A DNA stretch of 55,136 bases, counting the filler, from Porpidia crustulata (Eukaryota), in the NCBI GenBank assembly GCA_964255105.1. It is 2 parts of 2 records of this genome, joined end to end, with 100 filler letters (N's around TTAATTAATTAA, not from the genome) between each part and the next. Parts side by side here need not be neighbours in the genome. Positions count along the whole stretch, not along the records: positions 27,894 to 55,136 come from CAXUWE010000032.1; 1 more part is not named here. One strand, 5' to 3'. How positions within the stretch are numbered: position 1 is the stretch's first letter; each line of letters starts with the position of its first letter. The translations under genes were made by a program, and so were the position numbers. This document shows, in pieces, positions 1-55,136 of the stretch. The notes under the pieces are model-generated. The model had not been told where the DNA came from, ran no database searches, and saw only the letters and a program-made list of their open reading frames with translations.

Positions 1-235
1 AGCATTTATTTCTTCGTTGATTTACCCCCATAGCTAGGTAGTTAGGAGGCCCCTTACATGTATAATATAAAAATGATAATATTTAAAAGAAAATAGAAAA
101 AATTTTACGACGTAATCATTAATTTCCGAAACGTGAATTATTACTATTTAAATGCTTAACAGATTACGTCTTCTTAGCAGTTTTTGTTCTTCGATATTAA
201 ATAGTCGCGGTAATTCATTATTTCTAATAGTGATG
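1..235. repeat. AT/TpA-rich tract, probably the edge of a RIP-degraded repeat
   Basis: Strongly AT-rich, TpA-rich sequence with no ORF, changing abruptly to normal composition near the VTS1 3' end. Identity as a repeat is inference. Confidence 0.35.
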
Positions 236-347
236 TTCATGGAGTTGGGCGCGTATCACAAAAAGTGCGCTAGTACTCGTAGAGACGATCCCCTTTATCT
301 AATAGACGCACGTTGATGAGCGACAAGCACCGATTGTTAGTTGCCTG

Positions 348-2303
348 TCACAGTTTTCCATCAGCCCTAGCTTCTTTCACCTGCTCAAAGACCTTGCGAA
401 TATATCAGCATAAGTTGATGTAATTTCAGCCGGGACTGCCTACTTTAAGCATTTTCCTTCGCGCTCCGAGCGCATTCACGCCACGGTCCTCCAATCCTTT
501 GTCATCCAATTCGATCAAATTCGTCCATTTATAGTCCTTTAGATTGTCGGTGTACTTATGGAGCCTGAGACTTCGCAACCAGCTCGGAATATCTTGCAAA
601 AGGCTTGGGTCTGTAGGATCCTCTGGTGGCTTTGAGCTACCCCGCCTACCCCTTGGGGATCTACCTCGAGCCATTTCGGAGTGATCTGAAAGATAACCGT
701 CGTGTCCCACATGGCCCATCCCTGGTGAAACGTTGAGTGAACCCAGCCCATTCGCTAGGCCAGATGATCCATCGAAGGCAGCTAGATAGCCGTTGTTCTG
801 CGGAGGCGCAAAGCCGATGTTATTGAAATTGCTGGCTTGCATAGCTAAGCCTGGGGAATTAGGCCGGGATCGTTGCGCGGCGAATGCGACCTGTTGCTGA
901 GCTTGCATGGCAGCTAATTGCTGTGGAGAAAAAGGCTGGCCACTCTCATTGACCACTAAAACGCTAGCGCCTGGAATTCCAGCATTCATAGGTATTTGCA
1001 TTTGAATGCCAGTGCCTTCATCGTTGGATCGTGCACGACGGTACTTTCGAGGATCGTCCAGTGAGATACGGTTATTGACAGTGGAAAGAGCTGCCAATTT
1101 CATAGCTGTTGCATTCGCGACCATGTCTGCTTGGCTTGCCACTTGATGATTATTGAAATTTCCAGTCAGCGGGGTATTTGACATTGACGCCCAATCACCG
1201 CTTTGGTATGGAGACAGCTGACTCGTGTTTTCTGCTGCATTGATACCCTTCATGTTTGTGGTCTGTAAGCTGCTATTGCCAGACAACTGAAGGGGTCGCG
1301 AGGAGCGCAATCCAGCCGAAGAAGGTGGTTGATTGAATTGCCCCATGGACTGCTGACTGGAGGATGACTTCGGCCGAGCTTGAGAACCCCATGGTAGTGG
1401 CGAAGGCTGTCCAACGATGTCCCTGTTAGTATCGGCAGGGGTTGAAATGATCGGTGCGGTTGGCGCAACCAAAGACGATCGATCACCAAAAGCTGCACTA
1501 CTACGATTCGAGGTAGGAGCATTCCCTGTCTGCTGAGTGTATTCGGCCTTTTTCTTTGCTATGGCGGCTGCCGCATCTGGGAACATGGCATTGATTGTTG
1601 AGGGATCCAGTCCCGAGTTGCGTTTATTTCCAGGCGATGGTGGAGGGCGATGTATAGACGTGCGAGACCCTTCGACATTCAATTTACTCATCGCATCGCT
1701 CAAGCGATTTGACATGGCATCTAGAATGCCATCAGCATTCGTCATCTAACCCAAAAGAATGGTAAGGCAATGTGGCAACGAACCTTTCTCCCCAAAATTT
1801 GCAGGCGAAAGGACACCTGACATGGGGTGACTTTTGGCCATTTGTTGAAGAACCTGAATAAAAAAGCGGATTTGGACTTGGGTCGTTTGTTGTAGAAGAG
1901 CGTACAAAGCGGCGGTCCTCTCGGCTTCGCTCAAGACCTTAAACCACTGTTCAATCGCACTAAGCTCGTCCTTGAAATCTTGATCCAACGTAGCTGCTGC
2001 CATCTCTTCGAGAGTTGTTTCATACTGATCTATGTCTGCGATCCACTGCTGGGCCGCCTTATCTAGAACATCTTCACTATTGGGTTGGCTATTAGGTTGC
2101 TGAGACTGGTTGTAGTACACTTCTGAGGAAGGCCTGATATTCTGTCGAGATAATGGCGAAGACGAATACGCTGAAGCTGACATGTCGGCGGAGGCACGCA
2201 GGTGGTGTCCACTGGCCATGTTGCGGGATGAAGGCGGTCGAAGACTCGAATTAGAGGCTTCTGGTGTACTGTTTCGATTGCCAATAACATGATTTCCTGA
2301 CAT
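348..2303 (-). CDS. VTS1: VTS1/Smaug-family SAM-domain RNA-binding protein (~613 aa, 3 exons: 2303-1784, 1720-444, 392-348)
   Basis: N-terminal motif [22 protein letters not shown] and C-terminal SAM domain [14 protein letters not shown]...[19 protein letters not shown]. Introns 1783-1721 (GTTCGT..CTAG) and 443-393 (GTAGGC..AAG) each have a GCTGAT branch site; the frame is continuous. Confidence 0.93.
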
Positions 2304-3218
2304 TGTTGTGGTTTACCTTAGTATCTTGGAGCGGTTGCGTATGGTCTGAAAAGAGTGTAGAGAGTCGAAAAGTGTGTTAAGGACTGTATCGCAACAAACG
2401 AGGAAGCTTCGAAGAGGTGTGTCAAAACAAATTACTCCTGCAGAACCTGCTGGCTTCAAAGGAGATTCGCAGGTGTCAGTCCACTGCGTGAATTAGCAGA
2501 TATTACAAGACTGCGTATTGTGGTGGATCGAAATGAAGGCGCGTTTTGATGATGTTAGAGGTAAATTCATGTAGCAGGCGAATAGAAGGGTTTCCAAGAA
2601 ACTGCCAGACCAGCGGCAGCCTGGAAAATATGAGTGAGGGGTTTGGTGATGGCAAGCGAAAGCCGTTATTGATGGTGGGATCAAGAACCACCAGTTAGCG
2701 GTTATAATAAGTTTCGGGCAAGGGAACCCAGGGCGAGGAGGCGTGGTCCAATTTAGTTAGTGCTTGGTAAAAGGTATTAAAGGGCACAGACGGTATGATG
2801 TAAAGAGAAAGATGCAGCCTTAGTGGGAGATTTGAAAAGGGCGCATAGTGTAGTAATTATCACCTACTGATGATGCGCGGATGGCTGAAGGTGAAAAAGA
2901 GAAGGAAAGTACGGTTTTAAAGCAGACATGAACTGAGAGTGTAAGGACTACCTTGTTCAAATAGTATACCTGTACAATACAAGTATCTACCGTATCCGTT
3001 AATAGCATGTATTTAATGTACCGTAACCAAGCGTTTTCTGTTGTAGAATATAATTTGTTCACCACGTGAAAATTACATCGAGCATGCTACTTTAGTATTT
3101 TCCACTCTGATCCTTTACAATCATAAGTGACACCAATGTTTGTGAGGGCGAAGTGTCTTGATCAATCATTTGCCATCATGTGAAACCAGGCTGATCGTGA
3201 GAATCTGCTTCTCATTTT

Positions 3219-6200
3219 ATGCCGGCCATGGAGTATCCTGACTGGGAAAGGCAAGGCATGTACGCCATAAATGTTCAAGAGATATCGTTAGATCAGGGCA
3301 GAGACTCAAGTGACGAGAAGTCACAATCAGCCAACGAATACCCAGAACTGGATCACGTTCCCACTTATCCATGGCTGGGTGAGACATATTTGCAACGTAA
3401 GGATAATTCGAAGTCGTCTGAGCCTTCGTCAATACGTGAGACCTTAGGTAGAGAATTACAACGCGACTCTTCGGCACAGACGACACCATCTAAGAAATTA
3501 GCGTCGTCGAAGCAGAGCAATCTTAATCCCTTTGCACTGTTTCGCTCTAAGAATTATCCCAATGATGAGTTCATTGGCCCAATTTTCCAGATTTCCGATG
3601 AGAACGCTACGTGAGTATCTGGATAACATGGTATTTTGGTTTTTGTTGATCTGACACCATTTTTCAATAGCGACCAGTCCGTATCTGAAGGAGATAATGA
3701 CTCCCAACCGTTGAAGCCCCCAGGGCCATTGGGGCATATGGGTAATGACTGGCAGCAGGATCGATACCTACCTCGAATCCGTGGTAAGCGTGGCCACGCC
3801 AACAAAGCAACGCGGGGTCGAGGTCGCCATGGCCTTGGTCAGCGTGGAGGAAGGGGAGTTAGACGGGGTCAGCGTCAGCCCATCGAGCCGAGCGTGGACT
3901 ACAAAATGCTGCATTCGCAAGCTACCATAGCCTTTATTGAACACGACTACGAAGAGGCCGAGCAGCTTACATTACGTGCAATTCTGGTCAATCCAGAGAT
4001 GTATACTGCTCGGTTCTTGCTGTCCGAGATTCATATGGCACGTGGAGATAAGGATAAGGCTATCACAGCACTATTTCATGCTGCCCATACTAAACCACGT
4101 GAGATTCAAGATTGGTTGAAATTGGCGCAGCTTCTCTTAGAGCGTGATGGGGAAGATAGATCATCTACTCTTCAAGATGCCATTTATTGCTATGGTAGAA
4201 TCATCGATGTGGAATCGGCGAATATTGAAGCGCGCTATCAGAGAGCTACTCTGAATCGAGAGCTTGGCTATTCTGGAAGGGCTGCTCAAGAGTACGAGCT
4301 TCTTCTGAAGTATGTGCCTCACGACACGGCAATTCTGCGCCACCTTGCAGAGATATACATTGAGCTTAACGACGCTGACAAGGGCGTGGCTCTCTATGAA
4401 GATAGCATTGCATACTATCGTGAAACGGAGCCTTACAATGTTACCGGTTTTACTTGGTCAGACGTAAACATATGCGCTGAGCTATTTGGCTATCAGAAAC
4501 AGTACGAACAAGCTATCATGAGAATCAAGTCCCTCTCACGCTGGCTCCTTGGTAGAGGTGATGAGTCGGTATGGGAGCGATTTGACAAGGACGATAGAGA
4601 ATGGGACTCCGAGGACCGATGGCGGCGTTTGGAGGTCCCTGGCTTCGAGCCTGGAGCCTATCAGCCAGCAGCCTATGGCGACGGGCTACCTCTAGAGCTG
4701 CGCCTTAAGCTCGGGGTCTATCGCCTGAGGGCTGTCAATAGTAATATTGAAGAAGCGATGGTAAGTCTTACCATGTGTAGCCAGATCGTAGAAATTACCT
4801 AATTCGAGGATCAGAGTCATTTTGAGTGGCTTGATCCCGATGATAACCACCCTGGTGCTAAGTTATTTGACTATCCTGATCTTTTCCGTGAAGCTGCAGA
4901 TGCTTTACGTGTGAAAGGTCATTATCATGAGTCTTTGAGCTTCTACGAACCATTGCAGCATGTGGAAGGCTACATGAATGCGTCCTACTTCACCGACATG
5001 GCTGTATCTTACAACGCAATTGGGTTGAAGGTAGAGGCTAAAGACTGCTATCAAGCGGTTGTTGACCACGACCGTGATAACATCGAAGCGAGATTACACC
5101 TTGCACGGCTCTATGAAGAGTTAGGAATGCTAGAACAAGCCGGTACACTTGTTCTGGACATTTTGTCAACGAGTACCCGAGATTCGAAGCGTCCAAGGAC
5201 TGAAAAACCGCCCAAGGAAATAAATGCTACGAGTGCGCCGAGATCTCTTCTTACCACTTCTACTATGCTGATGCCTCGTCCGCCACGCCCTATTACTAGG
5301 CCCCGGGCATCGGAGAAAGAGACACGTGTGCAGGTCCACACCGAAAATGCACTAGGCCTGTACCTCCGCGTACAAGAGTTGGCAGCGGCAGCTCGGAATG
5401 GGAGTGTGGATCTTCAAGTCCAGTGGTCGGCGGCCGTGAGGACCCTAATCCATGTTTTCAAGTCAAACAAGGCTTTTTATCCATACGACAAGCATATGAA
5501 ATTTATCGGATATTCAAAGGACGTCGGTATGGATTTTACCAAATCGAAAGGAGGCAAAATTATGCAGCAGACGCAGTCTTTGGCTGGCAGATTGTGTCTG
5601 CCTCCGGGTATTGCCCTGATAGAAGGATCATAGCCGTCATCGATTTGCTGACTCGCTTGATAGAAGATAAAAGTAACACTAATCTGGTACTTCCAAGTCA
5701 ATACCTTGGGATTCCGTTTCGCGCTTGGTTGGACATCTTCCTAGAGTATGCCTTGATGCTTGCACACAAGAACGATTCTGATTCGGCTTATGAAGTACTG
5801 TCAACCGCACACGATGCCAACATCTTCTTCCACTGTCAAGAATCTATGTTTCTCATCCATGTCTGCTGGTTCAGTAAGTCTTCGCTAGGCCCTATCAGCA
5901 CTAAATCTTACTAACATCCACACAGCGTGTGCAATGATCGCGAACGACAAGGAGAAATTATGTAATGTTGCTCGTTGGTTTATGAAAGAGTATCAATTCG
6001 TGACTGATGGTTATCGCCTATTCTCTGCTCTAAATAGGCTCTGTGAGAGCAATAATTCTTGGTTTAACTGTGGTCCATCCCAGAAATATCTCCTCCGTCA
6101 ATTGAAGGCGTTGGACTTCACTCTGGTTGGCGAAGCGCGCAACAAGAGTCTTTTCCATGAAAGAGCCTCTTATACCACGAAAGACGACCATGGAGATGCC

Positions 6201-6774
6201 ACCTGTGCAGCCGACATGGACGTTGTATTATTGGTGTTATACGGACATATCCTCTACGCTGGGAAAAGCTACTCTTATGCATTAAGTGGGTTCTCGGCGG
6301 ACGAAAGCACTTTGCCGGCCTTATAATCCTTGTGGTTGTATCTAATGGCTCACAGATTATTTCCTCCGTGCTTATGCATTAGACTCGACGAATCCTATAA
6401 TCAACCTTTCGTTGGCTTTAAGTTATCTCCTCTATGCCATCAAGCGTCAGTCTGGCAACCGACATCAACTACTGATGCAAGGATTTGCTTTTCTATTCAC
6501 TTATTACAACATACGGCAAAGTTCCCGTCTAGCTTCTGAAAAACAAGAAGCTGAGTTCAACGTTGCGCGCGCATACCACATGTTGGGTTTGACACATCTC
6601 GCCATTCCTTACTACCAGCAATGTCTGGCTCTGAGCAAGGCTGTCAAGATAGAAAGCCTCGATGTCGCAGAGGACTTCGCAAAAGAGGCAGCCACTAGTC
6701 TGCAGCAACTCTGGGCCGCGAATGGAGACGTAAATCAAGCCTTGGAGGTGACTGAGACATGGCTTGTATTGTAG
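3219..6774 (+). CDS. TFC4: RNA polymerase III transcription factor TFIIIC TPR subunit (Tfc4/Sfc4/GTF3C3), ~1087 aa, 6 exons: 3219-3610, 3671-4760, 4815-5607, 5664-5873, 5926-6285, 6356-6774
   Basis: TPR arrays, GLPLELRLKLGVYRL motif and C-terminal QEAEFNVARAYHMLGLTHLAIPYY...WLVL typical of Tfc4. All introns are GT..AG and keep frame. Start could be 3219 or 3228. Confidence 0.9.
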
Positions 6775-7514
6775 TCGTGATGATTTGACGAAATATTCGA
6801 AACAGATCTACCACTAGTCTAATGTCCTATGGATACTCGAAAGAAATCGAGGTTATGAGGGAGGTCAAATGCATGTGAAGAGCGTAACAGAGCATGTACT
6901 TGTACACTAAAGTGTAGGCATCAAGCAGGTCATCGACGATTGGAGGAAGTGTGCTCCTGCGAAAGCAAGGCATTCGAAATTGGAGAGCCAACCGTGAGCA
7001 TGAGCCGTATATGAGTAATCTATTCATGTAACCTCTGCTGATTCCCTAATTCTCAATGGAGTCGATACGACCCCTCGAAGTCAGGCGCCCAGCCATGGGT
7101 AAGCTGCATCTCCGCTCAGCACAAAGACAACCGAGACACAGAGCTTTAGGATCGTCAATGGTAACTAATGTGTAGTATTTACTGGCGTTGTGTGGTAGAC
7201 AAGTGGAGTGGAGTCATTTTAAGGGTAGATTTCGAGTTCCTTACAAATTAGGCGAGCAGGCGAGTAGGGCCGTCCATACTCTACGGACTGCCGATTAGAT
7301 ACCTCAGAACAGTGGCGCATCACTGCATGGTAAAAGCACCTGCGTTTTCAATGATAACGCGTGAACACATACCGCCCGTCTGCCCACGCCTGCCAACTAC
7401 CTCAATGGTCCTTTGGAAAAACTCGAAGACGCTGTAATACTGCTTGAGCGCACTGAAGCTGCTCATTGCAAAATCATATCTCGTGAGAAAGCCACGTAAT
7501 AGTTAACAATAAGT

Positions 7515-10158
<2,644 letters not shown>

Positions 10159-10524
10159 CATTTTGCGTACACGCCTTGCTAAATTCTGATCTCGCGGCTA
10201 AAGCAGCTGAAGAGAGAGCCACGCATCAGCTTCTCCAACAGAAACGTGCTGACCAAGTGGGGGCATGAACCACAGCTTGTATCAATAAAAGCATTGAAAT
10301 ACCTCATCAATATCATTTTGCGACAGACAGTATGGTAGGTAGTTCTCCATAAAAGTATCTAGACAGCCCTACGAGTACAGGGGCTTCCAAGGCAAATTAG
10401 TAAACTGTTACCCACGAAACATACCGCTTGTAACATTGTAACACCTACTTAGTGCGCACACAGGAAGATACGATTTCATTACTCCCAATATCGCTGAAAT
10501 TTCAATTCTCCCGACTGCATCAGC

Positions 10525-11284
<760 letters not shown>

Positions 11285-13229
11285 GTCTATTCACGACGGA
11301 CTCCTGTGTTTGACTTCCTGCCGCCTGTTTGACTGCAAAATCATAAATTGTTGAAATAATAGCCGAGTACAATCGCACAACCTTCACAAGGCTAGAACCT
11401 TACGAGTTGATACGTGAAGACTTTGCCAACACTCTGGCCCTTACCTCCTTTCCTCCGAGGATTGGTTCAATCTCTGGTTTGGGCCTATTTTGGTGCAAAG
11501 AAGATGATACTCTTCACAGGGACCCATTACTCACCGCGATATCCTTTTCCGATAGGAGTGGATGTAGCGGTCCAATATCGTGGTCTACATATACTGCCAA
11601 AAATCGTTTTTCGGTTTAAATGAATCTGTCTTTGATTATGCCACGGAGTTTTGACCTGGTATTGTCATGGTCTTGAATATTAGTATTGGGGATTAGCTTG
11701 TACGAATTGTCGGACATTCCTGTGCTCATCAATTGCTACATGTTCTTGGACGTAAACCACATGCGGCCCAATCCTCATGGCACAGTAGAATTTATAGATG
11801 TGAGTTCATTCCGAGTAGATGGCTCATTTTCGGTCTCCGTAGCCTGGTCTTCAACAGAAATCTGGAAAAGTCAAGATCAGGTATAATGTGGCGCATGCAC
11901 TGCGATACGGTGGTAAAACCAAATGTACGGATGAGGCGGGCTGGCAACGGCGATCCAAATGAGTGCCACCAATAAAAGATACCCAATGCCGTCCAAACCA
12001 ATGAAAGGTTACTGGGCATGATATACGGAGTACGCAAGATGCCAAGGTAGCCCTTCCCGCCCCGGTACAGCGAACGCCGCGTGTTTGACATAACATCTTG
12101 GACGGTACTATTATGTATGTTTTCTAAGAGTATAGAAGACCGTATGGAGCAGGAGCAGAAGGATTACAATGGCCTCACTTTCCAGTTGTGATGTGATGCG
12201 ATGGAAACCAAACCACTGACCAGTGCATTGGCTCAGGAAGTACCTTATTGGCTGCATCATGTACATTGGACCACCCGATTACTATCAATGCATACCATGC
12301 ATCTGACAGCAACAGCACTTGAAGCGTTGTCGCGGATATATTCCGTATGGTTTGCCTGTCATCTGTACTCTCCCACTATCACTACTACTACTATTATCAA
12401 TATTTCATCTAGGCATTTCATTTACTTAGCTCTGTCCTTTGTAAACTTGAGGAGCTTTGCTTTTTAACAAAATCGACGCTGACGCTCGACCATTCTACTT
12501 CCACTAGACTTTTCATCGGGTTTGAACGGGCTAGGCCTTCCGGATCGTTGAAACCGGGCTCTGCTGGATCGTGTGCGAGGCCTGCGAGGCTTGCGAGGCT
12601 TCCTACAGCACTCCGGTTTTGCTCTTGGCTCGGCTACTTATCTGCTGCAACTAAAGTGTACTCTCGGTGTCTAGTAAAGTACTACTGCCTGTCTCTAGCC
12701 GGTAGACTACACGACAGTACGACGGATATCCTTGTTTAGCTCTATTGCAAGCCTCAGCCATCAGCCCCACTACTGCGCTATTAGAATGCCGAATTGCTGA
12801 CTACCTCCAACACACGTTTTCTGGACGAGAAAGATCACAACTCCTTGCTTCGTCGTCATTCACTATCAACGAACCAGTCTCTCTCTTGCCGTGAACCTCC
12901 TACAGCTCTCGATTGTGTGGCCTATAGGAGCGTCTATCTACCCCAGTCTGCGGTACAGTACATCAAGGCACGTCCTTACTGTGGCTCAACCAGTCTTCAA
13001 CGGTCGGAAGAATGACATGCGCGAAGAACCGTATAAGAAGTCGCAAAGGCATTGGGACAGCTCGCCTCCAATGACATCTCAGCGTTGTGTTCTTTATATA
13101 ATTTCTCCGGTTTCTATCGTCATTTCTTTGGCCGCTGTCAAACCGTTACTTCGGCCTGATTTACCGCTGTCAAATCCGGGCTAGGGCTAGGCTTGATATC
13201 GATTCGACACTATATCCTTGTGCCTCACA

Positions 13230-16200
13230 ATGTTCACAGATGTCGTTCACTATCCACCTCCATACCACTTCTCCTCAGCTCAGCATTCCTTCCAGCAGGC
13301 CAACTCAATAGACCATCCTTATAGTCATGTCCCAATCAACATCGGGCAGTTCGGGCTTCACGATTCTTTTAGGCACGGGGGTATCCAACAGAGGCTGCGG
13401 GAACCTAGACAATATACTCATCCAGTGCACTTACCATCGTCTTCTCCGATAGAGGTACCGAGCCGTAAGTCCAGCATAGCAAACCCAAATGCTTCCGAGC
13501 ATATGCTTCGCCGGAAAACGCCGGCTGGAACCCTCGCTGCAGGATATGATGGAAGGCCAGTGGAGTGGACATCGAGACCCCACGCCATGAAACATTACTT
13601 GATGCCTGCGGCAAACACCTCGGAGGAAAATTTGTACCAACCTATCCCTGCCGGAATACTTGAGGAATACTCACTAGCGCGCAATGACCAATCGTTCTCT
13701 GCGAGGGTCGAAGAGGAAAGGCACTACGACAAATGTGACAGCGCTGCACGATCATCGTTACCATACGTGAATACTGACGACGTTGGAGATATCGCAACCA
13801 AGTCACACGCGAGAAGGCCTGGCACTCTTCCAGCTACCGGCCTGGACTCAGTATTGAATCAAGGCTCCACGTCGAACAACCACCATTATTACGCAGGTAG
13901 CCCGCAAGTTCCGACCGTACTGCAACCAATGTGGCCACCATGCTTGGGTCTTACGTCGCTCAATGATTCGGGGCCATACGGACCATATTGGCCCGATGGG
14001 GCCTTTGTACCATATCGCCCTGCTCCGCTTCGAGATCCACGGTACCAGTCTCAGACCCAGGAGGAGCAGTTAGACGGTGCTGTACAGCTACAACTTGCTC
14101 ACAATGACAGGGGAAATTGGTCTCAAGGCGGGTCTGATATTGATCGCATGAACTCCGCCGAATACCTGTCAGACTATGAACGTCATTCTCAGTCGTGTGT
14201 CAAGGATTTGATGCCCGAGCCTTTTCCTTCGAGGAGAAGAGAGAGCTTTCTACCCAGCCGTGACGCTTGTCCGTCATATCAGAACGAAATCAATCGATTG
14301 GCGTACCTCGGAAAGCCGTTGCCGCCAATACCACGAAGCCTGCAGAGTGGTAATGGCTGGAAGTCTGTCCAACAATATTCAAACATCAGGCCGTTCACTA
14401 TTCAACAAGAAAATCCTGAAGAACCAAGTATTCCAGCGACCAATTCTCTGTTTAAGGAGAAAGTTCACGTCTGGGCCCATCGAATTTATTTAAGCTTGTT
14501 GACTTCTGTACATCAATCCCGAAGGGCAGCATTACAGACACAGCGAGACGGTGACAGAAATACACAGCCAAACATCTATCCGAAAGCACCAAGACAGCCA
14601 TCTTTCCACTCGTCAGTGTTGCCAGGGCGTGCGTTTTCGAGTCAAGTTAATGCACCACATTCGTTTGGGCCTTCGAATCATAGCAACAACCTATCCTCTC
14701 GCTTCTTCAAATCCCAAGCGCACACTCTGGACACATTCGCGTTGGAGGGCTTCAAACGTAAATCGCAGCATTCATCTATTCAGGATGAGCAGTTTCTGCA
14801 GTCTCGGCAGCACAATGGATACTATACTGCGTCTCCAAATCCTAGACTGACCCGCGATCATCGCGATCACCAGAATTTGACGCTACCCGCTGTCGCTCCG
14901 GAACAAGAGTCCTCCGCTGCCAACGCTGCAATAGCCGCTATCGAGCTCCTTGAAAGATTCTGCCAAGAGAGTGACTGGCAATGGACGGATGGAATACTCC
15001 TTGGAGGATGCTTGGCATATGGATTGGGTGACTATCACAGAGCCCTGAAATGGTATTCTAAAATTTTGCATTGTGATCCAAAGTAAGTCTTCTGACTCAG
15101 CGAGCAAGTCGCTTCTAAGTAGTTCCAGCAATGTGGAGGCCATATCTAATCTGGCGGCTACCTTACTGTCATTGAATCGAAAGTCGGAAGCTGAACGTTA
15201 TTGGGTACGCTCCGTGAAGCTCCGACCCAGCTATTTCGAGGCCGTCGAGCATCTGGTTGGTCTCTTATGCGAAGATCACCGTCCAAGGGAGGCTGTTAAA
15301 GTCATTGAATATGTAGAGCAAGCGCTTCGGTCTAATCCAATCTCTCGTCCTTTCAGACGCTCCGAGCATTGCAACGAATTTGCTACTGAAGAAAGCCTCT
15401 CACCAGATCATACGCCGTTGGAAACATCGGCCTGTGCGACCTATGACCTAGAGGCTGGCGAACGCCGAACGCCGACTGGCAAGCCCCAGAGGTCTTCAGG
15501 CTTCCATTTCAGCGGTTATTCGATTCCTCCATCAGAAAATGGTAGGGTGATTGCCCTTATCCACGGGAAAGGGAATATGCTCTACGCTCTTGGAGACAAT
15601 CTTGGGGCAGCCAAAGCCTTTGAGGATGCGATACTGATTGGTGCAGGTCAGCGCCACCTCGGAGTTCATGGTCTAATTCAGCGCATTTTGAACGTCTGCT
15701 CAGACGCAACGGTAGTGAACGAGCGAAAGGCCAAGGCGGCAGACGAGCCCATTTTGCTGGTGCCCGAGATCGCACTAGAGACGTGCAAACTGGTATTCCC
15801 ATCGCAAGGCCAACTGCCTGGTCTCCTGGAGGTTGCTGCTGGCCAAGCTAAAAAAGCCGCAACCCTGGTCATAAGTAATTCCCTATTATCTCTCGCCAAG
15901 ATCTACCAGGATGGAATGTCTTGTAGTGGAGCCACGGCCACCGGGCCGAGGACGACTACTGGAGTGCAAGATGTACTTGCGCTTTATTACCTCTCGTTAT
16001 CTCTGCAACCAAGTGCATCAACCGCCAATAATGTTGGTATTCTGCTCTCCAGTGTTCAGCAATCTTCCCCGTCAAAGCTGAGCATGGGACCAAGCAAAAG
16101 CTTTGCACCCGTGGTTCCTGGGGTTGTGCCTGGCAGTGGGGTTGCGCTTGCACTTGCGTACTACAATTACGGCTTGAATCTCGATAATCGTCACGCTCAT

Positions 16201-18421
16201 CTCTACACGAACCTTGGCAGTCTTTTCAAAGATATTGGGCAGCTGAATGCTGCCATCAAGATGTACGAAAAGGCCGTCGAGTGCGACGGTACTTTCGATA
16301 TAGCTTTGGCGAACCTAGCAAACGCCGTCAAGGATCAAGGCAGAATAAGTGATGCCATAGTCTATTATAGGCGAGCTGTCGCTTCAAACCCCGAATTCGC
16401 AGAGGCTGTTTGCGGGCTTGCGAATGCCCTCAACTCGGTCTGTAGTTGGCTTGGTCGTGGTGGCATTAGATATTGTGGAGGTAGACGGGATCGCTGGCAT
16501 GTCGATGAACGCGGTATGTTATACGACGCCCGAATGCCTCAATCCGCTAGTTTCGGTTGGATAGAGCGAGTTGTTGAGATCGTGGAGAAACAACTTCGTG
16601 AAGGAGAATCCTGGGGCAAAGGTGTCCTCCAGACCATCGATGTGGGACATCTCCTTCAGCAACTTGATAAGGCATACATTCTTCAGAATCAGAACAGTCA
16701 TACATCAATGCTGATGAGCAGAACATTGCAGGCATGGTCGGGACAGCCATGGGAAGGTGCTAAGGTAGTACGGCTGGTCGAACGTGCTACCAAACGGCTC
16801 GGCTGGCAAGCGTACTGGAGAAAAAGTATATACGGGGAGCCGTATCGTCCTAGCGATTACCCTCGCCCACAACTTCCGGCAGCCCTTGCAATCCCAGGTG
16901 CGCCTACCGTCCTACCATTCCATACCTTTACCTGTCCCCTCTCTGCAAAACAAATACGGAAAATCTCTCAGCGAAACGGTCTTAGAATATCTTGCACCAC
17001 ACTACGAGCCCCTTGGCTTTCAACTCAGATCTATGATCCCCCAGCCTCACCCAAACCCCACTTGAACGTGGGCTACGTGTCTTCAGACTTTAACAATCAT
17101 CCTTTAGCACACCTGATGCAGTCCGTTTTCGGCTTCCATAACCTTATGAGGGTCCGAGCCTTCTGCTATGCAACAACTGCGAGTGACGGGTCGGTGCATC
17201 GTCAACAGATTGAGCGTGAAGCACCAGTGTTCCTCGACGTCGCTTCCTGGTCGATTGACCGTTTAGTGAATCAAATTGTTGATGATGGGATTCATATTCT
17301 TGTAAATTTGAATGGCTATACTCGTGGTGCCAAGAATGAGGTATTTGCGGCACGTCCAGCGCCGATTCAAATGTCATTTATGGGTTTCGCTGGTACCCTC
17401 GGTGCGGAATGGTGCGATTATCTGTTAGCAGACAAGATTGCAGTACCACCTCAGACACTAAGGCCATGGCGGCGGAACGTTGACCTGGTAGACCAGACCA
17501 ATGACTGTAGTTATGGGGGCGATGAAGGCGATTGGGTTTACGGGGAAAACATCGTTTATACCAGGGACACTTTCTTTTGCTGTGATCATCGACAAAGTGC
17601 ACCTGACTCTCAGGAAGTACAACTGACTTGGCCAGAAGAACAGCGACGGCGTTGGAGAATGCGTAAAGAATTATTTCCAAATTTACCAAATGATACCATT
17701 ATCTTAGGCAACTTCAATCAGCTCTACAAGGTATTGTGTAATGTTCCTAAATTCACCGCATAGCGCTAATCTGTCGTTGCTCCAGATTGAGCCAACGACA
17801 TTTCGGACGTGGCTCCGCATTCTTTCACGAATACCGAAAGCAGTACTATGGCTACTCCGCTTTCCAGATCTTGGCGAAAGTCATCTGAAACAGACCGCCC
17901 TATTGTGGATTGGTCCTGAAGTTGCGTCTCGTATAATATTCACTGACGTTGCCCCAAAACATCAGCATATTGCTCGCGCGCGGGTCTGCGATCTATTTTT
18001 AGATACTCCAGAATGCAACGCTCACACTACTGCGGCGGACATCTTGTGGTCAGGGACTCCGTTGTTAACTTTGCCGAGATATGAGTACAAGATGTGTTCG
18101 AGAATGGCGGCTTCAATTCTGAGGGGGGCACTGCCGCAAACGGCCGAGGGCGACCGTGTCGCCGAAGAACTTACTGTTCGTAGTGATGAAGAGTACGAGG
18201 AGCGGGCGGTGGAATTGGGTAGTGATTTAGTATATACGTCGTACAGAGGGCAGGAAGGTCTCAGTAGAGGCAAACTTGCGGAGTTCCGGAAGCTCTTGTA
18301 TGAAAGCCGGTGGACCAGCGCGCTGTTCGACACGCGGCGCTGGGTGAGGGACTTGGAATCGGCTTACGAGGAGGCGTGGAATCGTTGGGTTGCCGGCGAA
18401 GGAGGTGACATTTGGTTGTGA
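13230..18421 (+). CDS. OGT: O-GlcNAc transferase (GT41 family) with TPRs and a long low-complexity N-terminus, ~1696 aa, exons 13230-15082, 15129-17730, 17786-18421
   Basis: TPR repeats (HLYTNLGSLFKDIG, ALANLANAVKDQG) and GT41 catalytic motifs VGYVSSDFNNHPLAHLM, ILVNLNGYTRGA, PAPIQMSFMGFAGT, GNFNQLYK|IEP, LFLDTPECNAHTTAADILWSGTP. Additional upstream exons cannot be excluded. Confidence 0.93.
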
Positions 18422-18926
18422 TCTATTTTTCTCACATTTAGCTTTGCGAAAATGGCAGAATCGGGGAATGGGCTCCAAAGTAGGAGTTCCGGAAACATAG
18501 GGAGGTACAAAAGGGATGGTTTGGCATAGCGAAGTGCTCGCTTTGCTGTCGCCAATGTGGATACTAGAATTTGATGGACCTAGTAGGCCAAGGTGGAATA
18601 TTACCAATTACCACTTAGAATAGGACGATCCTTTAGATCGCACTAGGTGGGAGCGAGTAAGTCTACCTCAGCAATGACGCACGGTGTGGTCTATAAGACT
18701 ACCGTCTCACCACTTATAGATACATTAAATAAAATCTGTGTATGCGAAGTATGGTATGCCGCTGATGATGTCCTTTCTTAGTAGGTTACCTGGTGTCGAT
18801 GAGTAATTCAAATGATCGTTATATGATCGATCTGAGCTTTGACGTAAACCTGAACTTGTGTAAATATAATTCCCATTATCCCCTCATCAACCCAAGCAAG
18901 ATCTCGCGTCGCTTCGAGCCAAAACT

Positions 18927-19360
18927 GTACATAGTAGATATTGAACTCGAACCGCAGATGAATGAACAAACGTATTCTTTAATTATCAATCTGATTGAAG
19001 TAAAAAATGGTTGAAGATTAATATGTCTCGTTCGTGATCGATTTAATTGGTGTTCGCTAAAACTTCTGATCGACACTTTCTTGATCTTGATTGCTTAAAT
19101 GATGCAATCATTGCGAAGATAGACAGCAAAAATCGTACATAGTAGATATCGAACTCGAAATGCAAAAATCGATACAGATGCGAATCGCAGATGAATGAAC
19201 AGTATTCTTTAATTATCAATCTGATTGAAGTAAAAGAACGTTTGAGATTAAGATGTCACGTTCGTGATCTACTTGACTAATGTTCGCTGAAACTTCTAAT
19301 CGACACTTTCTTGATCTTGATTGCTTGATTGATGAAATTATTGAGGGGGTAGGCAGCGGG
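18927..19360. repeat. Diverged tandem duplication of ~200-225 bp (copies ~18927-19130 and ~19135-19360)
   Basis: Shared blocks GTACATAGTAGATATYGAACTCGAA, GTATTCTTTAATTATCAATCTGATTGAAGTAAAA and ATCGACACTTTCTTGATCTTGATTGCTT occur in both copies. Confidence 0.9.
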
Positions 19361-22300
19361 TGAATAAAGGTTAGATAGGGTTGACGATTGCCGCTGGTGC
19401 CCGAAATTAGTAAATGGGTGGCTATGAGATCCCGGGGGTGGTGGTAGTATCATGTTTTAGCTATATTATCACCACCCTAATGACTGTTGATTTGCATCAC
19501 GACTTACCTGGCGATCTTCACCGGAGCGTGCGGAGGTAGCATCACAACCCCGTAGATTGAGTTTGTGAAACCATCATCGGCTCGCAGTGGCAGCCTACCC
19601 AGAGTCCACACTTAGAATAGTTCCTTAGCGTCTGCCTTCATCCGCCGATTCGTCGGGCTAATGTAGGTACGTAGCAACCATGGCTGGCGCGAAAATGGGT
19701 GCAATGCACGGGACTCAATCCGGCCATGTGTAGTGACCCAGAGGCAGAGGGAGGACGACATGGGAGACACGCAACACAATCTGATCAGGAATATTTGCAC
19801 ATCATTATTGCCGGATGCCACAATTTGGCTCCCATGGCTGCTGACTTGTGTGATTTCAATCGTATCCATGCTTGTTCATGATAATTACAACGACTCCGAA
19901 TGATGAGATGGTGCATCAAAGCACAGGCCACACACTGCTGGTTGCTCGGCGTCCGAAAGAACACAATTATCAGACGTAAAAGGGACGGCCGTTGTGACTT
20001 GGAGAGCGGCAAATAATTTTCATAGACCTTATTATGATTGGTTGTTGCCATCAGAACCTCGCTGTCTAGGGCGTTTCACCCTTGATCCGGTTAGATTTAT
20101 AACGTGTATTGAATTACAGCTACCGGTAGCATATATTCACTCGATCGAGCCGTTGCCCTCGGTAAATGGTCCGTAACGCGAATACTACAATTCGAGTCCC
20201 CAGAGTTTTAAACACGCAAGCCATCCCAAAAGCCCAACCAAGCCTATGGACCCGCTGGCCAGGATCTCGCCCAAGTAAGACGTCAACTCATCAAGCCACT
20301 CGATCCGTCCTTTCCACCTGCTGCATGAACGGCACACCGGCCCCACGCTCCAAGGCTCAAAACATCATCGTGGCAGGTCCGTTTGTCGCACGCGAGGCCA
20401 GAATCAGGCATATCTAGCGAGAGCCAAACAGCAAAATGTCAACTATGCCAGCAATCATGCCAATGCCAATTTGTCCAAATGCAGCATGCAGCTGCCATGC
20501 TTCTGAAGTCACTGCAATGCAGGATTCCATCATGTAACTTCGCAACGTCAGAGCGTCGGCTGCATCCTTGACCCCATCTGTTTTCCGCGAACCGATACAT
20601 CCTTCAGCCTTGCGATGGTTCGCTGCATAGCTCGTTGGATTGGGATCTGGGAATAACAATACTGACTGAATAATAATGCGAAAGCTCGGTAGTCGTGAAA
20701 CGATGGCTGCACAAACCATGCTTCGTAATCCCAATCCTTCATCCTTGCATGCTTGACAAATCGATCCTGCAGTGCAAAGCATGAATTGTGCCCTTGTTGG
20801 GTCCCTTGAAATTGGACAAGGTTCCTTCATACTGGAGTACATGGTAGACCATGACGATCGGTGACTTGCCGTTGATTTCTATTGGCTCAAACGGCTTCCT
20901 GCCTCACCGTTACGCTTCGACCTGCGGGCCCTGCGGGAGGTTTCGCAACTGTCGGTAAAATGTCAGAAACCTGAGCTTCCGAGGCGATTGAGAGCGATGA
21001 CAAGTAACATGTCCGTAATTTCATTGGGACAAGCCTCGAAGCCGACAAGCTCTAAATTATGTCGTTTGAAAAGCAAATCATTTGGCTGTCAATCCTGGGT
21101 TGCAGAAGAAGGGTCTACGACGGCTAAGGAGAGGCCATTCGTCGGATTAAGAAGTCAAGATTGCAGCCCCCTGAGAATCTGATCCGCTGTCCGATCCTAG
21201 CGCCATCATACAGAACGCTAAAGCACAAGAGAGGCAGCTTAGGCTTCGTTAGCATTGCGGTTATACGGCCGAAAAGGCAGATCCCCAAGTTTTAGGCCCT
21301 CAACCCCCAGTCTGCAAGACCACGAGTCCCTTTTCCGCTTATGCACGTACAGGCATGATTCGCCGATTACTTTTAGTATTCTCATTATAGTTTTATTTCC
21401 ATTTCGCACATGCTCGGTTGAACGGTACTACAGCACAATCATAATTCTACTTGCAAGCTTTGCTTATCTGGGTAGTAGGTAGTATCAGTACCTGGTCCTT
21501 TCGTTTGTCGAGTGATCACGAAATGGGTTCCAGCCAAGCCCCTTTTTGCAAAATTACTACGTAGGTGCCCAAAGCGATTTCGCGTCTTAATGTCTGAGCA
21601 TCATAATATAATTATCAATTCTATACACATTTGCAAAGCTTCCTCGACCAGTACTATAAGTGAGTATCCGAGACGCGAAACAGGAGTCGCCTTCTTCTCG
21701 ATGGATATCCGCCCTGAGGCATTTGGCGTTGGGTATTTAGTGACATCCTCTCTTCGTGCTAGTTGCAAACGTGGAGCTCAATCACATGGGAAATGTGGAG
21801 AAAACCACTCAGTCAACTAATAGGTACGCTCTCTATACTCTAAACGTGGAAGAACAACTAGTGCGACTGCTAGCGAGGCAGTGTCTTGGAATAGATGAGC
21901 TGGTATGAGATAGATGGATCCTTATTCATCTTCCCCGCGATGCCAGTTGCAACTCGCAAACCGTAAAGCATGTGGACGATATGACGACTTGAAGAGGTGG
22001 AAGGAGTGGTAGCGCCTATCGTGTGCAGACTGCAACGTCAATCTAAAGAGCCACCAGAGCGTGCTACACACCTACTCGATAGGCACTAATCCGTACGTGA
22101 CTTTCCTACCTACAATCTTAGTCGATGCATGCTATTCGCCGTACATGCGCCCCTGCAGCAAGTCACGGATTTCCGGGTCAAAGAGGGATCTCACTTCCCT
22201 CCTTTCCAGCACGATGACTCGCCGGCGAAAAAGCGTTTTGCTTGTGCACCTGTGCATGCATGATCTGAGACTGCCAGCTTGCGAGTCGCAAATTCGGAAG

Positions 22301-23139
22301 GGGGGCCCAGACGATTCGATTTGTATCCCAGCGCCAAGGTTCACTGGCCGAAAGGCATTAGACGTGCTGCCCTAGCTCAAGCCATTGTGTATCCGGGGCT
22401 GGCTGAACTCTGAACGTGCGTTTGTGCACTTCCAACTTCCACCAGCACTTCACAACTCGTTCTTGCTCGCCACTACGTTATGGACTTGATACTCTGTACC
22501 GTATACTACGAGACTATTAACGCAGAGATAGATTACGTTGCTACTTTTGATTGATTAAATATCGAGGAGCAAGTCGTCAGTCGGCGCGCAATGCTCCTGC
22601 TCATTGCCTTAATCATTAACACTTGGACAACTTGTCCTTACCCGACCCTCAATATATCGTAACCAAGTGGGATTGGAACAAGACTTGAATACTGGTCGGG
22701 GACGATTAAGAAAATATTGTCGTACTAAGAGTAGCATTGATTAGAGCAGGTTCGGAGTACTACATACAAAGTTGTGAAATCCAATCACTGGTTCGGCTCA
22801 GCTCACTCCAGCTCAGCTGAACATGAACCCGCAGCAACCAACAAATAAGCCTCTGAGTAGTAAATGCTGGTTTCTGACGAGGATCTTTTCATGAGGTGCA
22901 TCTCCACTCCACGAGGCAATGCTAAATCTACGGTCGGTTCCGTGCGAGGAAGACCGGTGGTGATAATGCGAGAAGCAACCTGAAGCAACTCCGTTGATAC
23001 TATCATCATCATTCTATTGCAATACCCCACGGATAGGAGACATTTCATCATCATCTGTCAACCTAGCACCGTTGTCCTTACTTCCCCCTACGTGCTTCCC
23101 TGGTTTGGTATCCGTAACCTGCTCCTAATACAACTACGA

Positions 23140-24360
23140 GGTACTTCAAGGTACCTTGCCTCGAGGGCTGAGATTCCGAATAAAATACGTTTTATTACAT
23201 AGCATTAGCATGACCAATAGTCATAATACCCGCAAAGGCAGTAATGCAGTAGTAGTACCTACCTAGTGACCAGTATCGATCTGACAGTTATTTGAGTTTT
23301 GACCCGCAACGGGCTCTATACGACCCACCTTTTGCATCCCTACCGCACATCATCTCATCGGCTTCGTTCAGCTTATCAACTAGCTATTATCGACTAAGTA
23401 CCTTGCATCACCTTGCTCAGGTTTACCAAGCACCTAGTGCGCTTGTGCAGCACGGTCACGATGATAGTAGGAAGGGAGAATAAGGTAAGAACGGGGATCG
23501 CGGAGAAAGAATAGGATACGGTGGCATCGTTAGTAGTGAGTACTTTGCCTCAAGCGTCGACCTGGCCTTGCGACCAAGTACTCATTCGTATGGTCCACTG
23601 GTCGTACCATTGCTATTTGCCAATAGCCATTTACCAAGTACTCCCTACCACGCTATCCGTACCCTAGTGCATTTAATTCAAAGCAGATCTGGATCCGGAC
23701 TACCGCTGGGGTGGTCTATGCTCGACTGGTACAAGACCAGCGCCCCAATCACGCCCATGTTTCCCAAACGAGCAATGTGCCATCGACGCCTCTGTCCAGT
23801 CTGGGTGCTGGAGAAAAGAGGGCGAGTGAGTTTAACTTGGCGATACAAACGCCCCCATTGCCTGTTCTGCGCTGTTCAGATCCGCCCTCGTCCATGCCGC
23901 CTTCTGTTCTTGGGGCTCTTGACCCTTTTCGGACCAAACACACTTTACTAGTGCAGTGATAATCCTTGTCGACCCAACCTAACGTGCACGATCTCAGATC
24001 TGGTTCCCAAATGTCATGACCAAGTACGGTACTGTACCCACTCAAGCCACCTACTTCCCTCAACCCTGCTCCCCCGTACTTGCCTTCCTTACTTACCCTG
24101 TCTTACCTTAACCTACTATGTACTTCTTCACTTCCTGGGTCACTTCCGTTTCTGTCCCCACCTTTCCATACAACCGCGCCGTCTCAAATCCGCCGCTACC
24201 TATCTACTTACCTACTATCTACCTTACCTTACCACTGACCTACTTTACCTACCTACTCGATCTCACGCACACACTTTCCCTCTTTTGTCTCACCTTCCGA
24301 TACATATGTAGTTATTGCTGTTATTTCTCACCATCTTGGCACACCTGACTCTTCCTTCCC
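23140..24360 (+). promoter_or_regulatory. Upstream/5' leader region of the Myb gene with repeated ACCAAGTAC motifs and a pyrimidine-rich (TACC/TTACC) tract
   Basis: ACCAAGTAC at 23573, 23633 and 24019. CT-rich tract ~24050-24360, typical of fungal TSS regions. A possible 5'UTR acceptor CTCACAG ends at 24607. Confidence 0.45.
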
Positions 24361-24630
24361 ATCTTTATCTACCGAGTAGACACAAAGAAACCATCATCAG
24401 AACACAATTATCTATCCAATAGTTGTATGCACAGAGTCGCAATTGGCATATCTTAATTATCATAGTATGCATTTATTCCACTGATAAACCACTTGTACGT
24501 TCATTTCACTGATCTTTATCGCAGTACCTCTTATTGTACTTGCCCGGAAAACCCCAGCTTTAATTCCTTCGACTGCTGCTTCAGTAAGAAATACCAGTAG
24601 CTCACAGGTTGGGTTTTGAGTTCAACGAGA

Positions 24631-25530
24631 ATGGGCTCTCACAAACGAGGACCATGGTCGCAAGGCGAGGATGGCTATCTTCTCCAGCTTGTTCAAACTC
24701 AAGGTGCACACAATTGGGTCCGAATATCCCAAATGATTGGCACCCGGTCTCCGAAGCAGTGCAGAGAGAGATTTCATCAGAATCTAAAACCAACCTTGAA
24801 TCATGATCCCATCACTCCAGAGGAAGGCGCCGTTATTGAGAGACTCGTCGGCGAAATGGGGAAACGCTGGGCAGAGATTGCACGCCGCTTGCGAGGCCGG
24901 AGCGATAATGCCGTAAAGAACTGGTGGAATGGTGGGATGAACCGTCGACGTCGTATCGTGGTCCGTCGAGATGGAAGCTCATACTGTGGGCACAACTTCG
25001 ATGAGAACACGCACACGCTTTCTTACGCCAGACCAATCCCGAGTACAATGCCGCGGACGGTCGAGAATATTACAATCTCATCGTCTCAATGCCGAATTGA
25101 AGCGCCAATGGTATCACCCGCCGCCTCGGAGATATCGATGGCGGATTCCATCGGGGAAGCTCCTTCTCTTGTATCAGACTCCAGTTCCCGTATTTCAGCA
25201 TCTCCGAACGTCCCCCGGATGACAATGAGGCTTCCGCCCCCACATACCCCTCGAGTGAATTCATATGGACCGACCCTTCCAAGCATTCACTTTCGTGGAA
25301 GCGACACGACCTACAACGGCACGTCTCCGCACATGAGGGAGCAACGACTATTCCAATTCGCCGACGTTGCGACTAGTACTTCCTCCGATATCTACTATCC
25401 TCCTCAACCCAAACAATCCTCTCAGACTCAGTTCCAGCTTCCGCCGTTCCAGTCTCTCCTAAGCGGGCCTGACCGCTCGATCCACACCCCCACTAGAGCA
25501 AAAATGAGTGTATCTGCCATCCTAGACTGA
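24631..25530 (+). CDS. flbD: Two-repeat Myb transcription factor, FlbD/Rca-1 type (299 aa)
   Basis: HKRGPWSQGED...NWVRISQMIGTRSPKQCRERFHQNLKPTLNHDPITPEEG...WAEIARRLRGRSDNAVKNWWNGGMNRRRR closely matches the FlbD Myb repeats. C-terminus is KMSVSAILD. First ATG is at 24631 (the ORF track starts at an upstream TTG). Confidence 0.88.
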   Translation: MGSHKRGPWSQGEDGYLLQLVQTQGAHNWVRISQMIGTRSPKQCRERFHQNLKPTLNHDPITPEEGAVIERLVGEMGKRWAEIARRLRGRSDNAVKNWWNGGMNRRRRIVVRRDGSSYCGHNFDENTHTLSYARPIPSTMPRTVENITISSSQCRIEAPMVSPAASEISMADSIGEAPSLVSDSSSRISASPNVPRMTMRLPPPHTPRVNSYGPTLPSIHFRGSDTTYNGTSPHMREQRLFQFADVATSTSSDIYYPPQPKQSSQTQFQLPPFQSLLSGPDRSIHTPTRAKMSVSAILD

Positions 25531-27793
25531 TACAACGATCCTGGGGACGTTTCTCACCCTCTTCTTCATCTACCGGACTGCGTACATTGCGACGGTCTAA
25601 TCCGTTATGTTCAATGCAATTGTAGGGCATCAAGGCTCCTACACGGTGTATCCTTTACTTTACGTTTAATACCCATCTACAGTAGGCGTCGCCATTACCT
25701 TTGACTTAAGCGGGCGTTTCAGTTGGTCTCTTGGGAAGGTTGGGGTAGTGCTTCGACATCAATTCATTTGTGAGATCCGAAATTGTCTATCCTCTCCCTT
25801 GACATGATTAGCTACTGGAACACAACAGGGGCTTATGCTGGTGATGACCTCTGGAACTCACTGGTATATTCTACGTATCAATCCTTCCGGTTCGTTGGTG
25901 TTATCCAAATAGCGTAGAGGCTTAGCGGCGTTGTGCATGACATAGGTATTTCCTGGCGGTGCTCCCGTTCGTTTACACAAGGCAGCATCGATGTCACAGT
26001 GTCATTTTTGATAATAATGTCTATATTCAATTGCCCATGGATTCTAAGTCTGTACACAATCTACTTTACTATCCGAGACGTGCTTGATTGCGGGCGAACT
26101 GCTGTCAGTGACGCGAAAATATTCTTCGTACACCACCAAAGCCCCGAATCGAGACACAGTATGCGGCTGTCGCTCCCTTTCAAGGATGCAGCGCGCTTGA
26201 GGTAACAATGGGTCGACAAGCCATAGAAGAGACTCGGATTCTGTCTTGGTGTCCGCGTTTCTACAGTCGCGACAACACAAGAGATCTAGGCTGATCCCGT
26301 CTCTACATACAGGACATGAGCATGCCTTTCAAAAACTATATCAAAGATCATCGCATTATTCAGATATAAACTAATGGTCGGGTGCGATGGCTCCTCGAAT
26401 ATCAGAACAGCCTGTATACTGAGGTACTGTGGGACTATTGGAGCTGCCTGGATTAGAGATCGTGCGGTGATGGATGCCCTTTGCCCGCTATTGCCTCGAC
26501 TACAATGTTGCGTTGCATTTTTGCTGCCATTGACTTTGCTTATTCAACGACCAAAGGCGATCTCGGTGATGAGTCATGACCGGCTAGTGCGGTATCACCA
26601 GGCTAGCGGTGGACATTGCTGCATAAAACTGGCAAGTAATGGGCGGAGACGAAGTGGTGCGCCAATGATTCCACTCTCTCTAAATCGCTCAAGCTTGCCG
26701 GAGTCTGTTGAATCTAGTACCATGGACGGAACAAGCGGGACCAATTTCGCATGGCGACCCATTGGATGACCATGGTGAGGCTCGTCACTTTGCGTTTGCC
26801 AGTGCATACAGTACACCAGCGAATCAGATTTCGACATGCCTCGGGTGTCTGTCGAAATGGCAACGATTCCACCGCACTGTCATGATGAGGGCCCCATGAG
26901 GATTCAGACCTAGTGCGACAGAATTCTTCCAAACGCTCGAGTCTGTAAACACTGAAGTGTGCTAGTCTGCAATAGTCTTGCTCAACGTGAGAGTACCATG
27001 GTTTCAACAATTTAATCCGGGTGATGCGGATTTTGCGCAGATAGCTCATACAACACTGTTCGTAAATCACTGGAATTACGTATACTTAAACACCATCGAC
27101 GCCCCACAGGCTCCGTAAGACTGCCCACCATTGTGTTATTTCTCTTCCCCTTGATCGGTCGACAAGCCTGGTCATGTGATCCGCGAAGTCGCATCACATG
27201 GCTCTTTAGCCGATTCAGAACAACCTCCGATCACACGGGGGAAAGGACACGGAAGCCTCAGCCTAATATCCACGGTCCATCAATGCCTAGACGTTATCGT
27301 TGACGCGCTTTAATTGATTTGGACGGTTTTCCGGGGCCAAATGGGAGTGGTCGACGTCGGCGTTTCCGTCGCTGCGTCCTCCGAACCGTAAAATCCGTAA
27401 AATGCAAGCCGTTGCTGCCGCAAGCCTTCTCCACCGACAAATTTTATTACACTGTAAAATCCCACGGTCCAATATCCCGTAAGGAAGATTTTCTCCGTCA
27501 TTGCTTGCCTCCCCCCCCGGGCCCCTTCCGATATCGTCCGAAACCCCTTTCCGTGGAAAACGAAGCGGCGGCGCGGAACGTTGCCAAGGATCTAGCACGT
27601 TGACCTTGCACTATCCTAGCGAGATCTGACAGAGTGCTGCATCGGAGATCGCCGGGATTGGGCTAAGCGCGGGATCTTAGATAAGGCGCCGACGCTAAGA
27701 CGGAAGGGGCGGTTTGCGCCCGCGATATGTTACGGCTGCAGCGCTGCAATTGACGGATTTGGGTATTTAGAGATCTTTGGTGATTTATTGAGG

Positions 27794-27893
27794 NNNNNNN
27801 NNNNNNNNNNNNNNNNNNNNNNNNNNNNNNNNNNNNNTTAATTAATTAANNNNNNNNNNNNNNNNNNNNNNNNNNNNNNNNNNNNNNNNNNNN
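27794..27893. other. Assembly gap with artificial linker (N44-TTAATTAATTAA-N44)
   Basis: TTAATTAATTAA at 27838-27849 sits between N runs. This is a six-frame-stop spacer used when concatenating contigs. Confidence 0.9.
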
Positions 27894-28801
27894 ATCCAAG
27901 ACTACCGTACCTTAAATAATTTAAGCCCAGTCGACCATCCGCAAACCTAACACCATATCATTTCCCCCTATTTTTCATTTCCGCGGCCAAGTTTCAAGAC
28001 CCCCGAAAACCCCAACTAATCCCTCCTTCAATCAGCCCCTCAATCCCGCCGAAAACCCTTCCACTACCCTCCAAGAATTATCCCCTCAGCAACTCCAATA
28101 TACATTCCTTTCGTAAAATATTTCTATCATATCTAGCTCATACCCCTAGTATCTCACTCCCTACTCTCCAGCTCGTACCTCCCTATCAAAGAATCTACCT
28201 ACAATGCATCTTTTCAATTGATGATTGGTTGGATATGCATCTCGATCTTAAAACAAGGATGTGTGATGATGGATTTGTGTGTCCTGGGGTTTTTCGTGGA
28301 AGATTGTTTGAAGATAGGGGTGGTGGATAGGTGTTTGATGGAGGTGCGTGTGAGAATATGGTCTTGAGAGATGAGAGAGTTCGTGGAGAAGGAGGAGGTT
28401 TTGTATGTCGTGGCTGTTACTGTTGTGTAATTTTGGTTGGGATTGCGTTTTTAGGGATGAGGTTAAGCTTGGTTTTTATGTTTGATGGTTTTTGTGGATA
28501 TTGGGGGATTTGTATTTGATCTCATAGACTGGTTTGAGGGGGTTGAGGGGTTATAGAGATAGGCAGATGGAATTGGAATTGACAATGGCGGTTTTCCTTG
28601 CGCGACTCGTTGGCTGTGGGCAATGGAGATCATGGAAGTAGAAATTGCAAATTTGAGTGTTGGAGCTACTGTATCAGATCACAGTTTTTGTTTGCGTTGA
28701 TTGTATTAGTGTGCAAAGTAGCAAGCGTAATCTTCTCGCTACATCGATTTTTCTGGAGCGGCGCACACACTTGGCCCTATTAACGAATCAACACCTTATG
28801 A

Positions 28802-29823
28802 TCACAACAGCTTCTTAGCACCCCCAGCCGCATTCCCATGACACAGACGACCCATACGTCCCATCACCGATCGCATATCCCCCTTGTTATTATCCCCTTT
28901 GACGAAAAGGAGATCCACGCCCTTTTTCTTCAGTTCCGTGCGGATGGCAGGGTCGTAGTCTATGGCGAACGGCGAACGGCCTTGGTTGAGGTGGGCGTCG
29001 CAGACGATACCTGCGGCTTCTTCTTTGTTTAGGAATTCTTGGAAAGGTGCGTTGAGGGATCCGTGGGCGTGGGAGGCGAAGTCGCCTGTAGTGGTTTATT
29101 AGTGACAGTTAGGGTATTGCTCCAAGGGTACTTACAATGCCAGGTCGGTACTCTTTCGTGTGCGCCTTTCAAGCGGGCCTCGAGTTGCTTGAGGATGATG
29201 GCGATTTGCTGCCCGATTGGCCACTGCCACTCCTTCCATGGCCTTGGGATGGAGGCAATCTCCGCGTATGCATTGTGTAGAGCTATGAATTCCATCTGGT
29301 CGGGGGTCGTGGGGTCAATGAGTACGTTCCCGCTGTACGGCTTCGCGAATTGACACACAACATGGTCCCACATGAGGTGCCACTGTTTTTCGCTCACTTC
29401 GACTGTAAATTTGTCAGCATGGACAATGATTAAAAGATGAGGCCGGTCTTGTAGCTTACTCTCAAGCATCCCATACTTGATGATTCGAACCGTCTCCCCC
29501 ATAAATGGATAGTCATACTGCGGTGCCATAGCTTCGCCGTCGATTGTACATGCGCTGTTGGTGCATACATGGTGGCAGAGCTCTCGCCAAGTGGGGATTG
29601 TAGTGGCTTCGGCCGGATTGCTGACCACTTTGACGGTCCCAGGAAGCAAGGTATCGAAGTTCTCATTATCCCACTGAGCCTTTTTAGCGGCACCATTCTG
29701 CGTCGAAAGCAGCTGGGTACTGCCAAGATGGCGTTCGTAACGGCGGATGAGACGTTGTTGGAAGCCCGATGGTACCATTAACTCGTTTGCCATCGTAGGA
29801 TAGAGCTTGAGGTATGCTGCCAT
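28802..29823 (-). CDS. Hypothetical protein (~323 aa, exons 29823-29136 and 29085-28802)
   Basis: The 264-aa ORF is interrupted by intron 29135-29086 (GTAAGT..CACTAAT..TACAG). Splicing opens a further ~94-codon frame (WHCDFASHAHG...GGAKKLL*). No family recognised. Confidence 0.7.
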
Positions 29824-31340
29824 GATAGGCTGTTATTTGAGTTATCCAAGCATACAATTAGGTAGAAGCAGACGTACGAGTACTACTCTTCGAAGGAAGA
29901 AGAGCAACTTCGTCTCTCTGGCCAAGGCTGGCGCACTGGGTCTCATCACTGACAAAAGAATTCCACTCGTAAAGACGAAGCTCAATTTTATCTGACATAT
30001 TTGGCTATACTTAATGGAGGAGAACAGCGTTTCGAAAGATATAAATGGCTTTAAGGTGTTTGTGAGAAACTGTAGTAGGGTACAGTGCAAGTGTTGTCCA
30101 GTTCAGTAAAAGACGTGACGGAAGTTACCTATAGATCATTACGAGGAAGACGTAAGGTAATATTAGGAACGCAGCTTTCACATAAGAGCGTTCGTCCCCT
30201 CGATTTTAAACCTCATTACGTCAAAGTTACTTAAACTTGGGTTCAATAAGTATACAAAGGGAACTAATGAAAGCTGATGTGATGTTCTATCAAATGGGTG
30301 AGGGAAATTGAAGATATGAACAGAGAGCGTTTCCAATCATAGAGATTTAGCAGAGTAATTAAATCTCACCAGCGTAGGTGCCAAGGGGGTAACGAATTGT
30401 CGATAGGTAGTAACAACATCATCGCTTGATAAGAAGGATGTTGCTACGTCTAGTGCTAGAACGTCGAGATAAAGCATGAAGCCGCTCATGTCCTGATATC
30501 TAAGCATTATATTTTCCATCCTAGGGATCAAGTACGAACATGTTTTCGAGAAATTGTTTAGGTTTGGAACCTTGCGTTTTAATACGTCCATGGACCTTTT
30601 CCAAGCTGGATCTTCGCCATTTCAATGGATTTTAAGACCTTCTTTTCGATCTTAGCTTCAAACTGTAGAACCCGACCTCGGCCTGCTCTTAATGATGTAC
30701 AATTATTGCGGACTTTGAGACTATCTCACCTGCTAATTTGCGGTTTCACGTCCTATCTTGTCTGTCAAAGTATTACCCCGTCTGCCATTTCCTGGCAAAG
30801 ATTTTCCAAGAAAGGGCCTAAGTAGCTCTACCGTTGGCGATAGGGTGTGTTCAGCTCCACTTCGACTATTTTCCTTTGCTCATTTGCGCCCACGGAAAGG
30901 GGATATTCCCGAAAAACTCGAAAGTCCAAGGCATGGACTTACTAGTCGGACAGTGAAGAAGAAAGGTCACAATGCTAGCACTTATGACTGATGTAAATGA
31001 CTTTGTAGAAATATTGACAAGAGTTCTCATTCTGTATCTACGAGTTCAGCGGCCTGATGATGAAGTCTGTTACGGATTTTGTGTACTTGGGAGCATGACT
31101 ACTAGAGTCGTCTTTTTCACTTGATATTGACGTCGACATCGTCAGATGGCGGTTTGATTTCAACATTCAGTTGTGAAGATACTCTGCTTTCCGTAAATCA
31201 GGGTCTGTTGATTCTTTTAAAATATGTCAATCAAGCAACGAGGTTCTGACTAGGATTACATGCGGACAGGATCATCAAGTGAAATACGTGGATCGCTTAC
31301 TAATTGAGCTATACATGGCCGAGGTCTTGCTCATTTGGTT

Positions 31341-32980
31341 TCATTGACTGATCTTGTTTCTTACTTCCTGCACTTGAAATTTCTGGAGTGGAGCATCACG
31401 ACTCACCCGAGGAGAATGAGAAGCGGTTCCTTCAAGATCAATCGCAAGTTGATCGTCGATATGATGAAGCTCGCGCAGACTGGGCTTTTGAAGCATACTC
31501 TGTTGATCGTAATGGATGTACTCTTCGGCTTCTCCGGCGGTATCGTTATCACTTGGGGCATGAGGCCTTGAATGAGGACTTGGTACTGGCTCTTCAACCT
31601 CTCGCATCCATTTCCTAAGTTCCTCCATCGGGGTTACCGAGCGCACCGATTGTTGACCTCTGCGAGCCTTAATTGGTGATTCTTCATTTGCACCTCCACC
31701 TTTTCTACCGTCATGTGCTTGTGGCTTTCGATCAAAGTGGGCTCGTCGTAGATGCGCGGCGGCGTTATAATCTGCATGGTACTTCTTCCCATTTCGGCAA
31801 CTTTTGCAATTCGCAAGGAATGAACTATCTGCCGAGATATCTTTGCAAACCCATACTTTCCGAATTTCATTGTGGTATCGGTCATAGTGTCTTCGAAGCT
31901 CGTGCTCGCCTCTGAAACCATCAGGCTGCAAGTTGCAACTAGGACACTTAATCCTCTGGACTGAGGGATGGGAAAGAGTCGATTTCGTAGCTAGTAGAGA
32001 TATATTCGCTGAGTTGGATGACTGACTGCGATCCGAATTATCCGCCTCTTCTTCTGCAACGGAGCTCCGAGTGATGGATAAGTAATTACGACCTAACTCA
32101 TGGAGCGTGTCCCTATTGCTACTCTCTCTTGAGAGAGCGTGGGTGCACTACTTGAAACATCAGAGCGGCTCCAACAACCGACCAATTCAGTGAATCGAAT
32201 TACCTTTCGCTTTGCAAGCCGACATGCTTTGCACGCTCCCGTTTTGCGAAGCACACTTGCGTGCTTCCTTTCAGACTCGGTCAAACGACGTCTTGACCTT
32301 TTTTTGACACCAGACATATCTTGATCAAACCTACTACCGAAGAACTCGGATTGTCCAAGATGGCTCCTAGACGCCGAGAAACCATTTCTCGATATCGGTT
32401 CTTTTGCCCGTGCCGCCGCGTGACGGAAGGCCAGCATCGCAGAACTTACAATAAATGCTTTCCTCCAGATAGCGGATTTTTTTGCCTCTCGCATGAGTTG
32501 AGGGTGTTCATTATGGATGGACCGAGACCAGTAAGTAGGTTGAACGCCGAATACGTCTGGCCCCTCTAATTCCTGAATTTGAGGTCCTTGGTCACAGCCA
32601 CCCATAGAATTGTTCGTCCAATGCCTCAAGTTGAAGTCAGCATAATATCACGCATTTTAAACAACGACTACGCACTTATTTAAAAGAGTGCTGGCATCGA
32701 TAAAGGAATTTTTCAAACAGAGAACGTGCCATTGAAATTGATTGGGCCGGCCTCGAAGTCTAATTTCACGCTCGAAGAAGCACGGACGGAGAGCATCGTT
32801 GCATAGCATACAACTCTCCTCGCCAGACCGTATAATGCATTTGCGATTTCCTGACACACAAGCCTCGCATCTTTTTTGCCTCAAGAACTCTGTCAGATCA
32901 CCATGGCCCACTACATCTGCTGATTTGCTACTCGACGGGACCAAATCTCTGTCTTTGATGCTCCCTAGATTCGTGGCCAT
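31341..32980 (-). CDS. Multi-zinc-finger putative transcription regulator (~510 aa; exons 32980-32676, 32624-32204, 32147-31341)
   Basis: Exon 1 has an exact C-x2-C-x6-C-x8-C-x2-C-x6-C Zn2Cys6 pattern. Exons 2/3 give a basic RKTGACKACRLAKRK|CTH half-cluster. Exon 3 has KCPSCNLQPDGFRGEHELRRHYDRYH...CKSC...YNAAAHLRRAHF...LRKWMREV, a fungal C2H2-type domain seen in proteins annotated 'key lime pathogenicity protein'-like (from memory). The 3' end is uncertain. Confidence 0.7.
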
Positions 32981-33423
32981 ATCCGGCGTATTGGCAAATT
33001 GTGGCGAAGATAGTGCATGAGTTGTATCTTATCGAATTCAGAGAATGTGTTGCGAACGACTACGCATATGATAATAAAAACATAGGGAAAGCAGCAGTAT
33101 AAAGACAAAGTGAAAGGATTTATACGGAGGATGACATAGCAAACACTAGCTCTCGATAGGTCATCATGTGCGGGGCTTGAAGTCTCGACTGTCATAACAA
33201 GGCGTAAGGCTCGGTGAGCCCGATCTGGTTAGAGTCGAGCCTGACCGCAATGATGACGCGTCAGCATCAGCCGTGCCTTGATTACAAAATCCCTGAGGCG
33301 CGCCCCATTTTCAACTTTTCTTCACCGCATTAAATTCACCGCGCCTTACAATCAAATTTTTAGTATTCCTATTATACAGCGCTTGAGCAGAGACAACATT
33401 TATCTTCTTTGCTACAGAGAACT

Positions 33424-34026
33424 ATGGCACCCATTAAATATGCTTCTTTGATCCTCGCCCGTGGTGATGTACGTGGCAATGGAAGTCTATCCTTTCATTC
33501 TCCACAATCTGAGGATTGGTATGACAATGTTTATATAACCAACACGGTCCGAGTCACCGCTAGCTTCTGTGGACTGTACTTTTTGTACTGGGTGCTCACG
33601 AGTTTCAAGAAGTTTCGTGGTGATAAGTGCGGTGTCAGACGCGGTCGAGGTATGTCCATCTACGTGGATAGGGCACAAATGATGCTGTAAATCTGCCGTT
33701 TTTGACACTTGTTGCCAGTCCATACAGACGATTCGGTCGAAATGACTGTCAGCGAGTCGGATGAACCGTTCCAAGGTTTAACTGTCGACATTGAAGCAGG
33801 ATACAATGCGACCATCAGGCTACCTCTCCGCGCCCACCGTCCAGATAATTGCATCACAAGACAAAGTCGCCGCATCAGAACCATTGCAGGCCAGTTGGAC
33901 AACTATGAACATCACATTGATCAGCAAGCGCATACACTCAACGACAGATACAGTAATACACGAGTTGGAGAGCACGTGGAAGTGGATATAGACCTTAGTT
34001 CTTCAGTCTCAACAATTGAGGACTAA
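33424..34026 (+). CDS. Small hypothetical protein (~177 aa; exons 33424-33649, 33719-34026; a further in-frame intron ~33547-33609 is possible)
   Basis: Intron 33650-33718 (GTATGT..GCCAG) joins two ORF-track frames in phase. Divergent from the zinc-finger gene. Confidence 0.5.
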
Positions 34027-35310
34027 GCATTATAGAGACAAATGGACTGAAAGTTGGAGAATGTCTGGAAACGTACTGAGTCATGGTCAGGTATAATGGG
34101 TAGGAGACACTGTTTTTTGGTGACATAGAGATCGCATCGTACGAATTTCAGATCTTACTTGCTCGGGAGCTTTTCTGGCATTCTTATACTTTCAATCAAC
34201 TACGATTAAGAGCAGATGGCTACTCTACTGCATGATGTCAGTTTCGTTCGAGTGTCGAATTGATCAGACGACCAAATGCTCCAACTCACGATAATGCATA
34301 GTAAAGAACGATGAGTACCTTAGTAATCTAACTGTATTACATCGTAACGACATTGTCGAGGAATCTCGAAATATTTCAATACTTCCATATCCATTTTCGA
34401 ATAACAGGAGGTTGTATCGAGGAAGTTGGAAAAGGTGGGAGGCGGGTCATGACTTTCAAGACTAAATAAACAAGGCGCGCCTCATACCGGTCAGGGATAT
34501 GTATCCCATCTCACCGAGAGTAAGTTTAAAAGCCCGTGAAACCCTAGATATCTCTACCACAGGGTTCGGAAAAGGTAGGTTGGCTTTGAATGCTCTCCCC
34601 CACTCACTAAGTACCAGATCAGAGCGTTCTGGGATCCTCATCAATTGCCCAGTACTTCCAGCGTCATTCGAGCCTCGGTCTCGGTGAACTTCACACATCG
34701 CTGAATTCATAAGCCACTTGACAGAAGCAGGCTAGATTTTCTTAAGAGCGTTGAGATATACTTCTAGATTACATATTCAAACCTTATCACATCTTATTCA
34801 TCGAGACTTGAATGTATAGGAATCGAAAGGCTCGCAGCGAATACTAGATAATATGTTGATGACTTGCGACGGCCAGACTTCATCAAACCATAAAGTTTTT
34901 GCGGGGCATAACTGTAGGGCATTGAAGGTCAATAGCGCTATGATCTCTCCAACATCACTGGGACAAAAGGAAGTGGTGATCCCATATGTCGGGGGAAGGG
35001 TGCAAGACCATCAAATTGGTGAAAGGTGAATAGTGGGAATGACTCGAATTTTCATGGAAGTCTCCGGCTGTGATCACTTCGAAGACCATCAGTTACCAAA
35101 CCGAAAACCCCTCTCCCACCAATGTTTCACTTTTGCTGCGTCACCATTCCCCCAGTCACAGAAATTGAAAGACTACTTAAAGACCGTCCCGCCGCTGAAA
35201 GCCTTTCTCTTCTCTACACCCACTCGCAAATATCACAATCTGTTCCATATCTTATCAACAGGCTTCATTAACAGGTACCACGCACCTCAAATACCTCGAA
35301 ATTAGCAAAA

Positions 35311-35753
35311 ATGGGTTGGTTCGATAGCGGTCGGTGCCATCGCCCCTCTAGGTATATCTCCTTCTGACTGATATTCTCACGTCAATACCTAGACTCCGAG
35401 CAGGCACAGGCCCACGAGGAATTTGAGAATTCCGACAACCAAGCTTCTCTCACCCACGAGCTCATAGCCGGCGCTGCTTCTTACGAAGCAGCCAAGAAAT
35501 ATGAGGAGCATTACGCAGAGAATGGTAAGCTCACAAGAACTCGGCACACTCTACCGTCGCTCAGTTTGGTTTTGATACTAAACTCTCTGGAGGTGAACTT
35601 GGCTCCCATGAAGAAGCGAAGGAGATTCTCGCTGGTTTCACCGGTGCTTTCATTGATCGCGAGGCCGAAACTCGCGGCATGGATATGTATGATCAGGAGA
35701 AGGCAAAGCGTTCGGCGAACGAACAGCTGGAGAATGCCTATTCGCAGAACTAG
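35311..35753 (+). CDS. cipC: CipC-like antibiotic/stress-response protein (103 aa; exons 35311-35329, 35393-35524, 35593-35753)
   Basis: Spliced product MGWFDSDSEQAQAHEEF...SLTHELIAGAASYEAAKKYEEHYAENGELGSHEEAKEILAGFTGAFIDREAETRGMDMYDQEKAK matches the CipC (DUF3759) signature. Absent from the ORF track. Confidence 0.92.
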
Positions 35754-36606
35754 AACCAGATCTTGAACCAAGAATGGGACCAGGACTCACATCTGCTGAA
35801 CGGGAATCCGGCGATCTAGACAATATTGTTGAGCAAAATTTGCTAGGTATGCGGTATTGATGGGGAAAGCTATGTAGTAGAATAGCACTTTAGCTGACTT
35901 ATCGACAAGCAACAAATATCTCTCATAAGTGACTTCCATAGTTGCCATATTGCTAAGACCGACACCGTGCCTGTATTATGTCCATGGATGGCGGAACTTC
36001 TCACATTACTAGTATAGCATCGTAGCTATTCATACATTTTTGAGAGACATGTCTCTTTCTCCCTAAGCTAGTCTTAAGTGTCAGCTTGCATTTCAAAAGC
36101 TTCTTATGAATTTTGCAATCATCGTTGTTACGACGATGAAAATTGCTCAGTAAGTAGACACGCAAGACACGTAGAGAGGCGTGATAGCCCGCCAATGGAT
36201 GCGCTATCCTGATCCGGCTTAGATCCGTGGACTGGGCAGTCCTTGGGTAAATTTTACTTACTCATCCCAAACTCATTTGTACCAACTGCCAAATTGATCG
36301 CAACTCATCGTGATTTCTTTTTTTACAAGTCTCTCGGGAAGTATTGCGTGGGAAATGCCTCTCTAATCTGTGTATACTCACCACCGTGGCAAGTTTTACC
36401 CCCTATAGCCCTGCACCACAATTTCTACTTTTCGGAGCCATTGTATATCATCATCGCAAGTCAGTGCTACTCATGTCACGGAGCATAACTCTCCGATTGG
36501 TAGCGAAGACCTCTAATATTGGACTTCCCTTAAAGTCACACAAAGATACCACTCTTAGTGGTTAATATAGATTACTCGATACCGTCCCAACGATCATTTA
36601 CGAATT

Positions 36607-37696
36607 TCAAGACGCTGCCGTATCCCTTTGTCGCCGGTAGATACTGACTGATCCAGATCCTCCACACCTTTGGACCGGGTCATTTGTATCGCAAGCCGCA
36701 TTGCAGGTGATTTCTCCGACTTTCGCAGTCTCAGAAGGGACTTCGTTGCCACAGATGCACCTAGGCAAAAGTTAGTACAAAGACACAAGGCAGGACCAAG
36801 TGACCTACTGTGTCTCAGACCCTATGCCGAAATATTTGTATCCAGAGCAATGTGTTGCACAGCGCTCAAATGTCATCCCGCTACCGTTCCACGACTTACT
36901 ATTGAGCACCTGACGTGCAGCCGTATGCCCATAGCAAGCTAGGTAGCCCAAATCTCTGACTGAGTGGAGCCCTTTCGTCGGCTCTACCGATGAGCTACTC
37001 GATGGTGTTATATAGTTTCTAACAGCCGATGCCAGGAGCGATGGACCGGCGGGGCATTTTGCCAACGCCCCAGCAACAGTGTCGCAGTCAGGTGTAGCTC
37101 CAGTACAACCGTAGCCTATGGACTATGAGCCTATCCTTCATGTGATATCGATAACGACTTCTTAGTCTTACCTCCATTATCCGCGAAGCCTGCTTTACCA
37201 GCTTCGACACAAAACCCAGGCGCTCCATACGACCCAACGCACCTAATGTCTGAAGTCAGCTCATGTACAGCGCCGACCGCGACTTGACTGGAAGAGCGAA
37301 CATTCGGCTTTGCACAGCTGCGCTGTTGCAATCAACGCATACAGTCGCTTCGGGCTTTCCCCAGTGGAAGCAATCTGGTATACACTGAAGACAGTACTGG
37401 CCTCCAATACAGGTCTAAGATGTATGCAAACATTAGTTGATTCTGCAAGCTGTACGGATCCTCTGGAAACGAACCTTACAGTCCTCAGACGAGTAGCCAT
37501 ATTTGGCGCAACTCATGGCACATCTTATTGATGTCTGGAAACAGCTCAATATGCATAGCCTACAATTTATGTTGTCAGGCACACCGCCACAGCCTGGATT
37601 GTTTAACGCATCGGGTAATGGTGCAACCCTTTGCGCGAAGACTTGTTTGAACAACAATATAGAAAGAGTGATCAGTAACAGACTCAAAGATCTCAT
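36607..37696 (-). CDS. Secreted cysteine-rich protein with C-terminal WSC domain (~288 aa; exons 37696-37475, 37414-37302, 37242-37172, 37115-36809, 36760-36607)
   Basis: Signal peptide MRSLSLLLITLSILLFKQVFA and a Cys-rich N-terminal region. WSC domain YLACY...MTFERCATHCSGYKYFGIGSETQ|CICGN...CNAACDTNDPVQRCGG...VSIY. Four GT-AG introns with branch sites keep frame; the intron 2 donor is the least certain. Confidence 0.82.
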
Positions 37697-40600
37697 AATG
37701 TGATTGAGGTAGAGGACGAATATGGTCCGAATGTGGACTATGAGGTTGGAAGAAATCAGACTTCTCAGTCAGATGGTCGTCTCGACGACAAATCCTTGAG
37801 ATCTTGTTTCTCATATATCTGTGGCTTTGATGTCGCAAATGCGCGTCGGATCAAACATCCTTGAAGTCGCTAGGCGAATTTCTTATACTCTTATTTCTTA
37901 CTCGCTCACGCGCCTCATTGCTTTGACACCATTTTCGCAAAACAAGCGCTCGTAGCTCTACTCATGCGCTTCCGATTTTCGATACTTGAGTTTATCACAA
38001 ACCGTGTTTCAGACCATCCGCAGCGCTTTAGTCTCCACGCATTCGATTCATTACCAATGAATATGGCAATGATCTCGGCATCTGTTGTCACTGACAACAA
38101 TATCGGAGATCTTGCACACTGCGTCTCTCATAATTCAAAGATTTACGGCTCGCTTGAGTGCCGTCTCCATTTCATCGGGATAACTGCGACAAGGGAAAAC
38201 CCTAGTTACTCAGACAGTTCTGTTGAGGGTCTGTGCACTGAGCGCAGCGACCAAAACGGCTGACGCAGGTCTATTTATGATCTTCCAACATCCAGTGGAT
38301 GCAGAAGCTTGCGAGTTGTGTTTCACTCCAAACCTAAACAGAATGGCAACCACCTTCACCTTGTCGGTTCCCAGAGCCTGGCTCACGCTTATATAGCTCT
38401 AGAGCGCCAGAATTAAGCAATGAATCGACGAGATCAAAAACATGCCCCACAAATGGCTTCTCGCTACATCACTCATTTCCTAAAAGTTTGATTGGGGATC
38501 ATAGCCTGGCATATCATGTAATAATTTCTCGTTTATGTCAACTTCATGACGTACGCATTTTCCTATTGTCGAGTATTCTATTCCGAAAATGCCGTTCTCA
38601 TTCGGCCGAGCTCTCTTGACGAAGTGCCTTGAGAGATAGCAGGTCCACTTTCGATTATCGTCCTCGGACGCGTTCGCTAAGCATGTACCAACGAACTTGG
38701 CCCGGGTCGAAATACGAGTCCTACTATTGCCGTCATCTATGTTCTTCGATTTTGAGCTGGAATAAATACGTCAATGGTATTGCTAATGCATGTCAGATTG
38801 AGTCCACTCCTCTTGAAGTCGGCCCATTGCTCCCACAAATCACCATATCCGAACTACGTTTGATCAGTTACCTTCTGGCCACGACGCAATAGTGATAAGC
38901 TGCTAAGAATCTCAAGCTGTTGTTGGCATATCAAGACCGCCACAAATGAGTAACAACGGCAAGGCCGAGGTCCGATGTTTAGAGCCACTCATTGCAAAGA
39001 AATCTTAGGTCGCCACGCTCCATTGATCCGAATGTCGTAGGCTGAAGATGGTCGAAGTCTACGACACGGAGTTATTCCCATTCAGCCATGACACGAGAGA
39101 ATGAAATAAGATCCTTAGCAATTTGGCTACATGATCAGTTCTGGTTTCACTGAGTTTGACGATCTTGCCACAAGTGATATTCGACAATGCTCTGTCCCCG
39201 ATATCCTTTCTGCGCAATAAAGTCAAGTCGTCCACTTCAGCAGATGCGAGCTCGGAGGAATTGACAATGGGCATTTGCTCGAAAGTAATAGCAAACCATG
39301 ATTGATCCATTGCACCAACATACAAAAAGATCTAGATCAGCCCCAGACATAGGCGTATCAGGTGTATAGCTTCACCGAGGACTGATATTTGTCGTACCAT
39401 CTGCAAACCTTCCTGGTTAGCCAACTAGGGCGGCGGGACTCTTTTACCATTTTCACTAATCTATCATAGGCTAAATGGAGGGTTTACAATGACCCCACTT
39501 ACGTTCTTCACCCAGTAAGCTTTATTTAACGATCTACACCCGATTCAGCGTCCGTCAAACGGCGTTCCCACATTTTAATGTCGTTGCGGGTCTTACGGTG
39601 GGTTTATGTCTCTATCATATCGCCAAGAATAGATTGCTCCTACGGACTAGCAGTATGTTGCAGACGTATTATGCTAATGTCGATATCAACTTCATGACGC
39701 TGTCGGTATGGCATTTCCAGCGTTTCCGAGATAGTTTGGAGCAACTTTGTGGTGAGACAAGTGCCTTTGGTACTATCAATCCTTCAAGTCCAAAAGCTGT
39801 ATCATCGGTATTACTCTTTGTTGGAATTAGGATCTTGGTCCCCTAGAAAAATCGTATACCGTGGGCTTGGATCTTAAGATGCTTCTCGAATTGCCTGCAG
39901 GCCAATCGTCTGAGAATACTGAGTTAGAACAATATACTATGACACTGGTGTCGAGGCTTCTAGTTGAGAAAGAGAAATTTGTCATCTCGAGACCTTGATC
40001 CACCAGGGAGTGCCATGAGTCACTGGAGCAAAGCGGTTTAGGGAGGTACCGAAACATCTTCGATCCGCAAAAAATTATCATAGAAGAATTACGGGCCTAG
40101 GTTCAGGGAATGTCATGACGCTACGCGCACTGTCTAATAGAATTTGGAAAGCGAATCTATTCAATCGGATTCATGGTGGCATCTTCTTGACTTAGTTGGG
40201 TTCGATATCAAGGTTAGATTGGGGATGCCTCGATAACCTCTGAGCCCTTTATGCTCCTATGGTTTATGGCATCCCCTACGATGGGATAGCTTGCCCTGTA
40301 CGAACCTTGGTTATAGGGCCCAGAAGTTTGTATGCACGTCGGTTTGATCAATAATTATGTAATCTCGGCTCAGGACGTTTCATTCTTTTGTTCTGTCAAT
40401 ACCCATTGATATAGGAGCATTGTCTGCGAAAGCACAAAATTTCTAACGATATTTTACGAGACTACAACGAAGCTAGGCTGAACCATTTGCGAACATAATT
40501 TTTGATTCTTCTTTGACTTGGATTACTTCCTTTCATAACATTAATTCACCGTTATCTATGGTGATATGGATGGTTGTTATCTTGCTCCATCAAGTACGTT

Positions 40601-40841
40601 GTTTCTTTATCCGCTGGCTTATAGGTATCCCGTCGATCTACTTCTTTTTCGATTTACTAGAGTCCAAACACCTGCATTTCGAATCTTCTCGCACACTTTT
40701 TTTTTTTTTACCAGTTATCTAACCCAGAGAAAACCCTATCTATCAACGATCAGTACCCACAGTGTACACGATCTGTAAGCCCCAACTCCCCCATCCCTCC
40801 ACTTTTCCGACAATATCTATTAACATGTTCAGCATCCAACC

Positions 40842-41291
40842 ATGCCTTCCAATCACTTCCTCCTTTCCCTCTCTCCTCCACATGCCATCAGTCAACGCAA
40901 CCAGTACTCAATCACTCTATGCCATAGTCCTAACCGCTACCCACGAAAAGGCCGCGGTATCACGGTTGTATCAGATAACCTACCCCTAAAGCCGAACAAG
41001 AACCATTCAATCGCGGGTTTCAAGAGTTCTCGAAACCGCAAAAGAGGCCCACGGCGCAGGATCCACATTGATGATGATCTTGAAGATGGCTATGACGGCG
41101 TTCCCGAGACCGTCGATAGCGTGGATGACAAGTATTGGGATACTGGATCTGATGTGGATCACCCGTTGAAATATTCTGCCACAGAGAGAAGGCCTCTATG
41201 TATAACTCGTTCTAGGAGTAATAATGAGAAGGCCCAGGCTACTAAAACGAAAAGAGACAGGGACATTCGTGATCGCGTGGTGAGGATTTAG
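40842..41291 (+). CDS. Possible small hypothetical protein (149 aa, basic/acidic low complexity)
   Basis: Open frame after a CT-rich leader-like region; no recognisable domain. Confidence 0.25.
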   Translation: MPSNHFLLSLSPPHAISQRNQYSITLCHSPNRYPRKGRGITVVSDNLPLKPNKNHSIAGFKSSRNRKRGPRRRIHIDDDLEDGYDGVPETVDSVDDKYWDTGSDVDHPLKYSATERRPLCITRSRSNNEKAQATKTKRDRDIRDRVVRI

Positions 41292-41706
41292 AAGTAAAGA
41301 AAGAGATGGGGAGGCGCGGTGGTGGTGTATAGCTAATAGTAAGACTGGGGAGGTGGAAATACTTGAATCGGTTTAGAGTGAAGAGTCTTAATAATGTTGG
41401 CTAAAAGCATATGTGTACGGCATAGCAAAATTACTGACACTCTGAATGACCGCGGTTTAGTTCTTGATGAGATATCTCTCCCAGTTCAATCAAGATATCT
41501 AATCCGATGTACAGACTTTCCATCATACACCACGGTCAATATCCGACTTTGAAAACTCGCCGCATCGAACACGACCACCGTCCTTTCGATAATCTGCTCA
41601 GGAAAAACTCTTTGTCTACATCTACTGACGTACCTTGCCGCAATGCGAAACAAAAAAGTCTCAGTCAAGACAAAAAAAAGGAATTTCTCGCAGGCTCTTT
41701 TGCTTC

Positions 41707-43710
41707 TTAGCCTTGGTTCCAAAGCGTCGATGCCAGGTTGGCCATGCTCGTCAGCGTGTCTGGGTGATCCACTCCGAGCTTCGTCTTGCTCGTCTCCATG
41801 ACTTGCACCTCCAGCTTTTCAGCATCATCCCACCGGCCTTGGTTCCAAAGCGTCGATGCCAGGTTGGCCATGCTCGTCAGCGTAGAAGGGTGGTTCACTC
41901 CGAGTTTCGTCTTGCGAGTCTCCATGACTTGCACCTCCAGCTTTTCAGCATCATCCCACTGGCCATTCAGGCTATGCGCCAAGCCCACCATTGTCATCCC
42001 ATTTAGAGTATCACTGTGCTCATCACCGAGAATCTTCTTTCGAACTTTCATCACATGAACCGCCATATTCTCTGTCTCTACACCTTTTCCCATTCTCAGG
42101 GCATACCATGCTGCGTTGTATAATATTGAAGCCCAGTCTAGTAAAGAATCTTGTTCCTTTGGCCTCTGTGCTGCTGCCGATTGTGCGTGTGGGAAGAGTG
42201 CCCGACACTTTTCCCAATTCTCGTACTCTCCCGTTGGAAGCTCTGCGTCAAGATTCTTGATAAATTGCCGCTTCCACCTCTCTATTTGCCCACGAGCCTC
42301 AAGCCATTTCTTCATTGCTAGCTGTACGAGTCCGTGCATTTCGAATGTTGTGTCATTAGTGTTGACGGAGATGAACGAGTAATTTCGTAGGACTGAGACA
42401 TCCTCTTCAAACCCATCGCTCATAGAAGACTGTGATGCGCTGCCTTCTTTGTCATCAATATAGTCAGTATCATCATCAACACAACTACTAGCGGTGCTCT
42501 CCCTCTGGTCTTGCCTCAAATTTATCTGCTTGCTTCGATCTTGAAGTAGAGCATCAGGGATTCCTTGCCGGTCAAAAAAGCTCATAAGCGACAGTAAATC
42601 AGCCGCTGATGGTCTGATCTTGCGGACGTGATCGAACGATATCTGCCACGTAACGATGATCGAATTCTTCGCCTCCCTATCTCGACGGAGTTGCTTGCTA
42701 TTGTAGTCTAGAAGACTCGCCCTATTACGATCGCTCTCCCGAAAGCCCTGGAGATACTTTCGCACAGAAAAGCGCGGCCTTCTCCGTAAGATATATGCAG
42801 CTGCTTGAACGATAGCGAGAGGCATGAACTCGAGTGCTACGAGAAGCTCAGCACCAACATCGCCGTCTTTACTGCCGTCGTCGACCCCTCCCAGCTTGTT
42901 CTCGAAGAGCGTCAGCGCATCTTCACTACTCATCGGTCCGATTGTGATAATGTCGCGCTGTTCAACTAGATTCAGGGCCTCATCTTCACTCCGCGTTGTT
43001 ATGAGAATCGATCCATGCGGACACTGCGGAAAGTACGACACGAGCGACCGTGGGTTCCCGCTCTCTATGCCGCTTGTTTGCCCATCTTGCCCAGTCCTCC
43101 GAGCCTCGACGAGAAAGCCAGCATCATCCACATTATCAAGTATAAGAGCCCATTTCCCTTTCTTTTCGTCGCACAGCCAGTCGTGCACCAGCTGGAAGAT
43201 ATTGGCCGTTGGATTCTGTCGTCCAGAGATCTTGACGCAATTTGCTATTTCTCGAAAGCTCTGCTCAAACCGGCGGCATTGCTTGCGTGCGCCCAGAACA
43301 CCCATGTTTCCGGCGAGCGATCTCGAGTTCGATAAGCGTATTCGATGGCGAGTTGCGATTTGCTTTACAGCGGTTAGCAATAAGTATTTACCAAAGGGAT
43401 TCCGCTTACCCGACGCCGCCCAGGCCAACAAGCGCGGTTCGGGATCCCAGGACAGCGCATTTCTGGTGAATCTGATCAAGCATCGCTCGCTCGACGAAGT
43501 CTGTGTCGCGACTGAAGGGTATGACGATCGACGGGTCCGGTGGAGTCTCTGGTCGTTGTGCGAGTCGGGACGTCATTAGCGCGGGGCCAGCTTGGACCTT
43601 TGCGACTTACCAGGAGGGGCATAGTGATGAAACTGAGTATTGACCGAACCGTGGATTATTCCAGCTTGGAAACCGGAGTTAGCCTCGCCGAAAGATTTCG
43701 CAGACGCCAT
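41707..43710 (-). pseudogene. PP-motif/NB-ARC/TPR fungal NLR (PNT1-like architecture), frameshifted and C-terminally truncated; exons 43710-43611, 43548-43410, 43362-41707
   Basis: N-terminus MASAKSFGEANSGFQAGIIHGSVNTQFH, then ETPPDPSIVIPFSRDTDFVER. Walker A GLGGVG|KS is split by intron 43409-43363. Walker B WALILDNVDD, ILITTR, FMPLAIVQAA and FEMHGLVQ follow, then 42-aa TPRs. One base is missing at ~43272 (HASNAA/RFEQ) and there is a stop at 41707 after ~2-3 TPRs. Confidence 0.88.
41710..41961 (-). repeat. Two near-identical 126-bp TPR-coding repeats
   Basis: GCCTTGGTTCCAAAGCGTCGATGCCAGGTTGGCCATGCTCGTCAGCGT recurs at 41710 and 41836; the period is 126 nt = 42 aa (WDDAEKLEVQVMET...TLTSMANLASTLWNQG). 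Confidence 0.92.
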
Positions 43711-43874
43711 TACAGTAGAGAATTTGCGATGGAGTGGTAGCAGTCGCTGCAAATGTCGATATCGTTGGCAATTCTTCAGCCGCAACGACTTGCGGCTTCC
43801 TGCCAATCAGATTAATCGGCACTTCCAGGACCTTAGCCTTAGCGCACGGTTAGATTTTCGTTCAATAAACACAA
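43711..43874. promoter_or_regulatory. Compact bidirectional promoter between NLR and HeLo-like effector
   Basis: Only 164 bp separate the two divergent ATGs (43710 on -, 43875 on +). Confidence 0.6.
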
Positions 43875-44759
43875 ATGGCTGATCCTCTTAGCATTACTAC
43901 GAGTGCCGTCGGTATTATTGTACCAGCCTTACACGGCACACGACTACTTCTAGAAGATCTGCAGCAGCTCAAAGATGCACCCAAAACCGTCAAGCGTCTA
44001 ATTGATGACGTCCACTCGGTTCATGCAACACTCGAATTGCTCCAAGGAGTGGAGGATGGAGATTGGAAGTCACTTGGTCAAAGCGTAGCAGATCAATCAA
44101 AGGCGACGATCAGCAGCTGCACGCAAGCCTGCAACCTCTTCAGGGCCGATCTACAAAAGTGGACTAGGCACTCCGAAGATGGGAAGCTGACATGGGTGGA
44201 CCGAGCAAATGTAGGATTCTTCAAGAAAGACCAAGCCAAGGCCATGTCGGACCAGCTTCAAAGCTGTAAGCTAGCCATTAATCTCATCGTTGGTGTTGCA
44301 ACCTTGTAAGCAGTTCTGGTTCTGCCTGTGTAAATACAAAACTAACCTTCTTACAGGTATAGTTCTGTCCGTAATAGCCATGTCACGGAGGAGATAAAGA
44401 AAGCGATATCTACAAAACAGGATGAGGTTAATGGTGCTATCACTACGGCAGATCGGCAGCTAGTGATAGTGGAGAACAAGCTTGAAGAGCTGAATCTCAG
44501 CAGTGATGATGACGACGCGGCTGGATCTAGTCAAGGCAAAGATGAGGTATTGCAGCAACTTGAGGAGGAAGTCAAAGGGGTGAAAGCGTCGCAGAAGCTG
44601 CTGAATGAGCTGTTGTCCAAGTCGCAGGAAGAAGTGATTGCGAAGATCGCGGGGAACCAGACTGATTCAATCACTGTGACCTTCGGTCCTCAGAACTCGG
44701 GCTTTCAAGCTGGGAACATCAACGGCGGGGTTAATGGAATGAATTTTGGAGGGAAGTAA
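43875..44759 (+). CDS. hellp: HeLo-like (HELL) cell-death effector with C-terminal PP amyloid motif (HELLP-like), 277 aa; exons 43875-44305, 44357-44759
   Basis: N-terminal MADPLSITTSAVGII...LLEDLQQLKDAPKTVKRL helical HeLo-like domain. Intron 44306-44356 (GTAAGC..ACTAAC..TACAG). C-terminus ITVTFGPQNSGFQAGNINGGVNGMNFGGK* matches the N-terminus of the adjacent NLR. Confidence 0.88.
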
Positions 44760-45072
44760 TATATGATACAGTAACATTATGAAGGCCAACTGATCTTTTT
44801 CTTGATTGAAATGATGACGTCTTTTGAGCTTCAAGGCCAAAGATTCTCAAGAGATCAATAAGTTACATGGCCCGCGTTGTGCAAGGCGTCCTTTCGCCAG
44901 TAAAGATGTTCATGTTCATAACACTCGCTCTCTAGAATCTTGCCGAATGCAAGATTCACGACAATTCTTCCTGCTGAAATAACCAATGCCGTAGGTTGCA
45001 GTGGCCGTTGTGTGTTGAACGTTCGTTATTGGGCTCCACTGTACCAAGATCATGTAAAGTGTGGCGTTCTTC

Positions 45073-47166
45073 TAGAAGTTTTCATGCACAGCCACAGGTC
45101 CACTGCCGCTCTACGAGCCGCACTTCGAGCCGCGCTTCACGTTTCTATTCCATCCCTACGTCGCAATAAGCTAGTGCTTCATGAGCGACCGTGCCAGTAA
45201 AGCCCTTGCAGAGGCTTCCCTGCCGGGAGAGCCTCGAGCATACGATGCCACATCAAAACGCAGTGGAGTGCCGCTCTCTACCCTTTTTCACCGTGCGCAT
45301 GGGCGGCACCCGAGAGAAGAGAAAGCCGAAGGCCAACAGTATCTCACTCCGTCGGAGGAGAAAGCCCTCGAAAAGTATTTGAAACTAATGGCTGATCTCG
45401 GGAATCCTGTGCGAATCAAGTACCTACCTGCCCTCGCCTTCAGTACCGCCCGCCAGCGTTCGACGAATAAAGTGATCAAGCCTCCGGGTAAGAACTGGCC
45501 TCGGGGCTTTCAAAGGCGTCATCCAGCACTCAAATCACGACGAGTAAAGGCGATGGCCTGGGAACGCCACGAGAATAACATCTATGACAAGATAACACAT
45601 TGGTTTGAGGTGATCATGGAGGTATTACAAGATCCGGCTATCCTCCCAGAAAATGTCTATAACATGGACGAGACTGGAGTCATGCTGTGCATGCTAGGCT
45701 CGATCCAGGTCCTTGTAAGTAAGGATGATCCGCGAGACTATAGAGGCGCGGGCATCAAGCGCACGATAGTTACCGCCATCGAGTGCATAAGTGCAAACGG
45801 TAGGTCTTTGCTACCAATGATTATCTGGCCAGCTACTACCCATCGAAGCAACTGGACCACGTTCCCTACCCCTAGATGGCACTATGCCTGCTCCGAATCC
45901 GGGTACACTGACTCGAAGATTAGCTTGGAGTGGCTTAAGCGCGTATTTGATCCCCAAACGAGAGAACAAGCTAATCAGAAGCCACGGGTACTGATCTGTG
46001 ATGGCTTCGGGACGCACGAGACCCTCGAAGCCTTAGAGTTTTGTTTCGAAAACAATATTATCCTATGCCGCCTCCCCTCTCATACCTCCCACAAGCTCCA
46101 GCCCTGTGACGTTGTGGTGTTTGCACGGTTGAAAGAAGCCTATCGTGACGAAGCTGATAAGCTGCTTCGAGGAGGTGCCAATACAGTTGGCAAGCAACAC
46201 TTCACCTCCTTATATAGCCCTGCAAGGGAGAAGGCGTTCACAAAGAGAAATATCACGGCTGCATGGGCGGCCTGTGGTTTGTTTCCGTTCAACCCCGACA
46301 GAGTCCTCAAAAAGACGCCGAAGCCCCCCACTCAATCAACTGTTCCGAGGGCCGATGAAATACAGGTGGGTTCTAGTCATAAGACGAAGTACCACAAACG
46401 CCTGTCACGCCAGTGTCAGCAAAGGGTCTTGCATCACTGCATAATCTGATCAAACAGGATGCTCTTACGCTTGATGAGAAGAGTATACCGCGCATACAGA
46501 GGCGTGTACAGAAGCTTGCCAACGCCGCCCAGATATTCCTTGCCGATGGTGCCCTCCTTAATGATCAAATTCAGATGTTGACTGGAATGAACAACGAAGC
46601 TAAGGTTCGCCGATCAACCAGGGCAGTCGTACTCGGGAAGGCAAAGGTAATGAGCTTTAAGGACATCGAGGTGGCACGAGCAGCGCGTGCTGCGAAGGAG
46701 GTCATCAAGGGCAAGGGGAAACGTGGTCGGAAGCGTAAGAGTGCTACGCTAGAGGCAGATGAGCCAGAGACAGAGGTGGAGGCGGTGCCAGAAGTGGCAC
46801 ATGCTGCAAAAGAGGTCATAACAGGCAAGAGGAAACATGGCCGGAAGTGTAAGAGTGCTGTACAAGAGGCAAATGAGCCGGAACCAGAGCCAGAGCAAGA
46901 AGTGGTACAGACGATCGAAGCGTCAGTGCCATGGAGAGCATCAGTGGCATGTATGCATTAAAGCGCAGATCGCGGGGAACTGGATCGCTGGGAGAAGAAT
47001 AGAATTCAAGGTGGGTTTCTTGAGGCAGGTATGCGCAGGTCTCGCGACTAATTATTGTCAGTCATTGCAATCTCGGCGCAAATAGAAGGGATAAATCACC
47101 GCTTGGTAGGGGTTTGGTAGTATAATTGTAACCGTTTTCAATGTCACTGATTACATGAAATCTCTG
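45073..47166 (+). mobile_element. pogo/Fot1-like (Tc1/mariner superfamily) DNA transposon; boundaries approximate
   Basis: Contains a transposase. Only weak, degenerate inverted ends are visible (AGAAGTTTTCATGCA at 45074-45088 vs TACATGAAATCTCTG at 47152-47166). Confidence 0.65.
45181..46961 (+). pseudogene. pogo/Fot1-type DDE transposase with one frameshift (~46380)
   Basis: HTH (GVPLSTLFHR), CENP-B-like HTH (YLTPSEEKAL...GKNWPRGFQRRHP) and DDE_1 motifs YNMDETG, VLICDGFGTH, LPSHTSHKLQPCDV. The C-terminal part continues in another frame (DEVPQTPVTPVSAKGLASL...). Confidence 0.88.
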
Positions 47167-48392
47167 TGACTCCATTTTCTTTCAGATGTTATTACTTGAG
47201 CCGACTTTTGTACTGGTACATGCGGGATCCTGATAGTTCTATGCCCACCGAAGGGTCATGCCTAAGTGAACATTGTCCCGTGTTAGTGTCACTGTTTATC
47301 AGGTAGTTCGAAAAGAGTAGTAAAGTCGACATGTTGGATTGCGATGCTCGATAGAGGTGGCATTAATGCACCGTTGCATGAATATCTTTGTAACTTGAAA
47401 CATCTTTGTCAGGACTACTATTTACGCTGCCTGACTTCGTTGAGACTAACCTTGGATAGATGATATAATCTTGAGAGACCGTTCTTCGTCCACTTAGTGA
47501 TTCTGGCATATCTCGCAAGGGGAATGGTCTGAGGCCTTGATGAATAGCTGAGAGAGGTTGGCCCACTTCCCCATTAACTATGAGTGCCTTCGCTCCTTAC
47601 GCTTGCGGCGGCTGCAAGTCTCTAGCGCTGTCTTTGAGTTCTGTTCGTCGATGGGGTGAAACATATGAAAGAAGCACTGGGGCGTACCTTGTACAGGACG
47701 GGACAATGACGTGGATACACTCCGCCGTGGTTCGTGCAACAAGAAGGGCAATGATTTTCGATAGCCGTTCACATCTTGTCTTACAGGCTATTCAGAACGC
47801 AGTACAGCTGACTGACATGTCATTGGTAGTTGTGAAGCTCCTGATGCCTCGCGAATTGTGCTGACGCCTTTCGCATGAAACTCGATCACGTGCATGCTTG
47901 AAGGGTTTGCCGTGTCATCAAGCATTACTAAGCTAGATGTGGCGCAAGGTGAAACTGGACTTCTATGCCTGAGGCATCACAGATGAAAATTACGGCATAA
48001 AATATTCCGGGGAGTGCGGAGCGCCCCAAAAACGTCGACCCGAGGTACCGAACCGCGTGGCGATCCTGCGTAGATTTGCACGCCACAACGCCATGAGGAT
48101 GTTGACGATCTCCCACATATTGATAAGGGGCCTGAGAGCTCGGATGAACCCCTCTATAGGTATTAGGGGTAGCAGAAGTGTATTGATAAGGCTATGGTAG
48201 AGGAAGTCTATTACGCTACAAAAGGACACTCTTTGCAATTCAAGCGTGAAGATAACAATGTGAACGTAATTTTTGAATCGGAAGCATCTAGGGCAATCGG
48301 GAGTGGTTATGCAATAGAACTTGTAAAAAATAATAGGAGATGCTATGGTGTGCACAGATTTTAAGATGCTTGAAGTCAAAGTACCTATTAAT

Positions 48393-48436
48393 TTTTCCGG
48401 CACGCAAGGTTTTCCGGCACGCAGGGATAGACGTTA
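48393..48436. mobile_element. Solo Fot1/Pot2-type terminal inverted repeat with probable RIP-degraded element remnant upstream (~48120-48392)
   Basis: Two 17-bp direct repeats TTTTCCGGCACGCARGG (48393-48409, 48410-48426) followed by ATAGACGT|TA, read on the minus strand as TA|ACGT...; ~42 bp long. No partner TIR seen in the window. Confidence 0.6.
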
Positions 48437-49642
48437 GACCGTGTCAGATCTTTCTTCCGTAGCGGAATATCCCCACCCTTGTTACGACCAAACCTTCCGA
48501 ACCTCCTTATGGGGCCTAGCGCACCCATGGCCGGGCCTAATTTCCGGCCTTCCTAAATAGACCAGCCACCACCCTTTGTTTTCTTTCTTCTTTAGCTTTT
48601 AGATCTTCGTTTATTAGCCACCTACCTAGCCAACCAAATTCCAGTTGCTTGACCTTCCGGTAGTAAGGAACCCTCCAAAATACGTTTCTAACAACCCTTA
48701 GTCTGCTTGAGACCTCAGTCAACCCCGTCTCACTACCATACTAAATCGCAGAAATTTCTCTCAAGCCACTATCATAGCGAATCCCGAAACCGGCCATGAC
48801 GTTCTACTTAGGCCTCACGGACGGTGATTTATCCGGCGAGAACAGATTTCTCGAGCATCGACTTTTCGCAGATGCTTCGAGCGTTGAGCGTACGCGCTGT
48901 CCGCCAGACTTAGAACTTTCTTGCTATCGGTCAGGCGTTTTGTATTGTTGTGTTCATCCGGTGTTTTCAGATGCTGCTCGACATGTACGAGTAGTGAATT
49001 TACAGCTGCGGTCACACGTTGAGAAATGGAGAACAGACAATTGGGTAGATTTCTAGATTATAGATACGTGATAACACAGAAGAAAATCCACTTCAATCCA
49101 TTGACTAACCGTATTGAAAGATTGAAAATTAGCGTAAGACCTGTTTTAATCGATGCGAGTGTTCTCCAGGCTACATACATCCACTTTAAGGAAAATCAAG
49201 TCTGACAGGTTTCTGCGATGATTTTGTATGAAAGTAGTCTATGTGTAGGATATTATACTTTTACTTATGGACCTCGTTGATTACGGATTTAAGAGCGTTT
49301 GGACTAAACAGTTTGCTATATCGTGTTGGCTTAATTCATATTCATTATTGCGGTCGACTTTGATGCCTGATATCTACGATTCTTCTAGCCAACACGCTGC
49401 ATTTGAATGGGCTCGATTGTGGTTACACGCCCGTAAAAACTCGCTTTCTGTCGACAGCTGGTGGATCAAACGACGCTGGGTTACCAGGATTTCGGCTTTC
49501 AGAGATCTCGAATCGTAGTAGATAACTATTTTGTTTGAATATTTAAATGTTGTATAATGCCTGTAGACTTGAATTTGTCGAACACAAGTGTCTACTGTGG
49601 TTCCTCCATTCTCCCATTCCCGTGACCTGAGATCACCGAGGC

Positions 49643-50710
49643 TCAGCGCAGCCGCTTTGAGGTCTCTAGATCCCATGTCCATTGCTCCTGCCCTTCAAAT
49701 TGATGAATCCCCATAGCATAGCGCCCGATACAACCAACGTCTGGCCAATCCTCTACCATCCTCTCAGTCCAGCAACTATCCGGCGCAATAGCTGCTCTGA
49801 GTATTTCGTACATCGTGCGATCTCCATCCCACAGCGACGAGAAAGCGACGATACTGAAGCAATCGCGAATCGAAACGGCTGCCAAGGCAGTTGCCGTATT
49901 GCACGGCTCGGACAAGACTCTGATGATACACGTGTTATTGTTATTTACAAAGAGGTGAACCGTCAAACTCCTTAGCTTGGTGCATGTCCGAGCAATAAGA
50001 CTGATATGCCCAGCAAGATCCCAATCCATGCCAGCCCTCCCAACGTTATGCAGGCCTTTGGGCATGTAGTCGATACGCAAATCACTCATGTCCTTCATTC
50101 CAATGTCGAATACAGTAGAGCCACGGCGAAGTTGAGCCGTTGAGTCATGTCCGAGGACGAAGACTTGAAGAAAAGGCCCTGTGTGGTCCGAAGTGTATCT
50201 GTGGAAGCAGATGGAGTAGTGGAATTTATTCACTCGATAGAAGATTTTCGTCGTCTCGGCGTTCAGCTGGCGACTAACACAAAGCAGAGCAACATCGACA
50301 ATAAGAGCTTCTTCGACGCATTTGAGCTCGTGCTCGGTTAGCTCGGACAACGCGGTCTCGCTTTCTGAAAGCGTTGTTTTGGCGAGTTCGACATCCTGAC
50401 GGATGCGTAGTCGCGGCTGATGATCGTCGCGATATACTGCTAAAGCAAACTCCCAAGTCTGAATACGGAGTTCGCTGGGAAGCCCCATAAGGGATGCGCG
50501 CGGAGGCGACGTGGAATCGGTTTCGTTTGCATCGACTTTGCTCCACCCAGGTTGAGTATCATTCCTGCTGATTCCAGAGCCGTGTAGAGCCGTTTGGTCC
50601 GTCATTTCTCCAGGAGACGAAGGTCGTAATGGGTAGAGGGAACTCGTTCTATGGTATGAGTTCTGCTCAGAGAGTTGTGTGTGATTCGAGAAGTCACCGG
50701 TTGCATGCAA
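49643..50710 (-). CDS. F-box-like (2EXR/DUF7730-like) fungal protein, 355 aa
   Basis: SLMGLPSELRIQTWEFAL F-box-like motif and ALLCVSRQLNAETTKIFYRVNKF motif typical of this expanded ascomycete family. Single ORF; start uncertain. Confidence 0.72.
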   Translation of the reverse strand: MHATGDFSNHTQLSEQNSYHRTSSLYPLRPSSPGEMTDQTALHGSGISRNDTQPGWSKVDANETDSTSPPRASLMGLPSELRIQTWEFALAVYRDDHQPRLRIRQDVELAKTTLSESETALSELTEHELKCVEEALIVDVALLCVSRQLNAETTKIFYRVNKFHYSICFHRYTSDHTGPFLQVFVLGHDSTAQLRRGSTVFDIGMKDMSDLRIDYMPKGLHNVGRAGMDWDLAGHISLIARTCTKLRSLTVHLFVNNNNTCIIRVLSEPCNTATALAAVSIRDCFSIVAFSSLWDGDRTMYEILRAAIAPDSCWTERMVEDWPDVGCIGRYAMGIHQFEGQEQWTWDLETSKRLR

Positions 50711-52431
50711 GGTATATTCGAAGATGAGTATGAGGTCGAGAAGAAAATTTCCGAGCGTAACGGCAAAGTAGCAGCTTAATTATTACGGATTCACTGTTCT
50801 CTCATGTGCTCTCACTGACACCTCAGTAACCGGTTGAAACCTTGCTGAGAATCCACAATCAGTCAACACAAGGCATTAGATTTGTGTGAATAACCAATTC
50901 TATCTCGTTGTTTCGAATTCATCGTCTATCGGAACAATTCATCAATTTCTTCACAACTGCAAGAGTCTACGATTCAGTCGATCGGGTCAACTATCATCTT
51001 TGTTGTAAGCTGCCACAACAACGACGACTTGTTTGCAATTCTACGGAATCGACGTTGAGATATCGTGTTCTCCATCGCATTGAGCGATGTCAGTCCGATT
51101 GAAGGTTTGTCAATTGTACTCCTAGCAGCGACTCAAGAATCTCTTTCTTCAGCTTCCTCGTCATCCATTAACCGATCCATTTACCCTGCGGTGCGATCGA
51201 GAATCCTCATCAAAGATTGCACTCCGCAGTCACTTTCAATTCTCCAACCTTCCAAATCGTCGTCTTCATTTGCTGATCTTCTCCTTCATTTTAAACTTCG
51301 AACATGACATGATCCGAGTCATCGATCGGTTCCCATATTCAAGAAGTGTGAGTATATACTATACTAAAATGTGATAAGCTTCAAGACTCATTTGATCATT
51401 TAACTAGAAGGAAGCGGTCTCGGTCGAGGAGACTCGATACTTTTTCTTCTTCGCGAAAAGATTACTTTATTCCAGATTCTATACTTCGAGGAGCTAGGAG
51501 TCTATACAATCATCTAGATGGGCGAGAAAAACGGGCATGTTTATTACACATCCGCGCTTTTCCGTCAATCTTCCACGTCTTCATCTCGCACAATATCATC
51601 CTCGTCATTTCAAATCCCATTCATCCTTCCGAGGATCTATGTCTCATATCTCTTGCTACCTTACGGCAGTAATAACAGCAGCAACTTACGCAGTGCTGAA
51701 ATGCCGTACGTTCATCGGGACCGCACGCTACGAGAGAAAGGGGCCGAAGAATGGGTTGACGCATTGGTCGCAAGATAATGATAGAGTATTTTGGTGGTTT
51801 GGCGGTTTGGCGGTTTGGGATTTTGGATTAAGGAGACGGACGGGTGTTGTAAACATCCCCACATAGGGACAGGGAATCTGACGATACCTCGGACTAGCAA
51901 TAACATTGTCCATCGGAGTCCTCAAGAGAAATCCTCTGCTGCTATATGGTAGGACAAGGGTGAACTCGATCGGGCTCGTTGGTCATCGTCTTCAATACCT
52001 GTGAGAGCAGATCTGATGAACACCAAGCCAGTGCATAGTCGAATAGATTACAGATTTAATAATTACCGATATCTTTGAGTAGCACTTGTACGATGTGCTT
52101 TTCATGTAGTGTGCTCTATGTCATTCTCTGAAATCTCAATGTTCATCACTTTTCGTTTTCCCTTGGCTATTTCTGATAGTTCGACACCAGAGTCTTGGTC
52201 GGTGAAGCAATTATCCGTACTAGGTAGAGGTCTGTATCATGTATATTCATCATTAGCAACAAGATAGAAAGAGATAATTCAACAAGATGCTTTCTGTAGA
52301 ACACAGACCAACTTACGAAGATGTGAGATCAATAATAGGTACATCTGGAGTTGTGATTTTTCGACAGGAATCTTCTGAGCCAGCCCCATCAATACATAAG
52401 GACGGGGCCAGCTTGCTTATGGTAGGAGCTG

Positions 52432-52508
52432 GCTGACATGGCTGAACGGCGAAGGAACAATCGATTTGAAGTTGTTGCATCTTTCGGGTTCGAGTCCGAA
52501 GTGAGGCT
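52432..52508 (+). other. Degenerate tRNA-like element with Pol III A-box and B-box (tRNA pseudogene or SINE head)
   Basis: A-box TGGCTGAACGG (52439-52449) and B-box GGTTCGAGTCC (52487-52497) at tRNA-like spacing. Partial anticodon arm ATCGA-TTTGAAG-TTGTT and a T-arm-like hairpin are present; the acceptor stem is poor. Confidence 0.45.
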
Positions 52509-52602
52509 TGGAGCTGGACACCATGCTACAGTTGGATACCTTGAACTGGTGATTGGTATCTAAAGAACGAAAAAAAGATTGAAGAGATGGAAAGTGGCTG
52601 AA

Positions 52603-52703
52603 TGGTAGAAGATGGATGGTAGAAGATGGGCGGTGGAAGATGGGTGGTAGAAGATGGGTGGTAGAAGGTGGGCGGTAGATGATGGGTGGTAGAAGGTGGG
52701 CGG
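52603..52703. repeat. Minisatellite, 14-bp unit (YGGTAGAAGRTGGG) x ~7
   Basis: Directly visible tandem array. Confidence 0.9.
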
Positions 52704-53381
52704 AAACTGTGAGAGGAAAGCTAGTGGACTCGGATGTACTCGGGACGATTCACTTTACATCTAAGATGCTCACTGGAAACGGTAGGTGGACATGCCTTGT
52801 TCGGATGTTCGTTCTCAACAGATGACGGATGTCTCATCCGGTCGCTATGGCTCGATACTATTACAGCACAAAGCGTTGACTAATTCAATAGTATACAGCA
52901 AAACCAAGGGAGGGAAAGGAAAGTCTTAAACCTCATTATGATCCATACCAGTATCGTGAAGCCTGTTGTACATAAGAACGATGCCTGCCAGTCCATGTCA
53001 ATTGTGCTCCTGAAACTGCTTGCGGGTACTTTCCATCTTACTACACAAACCTACCGTCCGATGGTTATGGTTGGGTCTTTCGCCTGATCATATTAAGGTA
53101 CAATTGAGCTGGTCTGGTGCTTATAATAAGGGTAGGACTAGTATCTCCCCATAGATCGGTCACACCCCTAGTTCGGTCATCGTACCGTCCTAGCGGTTAA
53201 CACGGACAGCGGCGCTTAAGTCGGCAATCTTAGATCGCCATTTTAGCTTTCTTATATGGCCCTCTCGACTACAGATTTACCCACCAACCTATTCTGAGCA
53301 TCATGTAACCTATCTACATTGGTACATCCCGTGGCGGGGCGGATTCCATCGAGATTCACTTACAAGCACAGATCTATCGAT

Positions 53382-53610
53382 CTCAGCTGTCTGGCTGAAG
53401 TATGCCATATGGTTGGAGAGGTCTAGGTAACCTATGAAGCTATCGTGCTATTAGCCCGCTAAATCTATCCTGAGGTTGAAGTCTGTGCATGTAAGTGGGT
53501 CTCGATGGAATGCACCCCGAGCTCAGCTGTCGGGCTGAAGTAGGTCATAAGATAACATCCGAAATTCATCGTGCTATCAGCCCGTCAAATCTTTCCCGAA
53601 GCTGCAGTCT
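53382..53610. repeat. Diverged direct duplication with ~126-140 bp period
   Basis: CTCAGCTGTCKGGCTGAAGTA at 53382 and 53522. ATCGTGCTATYAGCCCG..AAATCT..CC.GA.G.TG.AGTCT at 53442 and 53568. Confidence 0.8.
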
Positions 53611-53908
53611 AGCCTCCGCTTGACGAGATTTCATATGTGATCGATCTGGTGATCTAGGTTATTTGAAATGAATTCATCATCATTTATAATCTCGACACTT
53701 GCCCAGGTGCATTATACATCCTGTGAAAATGAATTTGCGTTCGATTTAAATGATATACCATAGTAATATTACAATTCCCGTCGACTTGTTTCTATCTAAT
53801 AGTCAACTTCCACCCGTCCACAAAGCTTTATTCATTCAAACAACCCTCAACAAACAGCATAAAAAAACAAAAACAATAAACTAACATAACAAAAAAAAAA
53901 TACAAATA

Positions 53909-53935
53909 NNNNNNNNNNNNNNNNNNNNNNNNNNN
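53909..53935. other. Assembly gap (27 N)
   Basis: N run. Confidence 0.99.
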
Positions 53936-54060
53936 CCACCCGTCCACATAGCTTTCCTCCTCCAGTCTACACACAGGTTAGTTCCACCCGACCACACAGC
54001 TTTCTTCCACCCCTTCACACAGCTTTCTTCCACCCGTCGACATACAGCTTTCTTCTACCA
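53936..54060. repeat. Imperfect ~22-25 bp tandem repeat (CCACCC...CACACAGCTTTCTT)
   Basis: Four related units are visible between 53936 and 54060. Confidence 0.75.
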
Positions 54061-54214
54061 AGTCCCTTCACTACCCGCAGATCACAAGTGTAGACAGACA
54101 AGAACATAACCTTATACCCCTACATCGCTAATACCGCTCCCTTACCGCTCTCCTCCACAAACACTACTCGAGCAAAGGAAATGGGCACAGCATCTAAATT
54201 ATCACGCTGTTGAA

Positions 54215-54721
54215 ATGGAAGTTCCGGCATCAACGCCCACCAACCGGAGCGTACAAGGCGGAGTTGGGTCCCTAGGCGGGGATCTGCCCTTGCCTCATAC
54301 TACCAAGCCTTATGCGGCGATTGATACGCTCGATGAAAAGGGATATATTGCCCTTTTGCGGGCCATTTGCCCAGACTCGTTGCGAGGTAATAAATGTTCT
54401 GGAGGCAAAAGGCCGGATCACAGCGCATCATTCATGCATGTGTGCCTTGATTGGGCGTACGGGGTACGTTTATCGATTGAAACATGGCTTTACGATATCA
54501 CTAATACAGCACAGAAATGCAAGCAGGAGACGATTCTTCATGATGGCAAAGTCCACGTTCTTCGAAGCTGTTTTTCCTTGACCAAGAAGCAAGAATGTAA
54601 ACGAGGGGGAGCCAGCCGAGGATGCCCTGAGGGTCATGGTCACGAGCAAATACGGATGGACGTAGAGGACGCGCGAAGAGAGCGCGCTCGCCAGAACTAC
54701 AATTTTTTCAATGCAGTTTAG
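54215..54721 (+). CDS. Small protein with three CCCH/CCHH-like zinc-finger motifs (~151 aa if in-frame intron 54464-54514 is spliced)
   Basis: 51-nt GTACGT..CACTAAT..CACAG intron. Motifs are CPDSLRGNKC-x7-H-x5-H, CLDWAYG|KC-x6-H-x4-H and CFSLTKKQEC-x8-C-x3-H. Confidence 0.55.
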   Translation: MEVPASTPTNRSVQGGVGSLGGDLPLPHTTKPYAAIDTLDEKGYIALLRAICPDSLRGNKCSGGKRPDHSASFMHVCLDWAYGVRLSIETWLYDITNTAQKCKQETILHDGKVHVLRSCFSLTKKQECKRGGASRGCPEGHGHEQIRMDVEDARRERARQNYNFFNAV

Positions 54722-55136
54722 ATACTATACCATAGTCCATAGCTTCCATTGCCACCACATGTTTGACCATTACCGCTCTTGAGACCTGTAACGTATAACT
54801 TTAGCGGCAGTAATGATATTTGCATCAGCAGTATCAAAAGCGCTAAGTTGAACAGGAACCCCCACTGCGTTTGGCACAACAGCGGCGGCAGCGAGGGGGA
54901 GTAGATAGCAAGCTCGTATTCCAGGTGCAAAGACGATCGGTAAGTAACCTACTGCTGCAATCAGATAAAGATGGACCTGGTCCCTACATTTCAGCGCATA
55001 TTACCTGGCTTTTTGTGAATATTCGGCATTCACTTTCGCTTCAACGCCATACCTTACTCAATCTTTCCTACGGAACAGCGGACTGATAAAGATGAGGATG
55101 AATGATTACGAGGAAAAGGGGATGTGGAAAATGAGC

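Follow-up and report, generated by a model that had tools for sequence, protein, structure and literature searches.

Two head-to-head genes in Porpidia crustulata raise the question of whether this fungus carries an amyloid-signalling cell-death module of a class known from other fungi, and whether such a module would still be in working order. The genes lie in a stretch of 55,136 nucleotides, filler included, which was analysed as a whole and is called the window here. The first, on the minus strand, spans 43710..41707 in three exons and encodes an NB-ARC/TPR receptor of the NLR type; the second, on the plus strand (43875..44759, one intron), encodes a HeLo-like protein of 277 amino acids, the effector. 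In the reading that we favour, with a probability of roughly 0.65, this is a HELLP/PNT1-type amyloid-signalling cell-death locus in which the NLR is a decaying allele and the effector is intact. By best hits, the locus would be that of an ascomycete, probably a Leotiomycete. Since the class is already described and widespread, the locus is an added member and not a new kind, and what is known of amyloid signalling in fungi is left unchanged. It nevertheless provides a modelled pair of a PP-motif NLR and a HeLo-like protein outside Sordariales, the group in which the experiments were carried out, and the combination of a damaged receptor with an intact effector offers a small case in which the decay or re-use of such modules can be tested.

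Gene models and transcripts

The genes are divergent and their start codons are separated by 164 bp (43711-43874), exactly the spacing that had been given in a sequence-only reading of this DNA; the interval is presumably a shared promoter. The features are collected in Table 1.

Table 1. Features of the NLR/effector locus, in window coordinates
Feature	Coordinates	Strand	Remarks
NLR exon 1, 33 codons + 1 nt	43611..43710	-	ATG 43710, GTAAGT donor 43610
NLR intron 1, 62 nt in this genome, GTAAGT...GCTAAT...CAG	43549..43610	-	
NLR exon 2, start of Walker A (GLGGVG) after a linker (ETPPDPSIVIPFSRD...)	43410..43548	-	
NLR intron 2, 47 nt, GTAAGC...GCTAAC...AAG, interrupts the codon of the Walker A glycine that precedes the lysine	43363..43409	-	
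NLR exon 3, remaining NB-ARC, DUF7779 and three TPR_10 units, stop 41709-41707	41707..43362	-	
NLR missing-base site	43271..43272	-	conserved frame ...HASNA upstream, RFEQSF... downstream
NLR tandem TPR units, 126 nt (42 aa), two copies 92% alike	41710..41964	-	
Divergent intergenic region, 164 bp	43711..43874	.	
Effector exon 1, HeLo-like (PF17111) helical domain	43875..44305	+	
Effector intron, 51 nt, GTAAGC...AACTAAC...ACAG, phase 2	44306..44356	+	
Effector exon 2, helical stalk, C-terminal PP-type motif TFGPQNSGFQAGNINGGVNGMNFGGK and stop 44757-44759	44357..44759	+	

Both genes are transcribed and spliced in a close relative, approximately 95% identical, as its RNA contigs show. The effector intron (GT..AG) is spliced out in an X16 RNA contig of 858 nt, where 44305 adjoins 44357, and an X16 contig joins 43362 to 43410, skipping 47 nt bounded by CT..AC on the plus strand, which is NLR intron 2. 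The X15 contig is unspliced across both NLR introns. The spliced X16 contig departs from the genome at 43555, at most 2 nt from the acceptor used in relatives, and continues with 235 unplaced letters. For exon 43710-43611 the GTAAGT donor fits, and the joint between exons 1 and 2 was not seen in the X15 and X16 contigs, which is not evidence against the exon-1 splice.

Among the matches listed, 55 NLR homologues reach the N-terminal region; the exon-1 N-terminus with its motif is found in 38 of them, and 10 have models that begin after exon 1 and therefore lack the motif. The suspicion that automatic pipelines would mis-annotate such genes was thus justified, as these 10 of 55 models omit both the exon and its motif. 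Loci of this type go unseen for two reasons, namely a motif that sits in a 100-nt first exon missing from those database models and an effector that is named after a pigment cluster.

Domains of the receptor and the effector

In the receptor, the piece 41710-43272 matches TPR_10 (105.9 bits, with three stretches), TPR_12 (67.1 bits) and DUF7779 (33.7 bits). NB-ARC reaches 15.6 bits on the fragment that follows the frameshift described below, under the cut-off of 23.5; the Walker A sequence GLGGVGKS is visible, and PF00931 is precomputed for many NLR homologues at 60-86% identity.

The effector is intact, with 277 uninterrupted codons and all 37 of the 37 nearly invariant exon-1 residues. Its first exon matches PF17111 at 60.6 bits (E 1.8e-16, cut-off 27.2), and a protein identical at 270 of 277 positions (P0001) does so at 71.9 bits over residues 2-215; the same family is matched by all 74 aligned homologues. 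The profile search that had been suggested as a check placed PF17111 above its cut-off and left NB-ARC and Ses_B, the profile of the motif, below theirs, with no accepted match to the sigma or HRAM families. Two other classes of fungal amyloid signalling were tried on this basis and rejected. For the HET-S/NWD2 (HRAM) class, neither HeLo (PF14479) nor HET-s_218-289 (PF11558) gave a Pfam hit at E<=1 on five pieces, and the NLR is of the NB-ARC/TPR type. For the sigma class (SesA/SesB/HET-eN), PF17106 gave no hit on the same five pieces, and SesA reached 13.7 bits on the effector (E 0.069, cut-off 26.3) beneath the stronger PF17111 hit.

Structural modelling agrees with a helical domain and is not specific beyond that. 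The AlphaFold2 model of exon 1 is all-alpha, with six helices and a pLDDT of 80.8; that of the 98% identical P0001 (pLDDT 76.2) is also all-alpha, with residues 244-277 as coil. In fold searches (VIA-align) the exon-1 model has IncA as its top match (Z 11.9), followed among others by the MLKL four-helix bundle (4btf_A, Z 9.9, rmsd 2.5, 100 residues, 17% identity; 6ux8_A, Z 9.9), which ranks 6-7 of 48,161 chains, within the range that the tool gives for generic helical bundles. Plant CC-R/MLKL domains are listed as well, not above unrelated bundles. The full-length model matched generic helical bundles, with MLKL outside the top 50, and the HeLo domain of HET-S stood outside the top 50 for both models. 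Foldseek returned no match at E<=1e-3 for either model, and a profile of 74 effector homologues found none below E 1 among PDB sequences.

A motif shared by the two proteins

The sequence-only reading had claimed that a PP-type motif is common to the N-terminus of the NLR and the C-terminus of the effector, and the claim holds, with both peptides placed correctly. On the minus strand the ATG at 43710 opens MASAKSFGEANSGFQAGIIHGSVNTQFHH..., with the motif SFGEANSGFQAGIIHGSVNTQFHH at 43695-43627; the effector ORF ends in ...TFGPQNSGFQAGNINGGVNGMNFGGK and a stop at 44757-44759, with its motif at 44679-44753. When the 33-residue peptide of NLR exon 1 is compared with effector exon 2 by BLASTP, 13 of 19 positions are identical (E 2e-7). 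The BLOSUM62 score of the two motifs over a fixed 21 residues is 64, a value reached in none of 5000 shuffles of the effector (mean 12.5, sd 4.6, maximum 37). The window contains no third copy: of its 46,274 six-frame positions, the one that comes next scores 25.

Ses_B of Pfam (PF17046) corresponds to the PP motif according to Dyrka et al. The NLR motif matches it at 22.1 bits (E 1.4e-4), just under the gathering cut-off of 23.2, and the effector motif at 13.4 bits (E 0.073), below the same cut-off; among effector homologues, 26 of 74 match at E<=0.1. The core NSGFQAG, of the form NxGxQxG, occupies residues 11-17 of NLR exon 1 and lies 19-25 residues from the C-terminus of the effector, its seven residues ending 18 before the end. 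The full palindrome NxGxQxGxN is absent from the pair, as position +4 is isoleucine and the effector has asparagine at +3 and +5. In the family to which the window's genes belong, the second asparagine stands at +5 and not at +4. NxGxQxG occurs in 65 of 91 effector homologues, the full palindrome in 2 of 91, and GxQxG is found within the last 45 residues in 70 of 91.

Conservation of the pairing

Both genes are members of large families, and their pairing is common and conserved, with divergent genes 164-395 bp apart and the same intron positions. Of 28 metagenome loci that could be assessed, 23 have a divergent NLR or PP exon upstream of the effector; the distance between start codons is 173-395 nt in the 20 loci with a placeable start, and the locus tags of the two genes are adjacent in three named genomes. 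The motifs of cognate partners also resemble each other more than permuted ones do (9.42 versus 8.15 of 17 positions alike; 0 of 10,000 permutations reach the observed value).

Comparison with known systems

The assignment to the HELLP/PNT1-type class, made earlier from sequence, agrees with the domain hits, with the conserved divergent pairing and with the published gene structures of Podospora anserina. The likeness to the P. anserina and Chaetomium globosum genes is drawn from published descriptions. In P. anserina, HELLP and PNT1 (Pa_5_8070/Pa_5_8060) form a two-gene cluster (Bardin et al., mBio 2021, PMC7885112). As described there, HELLP likewise has a HeLo-like domain and a C-terminal PP motif (271 residues versus 277 here), and its intron at nt 429-475 equals in position and phase that of the effector at nt 432-482. 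PNT1 likewise combines NB-ARC and TPR with a PP motif in its first ~31 residues, and the single intron of pnt1 (nt 95-148) comes after the motif exon and agrees in position and phase with NLR intron 1 (nt 101-162). The NLR of the window differs in having a second intron, inside Walker A, in carrying three TPR units compared with 4-10 across pnt1 isolates (the reference PNT1 has 971 residues; PMC7885112), and in its frameshift, which P. anserina PNT1 does not share. The nearest Sordariales relatives have 98-117 of the 277 effector residues in common with the window; a homologue search with P0078 as query found Apodospora, Achaetomium and Podospora appendiculata and did not return the HELLP of P. 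anserina or of C. globosum.

The HELLP/SBP/PNT1 system of C. globosum, described by Daskalov et al. (2016, as cited in PMC5485727 and PMC7885112), is reported to have the same motif class, a HeLo-like executioner and an NB-ARC/TPR receptor. It is a three-gene cluster with the lipase-like SBP, unlike the window with its two motif copies only (PMC5485727, PMC7885112). More distantly, in the accounts of HET-S/NWD2 and HELLF/FNT1 the genes are likewise divergent neighbours, the N-terminal motif of the NLR templates the C-terminal prion-forming domain of the effector, and the effector carries a membrane-targeting helical domain, as in the HELLP-type logic of this locus (PMC4344463, PMC7885112). HET-S/NWD2 uses HRAM beta-solenoid repeats, in two copies in the effector, with a HeLo domain and a NACHT/WD receptor, in contrast to the PP motif and NB-ARC/TPR receptor of the window (PMC4344463, PMC7885112). 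The PP motif is also described as sharing a GxQxG core with mammalian RHIM (PMC5485727). The four-helix bundle of mammalian MLKL fits the exon-1 model no better than unrelated helical bundles do. The mammalian pathway differs in that RHIM connects kinases and that phosphorylation, not templating, activates MLKL.

A receptor probably in decay

That the locus is a working cell-death immune module, as was first proposed, finds no support in the state of its receptor, which has a frameshift, a CAG>CAC change at an acceptor and a TPR array without its cap. The reading frame is broken just after Walker A, where one base is missing at 43271/43272; read straight through, the first frame meets a stop 9 codons later. 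Homologues read NAARFEQSF across this site. An extra G stands behind 43271 in the relatives X2 (DNA), X15 and X16 (RNA), a further contig of X16 carries an A behind 43272, and X1 is the same as the window. The second lesion concerns intron 1, for which relatives have the acceptor CAG at 43560-43558 and the window reads CAC; in X2 and X15, where the acceptor is CAG, the plus strand shows G>C at 43558. Thirdly, the TPR array stops in mid-repeat at ...TLWNQG followed by TAA, homologues run ~100 residues further, and tblastn detected no remnant of the conserved C-terminal cap anywhere in the window. No repeats were found that link the 3' flank of the NLR to other parts of the window. The window also contains a pogo-like ORF, around which terminal inverted repeats were searched for and not found. 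From its sequence, the NLR of this genome appears to be a decaying allele, with a deletion, a lost acceptor and a truncated TPR array without cap.

The main challenge to this reading, which we regard as unlikely though deserving of serious weight, is that the module is fully functional. The missing base would then be a sequencing or assembly error, AG at 43550-43549 an in-frame acceptor, and the end after three TPR units natural. The alternative acceptor does preserve the frame, and the annotated homologues P0123 and P0124 likewise read ...PPETPP.... The number of TPR units in pnt1 is reported to range widely, from 4 to 10 (PMC7885112), and other genomes have annotated NLR homologues that are short or have no TPR, so that a short array is by itself no proof of lost function. 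The array is moreover hard to assemble, since the Logan contig of X1 departs from the window by a single TPR unit of 126 nt. Coverage is low (word depth 11), and the deletion stands without independent confirmation because X1, the sole run to agree with the window there, may be the window's own assembly data. Against these points, window and X1 contig, two assemblies of a near-identical source with 0 differences over 41836-44900, share the deletion; both have the ...WNQG/TAA junction with non-homologous DNA, and the window has no cap. Three lesions in one gene are also unlikely to be artefacts altogether.

Consequences for the module

In the established model, ligand binding would cause the NB-ARC/TPR receptor to oligomerise, its clustered N-terminal PP motifs would fold into amyloid, and this amyloid would serve as template for the corresponding motif at the C-terminus of the HeLo-like protein; the helical domain at the N-terminus of that protein would then move to the plasma membrane and kill the cell. 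Homology suggests that amyloid templating and membrane attack may take place in this way at the locus. With the NLR apparently decaying beside an intact effector, the cis-encoded trigger has probably disappeared; any use still made of the effector would require that another PP-motif protein fire it.

An intact HELLP-type executioner next to a decaying receptor, whose frame relatives keep, might even reflect a presence/absence polymorphism of the trigger, a het-s-like exaptation or a rewiring in trans, which we consider improbable. If true, it would be an early exaptation of a PP-motif module into allorecognition, or an effector rewired to PP-motif NLR paralogues in trans; we know of no description of either for the PP family outside Sordariales. 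Taken separately, the het-s-like exaptation, with a dead receptor and an effector allele or prion form that serves allorecognition (vegetative incompatibility) and not receptor-triggered defence, is a sub-case of the decaying-receptor reading and not an exclusive rival, and we would give it slightly less credit still. Because the NLR is damaged here and its frame is intact in close relatives, the state of the receptor differs between near-identical genomes, and this, with the intact effector, is what speaks for exaptation. A dead receptor beside an effector has a precedent in nwd2, reported as a pseudogene in het-s strains (PMC4344463, PMC7885112). Yet the effector retains all nearly invariant residues of the killing domain, unlike the het-s executioner, which is described as no longer functional, and Bardin et al. 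infer no natural incompatibility role for HELLP (PMC7885112).

It is scarcely credible, finally, that the effector is a protein of secondary metabolism whose match with its neighbour's motif is incidental, as its UniRef name ('azaphilone pigments biosynthesis cluster protein L N-terminal') and PigL_N, the current name of PF17111 in Pfam, would have it, since no scanned ORF of the window matches a polyketide synthase or other biosynthetic family, the motif match is far beyond chance (0/5000 shuffles), one source (P0259) names PF17111 'Fungal N-terminal domain of STAND proteins', and in 23 of 28 loci a PP-motif NLR is again the partner.

A divergent gene pair of the HELLP/PNT1 class

The NLR and the effector lie head to head, and the gap of 164 bp given in the sequence-only reading is the exact distance between their start codons. 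Two effector exons encode a product of 277 residues, and the 33-aa peptide of NLR exon 1 matches effector exon 2 with 13/19 identities by BLASTP (E 2e-7). Scored with BLOSUM62 over a fixed 21 residues, the two motifs reach 64; under the same scoring the shuffled effector (n = 5000) gives a mean of 12.5 (sd 4.6) and a maximum of 37, and when the whole window is scored in six frames (46,274 scorable positions), the runner-up after the two motifs is 25. The likeness is therefore real and beyond chance, which, together with the gene models, confirms the paired motif earlier noticed at this locus. Since six-frame scoring returns exactly two motif copies within 55 kb, there is no third motif-bearing (SBP-like) gene.

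Coordinates of the gene pair and of other features of the window
Feature	Position	Strand	Remarks
Effector exon 1	43875-44305	+	ATG at 43875
Effector intron	between 44305 and 44357	+	51 nt; GTAAGC...AACTAAC...ACAG; phase 2
Effector exon 2	44357-44759	+	encodes C-terminal end TFGPQNSGFQAGNINGGVNGMNFGGK
NLR exon 1	100 nt from ATG at 43710	-	peptide MASAKSFGEANSGFQAGIIHGSVNTQFHHYAPP, then GTAAGT donor
NLR intron 1	after GTAAGT donor of exon 1	-	62 nt
NLR exon 2	43548-43410	-	from ETPPDPSIVIPFSRD... through to GLGGVG
NLR intron 2	43409-43363	-	47 nt; interrupts Walker A motif
NLR exon 3	up to stop 41709-41707	-	long
Pogo/Tc5-type transposase ORF	45175-46446	+	424 codons, uninterrupted; DDE_1 115.3 bits, HTH_Tnp_Tc5 21.3 bits
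N runs (gaps or masked)	27794-27837, 27850-27893, 53909-53935		44, 44 and 27 bases
14-nt tandem repeat	52589-52714		about nine units, TGGTAGAAGATGGG-like; listed as seven overlapping 42-nt copies

The PP motif is described as a pseudo-palindrome of ~20 residues centred on a conserved Q, with GxQxG common to RHIM (PMC5485727), and its core as NxGxQxGxN (PMC9815663). Both window motifs contain NxGxQxG, with isoleucine at position +4. Against the Pfam profile Ses_B (PF17046, cut-off 23.2 bits), an accession that Dyrka et al. (bioRxiv 10.1101/2020.01.06.895854) gloss as 'aka PP-motif' in their Methods and give to sigma in their Introduction, the NLR peptide scores 22.1 bits (E 1.4e-4) and the effector C-terminus 13.4 bits. 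Effector exon 1 matches PF17111 (60.6 bits, cut-off 27.2; currently named PigL_N, and labelled 'Fungal N-terminal domain of STAND proteins' in one source) and the NLR piece past its frame break matches DUF7779, TPR_12 and, in three stretches, TPR_10 (105.9 bits), but NB-ARC on that piece (weak, 15.6 bits) and Ses_B on both proteins fall below cut-off.

In Podospora anserina, hellp encodes 271 aa with one 47-bp intron (nt 429-475) and pnt1 an NB-ARC/TPR protein with one 54-bp intron (nt 95-148) and, in wild isolates, 4-10 TPRs; PNT1(1-31) and HELLP(214-271) form the [pi] prion, co-localise, convert each other and drive full-length HELLP to the membrane, leading to cell death (Bardin et al., PMC7885112). 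The window effector intron starts at nt 432, as against 429 in hellp, and NLR intron 1 at nt 101, as against 95 in pnt1, the phases being alike. This agreement, a comparison of published intron positions rather than a sequence alignment, supports the view that the gene structures are orthologous; among the Sordariales proteins found, the nearest have 98-117 of 277 residues in common with the window effector. Domains, recurring divergent pairing and intron positions and phases lend good support to the HELLP/PNT1 assignment, and the locus adds a further member to a family already described and widespread.

Conservation of the pair and its motifs

Effector and NLR have neighbouring locus tags in Leptodophora (ACEPPN_000486/000485), Trapelia (MMC30_009216/009217) and Coleophoma (BP6252_09459/09458), and several further pairs share a contig. 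When metagenome contigs were scanned with the effector alignment, 80 loci were retained, of which 28 were assessable (near-full-length relative, at least 40% identity, >600 nt upstream). An opposite-strand NB-ARC gene or PP-motif exon lies upstream of the effector in 23 of the 28 and was not found there in L026, L042, L045, L046 and L052; independent cases are fewer than counted, because L011/L012, L013/L014 and L028/L029 are duplicates. The ATG-to-ATG distance is 173-395 nt in the 20 loci with a placeable start. In a comparison of 19 distinct pairs, that of the window among them, 9.42 of 17 positions agree between cognate motifs and 8.15 (sd 0.32) between permuted partners, the observed value being reached in 0/10,000 permutations of a test that is inflated, as related loci have both motifs in common, and that includes doubtful effector-side picks in L010 and L015. 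Loci L027-L030, L034, L038 and L044 have a motif flavour of their own (NLR ...GLQVGQSFAPI, effector ...GFQIGISNGPI), which looks like receptor-effector co-variation.

A search with effector exon 1 (proteins of 252-2000 aa only, E<=0.001, 606 candidates) yielded 91 proteins, nearly all of 265-295 aa and mostly from Leotiomycetes, Dothideomycetes, Lecanoromycetes, Eurotiomycetes and Sordariomycetes. GxQxG occurs within the last 45 residues of 70/91, NxGxQxG in 65/91 and the full palindrome in 2/91. Among the 74 aligned after 17 were left out for odd length or a truncated or divergent C-terminus, PF17111 is present in 74/74 and Ses_B in 26/74 at E<=0.1.

With residues 1-400 of the NLR fragment as query, 2890 proteins among 8000 scored candidates matched at E<=0.001. 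Among the best 120 of these 2890, 65 are fragments or ORF calls lacking the N-terminal region and 55 reach the N-terminus. The PP motif starts 38 of these 55 listed matches (36 by pattern, P0096 and P0180 by eye); others carry a HET domain (3), a SesA domain (1) or a different N-terminus (1), or are cut short (2). The remaining ten begin past exon 1, for instance with MTSR...ERPETPP out of intron sequence, and include P0092, the best NLR among the matches listed (96% identity), so that the forecast of pipelines skipping the motif exon has come true. In P0101, P0106 and P0205 a HET domain (PF06985) stands in place of the PP-motif exon, and their NB-ARC region is 77-78% identical to that of the window NLR, which suggests that one NOD/TPR chassis has recently been swapped between the 'all-in-one' and the amyloid-signalling architecture.

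A probably dead receptor beside an apparently sound effector

The NLR frame breaks at 43272/43271, between ...HASNA and RFEQSF..., and a stop follows 9 codons on if it is read through. Homologues read NAARFEQSF at this site, and an extra base is found there in the DNA contig of run X2, a relative (45 differences in 2990 nt), and in RNA contigs of runs X15 and X16; only run X1, which contains 97% of the words and is possibly the assembly source, agrees with the window. The intron-1 acceptor (43560-43558) is CAG in relatives and CAC in the window (change at 43558); splicing at an AG 9 nt further on would leave the frame intact, and the product would read ...PPETPP..., like P0123 and P0124. The TPR region, two 126-nt units 92% alike and one older unit, breaks off mid-repeat: after ...TLWNQG there is a TAA and then unrelated DNA. 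The closest homologues have ~100 residues more, with further units and a conserved cap, of which tblastn found no trace within the window. The Logan contig of X1, which shows no difference from the window over 41836-44900, skips 41710-41835, one 126-nt unit; either the repeat number differs or the assembly has collapsed there, and the array is thus also unstable in assembly.

Each lesion, singly, could be explained away. Together they suggest a decaying NLR allele, to which we give a probability of 0.65-0.7, held at that level because the sole confirming run, X1, may not be independent. The sequence-only reading had proposed a working module; with the frame break, the acceptor change and the capless TPR array, the receptor is probably dead in this genome. 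There is a precedent in nwd2: every wild het-s strain has it as a pseudogene (PMC4344463). Exaptation or rewiring of the locus after receptor loss would be improbable. At metagenome locus L015, an in-frame stop lies three codons ahead of the NSGFQAG core of the effector and the adjoining NLR exon motif is intact; here it may be the effector that is broken, the reverse of the window state.

The window effector looks sound. Its 277 codons are uninterrupted, 270 of 277 positions are identical to its best database match, P0001, and 7 differ, and all 37 nearly invariant exon-1 residues in the alignment of 91 sequences are kept. The AlphaFold2 model of P0001 (74 sequences) is all-helical (pLDDT 76.2) with the last ~34 residues, the motif, as coil, and exon 1 of the window effector modelled alone has six helices (pLDDT 80.8). 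Foldseek with either model returned no match at E<=1e-3. Of 48,161 chains compared with the exon-1 domain model by VIA-align, those of the MLKL four-helix bundle rank 6-7 (4btf_A: Z 9.9, rmsd 2.5, 100 aligned, 17% identity; 6ux8_A: Z 9.9), with the NRG1.1 CC-R domain (Z 9.6) and AtMLKL3 (Z 7.9) lower down. Because MLKL ranks below the top chain, IncA (Z 11.9), and unrelated helical bundles score so by the tool's own warning, the modelled fold is compatible with the published HeLo-like/four-helix-bundle relation but no proof of it.

Transcription in relatives

Contigs of the four public runs were aligned to 41500-44900 at no less than 88% likeness. An X16 RNA contig of 858 nt, which shows 37 differences from the window over 43864-44772, connects 44305 directly with 44357 (GT..AG), and a second joins 43362 to 43410, skipping 47 nt (minus strand, GT..AG). 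In a ~95% identical relative, both genes are thus transcribed, and the effector intron and NLR intron 2 are spliced as modelled. These two introns of the predicted models are therefore seen in RNA, but the junction of NLR exon 1 (43710-43611) was not seen in the aligned contigs. The X15 contig is unspliced, and an X16 match ends at 43555, at most 2 nt from the relatives' acceptor, with 235 letters unplaced. In X2, an 18-nt insertion at 43861/43862 lies in the effector 5' leader, 13 nt ahead of the ATG; the X15 and X16 RNA contigs start at 43862-43864, and the loose end of the X15 contig resembles this insertion.

Surroundings and distribution

The first 26 kb of the window hold ordinary genes (Vts1, a Sec23/24-family gene, ribosomal L11, a GT41 glycosyltransferase with TPRs, Myb), and the pair sits in a gene-poorer stretch. 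The transposase ORF starts 416 nt past the effector stop, and a search for terminal inverted repeats around it found none. Both genes have near-identical copies (protein identity 96-98%, or about half of 31-mers) in diverse sources, namely lichen metagenome-assembled genomes of different genera, air metagenomes and runs labelled as several different organisms, which suggests that the copies come from a widespread fungus, associated or contaminating, and are not the named hosts' own genes.
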